A stretch of 24,000 bases of DNA from an uncultured Candidatus Saccharibacteria bacterium (GTDB lineage: Bacteria; Patescibacteriota; Minisyncoccia; Phycocordibacterales; Phycocordibacteraceae). Below, one piece after another: positions 1 to 24,000 of this stretch; positions within the stretch are counted from its first letter, which is position 1, and each line of letters starts with the position of its first letter. Location: positions 1-24,000 of the forward strand of contig CAYQCB010000011.1 in the NCBI GenBank assembly GCA_964415875.1, read 5' to 3'. A model generated the notes under the pieces. The model was not told the DNA's origin, did not search any database, and saw only the letters and a list, made by a program, of their open reading frames with translations. The position numbers and the translations under genes were made by a program.

Positions 1-2
1 CA

Positions 3-461
3 GTGTTCGTGCTTGCAGCCATTCTTGTGGGTGTTTTCTCCGTCACGATGGTTCATAAAAGTGGTGCCAATCCGCTTGGCGTAAGTAGCGCAAGCGCAAC
101 TGTGCACGGAGTGTCCTTGACGCTCGAACTCGCCACAACCTCCCAGAAGCGTGCTCAAGGACTTTCGGGTCGTACCAGTGTGCCCGAAAAGTACGGTATG
201 CTCTTCGTCTTTCCTAATCCTGGTATATACGGCTTCTGGATGAAGGATATGTTGGTGCCGCTTGACCTCTTCTGGTTGAACGATAAAGGACAAGTTGTTT
301 CTTTTCAGAACAGTGTTGCCACCGACACCTATCCGAATGTCTTTGAACCAACTGAGCCCGCTCTCTATGTCCTAGAGACTCGTGCGGGGTTTGCAAAGGA
401 GTACCGCGTGGCCACCGGCACAACGGTTGATTTGAAAAATATACCGAATGTTTCCGAGTAA
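3..461 (+). CDS. DUF192-family protein with an N-terminal hydrophobic anchor; the start lies at the window edge and may be truncated
   Basis: The track ORF contains GMLFVFPNPGIYGFWMKDMLVPLDLFWLNDKGQVV and YVLETRAGF, the pattern I associate with DUF192. The N-terminus is hydrophobic (FVLAAILVGVFSV). Confidence 0.7.
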   Translation: MFVLAAILVGVFSVTMVHKSGANPLGVSSASATVHGVSLTLELATTSQKRAQGLSGRTSVPEKYGMLFVFPNPGIYGFWMKDMLVPLDLFWLNDKGQVVSFQNSVATDTYPNVFEPTEPALYVLETRAGFAKEYRVATGTTVDLKNIPNVSE

Positions 462-578
462 GTTATTCACAGTGTCTTTCGGTACGGCGGGAGTAGAATG
501 ACTCTACGATGCGCGACGAGTCAAAAGTGTGACGAAGTGATTCGAGTGCTCGCTATTATCCCTGCTAACTGCAACCCC

Positions 579-2975
579 ATGAGTAAACCAGCAAAAGTCT
601 CCGCTCGCGCAAAGGCGCACCGAATGCAAAGTGTCACAATGGCCTTGCCGCGTGCGCAGGTGAGCGAGACTCCAGTATCGAAAGATACGCTGCGTTACCG
701 AGAATCGATTGCGCAAATTGAGAAGCGCGATGGACGGTTGGTGGCTTTTGATTTTGATAAGATCGTTGGTGTTATTTGGAAAGCAATGGTTGCTTCAGGC
801 GAGGGAAGCCAAGCTGATGCCGTGCTTGTGGCCCACCAGGTGGCGGGCGAGCTTGCTCGGTTCGCAAAGAAGTACAAGAATTTCCTTCCCACAGTGGAAG
901 GTATCCAAGATTCTGTTGAGAAATACCTGATTCTCAATGACTACGTGAAGACGGCCAAGTCGTACATTTTGTACCGCGACAAGCGTTCGCAAATGCGCTC
1001 TGGTCACGTGGAGATTCCGGCACACGTGCAAAAACTCGTTGATGAGAGCAAGAAATACTTTGCGGGGAACGCGTTAGGAGAGTTTGTGTATCTTCGTTCC
1101 TATGCAAAGTGGATACCCGCTGAGGGACGCCGCGAGACGTGGATTGAGACCGTAGAGCGTTACATGGCCTTTATGCATGAAAACCTAGGAGAAAAACTTA
1201 CCGAGAAAGAGTACGCAGAGGTGAAAGAAGCGATTCTCACACAGCAAGTTATGCCGAGCATGCGTCTCATGCAGTTTTCTGGAGACGCAGCGCGGAGGAC
1301 CAATGTCTGTGCCTACAACTGCGCCTATATTGCACCCACAAAGCTGCAAGACTTTGCTGAAATCATGTACGTCTCCATGTGTGGCACGGGCATGGGCTTC
1401 TCAGTAGAGAGTCAAAACATTCAGGCGCTTCCGCAGATTAAGTCGCAAACAGGAGAGAAGCTCCCTACGCACGTCATTGACGACTCGAAAGAGGGTTGGT
1501 GCGACGCGCTGACACTTGGGCTAAAAACCTGGTACGACGGCAAAGACGTTTCGTTTGATTACTCGCAGATTCGACCAGCTGGTGCCCGCCTAAAGACGAT
1601 GGGCGGCAAGGCTTCGGGACCAGCGCCACTGCGCGCGCTACTCGACTCGGCGCGCGAGAAGATTTTCACTCGCCAAGGACGTCGTCTGCGCAACATAGAT
1701 GCGCACGACATTATCTGTAAAATAGGAGACTGTGTGGTGGCTGGCGGTGTGCGCCGCAGCGCCATGATCTCGCTCTCAGACCTTGATGACGAGCAAATGC
1801 GCGACGCAAAGAAGGGGCAGTTCTTCATGAGCGATCCGCACCGCTCCATTGCAAACAACTCGGCGGTTTACAATGAAAAGCCGACGAACGAGGAATTTAT
1901 GGACGAATGGATTGCTCTTATGAAAAGTCGTTCTGGCGAGCGCGGCATCTTTAACCGCAGTGGTCTCATGAAGCAATTGCCCGCGAGGCGCATTAAAGAG
2001 TGGGAGAGTACGGGGTACATAAGCAATGGTCGCGTGACGGGTCCTGCCGGCACGAACCCTTGCGGGGAAATCATCTTGAAAAGCAAGCAGTTTTGCAATT
2101 TGACCGAAGTGATTGCACGAGCCGACGACACGAAAGAGTCGCTGTTGAAGAAGGCGCGCGTCGCAACCATCCTCGGCACGTATCAGTCAACGCTCACCCA
2201 CTTCCCCTACCTCTCAAAGGACTGGACGACAAACTGTGAGAGCGAGCGACTGCTTGGCGTTTCAGTTACCGGACAGTGGGACTCTAAAGCGTCGCGCAAT
2301 CCGGAGATATTGAATGCGATGCGTGAAGAAACACAAAAAGTGAACCAAAAATACGCAAAACGCTTTGGTGTGAATGCGTCAACGGCGATCACTACCGTAA
2401 AGCCTTCAGGAACAGTCTCGCAAACGCTTGATGTGGCAAGCGGTATGCATGCGCGACATGCGCCTTACTACATCCGCCGCGTGCGCATCAGCGCTACCGA
2501 TTCGCTCTACAAGCTCATGCGCGATCAAGGTGTGACGTGCTTCCCTGAAGTGGGACAGACGGAAGACGAAGCTAATACTTTCGTGCTTGAGTTCCCGGTG
2601 AAGGCGCCGGAGGGTGCCGTCTGCAAGGACGATCTCTCCGCAATAGATCAGCTTGAGCACTGGAAGCTGGTGAAGCTCAATTATACGGAACACAATCCGT
2701 CGGTCACTATTTCAGTGGGAGACGACGAGTGGGTCGCCGTGGCAAGTTGGGTGTATGAAAATTGGGAAATCGTGGGAGGCTTGTCGTTTTTGCCCCGCAG
2801 TAACCACGTGTACCGACTTGCTCCGTACGAAGCTATCACCAAAGAGCGTTACGAAGAGCTTAAGGCCGCGTTTCCGCAGGTTGACTATGGCCGACTGCTT
2901 CAGTACGAGCGTACTGACGAAACTGAGCAGAAGCGCGAGCTTGCGTGCGCTGGAGGCACGTGTGAGATCGTATAA
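579..2975 (+). CDS. nrdJ: Adenosylcobalamin-dependent (class II) ribonucleotide reductase with an N-terminal ATP-cone
   Basis: An ATP-cone-like segment (IEKRDGRLVAFDFDKIVGVIWKAM) is followed by class II RNR-like blocks (NCAYIAP, TNPCGEI, C-terminal CAGGTCEI). The start is ambiguous: ATG 579 (MSKPAK) is chosen, and ATG 498 is the longest alternative. No SD precedes either. Confidence 0.85.
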   Translation: MSKPAKVSARAKAHRMQSVTMALPRAQVSETPVSKDTLRYRESIAQIEKRDGRLVAFDFDKIVGVIWKAMVASGEGSQADAVLVAHQVAGELARFAKKYKNFLPTVEGIQDSVEKYLILNDYVKTAKSYILYRDKRSQMRSGHVEIPAHVQKLVDESKKYFAGNALGEFVYLRSYAKWIPAEGRRETWIETVERYMAFMHENLGEKLTEKEYAEVKEAILTQQVMPSMRLMQFSGDAARRTNVCAYNCAYIAPTKLQDFAEIMYVSMCGTGMGFSVESQNIQALPQIKSQTGEKLPTHVIDDSKEGWCDALTLGLKTWYDGKDVSFDYSQIRPAGARLKTMGGKASGPAPLRALLDSAREKIFTRQGRRLRNIDAHDIICKIGDCVVAGGVRRSAMISLSDLDDEQMRDAKKGQFFMSDPHRSIANNSAVYNEKPTNEEFMDEWIALMKSRSGERGIFNRSGLMKQLPARRIKEWESTGYISNGRVTGPAGTNPCGEIILKSKQFCNLTEVIARADDTKESLLKKARVATILGTYQSTLTHFPYLSKDWTTNCESERLLGVSVTGQWDSKASRNPEILNAMREETQKVNQKYAKRFGVNASTAITTVKPSGTVSQTLDVASGMHARHAPYYIRRVRISATDSLYKLMRDQGVTCFPEVGQTEDEANTFVLEFPVKAPEGAVCKDDLSAIDQLEHWKLVKLNYTEHNPSVTISVGDDEWVAVASWVYENWEIVGGLSFLPRSNHVYRLAPYEAITKERYEELKAAFPQVDYGRLLQYERTDETEQKRELACAGGTCEIV

Positions 2976-2991
2976 CACTAAAGACGCTTCG

Positions 2992-3039
2992 CCATAAAAA
3001 TGAAAAACCGCGCTTTCGCGCGGTTTTTCATTTTTATGG
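2992..3039. terminator. Bidirectional intrinsic terminator shared by convergent nrdJ and rnpB
   Basis: A perfect 22-bp inverted repeat, ccataaaaatgaaaaaccgcgc / gcgcggtttttcatttttatgg, surrounds a tttc loop. The GC core is flanked by an A-run and a T-run, so a U-tract is available on both strands. Confidence 0.8.
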
Positions 3040-3399
3040 ACTTGGCCGATAAGCCGAATTCTGTCTGCCGAGCCGAAGCTCGGGAGGCGATCATTTATCT
3101 GGGACAGTAATTGCTTGCTGCCTCGAGCGGCACCTCAGTCACACGTCTTACGAAGCGTACTGATACGACCTTGCACGGGGGTAAGGATTTAGCCGTTTCA
3201 CCTCCCCGATTGCTCGGGGAACTCATCCGCATCTTTCGAAGCGGATGCTGGCGCGCTTTCGCACGCACAGCGTCTCTGCTCGCACCTCGCGCCTCACGGC
3301 GTGTGGGAATTGCCCACTACCTGACTGCCCACATGAGGCCCGTGTTCGGACTTTCCTCTCTCTTCACAAAGTGTCGAGAGTAATCGCCTGGCCAAGTCC
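3038..3399 (-). ncRNA. rnpB: RNase P RNA, bacterial type A
   Basis: The minus strand reads GGACUUGGCC...GAGAGGAAAGUCCGAACAC...ACAGAAUUCGGCUUAUCGGCCAAGUCC. Both universally conserved blocks are present (GAGGAAAGUCCG and ACAGAAnnCGGCUUA). The 5' GGACUUGGCC and 3' GGCCAAGUCC ends pair as P1. Confidence 0.9.
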
Positions 3400-3405
3400 A
3401 TGTGT

Positions 3406-3414
3406 ATTATAACA
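3406..3414 (-). promoter_or_regulatory. Extended -10 promoter (TGtTATAAT) for rnpB
   Basis: The minus strand reads tgTGtTATAATacacat followed by GGACUUGG. The -10 ends 6 nt before the predicted mature 5' end at 3399. Confidence 0.55.
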
Positions 3415-3504
3415 CAAAAACGAACTGTGGATGACGTGCCTTTTCATGGCGCGTGAGTTGTATACTGAACACCATTATACGTAGTAGTTTATTCCGCAGA
3501 AACC

Positions 3505-5874
3505 ATGCCCCCACAGAATTCAGCCGTTAAAAATCACTCGCTCGAATCAGCAAGTCTTTGGTCACTCATAATTACGGTCGGCGTTGCGGTGTACGCTTTT
3601 CTTCCTTTCGCGGCAACACCTTCCAGCTTAGTTAAGATTGTGGTGCTTGCAGCAGGTGCTTTGATTACACTTGCGCTCTACATACTTGCGCGGCTCTCGC
3701 GCGGTAACATTATTTTTCCGCCGGCGCTTTTGCTCGCTGCTCTATGGTTGCCTGCGATTGCCTACCTGCTCTCCTCGGCGTTTTCTGGGGTGGGCTTTAC
3801 CAGAGCACTGTGGGGTACGGCACTTGAGAGTGATACGCTCGGCTTCGTACTGGTTGCCACGGTGCTGGGGGTGCTCTCAGCGCTCATCGTGCGCAGGGCG
3901 GAGCATTTCCGAACCTTTCTCATTGCTGCAGGGTACGGTATCGCTGCATTGGTAGGCATCGAAGTACTCGTGCTTATAGTCGGGCAGTTTGCACCAAGCG
4001 TAGTGTCGCCAGCGTTCTCTCTAGTCGGGTCAATGGAGGGCCTTTCCTTTGTTGTGGGTCTCGGCATTATTGCCGCACTGCTTGCACTTCGGTTCCTTGA
4101 CTTGCCGGGGCGGGTACAAAAAATAGGCATGGGCTTCGGCGTGCTCGCACTGCTCTTGCTTGCCGTGGCCAATTCCTCAGTGGTCTGGACACTGCTCTCT
4201 CTAGTTTCGCTAGGATTGTTTGTTGAGGCTGTCATGCGTCGTCGCGCGGGTTCGATGGATCTCGACATTGAAGACTTGACGGTTGTGGGCGAGTCAGCAC
4301 CTCAAGCCGAGGGCGGATCGCACTCGCTTGTGTTGCCGCTCGTCGTGCTTGCAGTCTCGCTCTTCTTCCTTGTGGGAGGCTCTTTAAGCAGCGCGCTCGC
4401 AAACTCGCTTCACGTCGGTGTACTCAATGTCCGTCCCTCTTGGCAGTCCACGCTCGCAACGGGCCACGCAGTTTACACGTCTTCTCCGGTGTTTGGCTCT
4501 GGGCCGGGCACCTTCGGTTCGCAGTGGTTGGTGAATCGTGACAAAGGCCTCAACAGCACCATCTTCTGGGGCGTTGACTTCACCAGTGGCGTTGGCTACA
4601 TTCCGACGTCGTTCGTTACTACGGGCTTGCTGGGAGCTCTAGCGTGGTTGGTTCTCATGGGCCTCTTCCTGGTCTACGGATTCCGCACGATCATCATGCG
4701 TTCTCCGCAAGATCCGTTCATGCGCTACATGAGCATCGTGACGTTCGTGGGAACGCTCTATCTGTTTACCGTTGCCATCTTTGCGCTTCCGAGTACGGTG
4801 ATTCTCGCACTGCTCTTTGTGATGGCTGGTCTCTTTGTCTCTAGCACTCGTTACGCGCAACGAGCGGGGCAGTGGGGTGTGGTCTTCGGCCGTTCTCCAC
4901 GGCTTGGTTTCGTGATTGTGTTCGGTCTCACGTTGCTTCTCTTGGGTTCTGTCGTTGCCGCCTACGGCGTTGCTGAGCGCGCGCTCGCACTCTCAAATCT
5001 TGCCAGTGCAAACGCGGCACTAGCGGCAGGCAATCTTGACTTGGCAAACAGCAGCGCGGAGAAGGCGATCTCCTTTGCTCCTACGGCCGCTGCCTACGAA
5101 CTGCAGGCCGCAATTGCGAACGCTCACCTGAACAGTATTGTGGCCTCGACAACGCTCTCAGCAGCGGAGGCGCAGCAGGCGTTCCAGAGCGAACTTTCGA
5201 CTGGTATTAATGCAGCTCTTACCGCAACGCGGCTCGCCCCGAGAGACTATCAGGCATGGGTGGCGCTCGGAAACCTTTATGCGCAGGCGGTGCCACTGAA
5301 GGTGACCGGAGCATATGACAGCGCAAAATCAGCGTACGACACGGCTGCAAAGCTCTCGCCGACTAATCCGCAGATTCCCTACATCGTTGCGCAACTCGCC
5401 ATTGCAAACAAAGACACAGCTCTCGCGCAGCAAGAATTGAAGAATGCTATTGCGCTCAAGCAGGATTACACAGCAGCGATTTTCCTACTCTCGCAGCTTG
5501 AGGTGCAGGCCGGCAACTTGAAAGACGCGCTCTCAGCAGCTGAGGCAGCAGCGTACTTCACGCCGAACGATCCAAATATTCTCTTCCAGGTTGGGCTCTT
5601 GCGCGCTGCTTCGAACGACTTGCCGGGCGCTGTGCAAGCACTCTCTGCGGCTATTGCGGCAAACTCACAGTTCGCAAATGCGCGCTACTTCCTCTCCGCA
5701 GTGTACGCAAAGCAGGGTGACATGAGTGACGCTGAAGCGCAGTTGCAGGCTATTGCAGCTTTTTCGACAGAAAACAGCACGGCCGTTGCGCCATTGATTG
5801 CAAACTTGCAAGCAGGAAAGGACCCATTCCCAGCAAACATCCTCTCAGCTTCTTCAACGCCTGTTCAACAGTAA
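3505..5874 (+). CDS. Polytopic membrane protein, O-antigen ligase/polymerase-like, with a C-terminal TPR-like Ala-rich repeat domain
   Basis: About 12 hydrophobic segments precede a SGPGTFGSQW loop resembling the GxGxGxF loop of Wzy_C/O-antigen ligase proteins. The C-terminal 300 aa is made of TPR-like repeats (AWVALGNLYAQ, ARYFLSAVYAKQGD). Confidence 0.6.
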   Translation: MPPQNSAVKNHSLESASLWSLIITVGVAVYAFLPFAATPSSLVKIVVLAAGALITLALYILARLSRGNIIFPPALLLAALWLPAIAYLLSSAFSGVGFTRALWGTALESDTLGFVLVATVLGVLSALIVRRAEHFRTFLIAAGYGIAALVGIEVLVLIVGQFAPSVVSPAFSLVGSMEGLSFVVGLGIIAALLALRFLDLPGRVQKIGMGFGVLALLLLAVANSSVVWTLLSLVSLGLFVEAVMRRRAGSMDLDIEDLTVVGESAPQAEGGSHSLVLPLVVLAVSLFFLVGGSLSSALANSLHVGVLNVRPSWQSTLATGHAVYTSSPVFGSGPGTFGSQWLVNRDKGLNSTIFWGVDFTSGVGYIPTSFVTTGLLGALAWLVLMGLFLVYGFRTIIMRSPQDPFMRYMSIVTFVGTLYLFTVAIFALPSTVILALLFVMAGLFVSSTRYAQRAGQWGVVFGRSPRLGFVIVFGLTLLLLGSVVAAYGVAERALALSNLASANAALAAGNLDLANSSAEKAISFAPTAAAYELQAAIANAHLNSIVASTTLSAAEAQQAFQSELSTGINAALTATRLAPRDYQAWVALGNLYAQAVPLKVTGAYDSAKSAYDTAAKLSPTNPQIPYIVAQLAIANKDTALAQQELKNAIALKQDYTAAIFLLSQLEVQAGNLKDALSAAEAAAYFTPNDPNILFQVGLLRAASNDLPGAVQALSAAIAANSQFANARYFLSAVYAKQGDMSDAEAQLQAIAAFSTENSTAVAPLIANLQAGKDPFPANILSASSTPVQQ

Positions 5875-5893
5875 AACGCGTTAAGATAGGAGC

Positions 5894-7570
5894 ATGGTTC
5901 GCGGTCTCCTAGAACGCCTTGTCTCGCCAGTACGCGGCCTACACCAGGCCGCGTACTTGCTGGCAGCGCTCACGCTCGCTTCACAGACGATTGCGCTTTT
6001 GCGCGACCGTCTGTTTGCGCACACTTTTGGTGCGGGACCGACGCTCGACCTCTACTACGCGGCATTTCGTGTCCCCGACCTTGTCTTCGCTGTCGTTACG
6101 TCGCTCGTGAGTGCCTACGTGCTCATTCCGCGCATTACCGGCGCTGACTCTAAGACGGTCCGACGACTCCTTTCAGAATCGGCCACGTTTCTCGTGGTGG
6201 TGGGCGGCCTGTTTTGTGTCGGCATTGCGCTCTACATGCCGAACTTCTTGGGGGCGCTGTATCCAGACTTGCTTGCGTCACCGGACCACCAAGCCTTTGT
6301 CGACCTTGCACGCCTCCTGCTCCTACAGCCGATCCTGCTTGGCTTTACCGGAGTTATCGCTAGTGTTACGCAAGTGCACCGACGGTTTGTGTTGTTTGCA
6401 ATTTCACCTGTGCTCTACAACTTGGGTATCATTGCGGGTACCGTGCTTCTGTACCCGCGCTACGGTCTTATGGGTATTGGCTGGGGCGTCATAGTGGGAG
6501 CCGTGCTCTACCTGGCAGTTCAGGCACCTCTGGTGGTGCGTGCGGGCGTTTTCCCGCGCTTTGCGCTGCCAACGCGCGAGACGCTTTCAGTTATGAAAGA
6601 CTCGGTGCCGCGTTCGTTGGCGCTTGGCATGGGATCTCTCACGCTTCTCGCCCTCACCGCGCTCGCCTCGCGTATTGGTACTGGGGCCGTCTCTGTGTTT
6701 ACACTTGCAGGCAATCTGGAAGCCGTGCCGCTTGCGCTCATTGGCTCTTCGTACGCTGTGGCAGCATTTCCGGCACTTTCTGAAAATGCGCAGAAAAACC
6801 CGGAAGCGTTTCGTCGTATTCTCTCGGCGAGTGCTCGGCATATTGTGGTGTGGTCTATTGTGTTTCTGGGGATTATCGTGACGCTGCGCGCGCACTTGGT
6901 GCGCGTGATTCTGGGCTCGGGCGCGTTTGGTTGGGGTCCGACGCGCCTCACAGCTGCAATCCTTGCTGTGCTCGCTGTAGCGCTCGTCGCGCAGGGCCTG
7001 GTGCTGCTCTTCTCTCGAGCGCTCTATGCGGCTCGTCAGTCGTGGCGGCCGCTTGCGTATCAAGTGGCAGGCGGCGCCGTTACAGTAGGTCTTTCGGTTT
7101 GGTGGCTGCGCTCGCCAGACGGAGCTTTCGCGCACGCTCTTTCAGCACTGTTGCGCGTGTCCGATGTGAGCGGGTCGAGCGTGCTCCTGCTAGCGCTTGC
7201 CACAGCAGTGGGGCAAATCTTCCTCGCACTCCTTTCCGTGCTTGCCCTGCACTCAATTGCTCCCAACCTTGCTCGCGCGCTGGTGCGTCCGGTGCGCGAC
7301 GGGCTCTTTGCGGCAGTGCTTGGCGGCGGTGCTGCGTACTGCATGCTCCTCTTACTCGGGGGGATAGCACCGCTTACGTCGGTTGCCTCAGTCTTCACGC
7401 AGGGGTTGATTGCTGGTATCGTGGGTCTTACCGTCTCTGCTTTTGCGCTCTGGGTCACCCATAACCCCGAGTTCAGGGATGTTCTTAGCGCTATTACACG
7501 CCTTGCCTCTTCTCATAAGGGCGCAAAAGAAATCCTCTCGCCTTCGGCAGAAGAGCCGGCTCAGCTGTGA
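5894..7570 (+). CDS. murJ: Lipid II flippase MurJ/MviN family
   Basis: The N-terminal RDRLFAHTFGAGPTLDLYYAAFRVPDLVF matches the MurJ signature region. The protein has about 14 TM segments. An AGGAG lies 7 nt upstream of the ATG. Confidence 0.8.
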   Translation: MVRGLLERLVSPVRGLHQAAYLLAALTLASQTIALLRDRLFAHTFGAGPTLDLYYAAFRVPDLVFAVVTSLVSAYVLIPRITGADSKTVRRLLSESATFLVVVGGLFCVGIALYMPNFLGALYPDLLASPDHQAFVDLARLLLLQPILLGFTGVIASVTQVHRRFVLFAISPVLYNLGIIAGTVLLYPRYGLMGIGWGVIVGAVLYLAVQAPLVVRAGVFPRFALPTRETLSVMKDSVPRSLALGMGSLTLLALTALASRIGTGAVSVFTLAGNLEAVPLALIGSSYAVAAFPALSENAQKNPEAFRRILSASARHIVVWSIVFLGIIVTLRAHLVRVILGSGAFGWGPTRLTAAILAVLAVALVAQGLVLLFSRALYAARQSWRPLAYQVAGGAVTVGLSVWWLRSPDGAFAHALSALLRVSDVSGSSVLLLALATAVGQIFLALLSVLALHSIAPNLARALVRPVRDGLFAAVLGGGAAYCMLLLLGGIAPLTSVASVFTQGLIAGIVGLTVSAFALWVTHNPEFRDVLSAITRLASSHKGAKEILSPSAEEPAQL

Positions 7571-9375
7571 ATCAAGACTACCTACGCAATTTTTCCATAA
7601 TCGCCCATATCGATCACGGCAAGTCGACTCTTGCTGATCGTCTGCTTGAGAGCACGGGCACCATACCCGAGCGTCTTATGCGCGATCAGGTACTCGACAG
7701 CATGGATCTCGAGCGAGAGCGTGGTATCACCATTAAGATGCAGCCAGTGCGCATGCGCTACAGTGCGCACGACGGCACGCCGTATGTCTTGAATCTCATC
7801 GACACGCCAGGCCACATCGATTTTTCATACGAAGTCTCGCGCGCGCTCACTGCTGTGGAAGGCGTGCTGCTCTTGGTGGACTCGGCACAGGGCGTACAAG
7901 CACAGACACTCACCACCCTTGCTGCCGCTCGCTCCCAGGGCTGCGTGATTATTCCTGTTGTCTCCAAAATCGATGCTCCTTCTGCACGTCCCGACGAGGT
8001 TGCTGCAGAACTGGCGGCGCTTCTCGAAGTGGACCCTTCAACAGTGTTGCGCGTATCTGGGAAAACAGGGGCGGGAGTTGATGCGCTGCTTGAGGCTATT
8101 GTGGAGCGCGTACCGCCGCCAAACAAACTGCACAAGGATGCTCAGGAAGCGCGCGGGCTTATTTTTGACTTTTCGTACTCAACGCATCGCGGCATCACCG
8201 TGTACCTGCGAGTTTTTGACGGCACCTTCCAAAAAGGGCAGTCGCTTCGCTTTGCAGGAGCTAAGCGTGACTTTGTGGTGCTCGAAGCGGGGATTTTCGC
8301 CCCGAACGACACCCCAGTGGAGAAGCTTTCAGCTGGAGAAATTGGTTACCTTGTGACCGGCGTGAAAGAGGCTGGCGTGGTGGCAGTGGGCGACACGATA
8401 GGGGTCGGTAAAGGGGCCACTCTTCCCGCACTTCCGGGCTTCGAGCGGCCGCGCCCGGTGGTGTGGGCATCAGTGTATCCTGAAAGTCAAGACGATTTAC
8501 CTGACTTGCGCCAGGCGCTGGAGCGCCTGCGACTTTCGGATTCCTCGCTCTCTTTTGAGGAAGAATCTTCGGGTGTGTTGGGGCGCGGGTTTCGCTGCGG
8601 CTTCCTAGGATTGCTTCATCTGGAAATAGTCACGGAACGACTCAAACGTGAGTTTTCTCTGGCGCTTGTGGTCACTATTCCTACGATTTCTTACGTGGTG
8701 ACAACCACAAAGGGAGTGCGCGAGACGATTTACACGCCGGCAAAATTCCCTAGCCACGGCGATATTGCGCAAGTTGAGGAACCCTGGGCGCAAGTGACGG
8801 TAATAACGCCACCAGACTCGCTCAGCGCACTCATCCAGCTCATGTATGAGCATGAGGCCGACATGGGCGCTACCGAGACGTATCCTGACGGCCGTATAGA
8901 GCTTTCCGCGCAAATGCCGCTGCGTGAGCTTATGCGAGGTTTTTTTGACCGGCTAAAAAATATCTCTTCGGGTTATGCGAGCCTTTCCTACGAGTTGCTT
9001 CCCGAGCGCCTTGCTGACGTGGTGCGTCTCGACGTGTTGGTCGCCGACGAACTGGTGCCTGCATTTGCGCGCATTGTGGCTCGGCGGCGCGTGGAGGTGG
9101 AGGCTGAGAAAATGGTTGAACGCTTGCACACGCTTTTGCCGAAACAGCTCTTTGTAACAAAGATTCAGGCACAGGCATTGGGTCGTATTATTTCCTCTCG
9201 CACGCTCTCTGCTATGCGTAAAGATGTGACCGGGTACCTTTACGGCGGTGACATTACGCGCAAAATGAAATTGCTTGAGAAGCAAAAGCGCGGAAAGAAG
9301 AAAATGCTTTCTCGTGCGAAGGTGCATATACCTGAGGATGTGTTTATGAAAATGGTGCAGGAAAGCAACGCGTAG
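7567..9375 (+). CDS. lepA: Translation elongation factor 4 (LepA)
   Basis: The sequence contains NFSIIAHIDHGKSTLADRLLE, DTPGHIDFSYEVSR and SKID, and the LepA-specific C-terminal domain ends YGGDITRKMKLLEKQKRGKKKM. The GTG start overlaps the murJ stop (GTGA). Confidence 0.95.
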   Translation: MNQDYLRNFSIIAHIDHGKSTLADRLLESTGTIPERLMRDQVLDSMDLERERGITIKMQPVRMRYSAHDGTPYVLNLIDTPGHIDFSYEVSRALTAVEGVLLLVDSAQGVQAQTLTTLAAARSQGCVIIPVVSKIDAPSARPDEVAAELAALLEVDPSTVLRVSGKTGAGVDALLEAIVERVPPPNKLHKDAQEARGLIFDFSYSTHRGITVYLRVFDGTFQKGQSLRFAGAKRDFVVLEAGIFAPNDTPVEKLSAGEIGYLVTGVKEAGVVAVGDTIGVGKGATLPALPGFERPRPVVWASVYPESQDDLPDLRQALERLRLSDSSLSFEEESSGVLGRGFRCGFLGLLHLEIVTERLKREFSLALVVTIPTISYVVTTTKGVRETIYTPAKFPSHGDIAQVEEPWAQVTVITPPDSLSALIQLMYEHEADMGATETYPDGRIELSAQMPLRELMRGFFDRLKNISSGYASLSYELLPERLADVVRLDVLVADELVPAFARIVARRRVEVEAEKMVERLHTLLPKQLFVTKIQAQALGRIISSRTLSAMRKDVTGYLYGGDITRKMKLLEKQKRGKKKMLSRAKVHIPEDVFMKMVQESNA

Positions 9376-9407
9376 CGAGTCCTCGCTCCCGCGGTATACT
9401 GGTACGT

Positions 9408-9746
9408 ATGCGCGGGAAACAGCTTCAGCACGGGATTATCATTGGTGTAGAGGTTCTTGCGTCGGTGTGGCTTCTCTCGCTGATCTGGGGTTTGGTAGGG
9501 AAGGCGCATGTGGCAGTTACGCAAGCAGCAGACGCGCAGAGAGAGTACGCGGCGCTTGAAACTCGCAAGGTGGCTCTGACGGCTAGCATAGAGAGCTATC
9601 AAACGCCTGAGGGGCAGGATGCGGCCATACGCACTGCGTTTGGAGTTGCGCGTCCGGGCGAAGAGGTTATTGTGGTGGTGCCACCCACAACGACGGTTGC
9701 CACAGCAACTCCCTCTTTTTGGGAAAAACTGTGGAGTTGGTTCTAG
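9408..9746 (+). CDS. Small bitopic protein, septum-formation-initiator (FtsB/DivIC)-like
   Basis: One N-terminal TM segment is followed by a short coiled-coil-like segment (AQREYAALETRKVALTASIES) and then AIRTAFGVARPGEEVIVV. The assignment rests on architecture only. Confidence 0.45.
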   Translation: MRGKQLQHGIIIGVEVLASVWLLSLIWGLVGKAHVAVTQAADAQREYAALETRKVALTASIESYQTPEGQDAAIRTAFGVARPGEEVIVVVPPTTTVATATPSFWEKLWSWF

Positions 9747-9773
9747 TGCAAGATTTGGGCGCAGTGGCGTTCT

Positions 9774-9799
9774 GCGAGTATGGTTTAGTGGTAGAACAC
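9774..9799 (+). pseudogene. Orphan tRNA 5' fragment (acceptor 5' strand plus D-arm), near-copy of the 5' part of tRNA-Gly(CCC)
   Basis: gcgagtatggtttagtggtagaaca compares with gcggatatggtttagtggtagaaca of the intact tRNA 77 nt downstream. No matching anticodon arm, T-arm or 3' acceptor strand follows. Confidence 0.5.
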
Positions 9800-9850
9800 G
9801 GTGGCAGGCTGGATGCGGAATTGGCGTATCCAGCATTGCAGTGACGTTTT

Positions 9851-9924
9851 GCGGATATGGTTTAGTGGTAGAACAGTTGCTTCCCAAGCAACGGGCGGGA
9901 GTTCGATTCTCCCTATCCGCACCA
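9851..9924 (+). tRNA. tRNA-Gly, anticodon CCC, with encoded CCA
   Basis: Manual cloverleaf: GCGGATA TG GTTT AGTGGTA GAAC A GTTGC TTCCCAA GCAAC GGGC GGGAG TTCGATT CTCCC TATCCGC A CCA. Confidence 0.9.
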
Positions 9925-10032
9925 AGGGCAAATCCGGCACTACTCATTAGTGCTGGATTTGGTGGCAGGACCGGTTTTCGGTTCCGAAAACCGCTGAAAG
10001 TCGCTACGGGCTTTCAGTCCCTCGGTTGAGGC

Positions 10033-10057
10033 ACGAGTTCGATTCTCGTATCCCGCA
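10033..10057 (+). pseudogene. Orphan tRNA 3' fragment (T-arm plus 3' acceptor strand), Gly-tRNA-like
   Basis: ACGAG TTCGATT CTCGT ATCCCGC A is present. The required 5' partner GCGGGAT is not found upstream, and no D-arm or anticodon arm lies within 120 nt. Confidence 0.45.
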
Positions 10058-10322
10058 CCGAATCTGTCTACTGGTGTCTGAGCTTGCCGCGTTTAACAAA
10101 TGCGTGGCGCAGCCTGTTGTAACCGCTGTGCATGTGCTGCGTCTGTATTTGCAGGTATTGAAGTTGCAACTTCAGGTGAACCACATGTGGTTAAAGGTAT
10201 AGTAGCCTCTGTGTTTTGGGTGCTCCGGGCGCATCGCGCATGGAGGTGCTTCATGAAGTAATTTTTGCCTCAGCGCGTAGTAATAAGTGAGAAAGCAGCG
10301 TTATAAGCTTTAGCAAAACTGT

Positions 10323-10922
10323 ATGAGAAAAACTGCACGAAATGTCGTTGTTGTGGGAGCCGCAGGAGTGGCTTTCGCTGCAGCCGGTCTCTTGCCTGCC
10401 TTTACGCTTGCTGCGCAGGATGCGCGTCCGCAAGGTCCCTCAGCCACACAGCGGCGCTTTGGGACCGTCTCTGCGATTTCAGGCTCGTCTATAACGCTTG
10501 CGACAAAGGACGGTGCAACCTACACCGTCGACGCTCGTGATGCGCACTTGGTACACGCTGGTGGAGACGCAGTGCTCTCTGCAGTCTCTGTGGGCGACCC
10601 CATCGCCGTTATTGGTCCAAATCCCGAGGAAGGTGCTTCTGTGGGTGAATATGCGCATGCGGCGCAGCGTGGCGTCATTGTGGGTGGTTCTGTGGTCGCG
10701 GTTTCTTCTGGGGAACTAACAGTGATGCCGAAGAGCCGTCCGGGCGGCATAGCCCGCCCCGCAGTAACGGTCACTACTGACGCTCATACCGTGTTTACCA
10801 GAGCAGGGCAGACGTTATCCCCAAGTGCCGTGCCGCTCGGCGCTGATGTTATTGTTTCTGGTACGCGCGAGGTGGGAAGTATGGATATGCTCGCGTCAAA
10901 GATACTCGTGCGCACTCACTAG
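10323..10922 (+). CDS. Secreted protein with repeated beta-rich (DUF5666-like) modules
   Basis: The signal peptide is MRKTARNVVVVGAAGVAFAAAGLLPAFTLAAQ. Repeated G-x-V-x-A-(I/V)-S-x-x-x-(I/L)-T-(L/V) motifs follow (GTVSAISGSSITL, GSVVAVSSGELTV). Confidence 0.55.
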   Translation: MRKTARNVVVVGAAGVAFAAAGLLPAFTLAAQDARPQGPSATQRRFGTVSAISGSSITLATKDGATYTVDARDAHLVHAGGDAVLSAVSVGDPIAVIGPNPEEGASVGEYAHAAQRGVIVGGSVVAVSSGELTVMPKSRPGGIARPAVTVTTDAHTVFTRAGQTLSPSAVPLGADVIVSGTREVGSMDMLASKILVRTH

Positions 10923-10958
10923 GTTTGCTATACTACGGGGGTAACTGAAATCACCATC

Positions 10959-11201
10959 ATGGATAAAACAATCACTATTTACAGCACGCCGACTTGCCAC
11001 TTCTGCCAGATGACGAAAGAGTTTCTCGGAGAAAAGGGTATCAGCTATACGGACTATGACGTAGCGCATGATCTTGAAAAGCGCCAGGAAATGATTCAGA
11101 AATCGGGGCAGATGGGCGTGCCGGTCATCTTCATCGGAGATGAAATGATCATTGGTTTTGACAAGGAGCGGCTTGTCTCCACACTCGGAATCGAAGCATA
11201 A
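10959..11201 (+). CDS. Glutaredoxin-like protein (NrdH/YruB-type thioredoxin fold)
   Basis: 80 aa with an IYSTPTCHFCQ active-site CxxC and a GVPVIFIGDEMIIGF cis-Pro region. Confidence 0.85.
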   Translation: MDKTITIYSTPTCHFCQMTKEFLGEKGISYTDYDVAHDLEKRQEMIQKSGQMGVPVIFIGDEMIIGFDKERLVSTLGIEA

Positions 11202-11208
11202 GCGAAAC

Positions 11209-11250
11209 CACAAAAGCGCCCGGGGCCTACAGGCCCCGGGCGCTTTTGTG
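11209..11250 (+). terminator. Intrinsic terminator after the glutaredoxin-like gene
   Basis: A perfect 19-bp stem, cacaaaagcgcccggggcc / ggccccgggcgcttttgtg, has the T-run inside and after the 3' arm. Confidence 0.8.
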
Positions 11251-11268
11251 TTAGTCTCAAACCGTATT

Positions 11269-11340
11269 GCCCTTGTAGTTCAATGGATAGAACAGAGGCT
11301 TCCTAAGCTTCCGATCTAGGTTCGACTCCTAGCTAGGGCA
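11269..11340 (+). tRNA. tRNA-Arg, anticodon CCU, no encoded CCA
   Basis: Manual cloverleaf: GCCCTTG TA GTTC AATGGATA GAAC A GAGGC TTCCTAA GCTTC CGAT CTAGG TTCGACT CCTAG CTAGGGC A. There is one U-U mismatch at acceptor pair 6-67. Confidence 0.85.
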
Positions 11341-11514
11341 CAAAAATCCCCACAGGGCTATGTGCCGACCAGTAAAAAAACAAAAACTGAGTTTAGAGGA
11401 GAGAGATTTTAGCTTCGTCCCCTGGATGCTTGCGCGCCCAGGCTCTGATGCTTTTCGCTCAAACAGTATTTAATTAATTCCACCCGTCGACCCATAGCCC
11501 TCTAGGGACTTGGT

Positions 11515-11565
11515 ACCTTTTCGTCCTTTTGGACTCATCAGCTCGAGCACACACTCGAGTAAGGC
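11515..11565 (-). ncRNA. Type III hammerhead ribozyme motif
   Basis: The minus-strand RNA reads GCCUUA/CUCGAG-UGUGUG-CUCGAG-CUGAUGA-GUCC-AAAA-GGAC-GAAA-AGGU. The full catalytic core is present, stems I and II are closed by loops, and stem III is open. Confidence 0.7.
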
Positions 11566-11603
11566 TAGGTTTTTTAGGGAAACCTACAAACCTGGGTGGG
11601 GAA

Positions 11604-11843
11604 TCATTGTCCCCACCACTCAGCAAACGGATCGAGCAGCGTCGGTGAGGCGTAGTGCACCGTCGGAGTGGCGACAGTCCTGCATTCATCGCGTAAGGCC
11701 TGCGCCACCAAAAACTCGAAGTGCGACACAAGCTCTCCCTGCTTTCTCAAGGCATATCGCGGAGCGGCGAGCGGCTCGAAAGTCACAATATTCGACACGC
11801 CATCATTTTCCATTTGGGCATTTCCCCATAGGGTGAGGGTCAT
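11604..11843 (-). CDS. Hypothetical protein, 79 aa (island ORF)
   Basis: MTLTLWGNAQMENDG...AEWWGQ. Its ATG overlaps the stop of the upstream 63-aa ORF (ATGA at 11840-11843). The longer 161-aa track version overlaps two better-supported ORFs, so I rejected it. Confidence 0.5.
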   Translation of the reverse strand: MTLTLWGNAQMENDGVSNIVTFEPLAAPRYALRKQGELVSHFEFLVAQALRDECRTVATPTVHYASPTLLDPFAEWWGQ

Positions 11844-12031
11844 TTTCCGTTGATAGCTCGCCCTAGGGCTACGAGAAGCCCTCCAATAGCACTGCGCATC
11901 AGGCGCACTGCTGCCAGGATTGGCCATCGGAAAACCGCAGCCGCTGCGTGGGGCCCACGAATCATCATGGCCGCTCCCACCAGCACCATCCAGAGAGCGG
12001 TCAGTGAGACGATAAGGTTTGAAAAGTCCAT
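11840..12031 (-). CDS. Small membrane protein, 63 aa with 2 predicted TM segments (island ORF)
   Basis: GAAAGGAG lies 7 nt upstream of the ATG. The sequence is hydrophobic (LIVSLTALWMVLVGAAMMI and AIGGLLVALG). Confidence 0.55.
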   Translation of the reverse strand: MDFSNLIVSLTALWMVLVGAAMMIRGPHAAAAVFRWPILAAVRLMRSAIGGLLVALGRAINGK

Positions 12032-12089
12032 GAAGACTCCTTTCTGTTTCGGGATGGCACCATTGCGACCCCCTTATGCCGCCCTGCAC

Positions 12090-12203
12090 CTATTGCAGGG
12101 CGGCATAAATTGGGGCGAGCAAGCTGCTCAGAAGCCAGTGATATTCGATGCCGAGCAGCACTGCTGCCGCGACGAGCGCAACTAGAAACAAAAAGCTATC
12201 CAC
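12090..12203 (-). CDS. Small hydrophobic peptide, 37 aa with a GTG start (island ORF; below the ORF-track size cutoff)
   Basis: Read by hand: AAGGAG-9 nt-GTG, then VDSFLFLVALVAAAVLLGIEYHWLLSSLLAPIYAALQ. The start is 4 nt after the stop of the 123-aa ORF. The last codons form the 5' arm of the 12074-12108 hairpin. Confidence 0.4.
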   Translation of the reverse strand: MDSFLFLVALVAAAVLLGIEYHWLLSSLLAPIYAALQ

Positions 12204-12207
12204 CAGC

Positions 12208-12579
12208 TTACTCTCCTTTCACCACCTCTCCCCACAGGAAGTCGGTGATCTTCCCAGCCAGTTCATCGGAGATCCCAATATCGACGAGGATCCCTTTTCC
12301 GACCTCGAGCGCCAGATCTTCCTCGCGGCTCCGCTTGCTGGTGACCTTTGCGGCCAGTTTCGGGTAGGCGGCCAAAAACCGTGCCTCCTTGGCGAAGTCA
12401 CGGCGATTTTTTGCGATGTCACGAAGACCATTCTTGAGACCATCGATGAAACCACCAAGGCTGTTCTCTGTGACCTCCACCAAAATGGAGATTTCCACGG
12501 AGGCGAGCTCCTTTTTTGTGCTTGCCTCTGACACCAACTGGGTCACAGCCTCAGTCCAGAGCTCGTTTGGAATAGCCAT
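12208..12579 (-). CDS. Hypothetical protein, 123 aa, predicted helical and acidic (island ORF)
   Basis: TAGGAG lies 10 nt upstream of the ATG. The composition is clean and coding-like. I recognise no family. Confidence 0.6.
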   Translation of the reverse strand: MAIPNELWTEAVTQLVSEASTKKELASVEISILVEVTENSLGGFIDGLKNGLRDIAKNRRDFAKEARFLAAYPKLAAKVTSKRSREEDLALEVGKGILVDIGISDELAGKITDFLWGEVVKGE

Positions 12580-12780
12580 GGCACGTTTCTCCTACCCCTG
12601 ATCCCCGGGCGCGGGTGCACCGTGTGGTGCAAAGGACACAGTAGGCGCGCGACTCATTTTATGAGTCGCGCGCCTATGAGTGCCCAGTACCATTCTCTAC
12701 CAACGCGCGAGTCTCGTGCGCTGGATAAAGCGGATGAACACCAGAACCAACTGAATGTTCACCCGAAGCTGCCAAACCAT

Positions 12781-12936
12781 ACAACGACACAGAGTGACAG
12801 AACTCTGAGCGAGGGCGGAGCTCATTCCGCGTGGGCCAGACGCTATCGCATTGGTTTCCTCCTTTGCGACGATTGTGTAGAAACTGCCGTGTCAGTTTCT
12901 ACGGAAAGAACAAGCCACCACACGGGGTGGGGGAGG
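12781..12936 (-). repeat. Copy A of the structured intergenic element (about 156 nt)
   Basis: It aligns with 13756-13935 in long identical blocks: acaacgacacagag, gacagaactctgagcgagggcgg, atcgcattggtttcctcctttgcga, and gtgtagaaactgccgtgtcagtttctacgg. It begins right after the stop codon of the 180-aa ORF. Confidence 0.85.
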
Positions 12937-13479
12937 CTAGACGGTCACCGGCCGCATCGGGTCGATGACCCCGGCCCCCTCGAGGGCCGTGATGAGGGCC
13001 CGGCCGAGCGCGGCGCGCTCAGCCTCCCCCTTCTGGTAGTTGGCGAGCCAGTCGACCGCTCTCGCGACCGACAGTTCGGAGGTCTCAAACGAGACCTCCG
13101 CCGCCTCCAGGGCGGAGGCGATCACCTCCGCCCTCCAGACGGATGCGCCCGGGAACGTCACCCGGGCGCGGTAACCACCGCCGGACGCGAGTCCGACGGC
13201 GATTTGCGTCGCCGATGAAGGGGTGGTCAACACGACCTCCCCCTGCTGCGTCGACTCCACCGTGGTGAAGTCGACGCAGTCCTGGGCGGAGACAAGTTCC
13301 GCCTCTAGCGTGCGGCAGTCGGAGGCGATAAACGCCCCCAACATGATGACAGCGAGCGCCTCGCGCTCCCCCAACGTCCCATTGAGGGACCCGAAGGGGG
13401 CGAATGCCCCCGCGAGGAACCTGACCGCCTCGACGGCGGTCAGGTTGGCCGACGAAATCTCAGTCACGATTTTGGCCAT
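12937..13479 (-). CDS. Hypothetical protein, 180 aa (island ORF)
   Basis: AAGGAGG lies 6 nt upstream of ATG 13479 (MAKIVTEISS). Codons are strongly GC3-biased. The upstream extension to 13557 lacks an RBS. Confidence 0.65.
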   Translation of the reverse strand: MAKIVTEISSANLTAVEAVRFLAGAFAPFGSLNGTLGEREALAVIMLGAFIASDCRTLEAELVSAQDCVDFTTVESTQQGEVVLTTPSSATQIAVGLASGGGYRARVTFPGASVWRAEVIASALEAAEVSFETSELSVARAVDWLANYQKGEAERAALGRALITALEGAGVIDPMRPVTV

Positions 13480-13729
13480 AATGGCCTCCTTTACTGGCCA
13501 TGTGCCCGGGGGCATACATACGGCCGATTGAACACTTGCTACGGGAATCCGCAGCAAGAAAGTCTGCGGGGAGCGTTACCTCCCCGATTGGTGCCGAGCG
13601 GAGTTGAATCACTCGGTCAATGAGCCCAGCGCCTTGCAGCGCGGGAAAGTCTGGGAATCGCACCTTGCGATCCCTTTCAAATTCTCCACGCGGGGTGAAG
13701 TGCTTGAAAGGGAAGGTCAACATAACCAT
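13460..13729 (-). CDS. Hypothetical protein, 89 aa (island ORF)
   Basis: GGAGGT lies 4 nt upstream of ATG 13729 (MVMLTFPFKHF). Its 3' end overlaps the next ORF by 20 nt in another frame. Confidence 0.5.
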   Translation of the reverse strand: MVMLTFPFKHFTPRGEFERDRKVRFPDFPALQGAGLIDRVIQLRSAPIGEVTLPADFLAADSRSKCSIGRMYAPGHMASKGGHYGQNRD

Positions 13730-13755
13730 GCTGACCTCCAAGCCGTCTAACCGAT

Positions 13756-13935
13756 ACAACGACACAGAGCGACAGAACTCTGAGCGAGGGCGGTGCTCAT
13801 CTCCGCACGGAGCAAGTACGGCCCAGGGGCCGTCACGTACATCGCATTGGTTTCCTCCTTTGCGATTGTTGTGTAGAAACTGCCGTGTCAGTTTCTACGG
13901 GTTAAAGAACAGCCCACCGCACGGGGTGGTTTCGG
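13756..13935 (-). repeat. Copy B of the structured intergenic element (about 180 nt)
   Basis: It has the same blocks as copy A plus about 20 extra nt that form their own hairpin (acggccc ct gggccgt). It begins right after the stop codon of the 198-aa ORF. Confidence 0.85.
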
Positions 13936-14532
13936 CTAGTCGACCCGTTTGATGCCGCTAAAGAACACGGCATCCAAGTCCTCGAATACCTCGTTAATTG
14001 CCAGTGCGGCGACGGGATTCGTTTCCGTCGCCGACTGGCCACGCATTACCGAGGCGAAGTTCCTCAGTCTTCCGAGCCGGAGCTCGTCGAGGCACCCCTG
14101 GAGGTAGGTTTGCCTCCCCCGGGGGTTCCCTTCGGCCGCCTTTTGGGCGGCACGAAAGGCCTCCTCGGAGGCCTTCACAAGGTGGTACTCGGGGTTCAGT
14201 CCGTAGGGCAGAGACCCGAAGGCCTCCATGTACAGCCGATGCGGAAAGCCCGCGAAGTCGCCCGTGAGGGCGTACTCTAGCACCACATCGATTGCGTCGG
14301 GGATCGAAACTCCCGCCGCCAAGAATTCACCCCGTACCATTGCGACAAATGCCGCAACGGTTGCCTCCCTTTGTGGGAGGTGCGCGATGTGCTGATCGCG
14401 CGCCTCCCTGTGCGCCATATCCTCGACGCGGTAAAAGCCCGCAGCGCGTGCCTTGGCCCGGGCCGCTTCCGCAGCGCGGCCGGTCAGAGCCTTGGCTCTG
14501 ACGACGATCGGGTCGTTCGAGAATCTCGCCAT
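13936..14532 (-). CDS. Hypothetical protein, 198 aa (island ORF)
   Basis: MARFSNDPIVVRAK... with GC3-rich codons. The start is uncertain because the RBS is weak (GGAAGG). ATG 14532 lies 8 nt after the stop of the possible 64-aa ORF. In-frame alternatives exist further upstream, as far as the track ORF start at 14661. Confidence 0.6.
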   Translation of the reverse strand: MARFSNDPIVVRAKALTGRAAEAARAKARAAGFYRVEDMAHREARDQHIAHLPQREATVAAFVAMVRGEFLAAGVSIPDAIDVVLEYALTGDFAGFPHRLYMEAFGSLPYGLNPEYHLVKASEEAFRAAQKAAEGNPRGRQTYLQGCLDELRLGRLRNFASVMRGQSATETNPVAALAINEVFEDLDAVFFSGIKRVD

Positions 14533-14539
14533 AATAACT

Positions 14540-14734
14540 TTACCTTCCATTCCAGGTAACATGCAGTACCGCGCATGTGCGGACGGCCACCCTTGTGACC
14601 TGGGAATCTTGCGATCCCTCGTACCGTACCGATTCGTCTTGTGGACACGGCGTGTCCACAAGTGGGGAATCAGTCCGGCAACGAGGAATAACAGTGCAGT
14701 CGCTCTTTTTGAGCAGTTGTTCTGCGTTACTCAT
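14540..14734 (-). CDS. Possible 64-aa ORF, or an untranslated structured leader
   Basis: MSNAEQLLKKSDC... has no convincing SD and contains the 11-bp perfect hairpin at 14638-14662. Its stop lies 8 nt before the next ATG. Confidence 0.25.
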   Translation of the reverse strand: MSNAEQLLKKSDCTVIPRCRTDSPLVDTPCPQDESVRYEGSQDSQVTRVAVRTCAVLHVTWNGR

Positions 14735-14836
14735 AGTTACCTATTCAGTTTTCAAGGTACCTTCTGCCTTCGCAGAGAGAAGTCGGAGGCGATGCAATAA
14801 TAGCTGCTCTCGCCAGCCGGCTTCTTCCAACGAAAA

Positions 14837-14870
14837 GGCGACCGATTTCTCCAGGGAGAAATCGGTCGCC
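14837..14870. terminator. Strong intrinsic terminator inside the island leader, bidirectional by sequence
   Basis: A perfect 15-bp stem, ggcgaccgatttctc / gagaaatcggtcgcc, has a 4-nt loop. It is flanked by aaaa on one side and tttt on the other. Confidence 0.75.
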
Positions 14871-14998
14871 TTTTCCCCAAATAGCGTAGCTATTTGGCGC
14901 CTGGGGCAGTGGGCCCCTGGCTTTGCGACACGACTTTCTCCTCTAAAAGAAAGTGTGTTTATTTACTGGGATGGAAGGTTCAACTAACTCGTACTGCT

Positions 14999-15026
14999 AG
15001 TATACATGAACCGTGAGATTTGTCAA
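14999..15026 (-). promoter_or_regulatory. Island promoter P1 (TTGACA-16 nt-TATACT)
   Basis: The minus strand reads acTTGACAaatctcacggttcatgTATACTag. The -35 is consensus, and the -10 matches the TATACT boxes seen upstream of backbone genes. Confidence 0.65.
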
Positions 15027-15077
15027 GTGCCTGGAGCTCTGCCTCTGCAACTGCCCGGAACTTGACTAACTGCAAAT

Positions 15078-15105
15078 AGTATACACGAAGGCGTATATTT
15101 GTCAA
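15078..15105 (-). promoter_or_regulatory. Island promoter P2 (TTGACA-16 nt-TATACT), a tandem copy 79 bp upstream of P1
   Basis: The minus strand reads acTTGACAaatatacgccttcgtgTATACTat. It shares ACTTGACAAAT and GTATACTA with P1. Confidence 0.6.
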
Positions 15106-15191
15106 GTATTTTCTATATCCACGCGTTTGCGCAAAAGCCGACTTTTTAAGGGTATACTGTCTGCATTATCCCCACTTAGCTTACCGACTTC

Positions 15192-15668
15192 ATGTTTAGA
15201 GACTCTGCCAATTTCATCAGCCGCTACTTCTACCGTCAACCAGCTGGCATGTTTTTCCTCAGGCTTGTTACGGGTTTGATTTTCATTATGCATGGTCTCA
15301 TGAAGCTGCAGTCGCCCGAGATGATGGCGGGTTTCTTTGGTACTCTTGGACTTCACCCCGCTCTTTTCTGGGTGTGGGCAATAGGACTGCTTGAAGTGGT
15401 GGGAGGCGCAGCGCTTATCCTAGGCGTTGCAGCGCGCGTCTTTGGCGGGCTGCTTGCCATAGAAATGATTGCGGCCATTTTCCTTACGGGTCTTGGCAGA
15501 GGGTTTGGTGCGCATGAGTTTGAACTCTTGCTGGCAGTTGCTGCACTTGCTATAGGGCTCTCAGGTAGCGGACGCTGGTCGCTCTACAATCACAGTTGTG
15601 TGCGATGCGGTGGAGTCTTTTGCAATGGCGACACCTGTGTCGTCGCTGTAAGCGAAGAAGTGGTGTAA
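15192..15668 (+). CDS. DoxX-family membrane protein
   Basis: FFLRLVTGLIFIMHGLMKL plus four TM segments is typical of DoxX. The C-terminus is Cys-rich (CVRCGGVFCNGDTC). A TATACT box lies at 15153-15158. Confidence 0.75.
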   Translation: MFRDSANFISRYFYRQPAGMFFLRLVTGLIFIMHGLMKLQSPEMMAGFFGTLGLHPALFWVWAIGLLEVVGGAALILGVAARVFGGLLAIEMIAAIFLTGLGRGFGAHEFELLLAVAALAIGLSGSGRWSLYNHSCVRCGGVFCNGDTCVVAVSEEVV

Positions 15669-15710
15669 CGCTCCTTGTGGAATTGAGCTGGTACACAGGC
15701 GGTAAAAAGT

Positions 15711-16004
15711 ATGGATCCTGAACTGAGACGCGCACTTAGCGATCTACACGCGCTCACCAAAGACAATCACCGCATGCTGCGAGCAATTCGTCGCGAGTAC
15801 TGGTTTGGGGTGGTAGGTCGCATCGTAATCTGGGTGCTGGTACTAGCGTTGCCACTGTTCTTGTACCAACAATACGTGGGGCCAATCGTCTCAAACTATC
15901 TCGCTGCAGTGGGCGCCAAGCCCTCAGGCCCTTTTGGATTCCCGACTTCCACTGATATTCAAAAGCTGCTAGACTCAATGAGAGTGGGCACCACGAGCCC
16001 ATAG
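15711..16004 (+). CDS. Hypothetical small membrane protein, 97 aa
   Basis: A single TM segment (VVGRIVIWVLVLALPLFLY) is present. I recognise no family. Confidence 0.5.
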   Translation: MDPELRRALSDLHALTKDNHRMLRAIRREYWFGVVGRIVIWVLVLALPLFLYQQYVGPIVSNYLAAVGAKPSGPFGFPTSTDIQKLLDSMRVGTTSP

Positions 16005-16006
16005 AC

Positions 16007-16079
16007 GCTTGGATAGCTCAGTTGGTAGAGCATTCCCCTGAAGAGGGAAGGGTCGTCGGTTCGAGCCCGACTCCAAGCA
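16007..16079 (+). tRNA. tRNA-Phe, anticodon GAA, no encoded CCA
   Basis: Manual cloverleaf: GCTTGGA TA GCTC AGTTGGTA GAGC A TTCCC CTGAAGA GGGAA GGGTC GTCGG TTCGAGC CCGAC TCCAAGC A. Confidence 0.92.
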
Positions 16080-16084
16080 CAGTC

Positions 16085-17170
16085 ATGGTACGAAAGCTCT
16101 TTGCCCTTCTCAGCCGATACGAGCGACACCTCTCTGCCGCTGCGATGGTGGGCGGCTTTGTGCTCGACAACCTTTACTTTGGTCGGATCGACGTGTGGCG
16201 TACGCAGATGCTGTTCGCCATCTACACTGGCGTGTGTGTGGTCTCAATGCTTGCCCTGCACGCCATAGAGACGCGCGCTGCGCGCGGCAAGGCACGCCCG
16301 CGATGGCGTCCGCTGCTCCCCATCGCCACACAATTTGCGCTCGGAGGGTTTTGGAGCGGTTTTGTGATTTTCTACGGACGCAGTGCCGTCTTTTCTGCGT
16401 CGTGGCCATTTATGTTGGTACTTCTCGCCATTTTTCTTGCGAATGAATACTTTTCGAAATATCACGAACGGCTTGTCTTTACGAGTATTTTGTTTTTCTT
16501 CGCATTGTATTCCTACGCAGTTTTCGCAGTGCCGATATACACCGGAAAGTTGGGAGCACTGTCATTTATAGAAAGCGGAGCCGTTGCGGTGGCAGCGTTT
16601 GCGCTCTTTGCGCTTCTGCTACGCCTCGTCGGGAAAGATCGCTTTAAGGCAGACTTGCGGCGCATACGCACGGGGGCAATTATTGTGTTGCTGGTATTCA
16701 ACATTTCATATTTTACGAATATTCTCCCGCCGCTGCCGCTTGCGGCAAAGGCTGCAGGTGTGTACCACGGCGTGTGGAGAGTGCCAGGAGCCTACTTGGC
16801 TTCTACGGAGGACCAGTCCTGGGAAGTGCGGTACCTGGGTCTTGCACCGACGCTACACGTGGTCTCTGGCGAATCGCTCTACGCGTATACGTCGGTTTTT
16901 GCACCGACAACACTGACCACGACGATCGTGCACCGCTGGCAGTGGTATGACCCTGTGGCAAAAAAATGGATCACAAAAGCCGCCGTGACGTACCCCATTG
17001 TGGGTGGGCGAGACGGCGGGTACAAAGGCTACTCCGCCGCGCTAGTGACGGTTGAGGGGTCGTGGAGAGTCGATGTGGAGACAGACGATGGCAGACTCAT
17101 TGCGCGGTTACCGTTTACTGTTGTGCAAAGCCAGCTCCCACCCGTGGAGACCACTATTACCCTTGAGTAG
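16085..17170 (+). CDS. Membrane protein with a multi-TM N-terminal half and a DUF2914-like C-terminal beta domain
   Basis: The track ORF start at 16022 lies inside tRNA-Phe, so ATG 16085 (MVRKLFALL) is used. About 6 TM segments are followed by IVHRWQWYDPVAKKW...GGYKGYS...WRVDVETDDGRLIARLPF. Confidence 0.6.
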   Translation: MVRKLFALLSRYERHLSAAAMVGGFVLDNLYFGRIDVWRTQMLFAIYTGVCVVSMLALHAIETRAARGKARPRWRPLLPIATQFALGGFWSGFVIFYGRSAVFSASWPFMLVLLAIFLANEYFSKYHERLVFTSILFFFALYSYAVFAVPIYTGKLGALSFIESGAVAVAAFALFALLLRLVGKDRFKADLRRIRTGAIIVLLVFNISYFTNILPPLPLAAKAAGVYHGVWRVPGAYLASTEDQSWEVRYLGLAPTLHVVSGESLYAYTSVFAPTTLTTTIVHRWQWYDPVAKKWITKAAVTYPIVGGRDGGYKGYSAALVTVEGSWRVDVETDDGRLIARLPFTVVQSQLPPVETTITLE

Positions 17171-17252
17171 CTACGCGCAACTAGTCTCGTGCTGAGAAAT
17201 ATATGAGTTAACGAAACCCATATATTCACGTAGCCGCTCTGCTCAGAGCGCA

Positions 17253-17771
17253 CTAGCCAGCTTTCACACGTAGTTTAGTCTGGCGTGCTTTGTCTAGTTT
17301 TGGCATGATAATGGTCACGAGGCCGTCTTTTGCGGCTGCGGATGAGTTTTCCACGTCTACTTCTTGCGGAAGAAGTATTTTTCGTGCAAAAGATCCCCAA
17401 AAAAGTTCGCGTATGAAAAAATCGTCAGTCGACACCTGTTCACGCTCACTGCGTGAACCACTTATTTCAACCATGTCTCGGCTGATAGAAATGCTCAGCT
17501 CGTCAGGACGTACTCCCGCTACAAAGGCGCGGATAACAATGTCGCTGCCGGTCTGGTGTACGTCTACTGGCAACTCAGGCTCGTTTCCGAGCTTATCCTC
17601 TTCTAGCGTGGGGCGGTGCTGCATGAGTTCCTGTGCGCCCGTGCTCTCATGCCGCTCCGGTATGGTTGCAAGCGGCAGATCCTCGTCAAACGAATCGTAA
17701 AGGTCGTTTGACGAGTGACTGCTGCCGGTGAGGCGATCGAAAAATGAGCGTTTCGTATTCATGCTTAGCAA
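17253..17771 (-). CDS. Small heat-shock protein, Hsp20/alpha-crystallin family
   Basis: The alpha-crystallin domain reads PVDVHQTGSDIVIRAFVAGVRPDELSISISRDMVEISGSR...GSFARKILLPQEVD...AAAKDGLVTIIMPK. Confidence 0.85.
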   Translation of the reverse strand: MLSMNTKRSFFDRLTGSSHSSNDLYDSFDEDLPLATIPERHESTGAQELMQHRPTLEEDKLGNEPELPVDVHQTGSDIVIRAFVAGVRPDELSISISRDMVEISGSRSEREQVSTDDFFIRELFWGSFARKILLPQEVDVENSSAAAKDGLVTIIMPKLDKARQTKLRVKAG

Positions 17772-18469
17772 GTATTAGGGGGGAGATTTCGGTAGCGGAA
17801 AAACTTGAGTACTTCAAACGCAGCGAACACGGCAACGACGGCGCTCCACACTAGGAAAAAAGCCGTGAGCGAGTGCGTCCCGCTTGCATTCATGATAATA
17901 GCGTTGAACGTAGTGTGCAACGTGATGGCGAGGATAAGTCCAAACGCTGCGGCAAGAACTCGCTCAAACGGTCTTGCTCCTGCCGAGAAAGCAAGCGAGA
18001 AGCCGACGGCAGCAGAGGCTGCCACGTGCAGCAGGGTGGAGCCAAGAAAGCGCAGGTCGCTTACGTTTAGCCCGGTCGTGATGTTGCCCGAGAGTAGTGG
18101 CGAGAGCACGAAGAGTGTGTTTTCCGCTGCAGCGAAACCGAGCGCTACGGTGATCATGTAAATGACATAATCAGGGCTCTCATCGACTGCAGAGAGCCAG
18201 AAAATAAAGACGGCTGCCATCGCGTATTTTAGAAACTCCTCAATGGTTGCCCAAGCAATGACTACAGAGAACTGATTATGGAATAGTGTCGCCGCGTACT
18301 GTTCGGGGAAAACGGCGAGAGCCACTGCCGCCATGCCCACAATAAAAGCGAGTGCAATGGCTCCGCGCGGTTCGGGGCAGCGCGTATCTTCTCTCAAGAG
18401 CAGGTACAGCCAGATGAAGGAGGGTAGAAAACCGCCGATAAATACATAGCCGAGAGTGGAAAGAGTCAC
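17765..18469 (-). CDS. prsW: PrsW-family intramembrane metalloprotease
   Basis: It has multiple TM segments with EEFLKY and HTTFN motifs, matching the E-E-x-x-K and H-x-x-x-N/D pattern of PrsW. Its stop overlaps the hsp20 start by 7 nt. Confidence 0.7.
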   Translation of the reverse strand: MTLSTLGYVFIGGFLPSFIWLYLLLREDTRCPEPRGAIALAFIVGMAAVALAVFPEQYAATLFHNQFSVVIAWATIEEFLKYAMAAVFIFWLSAVDESPDYVIYMITVALGFAAAENTLFVLSPLLSGNITTGLNVSDLRFLGSTLLHVAASAAVGFSLAFSAGARPFERVLAAAFGLILAITLHTTFNAIIMNASGTHSLTAFFLVWSAVVAVFAAFEVLKFFRYRNLPPNTC

Positions 18470-18519
18470 TGCTGTATTCTACCCCACTCAGGGGTCGATT
18501 TTCCGTAGCGCAAGGAGAG

Positions 18520-20739
18520 TTATTTTTTTTCGGTCGGCCACGCAGCGACCATGAGGAAGCGCGCGTCTTTTTGTGGCAACGACTGCCAGATTTCTTCAGT
18601 GACGAATGGCATGAAGGGGTGGAGGAGGCGAAGCGTGATGTCGAGAAGGTGCAGGAGGAGTGCTTTTCGAGACGCCTTTGCCGCTTCGTCAGTTCCAGCA
18701 AGAATCGGCTTCGATTCCTCAACGATTTTGTCTGCAAGCTCGTGCCACGCGTAGTGGTAGAGTTTTTCAGCAGCGAGGTAGATGCGGAATTCCTCCATGT
18801 CTTTGGTGACGTCTGCGACAATTTCGTTAAGTGCTGTTTTGTGTGCTTCGTCTGCGGCCGTGAGTGTCGCATCCATATATGCACCCTGGCTATTTTCCAG
18901 CACGAAGCGAGAAATGTTCCACAGCTTGTTAGCAAAGCGACTGTAGCCGCGGATTTTTTCCTCGCTAATGCGCAAGTCGGTGCCCGGCGTGTTGCCCACC
19001 ACGAGCGCCATACGCGCAGCGTCTGCTCCGAATCTCTTTGATATATCGATAGGATCAAGGTTGTTGCCGAGCGACTTGCTCATCTTGCGCCCTTGCGCGT
19101 CGCGCACCAGGCCGTGGAGGTAGACTGTTTTAAAAGGAATGTCGTTCAAGGCAAACTCGGTCATAAGAATCATGCGGGCCACCCAGAACGGTAAAATATC
19201 ATAGCCGGTTTCGAGTACGTCAGTTGGCGTATAAGTACGGAAATCTTCAGTATCATCAGGCCACCCAAACGTGGAGAAAGTCCAGAGGCCGGAAGAAAAC
19301 CACGTATCGAGCGTGTCCTCGTCTTGCGTCCAACCACTCTCTGCTGGCTCGACGCCGACTTGCACTTCTTCGCCGCGATACCAAACGGGGATGCGGTGCC
19401 CGTACCAAATTTGGCGGCTGATGCACCAGTCGCGGAGATTTTCTATCCAGTGCATGTAAGTCTTCTCAAAGTAGTCAGGTACGAACTGAATACCTTTAAC
19501 ACGTACCGCGTCCAGCATCAGCTCTTTGAGTGATTTGCCGCGGCCGGGGATTTTCTTGTTCACATCAATAAACCACTGCAGTTTAATCTGGGGCTCGATC
19601 ATGCCAGTGGTGCGCTCCGCCGTTGCCACGTTGTGCGTGTAGGGCTCTTCTTTTACGAGCAGGCCCTTTTCACGCATTTTTTCCACAATCGCTTTACGAG
19701 CGTCGGCGATTTTCATGCCGGCAAACTCGCCCGCTATCGGGAGCATTTTGCCGTACTCGTCGATGACCTGCTCTTTTTCTAGGTTATGACGCTCAGCTAT
19801 TTCGAAGTCCTCCACGCTGTGCCAAGGTGTGATCGTCATAACGCCCGTACCAAACTCTCGGTCGATGACGTCGTCTTTGATGACCGTTGCCGTGATGGGG
19901 CCGTTTATCCACTCTACTTCGAGCTTATCGCCCTCTTTCCACTTCTCGTAGCGCGGATCCTCCGGGTGCATGACGACGTACTTGTCACCAAACTTCGTCT
20001 CGGGTCGAGACGTACCAATGGTGAAGGGCCCATACTTCAAATAGTAAAAGGTGGTCTGCTCCTCTTGGTAGACGATCTCGTCGTCGGAGATGGTGGTCTG
20101 GCCTTTCGGGTCCCAGTTCACGATGCGGTGGCCGCGGTAAATAAGCCCGGCGTCATACATGCGTTTAAAAATAGTGCGCACCGCGCGACTACGCACTTCG
20201 TCGAGGGTGAAGGTCTCGCGTGACCAGTCGAGTGAGGCGCCCATCGCTTCCACTTGGCCGATGATGGTGTCGTGGCTCTCTGCGGCAAAGGCATGAATGC
20301 GCTTCAAGAGCTCGTCGCGGCCAAGATCGTGGCGGTTTTTGTCTTCTTCTTTTTTAATTTTCTTCTCGACTACTGACTGTGTGGCAATGGCTGCGTGGTC
20401 GGTGCCAGGGAGCCACAGAGTGCGCTTGCCGCGCATGCGGTTAAAGCGAATGAGGGCGTCCTGAAGCGAGAGCATAAGCCCGTGGCCCATGTGGAGGCGG
20501 CCGGTGACGTTTGGCGGCGGAAGGACTATTGAGTAGGCCTCAGCGTCGGCTTTTGTGACACCCGCCTTTATGCACTCGTCAGGATTAAAAAGACCGCTTT
20601 CTTTCCAGGCGGCGTAGGTGCGCGCTTCAGTGGCTGCGCTGTCGTAGGGCTTTAGGAATTTTTCGTCCACTCCGTTAGAAACACCGTGCGCGCTCGTTGA
20701 GGGGGAGTTTTCTGTGTCGTTGTTTCTAACGGAGTCCAT
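18520..20739 (-). CDS. valS: Valine--tRNA ligase, short form of 739 aa
   Basis: The sequence contains PPPNVTGRLHMGHG (HIGH region), KMSKSLGN (KMSKS), and editing-domain blocks (TGVMTITPWHS). Confidence 0.92.
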   Translation of the reverse strand: MDSVRNNDTENSPSTSAHGVSNGVDEKFLKPYDSAATEARTYAAWKESGLFNPDECIKAGVTKADAEAYSIVLPPPNVTGRLHMGHGLMLSLQDALIRFNRMRGKRTLWLPGTDHAAIATQSVVEKKIKKEEDKNRHDLGRDELLKRIHAFAAESHDTIIGQVEAMGASLDWSRETFTLDEVRSRAVRTIFKRMYDAGLIYRGHRIVNWDPKGQTTISDDEIVYQEEQTTFYYLKYGPFTIGTSRPETKFGDKYVVMHPEDPRYEKWKEGDKLEVEWINGPITATVIKDDVIDREFGTGVMTITPWHSVEDFEIAERHNLEKEQVIDEYGKMLPIAGEFAGMKIADARKAIVEKMREKGLLVKEEPYTHNVATAERTTGMIEPQIKLQWFIDVNKKIPGRGKSLKELMLDAVRVKGIQFVPDYFEKTYMHWIENLRDWCISRQIWYGHRIPVWYRGEEVQVGVEPAESGWTQDEDTLDTWFSSGLWTFSTFGWPDDTEDFRTYTPTDVLETGYDILPFWVARMILMTEFALNDIPFKTVYLHGLVRDAQGRKMSKSLGNNLDPIDISKRFGADAARMALVVGNTPGTDLRISEEKIRGYSRFANKLWNISRFVLENSQGAYMDATLTAADEAHKTALNEIVADVTKDMEEFRIYLAAEKLYHYAWHELADKIVEESKPILAGTDEAAKASRKALLLHLLDITLRLLHPFMPFVTEEIWQSLPQKDARFLMVAAWPTEKK

Positions 20740-20768
20740 TACCTATAGAATATAGCAAAATGCAGCGT

Positions 20769-21935
20769 TTACGCGAGTGAGCGGTTGCCGGAGGCGCGAA
20801 TGGTCTCCCGGTCTGCAAAGTCTTTCCGAAGGGCGCGAAAGTAGCCCGCGAGGCCAATCATGATGGCGTTGTCGGTGGAGAGCTGTTGCGTAGGAATGTG
20901 GAGCTGCACGTCTGTGCGCTCTACCAGTGCTTCGGCAAATGAGTTGCGCAAGTGCGCATTTGCACACACGCCGCCCCCAATGGCGAGCGAGTGCGCGCCG
21001 GTCTCGTCGAGTGCGCGCAGCGTTTTTTTAAGCAAAACGTCAACGACGGCATCTTCAAATCCTCGAGCAATGTCTTCTTTTTGCTCGTCGGAAAGGTCGC
21101 CGCTGGTGTATTTACGCATTTCGGTTTTAAGACCGGAGAAGGAAAAATCAAAATTGTCCTGGTCGAGCATGGGTCGAGGGAAATGGTATTCGCTTTTTGC
21201 AGCGCGTTCGCGTGACCTTGCTGCAAGTTTTGAAATCTCCGGGCCGCCTGGGTAGGGAAGGCCGAGCTGCCGCGCAACCTTGTCAAACGCTTCTCCCACA
21301 GCGTCGTCGCGTGTTTGTCCGACGAGCTCGTAGGAAAGCCACTTGCGCATAAGCACGAGCTCGGTGTGGCCGCCAGAGACCAGGAGCGCAAGCACAGGAA
21401 GGGCAACATCTGAAATAGCGATGCGGTCGTCTGCGTGCCTGGCGAGTGCGGCAACGATGTGCCCTTCCATGTGGTTTGTAGAAACGAGCGGCTTGTTCCA
21501 TACAAGAGAAAGTGCAACTGCAAAGTTTACGCCGACCCAAAGCGCTGGCTCGAGTCCGGGGCCTGCGGTCACAGCGATGGCGTCTATTTCAGGAGGTTCA
21601 ATTTCCGTAATGAAATTAAAAAACTGCTCTTCAAGTCCCGGTTCTCGTTCAAGAATAGTCGCAATACGATCGCGCACCTCACTCGACAAGGCCTGTGTGT
21701 CTTCGTGCACAAGATCTGCTTCGGAAAGTGCCGCCTCAAGCAAAGGGACTATGTTCTTGGCGTGTTCTCGCTTAGCGAGTGCGGGGAAAACGCCACCGAA
21801 CTCTCGGTGCAACTCTATCTGGGAAAGCAAGGCATTCCCCCGGACGCGAAAACTGGCGCCGTGCTCATCACCTGAACACTCGAGCACGGCGACTGCCGTC
21901 TCGTCGCAGCTGGTCTCAATAGCAAGTATGCGCAT
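20769..21935 (-). CDS. tsaD: tRNA N6-adenosine threonylcarbamoyltransferase TsaD (Kae1/Qri7 family)
   Basis: MRILAIETSCDETAVAVLE, NHMEGH, LLVSGGHTEL and GGVCAN match the TsaD pattern. Confidence 0.9.
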   Translation of the reverse strand: MRILAIETSCDETAVAVLECSGDEHGASFRVRGNALLSQIELHREFGGVFPALAKREHAKNIVPLLEAALSEADLVHEDTQALSSEVRDRIATILEREPGLEEQFFNFITEIEPPEIDAIAVTAGPGLEPALWVGVNFAVALSLVWNKPLVSTNHMEGHIVAALARHADDRIAISDVALPVLALLVSGGHTELVLMRKWLSYELVGQTRDDAVGEAFDKVARQLGLPYPGGPEISKLAARSRERAAKSEYHFPRPMLDQDNFDFSFSGLKTEMRKYTSGDLSDEQKEDIARGFEDAVVDVLLKKTLRALDETGAHSLAIGGGVCANAHLRNSFAEALVERTDVQLHIPTQQLSTDNAIMIGLAGYFRALRKDFADRETIRASGNRSLA

Positions 21936-21954
21936 ATGTGGGTATTATACTCGT

Positions 21955-22515
21955 ATGCTACGAAATGACCTCCTGTGTTGGATTGACCTCGAAGTGACGT
22001 CGCTGCGCGACGCGCGCACCGACCAAATTATAGAAATTGCCGTTCTGCTGACGGATAGGGATCTGAAGGTAGTTGCTGAGGGTCCGGACATTGTGATACA
22101 CGCTGATCCGCAGCTTTTTGAAGGCATACCTGAGTCTACTCGCCTGCTTCACGAAAGGAGCGGCATTATGGCTGAGGTTGCAAAGAGTACCGTTACGGTA
22201 AAAGAGGCAGAAGCTGTGGTGTTGGCTTTCGTGTCAGAGTACGCCGTGCCGGGAACGATGCCGCTTTGTGGAAATTCAATCCACATGGACCGACATTTTC
22301 TGCGACTCCACATGCGCGCTCTCGACGACTTTCTGTTCTATCGATGCATTGATGTCTCGACCATAAAAGAGCTTGCCAGGCGTTGGGCACCAGAGCTCTA
22401 CGAAGAAGCACAGACACAAAAAGGAAAAAGCGAACATCGCGCCCTCGACGACATTCGTGCCTCAGTGCGAGAGCTCGCCTTTTATCGCACAAAGCTTTTT
22501 GCCGAAAACGCGTAG
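21955..22515 (+). CDS. orn: Oligoribonuclease (DEDDh 3'-5' exonuclease)
   Basis: LLCWIDLEVTSL, GNSIHMDRHFL and HRALDDIRASVRELAFYR are present. The track ORF start at 21343 is an antisense artefact over tsaD, so ATG 21955 is used. Confidence 0.88.
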   Translation: MLRNDLLCWIDLEVTSLRDARTDQIIEIAVLLTDRDLKVVAEGPDIVIHADPQLFEGIPESTRLLHERSGIMAEVAKSTVTVKEAEAVVLAFVSEYAVPGTMPLCGNSIHMDRHFLRLHMRALDDFLFYRCIDVSTIKELARRWAPELYEEAQTQKGKSEHRALDDIRASVRELAFYRTKLFAENA

Positions 22516-22520
22516 CGGTT

Positions 22521-23378
22521 TTACTCCTCAACTTCAACCCAAGGTACCGGGTGACCAAGGGGAATAAAAAACCCGGCGCTGCCTGCGTGACCACCTCCGC
22601 CATACTTTGCGGCTAGTGTAGACACGTCTACTGAGCCGTCACTGCGAATGGAAACACCGAAGCCGTCGGGGTGCGCGGAAACGACAAGTGCAATTGGTGG
22701 TAGTTTTTTATACAGCAGGCTACCGATGTGCGAACGCATGGTAATTGACGGAAGTGAGTTTGCGAACAAGCACTCAATGTCTTCAAAACGCACTTTTTTT
22801 GCAGCTTCAACGGCAATGGCACAGAGTTTTTCGTATTGATCGCGATAGGTTGCTGCAGTTGTGAGAAAGGCGTCGCGCTTCGTATCGTCGTCGAGCGTGT
22901 GTGCCAGGTCGTCCCACACGTGGAAGTCGTATGGCTGCGTAATGAGGTACGTCATGACGTTTGCCGTTTCGGGAAGGGCAAAGCGATACAAGTCGCCGTC
23001 TTCCAAGTATTTGAGAAGGAGCGGCGTCGGCGTCTCTGGATGAAAAAAAGACCAGGCGATGGTGGCGCCGGAACGATTGTTGTCAAACGTGTGCTCGGGC
23101 GCCGCCTCAACGAGCGCCTGTGAGCTTTCATGGTGGTCGAGTGCGACAAGGCGTTTTGCAGTTTTTGCCAGCTCTTCCATGGCACCTTCGTGTTCGAAAA
23201 TGAAGTCCAAGATGTAGACTTCTTTGCCTGCAAGTCCTTCCGGCACCGGGTCGCCGTAACCGGCTTCGAGGTATGTTGCGTTGTCGCCAAACACTTTCCA
23301 TGCGGCGTATGCTGCACCAAATCCGTCTGGGCAGCGCTTGTGATAGATGACGACAATATCTTTTTCAGGCATGAGCAC
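22521..23378 (-). CDS. DHH/DHHA1-family phosphoesterase (NrnB-like nanoRNase or pAp phosphatase candidate)
   Basis: The motifs are YHKRCPDGFGAA (motifs I-II), ALDHHES (DHH) and GGGGHAGSAGF (DHHA1 GGGH). Confidence 0.75.
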   Translation of the reverse strand: MLMPEKDIVVIYHKRCPDGFGAAYAAWKVFGDNATYLEAGYGDPVPEGLAGKEVYILDFIFEHEGAMEELAKTAKRLVALDHHESSQALVEAAPEHTFDNNRSGATIAWSFFHPETPTPLLLKYLEDGDLYRFALPETANVMTYLITQPYDFHVWDDLAHTLDDDTKRDAFLTTAATYRDQYEKLCAIAVEAAKKVRFEDIECLFANSLPSITMRSHIGSLLYKKLPPIALVVSAHPDGFGVSIRSDGSVDVSTLAAKYGGGGHAGSAGFFIPLGHPVPWVEVEE

Positions 23379-23381
23379 AGT

Positions 23382-24000
23382 TTACCGCACAAAACGCACG
23401 TAGATGCCGGCAGGGACGACTCGTTCCGTGTGAGATTCTTTAATGTGGAGCTCACCGCTCTCTCCCGACACATTGCCGAAGACTGATTCGACTGCTTGAG
23501 CGAAGGCGCGCGAGGCATAGCCCGATGCATAGCCGTTTAGAAGAAAAAACGAGCCAGACTTGTCGCTCAACAGTTTGCGAAGCTCGGTGAGGAGTGGCGA
23601 GAGGTCGTCTTCAATGTGCCAAACCTCGCCCTTTGCACCGCGGCCAAAAGCAGGCGGGTCAAGAATAATGCCGTCGTAGGTTGAGTTGCGCCGAACTTCG
23701 CGTTTTACAAACGCAAGTGCGTCGTCGAGCATCCAGCGAATGCCGTCTGCGGGCACATTTGAAAGGTTTGCGTTCTCGTGTGCCCAGTCGAGGGACTGCT
23801 TCGAGGCGTCGACGTGAGTCACAAATGCGCCGGAGAGTGCAGCTGTGACGCTGGCCGCGCCAGTGTAGCCAAAAAGATTCAGAACGCTTGGTTTCGAAAG
23901 GGGGGCAATGGTCTCGCGTACCCACTGCCAGTTTGGTGCCTGTTCAGGGAACAGTCCGGTGTGTTTAAAACTCGTGAGGCGGGCGAGAAATGTCGCGTCA
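23382..24000 (-). CDS. Class I SAM-dependent RNA methyltransferase (RlmI/PF10672-like), 5'-truncated by the window edge
   Basis: The frame stays open from the track start at 23822 to the edge. It reads FKHTGLFPEQAPNW...VLNLFGYTGAAS (SAM motif I) and then IILDPPAFG (motif IV). Confidence 0.75.
   Translation of the reverse strand, partial: DATFLARLTSFKHTGLFPEQAPNWQWVRETIAPLSKPSVLNLFGYTGAASVTAALSGAFVTHVDASKQSLDWAHENANLSNVPADGIRWMLDDALAFVKREVRRNSTYDGIILDPPAFGRGAKGEVWHIEDDLSPLLTELRKLLSDKSGSFFLLNGYASGYASRAFAQAVESVFGNVSGESGELHIKESHTERVVPAGIYVRFVR

What the first reader, a model, noticed from the sequence alone, without database searches (positions are those of the whole stretch)
11341..15110. Recombinase-less island of unrecognisable small proteins inserted at tRNA-Arg(CCU)
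The island begins at the base after tRNA-Arg. All 7-8 ORFs (37-198 aa) run on the minus strand, and I can assign none to a known family. At least two are tiny membrane peptides. There is no integrase, transposase, replication gene or structural phage gene. The codon style differs from the flanks: third positions are mostly G/C, as in gcc gtc gag ggg. The genes carry strong AGGAG(G) sites, while backbone genes mostly have none. Noncoding RNA-like structure takes up more than a quarter of the island. The combination of orphan proteins, a ribozyme, repeated structured RNAs and consensus promoters fits no described defence, toxin-antitoxin or prophage architecture that I know.
Basis: partly seen in the sequence, partly recalled or inferred. 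Interest (0 to 1): 0.78.

Follow-up and report, generated by a model that had tools for sequence, protein, structure and literature searches.

The report
Ribozyme-tailed orphan-gene island in Kaiserbacteria
A 3.8-kb strain-specific insert beside a tRNA gene of an uncultivated ultra-small (CPR) bacterium carries orphan genes inside unusually hairpin-rich RNA and ends in a genuine self-cleaving hammerhead ribozyme; it is most likely a swappable accessory-gene cassette array of mobile-element origin, not a known defence system or prophage.

Summary
Window 11342 to about 15125 is a real insertion. All 80 related Ca. Kaiserbacteria/Paceibacterota genomes lack it, and 48 of 69 informative relatives have only tRNA-Arg at this site. 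Four relatives join tRNA-Arg directly to DoxX. The island has no recombinase. Its proteins match nothing in Pfam, PHROGs, NCBIfam, PADLOC or PDB sequences. Three cargo ORFs are singletons among billions of proteins, yet they show clean codon periodicity. The ribozyme is a type III hammerhead, supported by strong covariation in a 17-member family even though Rfam scores it below threshold. The island is exceptionally hairpin-dense (fold z about -6 against -0.5 outside), even inside ORFs. A variant island from another sample keeps the noncoding modules and the small-membrane-peptide module but carries a different orphan ORF. Two unrelated metagenomic loci share the hammerhead plus a CU-rich leader motif in front of SD-led ORFs. 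One of those ORFs is a DUF1874/AcrIII-1-family gene. Best reading (confidence about 0.45): a non-autonomous accessory, possibly anti-defence, cassette array of mobile-element origin in a flexible hotspot, with modules swapped by recombination and transcripts processed by the hammerhead. This is a new variant of hammerhead-flanked variable genes known from prophages. Protein functions remain unknown.

The parts
11269..11341 (+). tRNA-Arg(CCU). It is the landmark of the hotspot. The island transcription unit runs antisense towards it.
   Evidence: ARAGORN. Rfam tRNA 61.6 bits. Conserved in relatives.
11342..15125 (-). The island as a whole, about 3.8 kb. The right end is uncertain by about 30 nt.
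   Evidence: No DNA or protein similarity in 80 related genomes. Empty sites exist in relatives. Boundaries.
11342..11512 (-). Structured 3' domain downstream of the hammerhead. A 26-bp imperfect long helix (11344-11369 with 11486-11511) closes a GNRA-capped hairpin and an unpaired CU-rich motif. No ORF follows, so this looks like the leader of a truncated last cassette.
   Evidence: Inverted repeat I2. MFE fold, z -5.7. Conserved in L002 with wobble-to-Watson-Crick changes.
11393..11409 (-). CU-rich motif AAAUCUCUCUCCUCUA, which resembles an anti-Shine-Dalgarno sequence.
   Evidence: Identical in L002. The same 13-mer lies 89 nt 3' of the hammerhead in L097/L102, and a CUCUCUCC core lies 34-37 nt 3' of it in L085/L103. 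Background frequency is 1 per 54 kb.
11513..11568 (-). Type III hammerhead ribozyme. Predicted cleavage is 3' of A11560, between 11560 and 11559.
   Evidence: Core CUGAUGAG...CGAAA. The 17-member family has stem I covariation and H = A/C/U. Own covariance model scores 77.9 bits. Rfam scores 25.4 bits, below the gathering score.
11567..11593 (-). Hairpin directly 5' of the hammerhead, with loop UUCCCUAAAA. After cleavage it would cap the 3' end of the upstream mRNA.
   Evidence: Fold. A hairpin occupies the same position in L085, L097 and L103.
11604..11813 (-). 69-aa ORF of doubtful status. Both ends are conserved, but the middle 130 nt is only about 50% identical to L002, and L002 is frameshifted there.
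   Evidence: Alignment. L002 ORFs.
11840..12031 (-). 63-aa protein with two predicted TM segments and a strong SD. It is part of the conserved 3' module.
   Evidence: 100% identical in L002. TM prediction. SD.
12090..12203 (-). 37-aa single-TM peptide with a GTG start and SD AAAGGAGAG.
   Evidence: Compared with L002 there are 5 synonymous and 3 conservative replacement changes, which indicates coding constraint. TM prediction.
12074..12108 (-). 15-bp perfect hairpin spanning the stop codon of the 37-aa gene.
   Evidence: One compensatory double change relative to L002.
12208..12579 (-). 123-aa orphan protein. It appears dispensable, because L002 has an internal deletion there.
   Evidence: Codon periodicity p < 0.0005.
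12642..12676 (-). 16-bp perfect hairpin in the leader of the 123-aa gene.
   Evidence: The homologous L002 hairpin differs by three fully compensated double changes.
12695..12943 (-). Repeat module R1. It contains a terminator-like hairpin followed by a U-tract, a 10-bp hairpin, an SD and AUG held in a hairpin with a 2-4-codon mini-ORF, and a further hairpin.
   Evidence: Fold z -7.8. No Rfam match.
12937..13479 (-). Cargo ORF of 180 aa. GC3 is 0.88. It is a singleton and contains at least 4 perfect and about 9 RNA hairpins.
13480..13739 (-). Structured leader of the 180-aa gene. The '101-aa ORF' lies here and is probably non-coding. L002 shares 57 identical nt and the SD-proximal part.
   Evidence: No codon periodicity.
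13740..13942 (-). Repeat module R2, 996 nt from R1.
13936..14532 (-). Cargo ORF of 198 aa. GC3 is 0.76. It is a singleton in 1.84 billion representative proteins.
14533..14831 (-). Structured leader built from modular hairpins. It includes GUGGACAC-GCC-GUGUCCAC at 14638-14662, which reappears elsewhere in L002. The '64-aa ORF' lies here and is probably non-coding.
14832..14875 (-). 20-bp perfect hairpin followed by UUUU. It looks like a bidirectional intrinsic terminator and lies about 120-160 nt downstream of promoter P2.
14890..14931 (-). 13-codon leader ORF (VSQSQGPTAPGAK). Its SD, AGAGGAGAAAG, is sequestered in a hairpin.
   Evidence: Sequence. Fold of the leader, z -9.0.
14999..15026 (-). 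Promoter P2, TTGACA-16-TATACT.
   Evidence: Direct repeat D5.
15078..15105 (-). Promoter P1, TTGACA-16-TATACT.
15192..15668 (+). DoxX gene with its own TATACT promoter. It is a flank but is itself variable, being present in only 5 of the 80 relatives' loci.
   Evidence: Pfam..

Best explanation
The island is a non-autonomous accessory-gene cassette array of mobile-element (probably phage-like) origin. It sits in a flexible hotspot between tRNA-Arg and the next core gene of a Ca. Kaiserbacteria (CPR) chromosome.

How it is proposed to work:
1. Two tandem consensus promoters start transcription on the minus strand.
2. A short, highly structured leader follows, with a 13-codon ORF and a strong terminator. 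It either yields a small RNA or gates read-through (inferred).
3. Read-through RNA carries cassettes of the form [structured leader with a strong Shine-Dalgarno site - orphan ORF - R module]. The conserved non-coding modules are the points where unrelated ORFs are exchanged by homologous recombination. This is shown by the variant island L002, which has the same modules and a different ORF.
4. The array ends in a conserved module encoding two small membrane peptides.
5. A protective hairpin and a type III hammerhead follow. The hammerhead is predicted to cut the transcript at 11560/11559, so transcription converging on tRNA-Arg is separated from the mRNA (inferred).
6. The piece 3' of the ribozyme is the leader of a further cassette whose ORF is missing. 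It carries a conserved CU-rich motif.
7. The very high hairpin density, kept by compensatory changes, is a selected RNA-level property. It may serve stability or protection from RNases or RNA-guided targeting (inferred).

The proteins most likely act in phage-host or element-host conflict or at the envelope. Their biochemical functions are unknown.
For: Island status:
- The island is absent from 80 of 80 related loci.
- 48 of 69 informative loci have only the tRNA at this site. 21 of 69 carry other cargo.
- Four relatives join tRNA-Arg directly to DoxX.

Foreign signature:
- Tetranucleotide deviation reaches z 3.25. Cargo GC3 is 0.76-0.88, against 0.52-0.65 for the backbone.
- Island genes are SD-led, while host genes largely lack SD sites.

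Cassette exchange:
- L002 shares the 3' module (87-100% identity), the R module, leader pieces and the SD-proximal 5' UTR.
- L002 carries an unrelated 194-aa singleton ORF between them.

Hammerhead:
- The core is intact. Stem I has 6 of 7 pairs with double changes and 99% of cells are paired.
- The cleavage-site nucleotide H is never G.

Position of the hammerhead:
- In the metagenomic family it lies 50-220 nt after a same-strand stop codon.
- It is either convergent with the next gene or sits in front of the next SD-led ORF.

RNA structure:
- Island mean fold z is -5.9, against -0.5 outside.
- The value is about -1 in relatives with 65-74% GC, so this is not a GC effect.
- There are 3.7 perfect hairpins per kb, against 0.30 outside and 0.45 in 1.3 Mb of background.
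- L002 shows the same density. Four compensated double changes separate the two variants in two hairpins.

Coding status:
- Cargo ORFs have uniform codon periodicity (p < 0.0005). The modules have none.

Sister loci:
- L085/L103 are tandem [hairpin-hammerhead-repeated leader-SD-orphan ORF] units with swapped ORFs.
- L097/L102 is a GC-richer, hairpin-dense islet. Its hammerhead plus the same AUCUCUCUCCUCU motif precede a PF08960/DUF1874 gene (E 3e-14; phrog_5063, E 3e-21).
- DUF1874 is the AcrIII-1 family (10.1101/778746).

Precedent:
- Hammerheads flank changing genes in prophage regions, including the anti-restriction gene ardA (PMC3088659).
Against: - No phage, plasmid or transposon gene is present in the island or the window.
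- There is no similarity to 50,697 phage records, 72,556 plasmid records or IMG/VR. A mobile-element origin is therefore inferred from style only.
- No donor element is known.
- The island family is known from only two or three contigs.
- No promoter-like site lies downstream of the leader terminator, so expression of the cargo depends on unproven read-through.
- None of the window's own proteins matches an anti-defence family. The DUF1874 link comes from a sister locus that shares only about 70 nt of RNA motifs.
- The role of AcrIII-1 as an anti-CRISPR in native systems is itself debated (10.1101/2023.01.10.523387).
- The left junction with the tRNA has no independent assembly support.
Confidence: 0.45

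Rival explanations
1. It is a host-beneficial accessory operon with no mobile-element ancestry. It would encode envelope or symbiosis-related small proteins in a flexible genomic islet, exchanged between strains by natural transformation and homologous recombination in the conserved flanks. The hammerhead and hairpins would simply be the way this lineage stabilises and terminates mRNAs.
For: - In relatives the hotspot carries ordinary cargo: DoxX, HlyD/MFS efflux genes, lipoproteins and secreted proteins. These are often on the minus strand next to tRNA-Arg, as in L045.
- The promoters use the host-type -10 box TATACT.
- Two island products are small membrane peptides.
- Some family hammerheads lie between core genes, for example clpP-rpoB in L096/L098 and upstream of groES in L095.
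Against: - Island genes are SD-led while the host's are not.
- The cargo has a foreign composition.
- The same element end occurs at two different junctions, in the window and in L002. That argues for a discrete element and against exchange through the flanks.
- The hammerhead model finds no other copy in 1.2 Mb of Kaiserbacteria sequence.
Confidence: 0.2
2. It is a new anti-phage defence, abortive-infection or type I toxin-antitoxin-like module. The small membrane peptides (37 and 63 aa) would be toxic effectors. The structured RNAs would control their translation. These are the promoter-proximal small RNA and the ribozyme-released 3' RNA with its anti-SD-like CU motif.
For: - Small hydrophobic peptides with strong SD sites are present.
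- The peptide module is the most conserved part of the island.
- A highly structured small-RNA-like unit lies behind two strong promoters and ends at a terminator.
- The conserved CU-rich motif is complementary to the island's SD sequences.
- The location is a variable hotspot of the kind that often holds defence genes.
Against: - No PADLOC model matches.
- No antisense promoter or antisense RNA gene was detected opposite the peptides.
- The 14-nt complementarity between the 5' and 3' ends is at chance level for a 3.8-kb region. About one such match is expected (own estimate).
- In sister loci the same hammerhead-CU leader precedes unrelated ORFs, including a viral-type ring nuclease.
Confidence: 0.15
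3. It is a DNA-encoded or integrated relative of viroid-like or Obelisk-like RNA elements. Each unit of about 1 kb (conserved structured RNA plus one ORF of about 190 aa) would correspond to one RNA replicon. The hammerhead would be a relic of rolling-circle processing.
For: - The R1-R2 period is 996 nt.
- Each unit has one orphan ORF of 180-198 aa.
- The RNA is extremely structured, including inside the ORFs.
- The ribozyme is a type III hammerhead that Rfam scores below threshold, as reported for Obelisk variants (10.1101/2024.01.20.576352).
- Two otherwise unrelated cargo proteins share SGGGYR, conserved at the protein level and not the DNA level. This is faintly reminiscent of Oblin-1 domain-A, GYxDxG (paper).
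Against: - The sequence is chromosomal DNA, contiguous with host genes.
- Folding gives local hairpins with a median pair span of about 20 nt, not a genome-wide rod.
- Only one hammerhead is present in the window.
- No reverse transcriptase is present.
- No sequence search linked the cargo to any other protein.
- AF2 models were too poor to compare folds.
Confidence: 0.04
4. It is an assembly or binning artefact: a chimeric join of a foreign fragment into a Kaiserbacteria contig at the tRNA gene.
For: - The left junction (tRNA/island) has no independent support. Logan contigs with the exact glutaredoxin gene stop before the tRNA.
- The composition differs from the flanks.
- The Logan contig L001 begins exactly at 15025, inside the island's promoter region.
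Against: - L001, an independent assembly from another run, spans the right junction at 100% identity from 15025 to 16137.
- L002 places a variant of the island next to a spacer typical of the same tRNA-Arg/p97 locus in Kaiserbacteria.
- The promoters use the host-type -10 box.
Confidence: 0.04

Closest known systems
Hammerhead ribozymes flanking variable genes in bacterial prophage regions (Perreault et al. 2011, PMC3088659)
   Same: A self-cleaving hammerhead lies between or after short blocks of small genes whose identity changes between relatives. The presumed role is processing a long transcript into gene-length mRNAs. Cargo can be anti-defence: ardA in that paper, and a DUF1874/AcrIII-1-family gene in sister locus L097/L102 here.
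   Different: - No integrase or phage gene is nearby.
- The island has a single hammerhead, placed at its 3' end.
- The host is a CPR bacterium.
- The ribozyme comes with a conserved CU-rich downstream motif.
- The whole unit is extraordinarily hairpin-dense.
PeSL mobile regulatory cassettes in hyperplastic regions of T4-like phages (PMC2839356, PMC4122927)
   Same: Short conserved non-coding modules with a stem-loop separate small orphan genes. They serve as crossover points, so close relatives differ by whole-ORF replacements.
   Different: - PeSLs are terminator plus early-promoter units of about 50-100 nt in a phage genome.
- The R modules here are 170-250 nt and show no detectable promoter.
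- The R modules carry an SD with a mini-ORF held in a hairpin.
- The R modules lie in a bacterial chromosome.
tRNA-linked genomic islands, prophages and satellites
   Same: The island is adjacent to the 3' end of a tRNA gene, is strain-specific and has atypical composition.
   Different: - There is no integrase.
- There is no duplicated tRNA 3' segment (att).
- A variant inserts about 100 nt away from the tRNA.
- The site holds many unrelated cargos in relatives, so it behaves as a hotspot and not as an att site.
Obelisks and viroid-like RNAs with variant type III hammerheads (10.1101/2024.01.20.576352)
   Same: Units are about 1 kb with one orphan ORF of about 190 aa. The ORF RNA is strongly self-complementary. 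The hammerhead is type III and scores below the Rfam threshold.
   Different: - The element is DNA-encoded and chromosomal.
- It folds into local hairpins, not a rod.
- No Oblin homology was detected.
- It uses promoters and SD-led operon logic.
Synthetic ribozyme insulators such as RiboJ (hammerhead plus hairpin in a 5' UTR). This comparison rests on my own knowledge and was not checked in the library.
   Same: In sister loci L085, L103 and L097, a hammerhead followed by a structured leader sits directly in front of an SD-led ORF. Cleavage would give each cistron a defined 5' end independent of upstream context.
   Different: This would be a natural element. Its function is untested. In the window itself the ORF downstream of the ribozyme is missing.

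Membership tests
Hammerhead ribozyme (type III topology) | Catalytic core C3-U4-G5-A6-N7-G8-A9 ... G12-A13-A14 with the A15.1-U16.1 pair | tested here: met
   The sequence reads CUGAUGAG-UCC-AAAA-GGA-CGAAA, with U16.1 pairing to A15.1.
Hammerhead ribozyme (type III topology) | Three helices around the core, supported by covariation. Stems I and II are loop-closed and stem III is open. | tested here: met
   In stem I, 6 of 7 pairs have changes on both sides. In stem III, 1 pair covaries. 99% of cells are paired, against 37-46% for slid controls. Stem II invariance follows from the search pattern.
Hammerhead ribozyme (type III topology) | The cleavage-site nucleotide H17 is A, C or U, never G | tested here: met
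   A, C or U in all 17 distinct family members. It is A in the window.
Hammerhead ribozyme (type III topology) | Score at or above the Rfam gathering threshold | tested here: not met
   The best clan hit is Hammerhead_1 at 25.4 bits, against 34, in a permuted alignment.
Hammerhead ribozyme (type III topology) | Self-cleavage activity | not testable with these tools
   This needs in vitro transcription or end mapping.
Integrase-mediated tRNA-linked genomic island or prophage | Tyrosine or serine recombinase in or beside the element | tested here: not met
   No Pfam, PHROG or NCBIfam hit occurs in the island. The rest of the window encodes housekeeping genes.
Integrase-mediated tRNA-linked genomic island or prophage | Direct repeat of the tRNA 3' segment at the far end (attL/attR) | tested here: not met
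   No direct repeat links 11300-11400 with 15000-15200. L002 has the same element end at a different junction.
Integrase-mediated tRNA-linked genomic island or prophage | Presence/absence polymorphism with empty sites in relatives | tested here: met
   48 of 69 relatives have only tRNA-Arg at the site. Four relatives have tRNA-Arg directly followed by DoxX.
Integrase-mediated tRNA-linked genomic island or prophage | Phage structural, replication or packaging genes | tested here: not met
   No meaningful PHROG hit (a single 13.9-bit, E 0.08 match to an unknown-function family for the 37-aa peptide). No match to phage records or IMG/VR.
Integron cassette array / CALIN | attC sites (R'' RYYYAAC ... 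R' GTTRRRY imperfect palindrome) after each ORF | tested here: not met
   A regular-expression scan found no R''-R' pair on either strand. The R modules are three separate hairpins. No dedicated attC covariance model was run.
PeSL-type mobile regulatory cassettes | Conserved non-coding module between orphan ORFs that differ between close relatives | tested here: met
   R1, R2 and the L002 R module, plus shared leaders, flank three unrelated singleton ORFs.
PeSL-type mobile regulatory cassettes | The module contains a promoter as well as a terminator stem-loop | tested here: not met
   The only promoter-like sites in the island are P1 and P2. R has a terminator-like hairpin only.
Type I toxin-antitoxin | Small hydrophobic toxin peptide | tested here: met
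   The 37-aa peptide has 1 TM and the 63-aa protein has 2 TM.
Type I toxin-antitoxin | Antisense or divergent small-RNA antitoxin with its own promoter | tested here: inconclusive
   The consensus scan found no plus-strand promoter-like site. The host promoter repertoire is poorly known.
Known anti-phage defence systems (PADLOC-DB) | At least one protein matching a system model | tested here: not met
   The only hit is a 14-bit, E 0.011 partial match.
Obelisk / viroid-like RNA replicon | Genome-wide rod-like secondary structure | tested here: not met
   The MFE of the 1-kb unit has a median pair span of 19 nt. Only 21% of pairs span more than 150 nt.
Obelisk / viroid-like RNA replicon | Oblin-1 homologue | tested here: inconclusive
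   No homologue of any kind was found. No Oblin profile was available. AF2 models were too poor to use, with pLDDT 43-49.
Obelisk / viroid-like RNA replicon | Circular RNA without a DNA counterpart | not testable with these tools
   Only DNA assemblies were available, and here the sequence is chromosomal.
AcrIII-1 / DUF1874 ring nuclease (anti-defence cargo) | Match to PF08960 | tested here: not met
   No window protein matches. Only the sister-locus protein L102:939-1256 matches, at E 3e-14.

The most novel reading that the evidence does not exclude
The island, L002, L085/L103 and L097/L102 may sample a previously undescribed class of recombinase-less gene cassettes in uncultivated (CPR-type) bacteria. 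The unit would be [hammerhead - CU-rich structured leader - SD-led orphan ORF - hairpin]. Under this reading the RNA modules, not a protein, define the cassette.

The extreme hairpin density, maintained by compensatory changes even inside coding sequence, would be an adaptive 'structural cloak'. It would keep the transcripts stable and inaccessible to RNases or RNA-guided defences such as type III CRISPR. The cargo would form a fast-turnover anti-defence or conflict gene pool.

A more radical version is that the cassettes move through an RNA intermediate, by ribozyme cleavage, ligation and reverse transcription supplied in trans.
Probability: 0.2. Interest if true: 0.85.

Novelty: new variant of a known kind. 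Interest (0 to 1): 0.62.

Why it matters
CPR/Patescibacteria make up a large share of bacterial diversity, yet their mobile elements, regulatory RNAs and conflict systems are almost unknown.

This locus offers four concrete handles:
1. A hammerhead sub-family that current Rfam thresholds miss. It has a conserved companion CU-rich motif.
2. A clear natural case of whole-ORF swapping between conserved RNA modules.
3. Coding sequences under selection for dense RNA hairpins.
4. A set of true singleton proteins, placed where a sister locus carries a viral ring-nuclease-family gene. They are therefore candidates for new anti-defence or envelope-acting functions.

If the hammerhead-leader unit works as a natural 5'/3' insulator, it would also be a compact part for synthetic biology.

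Tried and rejected
Protein searches that found nothing useful:
- Pfam, PHROGs, NCBIfam and PADLOC on all island ORFs and on the L002, L085 and L103 ORFs gave nothing significant.
- Word-indexed searches of 5.8 billion proteins with the 198-aa, 180-aa and L002 194-aa ORFs returned only the queries themselves.
- Full HMMER of the 198-aa ORF against 1.84 billion representatives returned only itself.
- PDB sequence searches gave nothing below E 0.06.
- All-against-all BLASTP of the cargo ORFs found no paralogy except the 6-residue SGGGYR.

Structure prediction:
- AlphaFold2 single-sequence models reached only pLDDT 48.8 and 42.7. Fold searches were not run because matches would be meaningless.

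DNA searches:
- blastn of the island against phage and plasmid collections gave no match.
- IMG/VR scans with the R core, the hammerhead, the 63-aa ORF and the 123-aa ORF found nothing.

RNA family searches:
- Rfam in sensitive mode on the 3' domain and on R1 found only the sub-threshold hammerhead.
- The hammerhead covariance model on 1.2 Mb of relatives and on the whole window (filters off) found no second copy.

Exact-protein look-ups:
- These gave only L001, L002, L106 and L107. None bridges the tRNA/island junction.

Ideas considered and rejected:
- Integron: there are no attC sites.
- IS200/IS605-type or other transposon: there is no transposase and no terminal inverted repeats.
- Large ncRNA in place of the ORFs: rejected because of uniform codon periodicity.
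- A 5'-3' panhandle from the 14-nt complementarity 14934-14947 / 11392-11405: about one such match is expected by chance in 3.8 kb.
- GC content as the cause of the fold z-scores: relatives with 65-74% GC give z of about -1.

Full report
**Check of the observation**

ARAGORN and Rfam place tRNA-Arg(CCU) at 11269-11341 on the plus strand. From 11342 to about 15125 every credible ORF is on the minus strand.

I accept six ORFs: 198 aa (13936-14532), 180 aa (12937-13479), 123 aa (12208-12579), 37 aa (12090-12203), 63 aa (11840-12031) and, with doubt, 69 aa (11604-11813). They are built from hairpin modules that recur elsewhere, so I treat them as leaders.

None of the proteins matches Pfam, PHROGs, PADLOC, NCBIfam or any PDB chain. 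The 37-aa and 63-aa products have one and two predicted membrane segments. There is no recombinase, replication or virion gene in the island. The rest of the window encodes housekeeping functions:
- ribonucleotide reductase, MurJ, LepA and an FtsB-like protein;
- glutaredoxin, Hsp20 and PrsW;
- an aminoacyl-tRNA synthetase, TsaD, an exonuclease and a DHH protein.

Two tandem TTGACA-16-TATACT promoters face into the island. Four of the six island genes have a 5-6-nt match to AAGGAG/AGGAGG. Among 11 backbone genes there is one 4-nt match and one AGGAG placed very close to the start codon. Several backbone genes have a TATACT/TATAAT box only about 8-12 nt before the ATG, which suggests leaderless or short-leader mRNAs.

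GC3 is 0.88 and 0.76 in the two large ORFs, but 0.58-0.66 in the others, which is like the backbone at 0.52-0.65. Tetranucleotide deviation peaks at 12501-14500 with z 3.25.

**Host and locus**

A scan with the neighbouring glutaredoxin gene returned 80 loci, nearly all labelled Ca. Kaiserbacteria, Paceibacterota or Parcubacteria. The host is therefore a CPR bacterium.

Synteny is conserved: LepA, FtsB-like gene, tRNA-Gly, glutaredoxin, tRNA-Arg, a 97-aa gene, tRNA-Phe, a DUF2914 membrane protein. In 48 of 69 informative loci the gap between glutaredoxin and the 97-aa gene is 103-467 nt, which is just the tRNA. In the other 21 it holds 0.85-5 kb of unrelated cargo:
- DoxX with an HlyD/MFS efflux operon;
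- lipoproteins and secreted proteins;
- a recurrent 213-aa HTH protein.

DoxX occurs in only five of the 80 loci. In four of them (L025, L050, L059, L061) it follows tRNA-Arg directly.

No relative has DNA or protein similarity to the island. The region is therefore an island in a flexible hotspot, not a core block.

**Anatomy, 5' to 3' on the minus strand**

1. Promoters P1 (15105-15078) and P2 (15026-14999).
2. A leader of about 170 nt. It folds into four hairpins (MFE -84 kcal/mol, z -9.0). It contains a 13-codon ORF whose SD is buried in a hairpin. It ends in a 20-bp perfect hairpin followed by UUUU (14832-14875).
   - The scan finds no further promoter.
   - Either this is a separate small RNA, or expression of the cargo needs read-through. 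Which of the two applies is inferred, not shown.
3. A structured leader (z -5.8), then the 198-aa ORF.
4. Module R2, another structured leader (z -5.6), then the 180-aa ORF.
5. Module R1 with its downstream hairpins (z -7.8).
6. The 123-aa, 37-aa, 63-aa and 69-aa ORFs.
7. A hairpin, the hammerhead, and a 170-nt domain closed by a 26-bp helix. This domain ends 1-4 nt from the tRNA.

R1 and R2 lie 996 nt apart. Each module contains:
- a terminator-like hairpin with a U-tract;
- an invariant 10-bp hairpin;
- an SD and AUG held in a small hairpin, opening a 2-4-codon mini-ORF;
- a further hairpin.

Rfam recognises nothing in the R modules.

**The ribozyme**

The sequence gccuuA|CUCGAGU-GUGU-GCUCGAG-CUGAUGAG-UCC-AAAA-GGA-CGAAA-AGGU has the full hammerhead core. 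Stems I and II are loop-closed and stem III is open, which is the type III topology.

Rfam scores it at only 25.4 bits against a threshold of 34, in a permuted alignment to Hammerhead_1. I therefore scanned JGI metagenomes with the core plus stem II. That returned 23 loci and 17 distinct sequences including the window and L002.
- Stem I is fully paired in all of them, with 6 of 7 pairs changed on both sides.
- The fifth pair of stem III covaries.
- The nucleotide before the cleavage site is A, C or U, never G.
- 99% of cells pair, against 37-46% when partners are slid.

Stem II and part of stem III were fixed by the search pattern, so their invariance carries no information.

The ribozyme is genuine by sequence criteria, but activity is untested. 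A covariance model built from the family finds no second copy in the window or in 1.2 Mb of Kaiserbacteria loci.

In the metagenomic loci the ribozyme lies 50-220 nt after the stop codon of a same-strand gene. A hairpin usually sits just 5' of it. The next gene is either convergent or is an SD-led ORF downstream.

**Cassette exchange**

An exact-protein look-up found contig L002 (Logan, SRR8931195). It shares several parts with the window:
- the module from the end of the 123-aa gene to the island terminus, at 87% identity overall, with the 63-aa gene identical;
- an R module;
- 57 nt and 30 nt leader pieces at 100% identity;
- the SD-proximal 5' UTR of the 180-aa gene.

Between these shared parts L002 carries a completely different 194-aa ORF. 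The replacement runs from start codon to stop codon.

The three cargo ORFs are singletons. The word-indexed search of 5.8 billion proteins returned only the queries. Full HMMER of the 198-aa ORF against 1.84 billion representatives returned only itself.

They are nevertheless coding. GC3 > GC1 > GC2 holds in every 150-nt window (permutation p < 0.0005), whereas the modules show no periodicity. The 37-aa gene differs from its L002 copy by five synonymous and three conservative changes.

L002 ends with the same island terminus, but this is followed by a spacer that matches the tRNA-Arg/97-aa-gene spacer of relatives L043 and L075. The element therefore occupies the same hotspot through a different junction. 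No att-like repeat is present at either junction. That pattern points to a discrete element end but gives no mechanism for insertion.

**RNA structure**

This is the most unusual measurable property of the island.

In 300-nt windows of the minus strand, the 12 island windows have a mean fold z of -5.9. Values reach -8 to -10, including windows that lie wholly inside the 180-aa ORF. The 68 outside windows average -0.5 (sd 1.7). The only comparable outside values are RNase P RNA and the tRNA/terminator regions. Relatives with 65-74% GC give z of about -1 with a minimum of -3.4, so GC content is not the cause.

Perfect hairpins (stem of at least 8 bp, loop of 3-7 nt) number 14 in the island.

| Region | Perfect hairpins per kb |
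|---|---|
| Island (up to 10 in one 2-kb span) | 3.7 |
| Rest of the window | 0.30 |
| 1.3 Mb of fetched loci | 0.45 |
| L002 | 3.6 |

The unrelated 194-aa ORF of L002 folds with z -5.0.

Between the two variants, the hairpin at 12642-12676 differs by three fully compensated double changes. The hairpin at 12074-12108 differs by one. The structures are local, with a median pair span of about 20 nt, and not rod-like.

**Sister loci**

Three independent hammerhead loci share more than the ribozyme.

*L085/L103* are tandem units of [hairpin with the same UUCCCUAAAA-type loop - hammerhead - repeated leader - AAAGGAG - ATG - small orphan ORF]. Two of the L085 ORFs are multi-pass membrane proteins. 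L103 combines the same modules with different ORFs.

*L097/L102* (one locus seen on two contigs) is an islet of about 2.2 kb.
- Its GC is 0.51-0.58, against 0.37-0.45 in the host flanks.
- It is the most hairpin-dense stretch of everything fetched, with 15 hairpins per 2 kb.
- It encodes a 429-aa orphan, then a hairpin and the hammerhead.
- The 13-mer AUCUCUCUCCUCU follows, identical to the window's motif at 11393-11409.
- An SD-led 105-aa protein comes next. It matches PF08960 (STIV B116-like, DUF1874; E 3e-14) and phrog_5063 (E 3e-21).

Viral DUF1874 proteins are the AcrIII-1 ring nucleases reported to degrade cyclic tetra-adenylate (10.1101/778746). Their role in native systems has been questioned (10.1101/2023.01.10.523387).

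A CUCUCUCC core occurs 34-110 nt 3' of the hammerhead in all three families. The background is one per 54 kb. In the sister loci an ORF follows the motif. In the window and in L002 the island ends instead. I therefore read 11342-11512 as the leader of a cassette whose ORF has been lost.

**Most likely mechanism**

Shown:
- it is an island in a hotspot;
- it has its own promoters;
- it carries SD-led orphan genes that are really coding;
- its conserved modules flank swapped ORFs;
- it has a bona fide hammerhead motif with a conserved companion motif;
- it has a selected hairpin density.

Inferred:
- the array comes from a mobile-element gene pool, based on foreign composition, SD usage, the same style of islet in unrelated hosts, and the published prophage precedent PMC3088659;
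- the R and leader modules act as recombination points, analogous to the PeSLs of T4-like phages (PMC2839356, PMC4122927);
- the hammerhead cuts at 11560/11559, leaving the upstream mRNA capped by the 11567-11593 hairpin and preventing long antisense RNA over tRNA-Arg;
- in complete units the same cut gives the downstream cistron a defined 5'-OH leader;
- the hairpins stabilise or shield the RNA;
- the cargo acts in conflict with phages or defences, or at the envelope.

I put this reading at about 0.45.

**Rival explanations**

| Rival | Confidence | Main difficulty or evidence |
|---|---|---|
| Native accessory operon for envelope functions | 0.20 | Does not explain SD usage, composition or the two junctions |
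| New defence or type I toxin-like module built on the two membrane peptides and the CU-rich RNA | 0.15 | No PADLOC hit and no antisense promoter; the same RNA unit precedes unrelated genes elsewhere |
| DNA-borne relative of Obelisk-like RNAs | 0.04 | For: 1-kb units, about 190-aa orphan ORFs, structured ORF RNA, a variant type III hammerhead, and shared SGGGYR compared with GYxDxG. Against: local not rod-like folding, chromosomal DNA, one ribozyme only |
| Assembly chimera | 0.04 | The right junction is confirmed by the independent contig L001, and L002 shows locus context. The left junction remains unconfirmed |

**Comparison and novelty**

The closest described things are hammerhead-flanked variable genes in prophage regions and PeSL-mediated ORF shuffling. 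This locus works like both, but it is not a member of either in the strict sense. It has no phage context, and the R module has no promoter.

It also fails the defining tests for the following:
- integrase-type tRNA islands (no recombinase, no att);
- integrons (no attC);
- PADLOC defence systems;
- Obelisks.

I rate it a new variant of a known kind. The new elements are the CPR host, the recombinase-less setting in a hotspot, the hammerhead-plus-CU-motif unit that Rfam thresholds miss, and above all the hairpin density maintained inside coding sequence.

The functions of the proteins remain unknown. No donor element was found, and the family rests on very few contigs. These gaps keep both the confidence and the score moderate.

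Noticed in passing
window 3034-3399 (-): Bacterial RNase P RNA class A (Rfam 125.8 bits). It is immediately followed by a 22-bp perfect hairpin at 2992-3039. It lies outside the island and is not the 'ribozyme' of the finding.
   Followed up: partly
window, upstream of the backbone genes starting at 9408, 15192, 15711, 18520(-) and 20769(-): Backbone genes mostly lack Shine-Dalgarno sites. Several have a TATACT/TATAAT box only about 8-12 nt before the ATG, which suggests leaderless or very short-leader mRNAs in this Kaiserbacteria genome.
   Followed up: partly
L024:5125-5766, and homologues in L032, L041 and L070, next to tRNA-Arg: A recurrent 213-aa protein with an N-terminal HTH (weak HTH_38 / sigma-70 region 4 hits) occupies the same hotspot in four relatives. 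Its GC is 7-13 points below the host in L024 and L032. It may be a small mobile or homing-type gene.
   Followed up: partly
L102:840-2900 (same region as L097:10000-12768): A GC-richer islet that is extremely hairpin-dense (15 perfect hairpins per 2 kb). It has a 429-aa orphan ORF, a hammerhead, the CU-rich motif and a DUF1874/AcrIII-1-family gene. It lies in a host with about 40% GC, between a TrmB-like regulator gene and a 613-aa gene.
   Followed up: partly
L085:1-2058 (-) and L103: Tandem [hairpin-hammerhead-repeated leader-SD-ORF] cassettes with two hammerheads about 1.1 kb apart. In principle the interval could be released as a unit-length RNA. L103 recombines the same modules with other ORFs.
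   Followed up: partly
window 11650-11780 (-) against L002:1715-1850: The middle of the 69-aa ORF is only about 50% identical between the two island variants, although the surrounding sequence is 95-100% identical. L002 is frameshifted there. This could be a localised replacement or hypervariability of unknown cause.
   Followed up: no
window 13165-13182 (-) and L002:254-271: The two unrelated cargo proteins share the hexapeptide SGGGYR, encoded with four synonymous differences. About 0.002-0.004 such matches are expected by chance.
   Followed up: no
window 15025: The independent Logan contig L001 (SRR8931241) is 100% identical over 15025-16137. It starts exactly at the -35 edge of promoter P2. 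This suggests an assembly-graph branch, and so strain variation, inside the island's promoter region.
   Followed up: no
window 11209-11250: A 19-bp perfect hairpin with U-tracts on both strands lies between the glutaredoxin gene and tRNA-Arg, and looks like a bidirectional terminator. It produced spurious sub-threshold 'ar35' Rfam hits.
   Followed up: no
window 9851-9924, 11269-11341 and 16007-16080: None of the three tRNA genes encodes the 3' CCA. The 382-aa ORF listed from 16022 overlaps tRNA-Phe, so its real start must lie downstream of 16080.
   Followed up: no
window 12845-12853 and 13833-13847 (-); L002 about 845-856: Each R module carries a very strong SD (AAAGGAGGAAACCA) followed by a 2-4-codon mini-ORF: AUG CGA UAG, AUG CGA UGU ACG UGA, and AUG CUG CAC UGA. 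The AUG is paired in a small hairpin that shows one compensatory change. These could be start-stop or minigene-like elements of unknown role.
   Followed up: partly

What the first reader, a model, noticed from the sequence alone, without database searches (positions are those of the whole stretch)
11515..11565. Complete type III hammerhead ribozyme core at the 3' end of the orphan operon, next to and antisense to tRNA-Arg
The minus-strand RNA reads 5'-GCCUUA|CUCGAG UGUGUG CUCGAG CUGAUGA GUCC AAAA GGAC GAAA AGGU-3'. Every invariant hammerhead position is present: C3 U4 G5 A6 U7 G8 A9, the G10.1-C11.1 closing pair, G12 A13 A14, the A15.1-U16.1 pair, and H17 = A. Stem I is 6 bp with a 6-nt loop. 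Stem II is 4 bp with an AAAA loop. Stem III is open and about 5 bp (A-U, A-U, G-C, G-C, U-G), which gives type III topology. Cleavage is predicted between 11560 and 11559 on the minus strand. The motif sits 39 nt after the stop of the last island ORF and about 175 nt before transcription would run antisense into tRNA-Arg. It could therefore define the operon's 3' end or release a downstream RNA. As far as I recall, type III topology is the less common one in bacteria, and this genomic context is unusual.
Basis: partly seen in the sequence, partly recalled or inferred. Interest (0 to 1): 0.8.

Follow-up and report, generated by a model that had tools for sequence, protein, structure and literature searches.

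The report
Hammerhead ribozyme releasing a conserved RNA
This is a genuine self-cutting (hammerhead) RNA at the end of an orphan gene island in a probable CPR (Patescibacteria) bacterium; it is the front part of a conserved module that appears to cut a ~220-base structured RNA free from the operon's messenger, which gives a testable idea of what bacterial hammerheads are for.

Summary
Window 11515-11565 (minus strand) carries a complete type III hammerhead, with predicted cleavage between 11560 and 11559. Rfam misses it (23-25 bits, below threshold), but Rfam misses nearly the whole class. A model built from 12 independent relatives scores it 67.9 bits (E~1e-22). 144 Mb of shuffled sequence gave no equally good match. 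In a 16-member family, 99.6% of stem positions pair and 12 of 15 pairs show compensatory changes.

Type III hammerheads of this build are not rare. They occur in phage contigs and are abundant in CPR genomes (96 of 119 genome hits).

The new part is the context. The ribozyme is fused to a conserved ~170-nt rod-shaped RNA (11511-11344), itself supported by covariation, that ends in a U-tract beside tRNA-Arg. The rod carries an invariant CUCUCUCCUCUAA, and its complement UUAGAGGAGAGAGUC lies in the operon leader 0.9-5.4 kb upstream in four independent genomes. The cargo between them varies: orphans here, Csx3, SAVED and MoxR-VWA genes elsewhere.

Most likely mechanism: self-cleavage separates the mRNA from a 5'-OH non-coding RNA. 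Whether that RNA pairs with the leader is inferred, not shown.

The parts
11515..11565 (-). Type III hammerhead ribozyme. Stem III 11565-11561 / 11519-11515; H17 = A11560 (cleavage 11560|11559); stem I 11559-11554 / 11547-11542 with loop UGUGUG 11553-11548; core CUGAUGA 11541-11535; stem II 11534-11531 / 11526-11523 with loop AAAA 11530-11527; GAA 11522-20.
   Evidence: Sequence; own descriptor; shuffles; MFE fold recovers all three stems; family covariation; class-specific covariance model 67.9 bits; the 50-nt block is identical in homologue L156 while the flanks diverge.
11566..11617 (-). Two conserved hairpins just upstream of the ribozyme. Hairpin 1 is GGUGGGGA/UCCCCACC (11617-11595) and overlaps the ORF5 stop codon. 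Hairpin P0 (about 11593-11566) has an A-rich loop and abuts stem III. After cleavage they would form the 3' end of the mRNA.
   Evidence: Folds. A P0-type hairpin with an A-rich loop precedes the ribozyme in most family members and in the phage copies.
11344..11511 (-). Rod-like structured RNA (~168 nt) fused to the 3' side of the ribozyme. It has a long closing helix (arms about 11511-11486 and 11369-11344), an apical GCAA-capped hairpin, and ends in GGGGAUUUUUG, 2 nt from the 3' end of tRNA-Arg.
   Evidence: Inverted repeat. MFE -95 kcal/mol, z = -6.7. Family covariation: 35 pairs, 86% paired against ~40% in register-shifted controls, 26 pairs with compensatory changes. G.U:A.C = 69:19, which favours this strand. 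No Rfam family at E<=0.1.
11393..11405 (-). Invariant motif CUCUCUCCUCUAA in an internal loop of the rod's 3' half.
   Evidence: Identical in all 16 family members while the surrounding helices covary. Five exact occurrences in 2.4 Mb searched, against ~0.04 expected.
14934..14947 (-). Leader motif UUUAGAGGAGAAAG(UCGU), 13 of 14 complementary to the rod motif, near the 5' end of the island's transcript.
   Evidence: Inverted repeat I14. The exact UUAGAGGAGAGAGUC lies on the same strand 862, 4601 and 5356 nt upstream of the ribozyme in L061, L164 and L158. It is the best duplex partner of the rod motif there, z -4 to -5; in the window it is second best, -16.9 kcal/mol. The leaders are homologous beyond the motif.
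14999..15105 (-). Two near-consensus sigma-70 promoters (TTGACA-16-TATACT, 11 of 12 matches each) that head the island's transcription unit.
   Evidence: direct repeat D5.
11604..14532 (-). Orphan cargo ORFs of the cassette: ORF1 14532-13936, ORF2 13479-12937, ORF3 12579-12208, ORF4 12031-11840 (63-aa membrane peptide), ORF5 11843-11604.
   Evidence: No Pfam, PHROG or PADLOC hits. ORF1 and ORF5 match only themselves (plus the L156 fragment) among 5.8 billion proteins. No match to the cargo of other family members.
11269..11341 (+). tRNA-Arg(CCT), convergent with the cassette; its 3' end lies 2 nt from the base of the rod.
   Evidence: A convergent tRNA within 0.6 kb of the module also occurs in L156, L158 and L163.

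Best explanation
It is a functional type III hammerhead that forms the 5' part of a conserved terminal module (hairpin P0, hammerhead, rod RNA, U-tract or terminator). The module closes a variable-cargo operon found in CPR bacteria. The island is transcribed on the minus strand from the twin promoters at ~15.1 kb. Once the polymerase has passed 11515, the ribozyme folds and cuts between A11560 and C11559. That leaves (i) the mRNA ending in a 2',3'-cyclic phosphate just after two stable hairpins, and (ii) a ~220-nt RNA with a 5'-OH, made of the ribozyme body plus the rod, that ends at the U-tract next to tRNA-Arg. Shown: the motif, its non-random nature, covariation of all three ribozyme helices and of the rod, the conserved order of the parts, the invariant rod motif and its complement in the leader. 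Inferred: that cleavage happens in vivo, that the released rod RNA is the functional product, and (least certain) that its CUCUCUCCUCUAA loop pairs with UUAGAGGAGAGAGUC in the leader of the same operon to feed back on its expression.
For: Motif and chance. Class-specific covariance model: 67.9 bits, E~6.5e-23. Ribozyme covariation: 99.6% of cells paired, 12 of 15 pairs compensatory, score 0.80 against <=0.14 for shifted registers; core, G10.1-C11.1 and A15.1-U16.1 invariant. Homologous locus L156: 50-nt ribozyme block identical while the adjacent ORF5 3' part is ~55% identical with a frameshift. Rod. Module conserved in 16 distinct sequences, including Kaiserbacteria and Nomurabacteria MAGs; 7 have a separate canonical terminator after the rod and 4-5 have a U-tract at its base. 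Leader complement in 4 of 4 members where a leader is identifiable. In longer cassettes, internal hammerheads of the same build separate cargo genes and only the last one carries the rod. This fits the transcript-processing role proposed for prophage hammerheads (PMC3088659). In the general class, 77 of 93 copies lie downstream of a co-oriented ORF.
Against: There is no experimental evidence of cleavage or of the RNA species. The cleavage triplet UUA was not seen among 122 other copies (H17 = A in 7 of 122), so the rate may be modest. Stem III is only 5 bp here and 4 bp in L156. The rod and leader motifs are invariant, so their pairing has no covariation support. In the window the pairing has one mismatch and ranks only second among upstream duplexes. 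The leader motif was not found in L170 (4.3 kb upstream) or L166 (2.5 kb), possibly because the contigs end too early. Long downstream hairpins are not a general feature of the hammerhead class.
Confidence: 0.7

Rival explanations
1. The ribozyme is real, but its only job is 3'-end formation or insulation of the mRNA. It trims the messenger behind two protective hairpins and uncouples it from read-through into antisense tRNA-Arg. The rod is just a large terminator or stability element with no sequence-specific role.
For: The rod's closing helix is followed directly by a U-tract in the window, L156, L158 and L170. Conserved hairpins sit just upstream of the cut. 26 of 93 class members sit in convergent gene pairs.
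Against: A terminator needs no invariant 13-nt internal-loop motif kept across 16 members whose helices have diverged. Seven members carry an additional canonical terminator after the rod. The complementary leader motif is linked in four genomes.
Confidence: 0.2
2. The leader and rod motifs and the rod's long inverted repeat are DNA-level features of a mobile element inserted beside tRNA genes: terminal inverted repeats, recombination sites or hairpin ends. The ribozyme is a passenger.
For: 13-14-bp inverted repeats bracket variable cargo. A convergent tRNA lies within 0.6 kb in the window, L156, L158 and L163, against 3 of 166 for the general class. L156 has a 135-nt indel at the tRNA junction. 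The cargo includes defence-type genes typical of mobile islands.
Against: G.U pairs outnumber A.C pairs 69:19 in the rod, which points to a strand-specific RNA structure. Homology extends beyond the motifs on both sides, so they are not the element's termini. No transposase or integrase is present, and there is no direct repeat of the tRNA 3' end. The module is absent from viral contigs.
Confidence: 0.06
3. The motif is a chance match or a decayed, inactive relic of a hammerhead.
For: Rfam scores are below threshold. The UUA cleavage triplet is unusual. Stem III is short, and weaker in L156.
Against: No comparable match in 144 Mb of shuffles. 67.9 bits on an independent class model. Every core position is canonical. 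Perfect conservation in L156 within an ~85%-identical region. Covariation across the family.
Confidence: 0.02
4. The ribozyme belongs to a circular-RNA (retrozyme- or viroid-like) cycle: cleavage followed by ligation circularises an RNA, and the rod plays the role of a viroid-like stem.
For: Type III topology and loops identical to a 377-nt virusoid-like contig, L012. A rod-shaped RNA sits next to the ribozyme. Tandem ribozymes occur in the longer cassettes.
Against: The window holds only one hammerhead, so no unit can be excised at both ends. The rod ends in terminators. Perreault et al. looked for circular or spliced products from multi-hammerhead prophage loci and found none (PMC3088659).
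Confidence: 0.02

Closest known systems
Hammerhead ribozyme, type III (Rfam RF00008; clan CL00010)
   Same: All invariant core nucleotides, a three-way junction with stem III open, an NUH cleavage site, a 6-bp stem I and a 4-bp stem II with capping loops. The Rfam model aligns end to end.
   Different: Scores 23.1 bits against a gathering score of 48.5. Stem II's loop is 4 nt where the Rfam consensus has 8. The whole CPR and phage sub-class is largely invisible to the Rfam threshold.
Prophage- and phage-associated bacterial hammerheads (Perreault et al. 2011, PMC3088659; reviewed by de la Pena et al. 2017, PMC6155905)
   Same: Intergenic location, flanking small non-conserved ORFs, several ribozymes per operon in related cassettes, and a proposed role in cutting long transcripts into shorter units.
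   Different: Here the host lineage is probably CPR/Patescibacteria. No integrase or phage genes are present. The terminal ribozyme is fused to a conserved non-coding RNA whose loop is complementary to the operon leader. None of these features is described in those papers or elsewhere in the searched library.
Type III hammerheads of plant satellite RNAs and virusoids (e.g. sTRSV; comparison from my own knowledge, plus contig L012)
   Same: Same topology and nearly the same loops: stem I capped by U-G-U-G-type loop, stem II GUCC-AAAA-GGAC in L012. This suggests the same loop-loop tertiary contact.
   Different: Those ribozymes process multimeric circular RNA replicons. This one is encoded once in a bacterial chromosome and is followed by a terminator.
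Antisense RNAs processed out of their own operon transcript, e.g. phage P1/P7 c4 RNA released by RNase P, and 3'UTR-5'UTR pairing as in S. aureus icaR (both from memory; analogies only)
   Same: A regulatory RNA segment is co-transcribed with its target, carries a C/U-rich sequence complementary to a purine-rich leader element of the same transcript, and must be cut free or folded back to act.
   Different: Processing here would be autocatalytic. The leader element is not an obvious ribosome-binding site of any ORF. No functional evidence exists.

Membership tests
Hammerhead ribozyme (type III) | Conserved catalytic core: C3 U4 G5 A6 N7 G8 A9 ... G12 A13 A14 | tested here: met
   CUGAUGA at 11541-11535 and GAA at 11522-11520. 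These positions are invariant in all 16 family members.
Hammerhead ribozyme (type III) | Three helices around the core, with pairs G10.1-C11.1 and A15.1-U16.1 next to it, supported by covariation | tested here: met
   99.6% of 237 cells paired; 12 of 15 pairs show compensatory changes; shifted registers give 32-52% paired. G10.1-C11.1 and U16.1-A15.1 hold in 16 of 16.
Hammerhead ribozyme (type III) | Cleavage site N-U-H (H is not G) 5' of stem I; open helix is stem III | tested here: met
   U11562-U11561-A11560 | C11559. Stems I and II are closed by loops and stem III is open. The alternative type I reading from Rfam fails because no stem III hairpin can form.
Hammerhead ribozyme (type III) | Loop 1 / loop 2 tertiary contact that gives fast cleavage at physiological Mg2+ | tested here: inconclusive
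   Loop 1 UGUGUR and loop 2 RAAA are strongly conserved across about 150 copies, as expected for a contact. No structure or kinetics are available.
Hammerhead ribozyme (type III) | Score at or above the Rfam gathering threshold | tested here: not met
   23.1 bits against 48.5. This is an operational curation cut-off, not a biological feature, and it also fails for 34 of 35 sister copies tested. The class-specific model gives 67.9 bits.
Hammerhead ribozyme (type III) | Site-specific self-cleavage yielding 2',3'-cyclic phosphate and 5'-OH ends | not testable with these tools
   Needs in vitro transcription and cleavage, or RNA end mapping.
Prophage-type multi-hammerhead operons (Perreault 2011) | Ribozymes flank single genes or short gene blocks in phage- or integrase-associated regions | tested here: inconclusive
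   Related cassettes L158, L170 and L160 have 1-3 internal ribozymes between genes. The window has only the terminal one and no integrase or phage hits. The module is absent from IMG/VR contigs.
Known structured RNA families (6S, SRP, Drum, ROOL/GOLLD and others) as identity of the rod RNA | Match to an Rfam covariance model | tested here: not met
   No family at E<=1 over 11200-15300, and none at E<=0.1 in eight other members.

The most novel reading that the evidence does not exclude
The terminal hammerhead is a biogenesis device for a previously undescribed CPR small RNA. Self-cleavage frees a ~220-nt rod RNA whose invariant CUCUCUCCUCUAA loop base-pairs with UUAGAGGAGAGAGUC at the 5' end of the same operon's leader. 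This would give autoregulation (or cross-immunity between copies) of a tRNA-linked, variable-cargo conflict/defence cassette. It would be one of the first concrete biological roles assigned to a bacterial hammerhead.
Probability: 0.25. Interest if true: 0.8.

Novelty: new variant of a known kind. Interest (0 to 1): 0.62.

Why it matters
What bacterial hammerheads do has been an open question since 2010-2011 (PMC6155905 says so explicitly). This locus, with its 15 relatives, gives a defined and experimentally tractable architecture: promoter, conserved leader, variable cargo, ribozyme, conserved rod RNA with a leader-complementary loop, terminator. The hypothesis 'the ribozyme makes the 5' end of a regulatory RNA' can therefore be tested with a few constructs. 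The work also shows that this type III sub-class is very common in CPR/Patescibacteria genomes yet almost invisible to Rfam's threshold, so annotation pipelines systematically miss it. Finally, it links hammerhead-punctuated operons to defence-type cargo (Csx3, SAVED, MoxR-VWA).

Tried and rejected
- Rfam at gathering and permissive thresholds: the hammerhead is sub-threshold and there is no other ribozyme class (twister, pistol, hatchet and others) in the island.
- Type I reading suggested by Rfam's best hit: rejected, because no stem III hairpin is possible and the family covariation fits type III.
- tRNA adjacency as a property of the ribozyme class: rejected, 3 of 166 copies. It is a property of this cassette instead.
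- Long downstream hairpin as a general class feature: rejected, since the median MFE equals the controls.
- boxA-like GUUCUUU after hammerheads as a marker of rRNA leaders: no rRNA nearby. The same element also scores as a weak terminator tail, so the boxA reading stays unverified.
- Direct repeat of the tRNA 3' end (att site) at the far end of the island: none.
- Empty-site comparison through the flanking genes: the contigs are too short.
- Exact-protein look-ups of island ORFs: mostly not on record.
- Homologues of ORF1 and ORF5: none beyond self and L156.
- CRISPR arrays in family loci: none.
- Small ORF downstream of the ribozyme (28 aa): not conserved in L156, so rejected.
- A covariance model from the 140-sequence pool: set aside as partly circular, because that pool was retrieved with the window's own stem II. 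A 12-member independent set was used instead.
- Literature on hammerheads in CPR bacteria: none found in the library. My recollection that Drum RNAs follow hammerheads could not be confirmed in the main text of PMC5737381.

Full report
**1. The observation**

H17 is A11560, so cleavage is predicted between 11560 and 11559.

The nearest upstream ORF on that strand ends at 11604. tRNA-Arg(CCT) lies at 11269-11341 on the plus strand.

A strict type III descriptor that I wrote finds this site and no other in the 24 kb. In 144 Mb of dinucleotide-preserving shuffles of the window, a relaxed version hit 15 times, and nothing matched at intermediate or observed stringency. The motif is therefore not a chance match.

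**2. Covariance models**

Rfam reports no hammerhead at gathering thresholds. With permissive settings the type I model gives 25.4 bits (threshold 34), using the core and stem II but a spurious closing helix. The type III model aligns end to end at 23.1 bits (threshold 48.5).

This failure is not informative, because Rfam also misses most sister copies:
- none of 19 phage loci that carry obvious copies;
- all but one of the copies in 16 CPR loci;
- every family hammerhead it reported (27.9-34.4 bits).

I therefore built a model from 12 independent relatives. They had been retrieved through a downstream motif, not through their stems, and the window and its homologue were excluded. With filters off, that model scores the window's site 67.9 bits, E about 6.5e-23. 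The next best hit scores 9.2 bits. The window thus has exactly one hammerhead.

**3. The class**

Of 128 genomic copies, 122 are type III with the same build as ours:
- a 6-bp stem I closed by a U.G or U-A pair around GUGU (54 have exactly our loop);
- a 4-bp stem II with an AAAA loop;
- a stem III of 3-10 bp;
- H17 = C in 94, U in 21 and A in 7.

96 of the 119 loci are named as CPR/Patescibacteria lineages, 12 are unclassified and 11 belong to other phyla. Several genomes hold several copies.

Among the copies in bacterial genomes, 77 of 93 lie downstream of a co-oriented ORF, and 26 of 93 sit in a convergent gene pair as in the window. Only 3 of 166 copies (genomic and viral loci plus the window) have a tRNA within 600 nt.

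Published work already describes type III hammerheads in bacterial intergenic regions that flank small non-conserved ORFs, with a prophage link and an unknown role (PMC3088659; PMC6155905). I found no paper in the library that links hammerheads to CPR bacteria.

**4. The homologous locus**

The island's ORFs are orphans:
- no Pfam, PHROG or PADLOC hits;
- ORF1 matches only itself among 5.8 billion proteins;
- ORF5 matches only itself and a fragment on a 1-kb contig, L156.

L156 is about 85% identical to the window across ORF4, ORF5, the ribozyme, the spacer and tRNA-Arg. A 50-nt block containing the ribozyme is identical in both. By contrast, the 3' two-thirds of ORF5 is about 55% identical and carries a frameshifting indel. 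The only nearby change weakens the outermost stem III pair (G.U becomes G/A).

**5. What follows the ribozyme**

A 26-nt inverted repeat (11344-11369 and 11486-11511) brackets the space between the ribozyme and the tRNA. Folding gives the hammerhead's three stems, preceded by two hairpins. Downstream it gives a rod-like hairpin of about 170 nt (-95 kcal/mol, z = -6.7).

Long hairpins are not a general feature downstream of this ribozyme class. However, two CPR MAGs, Kaiserbacteria L060 and Nomurabacteria L061, show the same layout. All four rods contain the same 13-mer, CUCUCUCCUCUAA. It occurs 5 times in 2.4 Mb searched, against about 0.04 expected.

A metagenome scan for ribozyme, gap and motif together returned 14 more contigs. 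Viral contigs returned none.

The 16 distinct members align well, and RNAalifold recovers the hammerhead and the rod. Explicit pair counts were as follows.

| Structure | Cells paired | Pairs with compensatory change | Covariation score | Shifted registers |
|---|---|---|---|---|
| Hammerhead | 99.6% | 12 of 15 | 0.80 | score <=0.14 |
| Rod | 86% | 26 of 35 | 0.47 | ~40% paired, score ~0.1 |

Other supporting points:
- G.U pairs outnumber A.C pairs 69:19 in the rod and 12:1 in the ribozyme. Both structures therefore belong to the ribozyme's strand, which argues for RNA and against a symmetric DNA feature.
- Seven members have a separate canonical terminator after the rod. The window, L156, L158 and L170 have a U-tract directly at the rod's base.
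- No Rfam family matches the rod.

**6. The cassette**

On the ribozyme's strand, the exact complement of the rod motif, UUAGAGGAGAGAGUC, lies upstream of the ribozyme:
- 862 nt upstream in L061;
- 4601 nt in L161/L164;
- 5356 nt in L158;
- 3405 nt in the window, with one mismatch (14947-14934).

In L061 and the window it sits just downstream of a sigma-70 promoter. Most of the other contigs hold only 0.1-2.5 kb upstream. L170, with 4.3 kb, shows no leader motif.

The four leaders share further blocks. In L061, L158 and L164 the leader motif is the best duplex partner of the rod motif within 6 kb (-23 to -26 kcal/mol, z -4 to -5). In the window it is second best (-16.9 kcal/mol).

The cargo between leader and ribozyme differs in every member:
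- orphans in the window;
- Csx3/AAA-Csx3 (E = 7e-56) and an HD-like protein in L158;
- a SAVED-TM effector (E = 5e-18) in L170;
- a MoxR-VWA pair in L164.

Some cargo families recur between members. Longer cassettes have one to three internal hammerheads of the same build between genes, and only the last one is followed by the rod.

A convergent tRNA lies within 0.6 kb downstream of the module in the window, L156, L158 and L163. tRNA adjacency is therefore a property of the cassette, not of the ribozyme.

**7. Mechanism**

The best-supported reading is this. The island is transcribed from the twin promoters at 15105-14999. The hammerhead folds after the polymerase passes 11515 and cuts at 11560|11559. 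The mRNA is left with two 3' hairpins and a cyclic phosphate. A 5'-OH RNA of about 220 nt, made of the ribozyme body and the rod, ends at the U-tract next to tRNA-Arg.

What is shown: the conserved order of the parts, the covariation and the invariant loop motif. What is inferred: cleavage in vivo, and any role for the released RNA.

The leader complementarity suggests antisense feedback on the same operon. Both motifs are invariant, however, so there is no covariation to test it, and the window's own pairing is imperfect.

The rivals are, in descending order:
- a pure 3'-end or terminator role;
- DNA-level inverted repeats of a mobile element;
- a relic or chance motif;
- a circular-RNA cycle.

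**8. Verdict**

The ribozyme is a new member of a known class. The ribozyme-plus-rod module, with its leader complement, inside CPR variable-cargo cassettes, is an arrangement I could not find described, so I rate the whole as a new variant of a known kind. The host assignment to CPR/Patescibacteria is inferred from the gene content and from the relatives, not from a named record.

Noticed in passing
window 12774-12943 and 13749-13942: A ~170-190-nt direct repeat (92-95% identical over its core blocks). Each copy starts at the stop codon of a minus-strand ORF. On the minus strand it contains a weak terminator-like hairpin (CCACCCCGUG(C/U)GGUGG) followed by UGUUCUUU(AAC), a perfect hairpin GUAGAAACUG-ACACGG-CAGUUUCUAC, and a hairpin that sequesters AAGGAGG plus AUG. 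These junctions occupy the places where related cassettes have internal hammerheads.
   Followed up: partly
many CPR loci (e.g. L037, L039, L085, L089, L099, L111, L112, L114, L123, L160, L170); window 13913-13921 and 12914-12922: GUUCUUU(G/A)AAA directly follows many hammerheads of this class, and leader blocks read YUCUUUGACAA. From memory it resembles the boxA antitermination element, but no rRNA genes are nearby and it also scores as a terminator tail. Its identity is unresolved.
   Followed up: partly
genome loci L037-L155: This type III hammerhead sub-class is heavily concentrated in CPR/Patescibacteria MAGs (96 of 119 loci, several copies per genome). It is almost never detected at Rfam's gathering threshold. 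No paper in the searched library mentions it.
   Followed up: partly
window 11604-11843 (-) compared with L156: The 3' two-thirds of 'ORF5' is ~55% identical with a frameshift, while the sequence on both sides is 95-100% identical. It is either not a real gene or a fast-evolving segment.
   Followed up: no
L156 758-894 (between the rod and tRNA-Arg): A 135-nt insertion relative to the window, flanked by short T-runs and containing a 10-bp perfect inverted repeat GGCACAAAAC/GUUUUGUGCC. It shows that the rod-tRNA junction is plastic.
   Followed up: no
window 14832-14875: A perfect 21-bp palindrome with a 2-nt loop lies in the operon leader. The leader also carries GGGAUCGCAAG hairpins, repeated before ORF1 and ORF2 (14608-14619, 13664-13675) and also present in L061.
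   Followed up: no
window 3034-3399 (-): Bacterial RNase P RNA class A, 125.8 bits. tRNA-Gly(CCC) lies at 9851-9924 and tRNA-Phe(GAA) at 16007-16080.
   Followed up: no
L012 (IMG/VR contig of 377 nt): A 377-nt 'viral' contig carries the same hammerhead core, stem II and loop 1 type. It is probably a plant virusoid or satellite RNA, not a phage.
   Followed up: no
L158, L170, L164: Cassettes of this family carry type III CRISPR/CBASS-style accessory genes (Csx3-AAA, SAVED-TM) and a MoxR-VWA pair, yet no CRISPR array lies nearby. Hammerhead-punctuated operons may be a vehicle for conflict-system genes in CPR bacteria.
   Followed up: partly
window 11567-11631 (+): A sub-threshold Rfam hit to the L2-Alphaproteobacteria leader (23.3 bits against 37.8). 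It is explained by the two hairpins upstream of the ribozyme read on the opposite strand, so it is spurious.
   Followed up: yes

What the first reader, a model, noticed from the sequence alone, without database searches (positions are those of the whole stretch)
12781..13935. Two copies of a 156-180 nt multi-hairpin intergenic RNA element, each starting at a stop codon
Copies A (12781-12936) and B (13756-13935) share long identical blocks. Read on the minus strand, both have the same order of parts. First comes a short GC hairpin, CCACC-6 nt-GGTGG, followed by a T-rich GTTCTTT tract. Next is a perfect 10-bp hairpin, GTAGAAACTG-ACACGG-CAGTTTCTAC (12877-12902 and 13873-13898). Then comes CGCAAAGGAGGAAACCAATGCGAT, then a variable-length insert. 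In B the insert forms its own stem (ACGGCCC/GGGCCGT), and in A it is shorter. After that come a TGAGC-9 nt-GCTCA hairpin with a CCGCCCUC loop, a CAGAG(T)-loop-(A)CUCUG hairpin, and finally UGUGUCGUUGUAU. Conserved stems around a variable insertion are what a functional structured RNA looks like, for example a cis-regulator, a processing site or a protein-binding platform. Simple duplication debris would not be expected to show this pattern.
Basis: seen in the sequence. Interest (0 to 1): 0.72.

Follow-up and report, generated by a model that had tools for sequence, protein, structure and literature searches.

The report
Repeated gene spacer flanking foreign orphan genes
Two copies of one ~200-base spacer between genes, made of small hairpins and a ribosome-binding site that leads nowhere, bracket foreign orphan genes in an uncultivated (CPR) bacterium; the repeat is real and looks constrained, but with only two copies and no relatives anywhere its role as a structured RNA cannot be shown.

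Summary
Copies A and B are real, lie on the minus strand, and each begins at the TAG stop of an upstream gene.

The repeat is longer than reported. It is the whole intergenic spacer, from the stop codon to the next gene's ribosome-binding site and ATG. That last part is intact after B and decayed after A.

The host is a Paceibacteria/Kaiserbacteria-like CPR chromosome. The spacers sit in a roughly 3.8-4.3 kb insertion directly 3' of tRNA-Arg(CCT), which relatives lack. They separate orphan genes X and Y, which have foreign codon GC and no homologue in billions of proteins.

Differences between the copies are strongly clustered: five hairpin units are 96% identical and the linkers 69%. That argues for constraint rather than fresh duplication debris.

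RNA structure is not demonstrated. There are two sequences, no compensatory pair, and only two G·U-compatible changes. Only two hairpins fold better than shuffled sequence.

No further copy turned up in any collection I could search.

My best reading is a composite gene-boundary module that also served as the recombination seam for a foreign gene block, analogous to T4-phage PeSLs but not a member of that family. Interest is modest.

The parts
13730..13938 (-). Copy B: the complete spacer, from the TAG stop of gene X to just before the ATG (13729) of the next ORF
12755..12939 (-). Copy A: the same spacer after the TAG stop of gene Y. Its last ~25 nt (12755-12780) are a decayed version of B's SD/ATG region
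13914..13929 (-). H1 in B: CCACC-CCGUGC-GGUGG, -7.9 kcal/mol, terminator-like but weak
12915..12930 (-). H1 in A: CCACC-CCGUGU-GGUGG, -6.7 kcal/mol
13901..13911 (-). U-rich tract UGUUCUUUAAC in B. Its GUUCUUUAACC matches 10 of 11 positions of the gamma-proteobacterial boxA consensus GYTCTTTAANA
12905..12912 (-). U-rich tract UGUUCUUU in A. It lacks the AAC, so it matches only 8 of 11 boxA positions
13873..13898 (-). H2 in B: perfect 10-bp hairpin GUAGAAACUG-ACACGG-CAGUUUCUAC, -13.6 kcal/mol, z -5.6
12877..12902 (-). H2 in A, identical to B
13841..13866 (-). H3 in B: AUCGCA-14 nt-UGCGAU, with the SD AAAGGAGG in the loop
12845..12870 (-). H3 in A: GUCGCA-14 nt-UGCGAU. The outer pair is G·U here, where B has A-U
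13833..13861 (-). Consensus SD (13861-13854), a 6-nt spacer, AUG (13847-13845) and a 4-codon ORF MRCT* in B
12843..12865 (-). Consensus SD, AUG (12851-12849) and a 2-codon ORF MR* in A
13801..13840 (-). Variable middle segment in B. It has 20 extra nt with its own ACGGCC/GGCCGU stem, then a CUCC/GGAG stem
12826..12844 (-). Variable middle segment in A, shorter and about 50% identical to B where it can be aligned
13756..13800 (-). Conserved 3' block in B: GCGG/CCGC or UGAGC/GCUCA, then CAGAGU-6 nt-GCUCUG (13765-13782), then UGUGUCGUUGUAU
12781..12825 (-). Conserved 3' block in A. The CAGAGU-6 nt-ACUCUG stem is at 12790-12807
13936..14532 (-). Gene X, 198 aa. An orphan with GC3 0.76 against about 0.6 in host genes
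12937..13479 (-). Gene Y, 180 aa. An orphan with GC3 0.88
13460..13729 (-). Small ORF, 89 aa, with a GGAGG SD. It starts right at the end of copy B, and its reality as a gene is unproven
12208..12579 (-). Gene Z, 123 aa, the next gene after copy A. It is reached only after 175 nt of unrelated sequence
12640..12680 (-). Perfect ~14-bp GC hairpin between copy A and gene Z. It is not part of the repeat
14999..15105 (-). Two tandem near-consensus promoters (TTGACA-16-TATACT) pointing into the orphan-gene block
11269..11341 (+). tRNA-Arg(CCT). The orphan-gene block is inserted directly 3' of it

Best explanation
The two copies are one and the same complete intergenic spacer (stop codon to next start codon, about 185-210 nt). 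It belongs to a small, horizontally acquired, minus-strand operon of orphan genes inserted 3' of tRNA-Arg(CCT) in a Paceibacteria (CPR) chromosome.

The spacer is a composite gene-boundary module. In order, it has:
- a weak terminator-like hairpin with a U-rich tract;
- a perfect 10-bp hairpin;
- a consensus Shine-Dalgarno sequence displayed in a hairpin loop, with an AUG that opens only a 2-4 codon ORF;
- two small hairpins.

Proposed working:
1. It is transcribed inside the polycistronic mRNA and punctuates it. The hairpins attenuate transcription or protect the 3' end of the upstream cistron. The decoy SD/mini-ORF loads ribosomes and shields the 5' side of the downstream message.
2. It is the only sequence shared between otherwise unrelated foreign genes. 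It was therefore the seam at which homologous recombination inserted the small-ORF+Y block, and it can delete that block again. This is how PeSL cassettes behave in T4-type phages.

Shown: the repeat, its exact boundaries, the mosaic constraint, the foreign and orphan nature of the flanked genes, the insertion slot, and the absence of relatives.

Inferred: transcription, the regulatory effects, and the recombination history.
For: - Boundaries run from the stop codon to the next SD/ATG.
- Mismatches are clustered: hairpin units have 4 in 102 columns, linkers 21 in 67.
- H2 and H3 are significantly stable.
- There is a perfect SD+AUG with only a 2- or 4-codon ORF.
- The H1 plus T-tract fits the terminator pattern.
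- Both stem substitutions are G·U-compatible only on the sense RNA.
- X and Y are coding by codon-position GC and are foreign: GC3 0.76 and 0.88, against about 0.6 in host genes. The spacers have host-like GC of 0.56-0.57.
- X and Y have no homologue: Y in 5.8e9 protein clusters; X there and in 1.84e9 representatives.
- The slot between tRNA-Arg and tRNA-Phe is 313-570 nt in most relatives and 4666 nt here.
- Strong promoters upstream point into the block.
- The PeSL precedent, composite terminator/promoter repeats flanking ORFans and recombining, is described in PMC2839356 and PMC4122927.
Against: - There are only two copies, so neither constraint on pairing nor recombination can be demonstrated.
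- H1 is weak (-6.7 and -7.9 kcal/mol) and no better than shuffles. The genome's evident terminators are 20-bp perfect hairpins (I2, I5, I7).
- No promoter-like site lies inside the element, unlike PeSLs.
- Copy A no longer feeds a downstream gene, because its SD and ATG have decayed.
- The clustered differences could partly be a few multi-base replacement events rather than many independent substitutions.
- There are no expression data.
Confidence: 0.4

Rival explanations
1. It is a leftover of a duplication or recombination event with no function of its own. On this view, the conserved blocks simply have not yet diverged, and the scrambled linkers come from a few complex mutations.
For: - There are only two copies, 975-999 nt apart, in a recently acquired block.
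- Loops are as conserved as stems.
- Copy A's downstream SD and ATG have decayed.
- No homologue was found anywhere.
Against: - The mosaic is strong: P<1e-4 and 2e-6.
- Linkers of 3-5 nt are completely replaced between 25-44 nt perfect runs. This is hard to obtain from uniform decay or from gene conversion.
- Both stem changes preserve pairing.
Confidence: 0.2
2. It is a dedicated structured cis-acting RNA in the operon transcript, for example a processive antitermination or Nus-factor loading site. Such a site would be laid out as hairpin, boxA-like UGUUCUUUAAC, then further hairpins. Alternatively it could be a processing or protein-binding platform.
For: - B's GTTCTTTAACC matches 10 of 11 positions of the boxA consensus GYTCTTTAANA (PMC5725501). 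A hairpin lies just upstream, as boxB does in rrn leaders (my own knowledge).
- The hairpin units are conserved.
- The G·U changes are strand-specific.
- A foreign operon would benefit from protection against Rho (inference).
Against: - Copy A lacks the AA of boxA and matches only 8 of 11. Single changes in boxA abolish its function in E. coli.
- The 11-nt pattern occurs 8 times in 2.8 Mb of related DNA, which I estimate to be about chance level.
- There is no covariation, no Rfam match, and whole-element folding z is only about -2.
- The CPR boxA consensus is unknown.
Confidence: 0.15
3. It is a site-specific recombination site marking gene-cassette boundaries. This would be integron attC-like, or a simple tyrosine-recombinase core site; the 10-6-10 palindrome has that architecture. 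Under this view X+B and small-ORF/Y+A are cassettes.
For: - Each copy begins at the stop codon of a foreign orphan gene.
- B ends at G|TTAGAC, which fits GTTRRRY, 21 nt before the next ATG.
- The perfect palindrome has an asymmetric spacer.
- The copies are direct repeats flanking a gene block.
Against: - There is no RYYYAAC inverse core at the 5' end of either copy.
- A's 3' core is GTTTGGC, which matches 6 of 7.
- There is no end-to-end imperfect hairpin in A.
- At 185-210 nt it is outside the 57-141 nt typical of attC.
- No integrase or recombinase domain appeared among the main ORFs of the 24-kb window scanned with Pfam.
- Conservation extends over about 200 nt, far beyond a core site.
Confidence: 0.08
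4. It is a small non-autonomous mobile or dispersed repeat (MITE-, REP- or ERIC-like) that happens to have landed twice here.
For: - It is intergenic, about 160-210 nt, rich in hairpins, and has a variable internal insert.
- H2 starts with GTAG, like REP heads (my own knowledge).
Against: - There are no terminal inverted repeats: A P=0.88, B P=0.10.
- No target-site duplication is apparent from reading the flanks.
- No third copy exists in the window or in 1.37 Mb of relatives.
- Both copies are in identical phase with the upstream stop codon.
- Neither the Pfam scans nor the NCBIfam scan of the island ORFs showed a transposase or RAYT domain.
Confidence: 0.07
5. It is a decayed small-protein gene. 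In B the second ATG, 11 nt after the SD, opens a 31-aa ORF (MYVTAPGPYLLRAEMSTALAQSSVALCRCIG). On this view A is its pseudogene.
For: - The ORF 13747-13842 is open in B and ends where the homology decays.
- The total length difference between the copies is 24 nt, which is in frame.
Against: - The frame is broken in A.
- All four differences in the shared 17 codons are non-synonymous.
- No protein in 5.8e9 clusters resembles any of the six frames of either copy.
Confidence: 0.05
6. It is an assembly artefact: a metagenomic chimera in which high-GC fragments from another organism were joined through a shared repeat.
For: - X and Y have codon GC foreign to the contig.
- X, Y, the small ORF and Z are not on record in the Logan assembly, which does hold the neighbouring DoxX and o97 genes at 100% identity.
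Against: - The two copies differ from each other, and their longest perfect run is only 40 nt. By my estimate that is too short to bridge typical final assembly k-mers.
- All genes keep one strand with regular SD spacing.
- Other host genes (o112, DUF5666) are also missing from Logan, so the absence is not informative.
Confidence: 0.05

Closest known systems
PeSL (promoter-early stem-loop) mobile regulatory cassettes of T4-type phages (PMC2839356, PMC4122927)
   Same: Both are short composite intergenic repeats containing a terminator-like stem-loop. Both are found next to database-orphan genes in a hyperplastic region. Both are the only homology between unrelated genes, and so are the natural seam for insertion, deletion or circle formation by homologous recombination.
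   Different: PeSLs carry a strong sigma-70 promoter and are about 50-90 nt, with many copies per genome. Here no promoter-like site lies in the element. The unit is about 200 nt with five hairpin units and a decoy SD/AUG. Only two copies are known, and the host is a bacterial chromosome rather than a demonstrated phage.
Integron attC sites and gene cassettes
   Same: A conserved element starts right after the stop codon of promoterless, compositionally foreign orphan genes, in direct orientation. B ends in a GTTRRRY-like core shortly before the next start codon.
   Different: There is no R'' inverse core, no R/L-box hairpin with extrahelical bases, and the element is too long. No integrase was seen in the window.
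rrn / lambda nut antitermination signals (boxB hairpin plus boxA)
   Same: A hairpin is followed by UGUUCUUUAAC in copy B, one mismatch from GYTCTTTAANA. Such signals occur as two similar copies in lambdoid phages (my own knowledge).
   Different: Copy A lacks two consensus positions that matter in E. coli. The motif frequency is at about chance level in related DNA. Nothing about Nus binding can be tested here.
STAB-SD mRNA stabiliser of Bacillus cryIIIA
   Same: A perfect SD (AAAGGAGG) lies in an untranslated region, does not start a real gene, and could hold a 30S subunit or ribosome to protect downstream RNA.
   Different: Here an AUG follows at ideal spacing and a 2-4 codon ORF can be translated. 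The SD sits in a hairpin loop. No stability data exist.
Dispersed intergenic repeats (REP/BIME, ERIC, Correia, MITEs)
   Same: It is a size class of hairpin-rich intergenic repeats, transcribed with neighbouring genes, with internal insertion variants.
   Different: There are no terminal inverted repeats or target duplications, only two adjacent copies are known, and both are in fixed phase with the stop codon.

Membership tests
Any Rfam family | Covariance-model score at or above the family's gathering threshold | tested here: not met
   The gathering-threshold scan of the window found only RNase P RNA and three tRNAs. An E<=10 scan of 12500-14100 gave no hit overlapping either copy.
Integron attC | R'' inverse core RYYYAAC at the 5' end, complementary to R' | tested here: not met
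   Read directly from the sequence. In A the first AAC lies inside H2. In B, CCGAAAC matches 4 of 7 and CTTTAAC has the wrong first base and is absent from A.
Integron attC | R' core GTTRRRY at the 3' boundary | tested here: inconclusive
   B has GTTAGAC, which fits. A has GTTTGGC, which matches 6 of 7.
Integron attC | The single strand folds into one imperfect hairpin pairing the two ends (R and L boxes) | tested here: not met
   DNA folds of both copies are multi-branched. End pairing appears only in B and depends on the AAC that A lacks.
Integron attC | Integron integrase nearby, or an array of many attC sites | tested here: not met
   The Pfam scans of the window's main ORFs gave no integrase domain. 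There are only two copies.
PeSL-type mobile regulatory cassette | Strong sigma-70-like promoter inside the repeat | tested here: not met
   No promoter-like site lies in either copy. The only such sites are at 14999-15105.
PeSL-type mobile regulatory cassette | Stem-loop acting as a terminator or attenuator | tested here: inconclusive
   H1 plus the T-tract fits the pattern. But it is only -6.7 and -7.9 kcal/mol and no better than shuffles.
PeSL-type mobile regulatory cassette | Flanks orphan genes in a variable region | tested here: met
   X and Y are orphans. The slot is variable among 80 relatives.
PeSL-type mobile regulatory cassette | Recombination between copies (indels between strains, mini-circles) | not testable with these tools
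   No second strain carrying the island was retrievable.
MITE / non-autonomous transposon | Terminal inverted repeats | tested here: not met
   Best 5' versus reverse-complemented 3' alignment: A scores 5 (P 0.88), B matches 13 of 17 (P 0.10).
MITE / REP-like dispersed repeat | Many dispersed copies in the genome | not testable with these tools
   Only this 24.9-kb contig of the source genome is available. No copy exists in 1.37 Mb of relatives.
Intrinsic terminator | A stable GC-rich stem directly followed by a U-tract | tested here: inconclusive
   The pattern is met. The region's count of such patterns equals the shuffle expectation (5 against 4.9), and the stem is weak.
boxA / Nus antitermination site | Match to the boxA consensus (GYTCTTTAANA in gamma-proteobacteria) | tested here: inconclusive
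   B matches 10 of 11 and A 8 of 11. The relaxed pattern is found 8 times in 2.8 Mb, which I estimate to be about chance. The lineage's own boxA is unknown.
boxA / Nus antitermination site | NusB/NusE binding and resistance to Rho | not testable with these tools
   This needs biochemistry or genetics.
Structured cis-regulatory RNA (generic) | Compensatory base-pair changes across homologues | tested here: not met
   There are two sequences. No both-sided change occurs in any local helix, and two one-sided changes go to G·U. The only 'both-sided' pairs lie in a poorly aligned long-range helix.

The most novel reading that the evidence does not exclude
The element is the conserved linker of a gene-cassette system that needs no integrase and belongs to an unsampled mobile element or phage of CPR bacteria. 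Each foreign orphan gene would travel with this ~200-nt module. The module would both insulate the gene's expression, through a Nus/boxA-like antitermination signal plus a decoy ribosome-loading site, and provide the homology for cassette insertion and excision.
Probability: 0.1. Interest if true: 0.65.

Novelty: new member of a known kind. Interest (0 to 1): 0.3.

Why it matters
If the module is functional, it would be a first look at how an ultra-small CPR genome organises and expresses newly acquired orphan genes. It would show one portable spacer combining a 3'-end hairpin, a perfect hairpin and a decoy ribosome-binding site, which may also be the seam for gene gain and loss next to a tRNA gene. 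As it stands it is a two-copy, lineage-private repeat. Its value is as a lead to follow once the full genome, related strains or metatranscriptomes are available.

Tried and rejected
Searches for further copies, all empty:
- Rfam at gathering threshold and at E<=10.
- blastn against phages and plasmids.
- Five exact or degenerate blocks against IMG/VR.
- The H2 pattern against GTDB species genomes.
- The H2 pattern against JGI metagenomes. This gave one hit, L001, a high-GC (probably actinobacterial) contig that shares only the palindrome arms and none of the rest.
- blastn, nhmmer and a covariance model of H1-H3 against the window plus 80 syntenic Paceibacteria loci.
- A six-frame translation of both copies against 5.8e9 proteins, meant to catch spurious ORFs called over other copies.

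Attempts to find function or relatives for the flanking genes, all empty or useless:
- Pfam, PHROGs, NCBIfam and PADLOC.
- PDB sequence search.
- Exhaustive phmmer for X.
- IMG/VR search for Z.
- AlphaFold2 single-sequence models of X and Y had pLDDT 43 and 49, too poor for fold search.

Attempts to recover more of the source genome by exact-protein look-up gave only a 1.1-kb Logan contig, L082.

Readings I rejected:
- X and Y are paralogues from a tandem duplication. Reading the two proteins showed no resemblance, and only the first ~38 nt after each copy aligns.
- tRNA-derived att repeats flank the island. None of 11 nt or more were found.
- A promoter or operator lies within the element. 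There are no promoter-like sites, and the half-site occurs nowhere else.
- Stop-codon read-through into the element. The post-TAG frame is open for 14-15 codons in both copies, but this follows trivially from the shared phase, and only one 3-nt indel is involved.
- The plus-strand ORFs over the copies are genes. The two long ORFs use different frames in A and B.
Full report
**What is there.**
- H1: a 5-bp GC hairpin, CCACC-6 nt-GGUGG, with a U-rich tail.
- H2: a perfect 10-bp hairpin, GUAGAAACUG-ACACGG-CAGUUUCUAC. It gave 2 matches against 0.00 expected in shuffles.
- The block CGCAAAGGAGGAAACCAAUGCGAU.
- A middle segment of variable length.
- A conserved 3' block, ending in UGUGUCGUUGUAU.

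Each copy starts directly after a TAG stop codon, at 12937-12939 for gene Y and 13936-13938 for gene X. A profile built from the two copies finds them at E 1e-62 and 1e-74 and finds nothing else.

**Amendments to the anatomy.**
- The similarity includes the stop-codon context (CTAGCC). In B it reaches the GGAGG and ATG (13729) of the next ORF. In A the same positions read CGGG and ATT, a decayed copy. The repeated unit is therefore the whole gene-to-gene spacer, not an insert within one.
- The SD block is itself a hairpin (H3): (A/G)UCGCA-14 nt-UGCGAU, with AAAGGAGG in the loop and the AUG in the 3' arm. The AUG lies 6 nt from the SD but opens only MR* in A and MRCT* in B.
RNAalifold prefers GCGG/CCGC plus CAGAGU/(A/G)CUCUG.

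**How much structure is really there.** Taken alone, H2 (-13.6 kcal/mol, z -5.6) and H3 (-8.9 and -8.6, z -4.1 and -3.2) fold better than shuffled sequence. H1 (-6.7 and -7.9) does not, and the 3' block is marginal in A and not better in B (z -2.3 in A, +0.3 in B). The whole elements give z about -2.

With two sequences there is no compensatory change in any local helix. Two stem positions changed on one side, A-U to G·U in H3 and U-A to U·G in H5. Both remain paired only if the minus strand is read as RNA. I estimate the chance of that at about 0.06, so it is a hint of sense-strand RNA pairing and no more.

**Is it constrained?** Yes, as far as two copies can tell.
- Of 25 mismatches in 169 ungapped columns, 22 lie within 2 nt of another. 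No permutation in 10,000 reached that count.
- The five hairpin units (stems plus loops) carry 4 mismatches in 102 columns. The linkers carry 21 in 67, plus 23 of the 24 gap columns (Fisher 2e-6).
- Linkers of 3-5 nt are completely replaced between perfect runs of 25-40 nt. Uniform decay does not produce that, and gene conversion would not skip such short linkers (inference).

Two caveats apply. The hairpins were defined on these same sequences, and loops are as conserved as stems. So what is conserved is sequence modules, not demonstrably pairing.

**Context.** The window is chromosomal. It carries ribonucleotide reductase, RNase P RNA, MurJ, LepA, three tRNAs, Hsp20, PrsW, a class I aminoacyl-tRNA synthetase and TsaD. 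The closest LepA relatives, at 71-80% identity, are Paceibacteria, Kaiserbacteria and other Patescibacteria MAGs.

Gene order MurJ-LepA-o112 ... o97-DUF2914-Hsp20-PrsW-aaRS is conserved in these relatives. So is the order tRNA-Gly, tRNA-Arg(CCT), o97, tRNA-Phe. The Arg-to-Phe distance is 313-570 nt in most relatives and 4666 nt here. The orphan-gene block with the two spacers is therefore an insertion directly 3' of tRNA-Arg, in a slot that also holds insertions in some relatives. No tRNA-derived att repeat flanks it, and no integrase domain appeared in the ORFs I scanned.

All genes of the block are on the minus strand, downstream of two tandem near-consensus promoters at 15105-15078 and 15026-14999.

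**The flanked genes.**
- X (198 aa) and Y (180 aa) show codon-position GC typical of real genes from a higher-GC source: GC3 0.76 and 0.88, against about 0.6 in host genes. The spacers have host-like GC of 0.56-0.57.
- Neither X nor Y has any relative in 5.8e9 protein clusters. X also has none among 1.84e9 representatives read exhaustively.
- There is no Pfam, PHROG, NCBIfam, PADLOC or PDB match.
- Single-sequence AlphaFold2 models are too poor to use.

The source record is one NCBI contig of 24,946 bp. A Logan contig from SRR8931241 is 100% identical to 15025-16137. The rest of the genome was not retrievable.

**Search for relatives of the element.** Nothing was found in:
- Rfam;
- phage and plasmid collections;
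- IMG/VR, with five blocks;
- GTDB species genomes, with the H2 pattern;
- 1.37 Mb of syntenic relatives, by blastn, nhmmer and a covariance model;
- the six-frame translation against 5.8e9 proteins.

The single JGI metagenome match (L001) is a high-GC (probably actinobacterial) contig that shares only the palindrome arms. A single such match is about what I would expect by chance for 20 fixed bases in a collection of that size.

**What it is not.**
- Not attC. There is no RYYYAAC inverse core and no end-to-end hairpin in A. It is too long, and no integrase was seen. Only B has a good GTTRRRY.
- Not a MITE. There are no terminal inverted repeats.
- Not a promoter or operator. There is no promoter-like site, and no extra half-sites exist.
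- Not a conserved small-protein gene. The frame is broken in A, all four differences in the shared codons are non-synonymous, and there is no protein match.

**Leads that remain open.**
- The U-rich tract of B, GUUCUUUAACC, is one mismatch from the gamma-proteobacterial boxA consensus GYTCTTTAANA (PMC5725501). It follows a hairpin, as boxA follows boxB in rrn leaders (my own knowledge). But A lacks two consensus bases, and the relaxed motif occurs at about chance frequency in related DNA.
- The perfect SD that starts no real gene recalls the STAB-SD stabiliser of Bacillus (my own knowledge).
- The arrangement of composite terminator-like repeats flanking orphan genes in a variable region is closest to the PeSL cassettes of T4-type phages, which mediate gene shuffling by homologous recombination (PMC2839356, PMC4122927). 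A PeSL's defining promoter is absent here.

**Verdict.**
- Best reading (confidence about 0.4): a composite gene-boundary module of a horizontally acquired orphan-gene operon, under sequence constraint. It probably acts in the transcript, through attenuation or 3'-end protection and ribosome loading at a decoy SD/mini-ORF. It also served as the homologous seam at which the small-ORF+Y block was inserted.
- Main rivals: a functionless duplication remnant (0.2); a dedicated structured RNA such as an antitermination site (0.15); a recombination site (0.08); a mobile repeat (0.07); a decayed small gene (0.05); an assembly chimera (0.05).

The claim of a structured RNA is neither shown nor excluded. 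Interest is modest (0.3): this is a lineage-private two-copy repeat with no way at present to test covariation or expression.

Noticed in passing
window 14832-15107 (minus strand): Two tandem near-consensus promoters (TTGACA-16-TATACT) lie inside a 79-nt-spaced direct repeat. They are followed by an SD+GTG 13-codon ORF, an 8-bp hairpin and a perfect 21-bp hairpin with an A-tract and a T-tract (14832-14875). This looks like a short leader or small RNA unit at the head of the orphan-gene block. It has no Rfam match.
   Followed up: partly
window 9761-10059: Around tRNA-Gly(CCC), a 38-nt copy of its upstream region plus 5' half lies at 9761-9798. A T-arm/acceptor-like copy with compensatory stem changes lies at 10030-10059. 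Rfam tRNA scores 20.4 bits, below threshold, over 9952-10057. This may be a disrupted or intron-bearing second tRNA.
   Followed up: partly
window 12640-12680: A perfect ~14-bp GC-rich hairpin (GGCGCGCGACUCAU-AAAA-AUGAGUCGCGCGCC) lies in the 175 nt of unique sequence between copy A and gene Z. It has no clean U-tract.
   Followed up: no
window 2992-3039, 11209-11250, 14832-14875: The genome's evident terminators are 20-22-bp perfect hairpins flanked by A- and T-tracts, so they look bidirectional. One of them abuts the 3' end of the RNase P RNA gene (3034-3399, minus strand).
   Followed up: no
L040 12780-12829 and 15472-15521; L054 14192-14244 and 18554-18606: In L040, an exact 50-nt repeat of the tRNA-Phe 3' end flanks a 2.7-kb insert in the same tRNA cluster. 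So the cluster is an integration hot spot in this lineage. L054 has a similar 53-nt repeat (87% identical) around a 4.4-kb stretch, which I did not examine.
   Followed up: partly
L026 15027-15533: In one relative a DoxX gene (46% identical) directly follows tRNA-Arg(CCT). This suggests DoxX was in the slot before the orphan-gene block arrived in the window's genome.
   Followed up: no
L001 5594-5619: A high-GC (probably actinobacterial) soil contig has a perfect 26-bp palindrome, GTAGAAACTG-AACGTT-CAGTTTCTAC, with arms identical to H2. It lies in an intergenic region a few hundred bases from a regulator-like ORF that I take to be TetR-like from its sequence. It is probably an unrelated operator and a chance match.
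   Followed up: partly
window 11840-12203 (minus strand): Two small hydrophobic ORFs (37 and 63 aa) with good SDs follow gene Z. They are possible membrane peptides of the same acquired block.
   Followed up: no

What the first reader, a model, noticed from the sequence alone, without database searches (positions are those of the whole stretch)
14837..15105. Tandem near-consensus promoters feeding a structured RNA of about 125-205 nt that ends in a strong terminator before the first island gene
Two copies of about 33 bp, ACTTGACAAAT-N13-GTATACTA (P1 at 14999-15026 and P2 at 15078-15105, 79 bp apart), face the island. Downstream on the minus strand, the transcript contains GAGGAG-6 nt-GTG opening a 13-codon ORF (VSQSQGPTAPGAK). 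It then has a GGGGC/GCCCC hairpin, a perfect 9-bp hairpin CCAAATAGC-tac-GCTATTTGG (about 14877-14897), and the perfect 15-bp terminator followed by UUUUCG (14837-14870). Either this is a stand-alone small RNA, or it is an attenuator or leader-peptide switch that gates the whole island operon.
Basis: partly seen in the sequence, partly recalled or inferred. Interest (0 to 1): 0.62.

Follow-up and report, generated by a model that had tools for sequence, protein, structure and literature searches.

The report
Conserved promoter-leader-terminator heading variable ORFan genes
Two strong tandem promoters in an uncultivated Paceibacteria (CPR) bacterium drive a highly structured RNA leader of about 390 nt with a strong built-in terminator; related strains keep this leader while the unknown genes behind it differ completely, so it looks like a fixed expression and control platform for swappable genes.

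Summary
P1 (14999-15026) and P2 (15078-15105) are the only two 11/12 sigma-70 matches in the 24 kb. Their -10 (GTATACT) is the motif also found upstream of three host genes. The hairpins and the 20-bp terminator (14832-14875) exist; the 163-nt RNA folds with z = -7.9. It matches no Rfam family.

Related metagenome contigs (strains B, C, D) keep both promoter boxes, hp1, hp3 and the terminator stem at 95-100% identity, while four-fold codon sites in the neighbouring DoxX gene are 50-57% diverged. Loops and linkers vary.

The RNA does not end functionally at the terminator. The next 230 nt (S1-S4, 14825-14610) are also conserved. S4 has four compensatory pairs, and its tip is swapped between an 11-bp hairpin, a GAAA loop and a UUCG loop. 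So readthrough transcripts matter.

The 3' arm of hp1 can pair with the terminator 5' arm (-22 to -24 kcal/mol, shuffle p about 0.0007), giving attenuator geometry.

The genes downstream are mutually unrelated ORFans in each strain, each followed by a conserved structured repeat.

Best reading: a terminator-gated leader for a variable cassette locus. The signal is unknown, and no expression data exist. A leader-peptide mechanism is weakly supported, and a stand-alone sRNA role is not excluded.

The parts
15078..15105 (-). P2: upstream promoter. TTGACA-16 nt-TATACT inside the conserved box ACTTGACAAAT-N12-GTATACT. Predicted start about 15071.
   Evidence: The boxes are conserved in strains B, C and D while the spacer varies. 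The -10 is TATACC in L002 and L003.
14999..15026 (-). P1: main promoter, with the same box. Predicted start about 14992.
   Evidence: Identical to strain C including the spacer, and one spacer change in strain B. GTATACT is the recurrent host -10.
14970..14981 (-). Conserved 12-nt motif GAACCUUCCAUC in the otherwise variable, unpaired 5' tail. It looks like an anti-SD sequence (CCUUCC).
   Evidence: Invariant in W, B and C while flanking tail positions change.
14928..14958 (-). hp1: a 13-bp hairpin that buries the SD GAGGAG (14943-14938) and the GUG (14931-14929). Its 3' arm is the candidate antiterminator strand.
   Evidence: 100% identical in all strains. It pairs with the terminator 5' arm at -22 to -23.7 kcal/mol, shuffle p 0.0007.
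14890..14931 (-). 13-codon mini-ORF (VSQSQGPTAPGAK) plus stop. Coding status uncertain.
   Evidence: It is 13-14 codons in W, L003 and C; indels keep the frame. The stop is lost in L001 and L002.
14899..14921 (-). hp2: variable GC hairpin.
   Evidence: One compensatory pair, G-C to A-U. 78% identity between strains.
14877..14897 (-). hp3: perfect 9-bp hairpin CCAAAUAGC-UAC-GCUAUUUGG. It contains the mini-ORF stop codon.
   Evidence: Invariant except for one mismatch in L001 and L002.
14832..14875 (-). T: intrinsic terminator. The core is a 15-bp stem (14837-14870) followed by UUUUCGUU. It extends to 20 bp through A/U-tract pairing.
   Evidence: The stem is conserved (39 of 40 nt in B, 40 of 40 in C and D) while the loop changes from CCUG to UUCU. 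Host gene-end terminators at 2992-3039 and 11209-11250 have the same build.
14778..14825 (-). S1: post-terminator helix. The outer part is invariant and the inner part varies. It is the last element shared before strain D diverges.
14735..14776 (-). S2 (14763-14776) and S2b (14735-14761) hairpins.
   Evidence: S2b has two compensatory pairs in strain C. Both are absent from strain D.
14696..14725 (-). S3: nested hairpin.
   Evidence: The loop is AAAAA in W, GCAA in B and C, and GUAA in D. One outer pair is C-G in W and G-C in D by manual pairing.
14610..14693 (-). S4: helix of about 24 bp. Its 3' strand ends in the J motif GGGAUCGCA. The apical part (14636-14666) is variable.
   Evidence: Four compensatory pairs and four G-U pairs unchanged in all four strains. 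The tip is an 11-bp hairpin in W, a GAAA loop in B and a stem with a UUCG loop in C.
13936..14532 (-). First cassette gene, a 198-aa ORFan.
   Evidence: No homologue in 5.8 billion proteins or in 1.84 billion cluster representatives. No Pfam, PHROG or PADLOC hit. Replaced by unrelated genes in strains B and C.
13740..13945 (-). Cassette-flanking repeat, copy A: a terminator-like hairpin (Ha), a 10-bp hairpin (Hb), a hairpin with a GGA-rich loop (Hc) and a fourth hairpin (Hd).
12937..13479 (-). Second cassette gene, a 180-aa ORFan.
12765..12945 (-). Cassette-flanking repeat, copy B.
11840..12203 (-). Conserved distal small membrane-protein genes: 37 aa (12090-12203) and 63 aa (11840-12031).
   Evidence: 76% and 65% identical in strain C. 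Also present in strain B.

Best explanation
**What it is.** A conserved transcription and control platform at the head of a strain-variable ORFan cassette locus. The locus sits in the tRNA-Arg(CCU) insertion hotspot of a Paceibacteria (CPR) genome.

**How it most likely works.**
- P1 is backed up by P2. Both combine the host -10 (GTATACT) with a perfect -35, so they should fire strongly.
- The nascent RNA folds hp1, which hides an SD and a GUG. It then folds hp2, hp3 and a very stable terminator T.
- By default most transcripts stop at about 14832, leaving an RNA of about 161 nt (about 240 nt from P2).
- A fraction of polymerases reads through. This fraction is possibly raised when hp1 is opened, because its 3' arm (GGAGAAAGUCGUGUCGC) can then pair with the 5' arm of T.
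- Readthrough transcripts carry a second conserved structured domain (S1-S4, ending in the J motif) into whatever cassette genes lie downstream.
- T therefore gates, or at least throttles, expression of the whole array.

**Shown.** The sequence features; their exceptional match to the promoter consensus; the conservation pattern; covariation in the post-terminator domain; the existence and statistical excess of the alternative pairing.

**Inferred.** That the promoters fire, that T terminates, that readthrough is regulated, and what the signal is.
For: **Promoters**
- They are the only two 11/12 matches in 24 kb.
- The extended box occurs twice against 0.1 expected.
- GTATACT occurs 5 times against 0.62 expected. 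The other three copies lie upstream of host genes in the right orientation.
- The boxes are conserved in four strains while the P2 spacer and the region between the promoters drift to 69% identity.

**Terminator**
- It has the same architecture as the host gene-end terminators.
- The stem is kept and the loop is replaced.
- The U-tract is better on the minus strand (UUUUCGUU) than on the plus strand (UUUUCCCC).

**Structure under selection**
- z = -7.9 for the short RNA and -10.0 for the 473-nt leader.
- Between W and B, 5 of 170 paired positions changed against 17 of 90 unpaired positions, Fisher p = 2.5e-5.
- 96.5% of cells are paired. Five pairs show compensatory change, against a shuffle mean of 2.0 and 0-1 in the slid controls.
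- S4 has four compensatory pairs plus G-U pairs unchanged in all four strains.
- Loops are swapped for GNRA and UNCG tetraloops, which read that way only on the minus strand.
- The neutral background is saturated: four-fold sites are 50-57% different and DoxX is 76-80% identical at the nucleotide level.

**Readthrough is needed**
- No promoter-like site lies between T and the genes.
- Conserved RNA structure lies directly after T.

**Antiterminator**
- Duplex energy -22 to -23.7 kcal/mol, shuffle p 0.0007.
- Before the 3' arm of T is made, the nascent RNA has two nearly equal states: -48.4 kcal/mol with hp1 formed and -46.8 kcal/mol with the antiterminator formed.

**Platform role**
- Strains B and C keep the leader but carry unrelated genes behind it. 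In strain D the sequence after S1 differs as well, but its contig ends at the J motif, before any cassette gene.
Against: - There are no transcript data of any kind.
- hp1, hp3 and T never vary, so they carry no covariation support of their own.
- Only three or four related haplotypes exist, all from short metagenome contigs. Strain B was joined from two contigs through a 30-nt overlap.
- A perfect 20-bp stem is much stronger than typical regulated terminators and could be unconditional.
- No sensor was identified: no aptamer family, no regulatory codon run, and no partner protein.
- The G-to-A change in strain B weakens both the terminator and the antiterminator.
- MFE does not distinguish the two strands.
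- The high identity of hp1, hp3 and T could partly reflect recent exchange of this module between strains rather than selection.
Confidence: 0.55

Rival explanations
1. Stand-alone small RNA gene. P1 and P2 together with T form a complete unit that makes an RNA of 161 or 240 nt, and its job is in trans. For example, the conserved single-stranded GAACCUUCCAUC (anti-SD-like) tail could pair with the strong SD regions of cassette mRNAs. The cassette genes would be transcribed independently.
For: - The unit has its own near-consensus promoters and a terminator of the same class as host gene-end terminators.
- The 34-nt 5' tail is unpaired in the MFE and contains a 12-nt invariant block.
- In the window the tail matches the RBS of the 198-aa gene at 13 of 14 positions (I16). 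Duplex energy is -21.8 kcal/mol and shuffle p is 0.002-0.012.
- In strain D the promoter-to-S1 module is separated from S3/S4 by 404 nt of unrelated sequence, so it behaves as a separable module.
Against: - No promoter-like site was found for the cassette genes.
- The conserved, covarying structure directly downstream of T implies transcripts that cross T.
- The tail-RBS duplex ranks only about 13th among some 2,400 minus-strand windows.
- That pairing cannot be conserved, because B and C carry other genes and other RBS contexts.
Confidence: 0.2
2. Leader-peptide (ribosome-mediated) attenuation. Translation of the 13-14 codon ORF decides whether T forms.
For: - A strong SD lies 6 nt from the GUG.
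- The ORF is kept at 13-14 codons in W, L003 and C. C carries an in-frame 3-nt insertion, and B carries a frame-restoring pair of indels.
- The ORF start lies in the candidate antiterminator strand.
Against: - The stop codon is lost in L001 and L002, which extends the ORF through T.
- There are no repeated regulatory codons.
- The SD and GUG are sequestered in the invariant hp1.
- The stop codon lies 14 nt before the base of T, so a terminating ribosome would barely touch the stem.
- Frame conservation can be explained by the constraints on hp2 and hp3.
Confidence: 0.1
3. One long structured non-coding leader of about 390 nt in which 'T' is only a rigid helix, for example for RNA stability, processing or protein binding. 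Under this reading polymerase does not stop there to any useful degree.
For: - Conserved structure continues without a break on both sides of T.
- Termination behaviour of CPR RNA polymerase is untested.
- The U-tract has only four consecutive U.
Against: - T is built exactly like the hairpins that follow the host glutaredoxin and ribonucleotide-reductase genes.
- Its sequence is invariant rather than covarying, unlike the purely structural helices S2b, S3 and S4.
- The A-tract, stem and U-tract layout is the classic intrinsic-terminator signature.
Confidence: 0.1
4. DNA-level element. The palindromes and repeats would be recombination sites of an integron-like or other cassette-capture system. 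The promoter-like boxes would then be incidental, or would act only as a Pc-like promoter.
For: - Same-orientation ORFan cassettes are each followed by a conserved repeat of about 190 nt.
- Cassette content differs between strains, with sharp junctions at the J motif and after S1.
- The locus lies in an insertion hotspot next to tRNA-Arg.
Against: - None of the roughly 30 window ORFs scanned against Pfam is a recombinase.
- The repeat ends do not consistently fit the attC R''/R' consensus (read by eye from the alignments).
- G-U pairs unchanged in all four strains and GNRA/UNCG loops point to RNA, not DNA, as the selected structure.
Confidence: 0.05

Closest known systems
Terminator/antiterminator transcription attenuators in 5' leaders (trp- and pyrBI-type leaders, riboswitch and T-box expression platforms)
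   Same: - A promoter-proximal intrinsic terminator lies ahead of the coding genes.
- An upstream strand (the hp1 3' arm) can pair with the terminator 5' arm.
- That strand is itself held in an earlier hairpin. This is the 1:2 / 2:3 / 3:4 geometry.
   Different: - No sensor is recognisable: no Rfam aptamer, no T-box, and no regulatory codon run.
- The terminator stem is 20 bp and perfect, far stronger than usual regulated terminators.
- Two extra hairpins sit between strands 2 and 3.
- A second conserved structured domain of 230 nt follows the terminator.
- The regulated genes are not a fixed operon but strain-specific ORFans.
Phage lambda pR'-6S RNA-tR' unit (late-gene control by Q antitermination). 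This comparison rests on my own knowledge.
   Same: A strong constitutive promoter makes a short, abundant RNA that ends at a strong terminator just upstream of a long set of genes. Those genes are expressed only by readthrough, and further terminators lie inside the downstream unit.
   Different: - No Q-like protein or binding element was identified.
- No phage genes are present: no PHROG hits and no match to phage or IMG/VR collections.
- The host is a CPR bacterium.
Integron platform (Pc/P2 promoters plus attI, followed by attC-flanked promoterless cassettes) and CALIN arrays. This comparison rests on my own knowledge.
   Same: - Tandem promoters at a fixed platform.
- Same-orientation, mostly ORFan cassettes of about 0.6-1 kb.
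- Each cassette is followed by a conserved structured repeat that begins at the stop codon.
- Cassette content differs between close strains.
   Different: - No intI in the window.
- The repeats are about 190 nt with four separate hairpins rather than a single imperfect attC hairpin.
- The R''/R' core sequences are not consistently present.
- The selected structures look like RNA, with G-U pairs and GNRA/UNCG loops.
sRNAs made by premature termination in 5' leaders, such as riboswitch-derived sRNAs like Listeria SreA/SreB. This comparison rests on my own knowledge.
   Same: The terminated leader fragment could have a second life as a trans-acting RNA. It has a conserved single-stranded motif.
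   Different: No target could be validated, and the only good target pairing is specific to one strain.

Membership tests
Sigma-70-type promoter | -35 and -10 hexamers close to TTGACA and TATAAT, 16-18 nt apart, facing a transcribed unit | tested here: met
   11/12 with 16-nt spacers at both sites. They are unique in the window. The -10 GTATACT is shared with three host gene upstream regions. The hexamers are conserved in four strains.
Sigma-70-type promoter | Transcription actually starts there | not testable with these tools
   No transcriptome data are available.
Intrinsic (Rho-independent) terminator | Stable GC-containing stem-loop immediately followed by a U-tract on the transcribed strand | tested here: met
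   A 15-bp core stem (20 bp with the A/U tracts) is followed by UUUUCGUU. Same build as the host gene-end hairpins. The simple scan did not list it; I attribute this to the U-tract being counted inside the extended stem.
Terminator/antiterminator attenuator | Mutually exclusive alternative pairing that sequesters the terminator 5' arm | tested here: met
   hp1 3' arm against the T 5' arm gives -22 to -23.7 kcal/mol. 0.07% of shuffles are as good. The pairing is kept in C (-19.9) and weakened in B (-16.1).
Terminator/antiterminator attenuator | An identifiable sensor: ligand aptamer, tRNA or protein site, or a leader peptide with regulatory codons | tested here: not met
   No Rfam family at the gathering threshold or at E < 10. 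The mini-ORF has no codon runs, and its stop is lost in L001 and L002.
Any described RNA family (Rfam 15) | Covariance-model match at or near the gathering score | tested here: not met
   Only chance-level microRNA and snoRNA hits on the palindrome. Across the whole window only RNase P RNA and three tRNAs are found.
Integron / CALIN cassette array | IntI tyrosine recombinase next to the platform | tested here: not met
   None of the roughly 30 window ORFs scanned against Pfam has a recombinase domain. DoxX occupies the divergent position.
Integron / CALIN cassette array | attC sites: a single imperfect hairpin with R'' RYYYAAC and R' GTTRRRY cores | tested here: inconclusive
   Checked by eye only, on the alignments; no attC model was run. 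Some copies fit (strain B 5' GTCTAAC; window copy A 3' GTTAGAC), but copy B and strain C do not. The element folds as several small hairpins.
Integron / CALIN cassette array | Array of same-orientation promoterless cassettes whose content varies between strains | tested here: met
Type III toxin-antitoxin (ToxIN-like) | Tandem RNA repeats, then a terminator, then a ToxN-family endoribonuclease | tested here: not met
   No tandem repeat lies within the RNA. The 198-aa protein has no Pfam or PADLOC hit.

The most novel reading that the evidence does not exclude
The locus could be a previously undescribed, integrase-independent gene-cassette system of CPR bacteria. It would consist of three parts. 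The first is a fixed promoter, leader RNA and terminator platform. The second is a set of conserved RNA modules flanking every cassette: the S4/J hairpin in front, and the terminator, the Hb hairpin and the GGA-loop hairpin behind. The third is a set of hypervariable, mutually unrelated ORFan genes that are exchanged between strains. The structured RNAs would both control expression and define, or even mediate, the exchange junctions.
Probability: 0.1. Interest if true: 0.85.

Novelty: new variant of a known kind. Interest (0 to 1): 0.58.

Why it matters
- I found no literature on promoters, terminators or regulatory RNAs in CPR/Patescibacteria. Two full-text searches gave nothing relevant.
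- This locus gives a concrete host -10 motif (GTATACT) and a host terminator architecture.
- It also gives a candidate structured leader of about 390 nt with comparative support. All of these can be tested in vitro with purified polymerase or in metatranscriptomes.
- The leader heads a site where close strains carry completely different unknown genes. It therefore offers a handle on how these reduced-genome symbionts express and police strain-specific accessory genes.
- It also defines conserved flanks that could be used to fish more cassettes out of raw read archives.

Tried and rejected
**Searches that found nothing**
- Rfam at the gathering and the E-value thresholds gave no family.
- Pfam, PHROGs, PADLOC and PDB searches on the island proteins gave nothing beyond one marginal PADLOC match (E 0.011) for the 123-aa protein.
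- Homologue searches for the 198-aa and 180-aa proteins returned only the queries themselves.
- AlphaFold2 on the 198-aa protein gave pLDDT 43, which is unusable, so no fold search was run.
- Phage and plasmid BLAST gave no match.
- Exact-pattern scans of IMG/VR and JGI metagenomes for hp1 and for the repeat hairpin gave no match.
- The GTDB scan with DoxX found nothing. The scan with LepA returned 80 family-level relatives. blastn and nhmmer find neither the leader nor the repeat in them.
- Literature searches gave nothing relevant.

**Ideas considered and rejected**
- *Pairing of the 5' tail with the RBS of the first gene as the general mechanism.* It is strain-specific and only about 13th best in the window.
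- *The 64-aa ORF (14734-14540) as a gene.* It is frameshifted in strain B and is not in the protein collection.
- *A terminator that serves a plus-strand gene.* There is no credible plus-strand gene upstream, and the plus-strand U-tract is poorer.
- *A 14-bp inverted repeat (11392-11405 against 14934-14947) as the ends of a mobile element.* About 1.5 such pairs are expected by chance in 4.4 kb (my estimate, based).
- *Using MFE asymmetry to choose the strand.* It is not decisive.
Full report
**1. Organism and setting**

The window carries core genes: ribonucleotide reductase, RNase P RNA, MurJ, LepA, glutaredoxin, a class I aminoacyl-tRNA synthetase (Pfam tRNA-synt_1) and TsaD. LepA is 71-80% identical to Paceibacteria/Kaiserbacteria MAGs, so this is a CPR/Patescibacteria genome.

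In 55 relatives the local gene order is glutaredoxin, tRNA-Arg(CCU), a 97-aa gene, tRNA-Phe, DUF2914. The gap between tRNA-Arg and the 97-aa gene can be as short as about 20 nt but ranges up to 5 kb with unrelated cargo. In the window this slot holds 4.4 kb. It contains DoxX on the plus strand (15192-15668). It also contains a GC-richer 'island' on the minus strand (11342 to about 15110), whose annotated proteins of 198, 89, 180 and 123 aa are singletons in the protein collection. For the 198-aa and 180-aa proteins, homologue searches also found nothing. The finding lies between DoxX and the island.

**2.

- *Promoters.* P1 (14999-15026) and P2 (15078-15105) are TTGACA-16-TATACT, 11/12. They are the only sites above 10/12 in 24 kb. 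The extended pattern occurs twice against 0.1 expected.
- *A 163-nt stretch around the predicted 161-nt P1 RNA.* It folds into hp1, hp2, hp3 and a 20-bp terminator at -74.5 kcal/mol, z = -7.9.

**3. Are the promoters believable in this organism?**

GTATACT occurs five times in the window against 0.62 expected, and 0 of 100 shuffles reach five. Besides P1 and P2, the copies sit upstream of the TPR gene, upstream of the DivIC-like gene (spaced so that the mRNA would be leaderless) and upstream of DoxX. All three are in the correct orientation.

So GTATACT is very likely the host -10. P1 and P2 are special because they add a perfect -35.

**4. Is the terminator believable?**

The window has two other perfect palindromes of 20-22 bp flanked by A and U tracts. 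One lies between the reductase gene and the RNase P gene (2992-3039). The other follows the glutaredoxin gene (11209-11250). The hairpin at 14832-14875 is of the same class.

Its U-tract is better on the minus strand. No credible plus-strand gene runs into it.

**5. Relatives of the locus**

Nothing related exists in Rfam, the phage, plasmid, IMG/VR or JGI collections, or the 80 family-level MAG loci. Short Logan contigs from two sequencing projects do carry it.

- *Strain B.* L001-L003 were found through DoxX. L085 was found through a variant of the 63-aa protein. L001 and L085 overlap by 30 nt.
- *Strain C.* A single 3,085-nt contig, L090, spans DoxX, the leader, the cassettes and the distal genes.
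- *Strain D.* L092 is 99% identical to C up to helix S1 and then different.

Neutral divergence is near saturation. Four-fold degenerate sites of DoxX differ at 56% (window against B) and 57% (window against C). DoxX is 80% and 76% identical at the nucleotide level.

**6. Conservation pattern**

Conserved against that background:

| Element | Identity or state |
|---|---|
| P1 box | 96-100%, including its spacer |
| P2 hexamers | conserved, except that the -10 is TATACC in L002 and L003 |
| hp1 | 100% in all strains |
| hp3 | 95-100% |
| Terminator stem | 39-40 of 40 nt |
| 12-nt block GAACCUUCCAUC in the 5' tail | invariant |

Variable:

| Element | Identity or state |
|---|---|
| P2 spacer | varies |
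| Region between the promoters | 69% |
| Rest of the 5' tail | varies |
| hp2 | 78% |
| hp1-hp2 linker | varies |
| Terminator loop | CCUG or UUCU |

Between the window and strain B, substitutions hit 5 of 170 paired positions and 17 of 90 unpaired positions (p = 2.5e-5). This interleaving of invariant stems with saturated loops within 160 nt argues for purifying selection rather than a recent transfer of the whole segment.

The caveat is that hp1, hp3 and T never vary. They therefore have no covariation support. They may be constrained at the sequence level, as expected if they take part in alternative pairings or are bound by a factor.

**7. The RNA continues past the terminator**

The 230 nt after T (14825-14610) form helices S1, S2, S2b, S3 and S4, and these are conserved too.

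- On the three-strain alignment, 96.5% of cells pair. Five pairs show compensatory change, against a shuffle mean of 2.0 (2 of 500 shuffles reach five) and 0-1 in the slid controls.
- With strain D added, S4 alone has four compensatory pairs and four G-U pairs unchanged in all four strains.
- The tip of S4 is an 11-bp perfect hairpin in the window, a GAAA tetraloop in B and a short stem with a UUCG loop in C.
- The S3 loop is AAAAA in the window, GCAA in B and C, and GUAA in D.
- GNRA and UNCG loops and the conserved G-U pairs exist only on the minus-strand RNA. This fixes the strand and the molecule, although MFE alone does not.

No promoter-like site lies between T and the genes. These downstream structures therefore imply that transcripts starting at P1 or P2 cross T.

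**8. Attenuator geometry**

The hp1 3' arm and the bases after it (GGAGAAAGUCGUGUCGC) resemble the 3' arm of T (GGAGAAAUCGGUCGC). They can pair with the 5' arm of T at -22 to -23.7 kcal/mol, and only 0.07% of shuffled upstream sequences do as well.

Before the 3' arm of T is made, the two states are nearly equal in energy: -48.4 kcal/mol with hp1 formed and -46.8 kcal/mol with the antiterminator formed. hp1 forms first, so termination is the default. Anything that opens hp1 or captures its 5' arm would favour readthrough. What does this is unknown.

The mini-ORF is a weak candidate for the sensor. It is kept at 13-14 codons in three of the four distinct haplotypes, but its stop is lost in the fourth (carried by L001 and L002). 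It has no regulatory codons, and its SD and GUG are buried in hp1.

**9. What the leader heads**

The genes behind the leader differ completely between strains. The window has proteins of 198, 180 and 123 aa. Strain B has one of 194 aa. Strain C has proteins of 188 and 185 aa. No pair among them is similar.

Most cassette genes (198 aa and 180 aa in the window, 194 aa in B, 188 aa in C) are followed by a conserved repeat of about 190 nt that starts at the stop codon. The 185-aa gene of strain C is followed by a different terminator hairpin instead. The repeat contains:

- a terminator-like hairpin;
- a 10-bp hairpin, Hb, with two compensatory pairs in strain C;
- a hairpin, Hc, whose stem differs in each copy while its loop keeps AAGGA;
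- a fourth hairpin.

A hairpin module ending in GGGAUCGCA, the J motif, recurs in front of several genes. It marks the junction where strain B switches from leader to cargo.

The distal small membrane-protein genes are conserved. None of the roughly 30 window ORFs scanned against Pfam is a recombinase.

The finding is therefore the conserved head of a modular, strain-variable cassette locus.

**10. Verdict**

The most likely reading (about 0.55) is a strong-promoter, terminator-gated structured leader that controls a variable ORFan array. The signal is unknown.

Rivals are a stand-alone sRNA (0.2), ribosome-mediated attenuation (0.1), a non-terminating structural helix within one long leader (0.1) and a DNA-level recombination platform (0.05).

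It belongs to no described RNA family. In kind it is an attenuator-type leader, but its size, its two-domain layout and its role as a fixed platform for swappable unknown genes in a CPR bacterium are unusual.

**Limits**

No expression data exist. Only three or four haplotypes are available, and all come from short metagenome contigs.

Noticed in passing
window 13740-13945 and 12765-12945 (minus strand); L085 750-935; L090 1778-1973: A structured repeat of about 190 nt starts at the stop codon of most cassette genes. It contains a terminator-like hairpin CCACC-N6-GGUGG with a U-rich tail. It also contains the invariant 10-bp hairpin GUAGAAACUG/CAGUUUCUAC, which has two compensatory pairs in strain C, and a hairpin whose stem differs in every copy while its loop keeps AAGGA.
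   Followed up: partly
window 13460-13729 (minus strand): The annotated 89-aa gene is probably not a gene. 57 nt inside it (13675-13619) are 100% identical to the 5' UTR of the unrelated 194-aa gene in strain B. The region contains a long hairpin that ends in the J motif.
   Followed up: partly
window 14602-14612, 13660-13680 and 12060-12085; L090 2620-2650: The motif GGGRUYGCA(AKG)GUGCSAUYCCC (the 'J box') recurs 25-100 nt upstream of several start codons in the locus. It coincides with the junction where strain B switches cargo.
   Followed up: partly
window 3460-3466, 9394-9400 and 15152-15158 (plus strand): GTATACT appears to be the host -10 element. The copy at 9394 lies 7 nt before the ATG of the DivIC-like gene, which predicts a leaderless mRNA. 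These host promoters have no recognisable -35.
   Followed up: partly
window 2992-3039 and 11209-11250: Perfect palindromes of 20-22 bp with flanking A and U tracts act as apparently bidirectional terminators at the ends of core genes.
   Followed up: no
window 11342-15710; loci L005-L084: The site just downstream of tRNA-Arg(CCU) is an insertion hotspot across Paceibacteria. The gap ranges from about 20 nt to 5 kb, with unrelated cargo in different MAGs whose products include large membrane-type proteins; these were not annotated. No integrase was seen in the window.
   Followed up: partly
window 14540-14734 (minus strand): The 64-aa ORF in the post-terminator leader is not coding. It has a 1-nt indel in strain B, it is absent from the protein collection, and it overlaps the conserved RNA helices S3 and S4.
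   Followed up: yes
L092 (reverse complement), about 404 nt after helix S1: Strain D carries 404 nt of unrelated sequence between the promoter-to-S1 module and the S3/S4 module. Only short ORFs (up to 58 aa) lie in it, along with a TTGACA-containing promoter-like stretch.
   Followed up: no
window 12090-12203 and 11840-12031; L090 2670-2978: The two conserved small membrane-protein genes (37 aa and 63-64 aa) are in opposite order in the window and in strain C. This indicates rearrangement inside the conserved distal part.
   Followed up: no
window 11392-11405 against 14934-14947: A 14-bp inverted repeat (13 of 14 complementary) links the island end next to tRNA-Arg with the hp1 loop and 3' arm. 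About 1.5 such pairs are expected by chance in this region (my estimate), so it is probably coincidence.
   Followed up: partly
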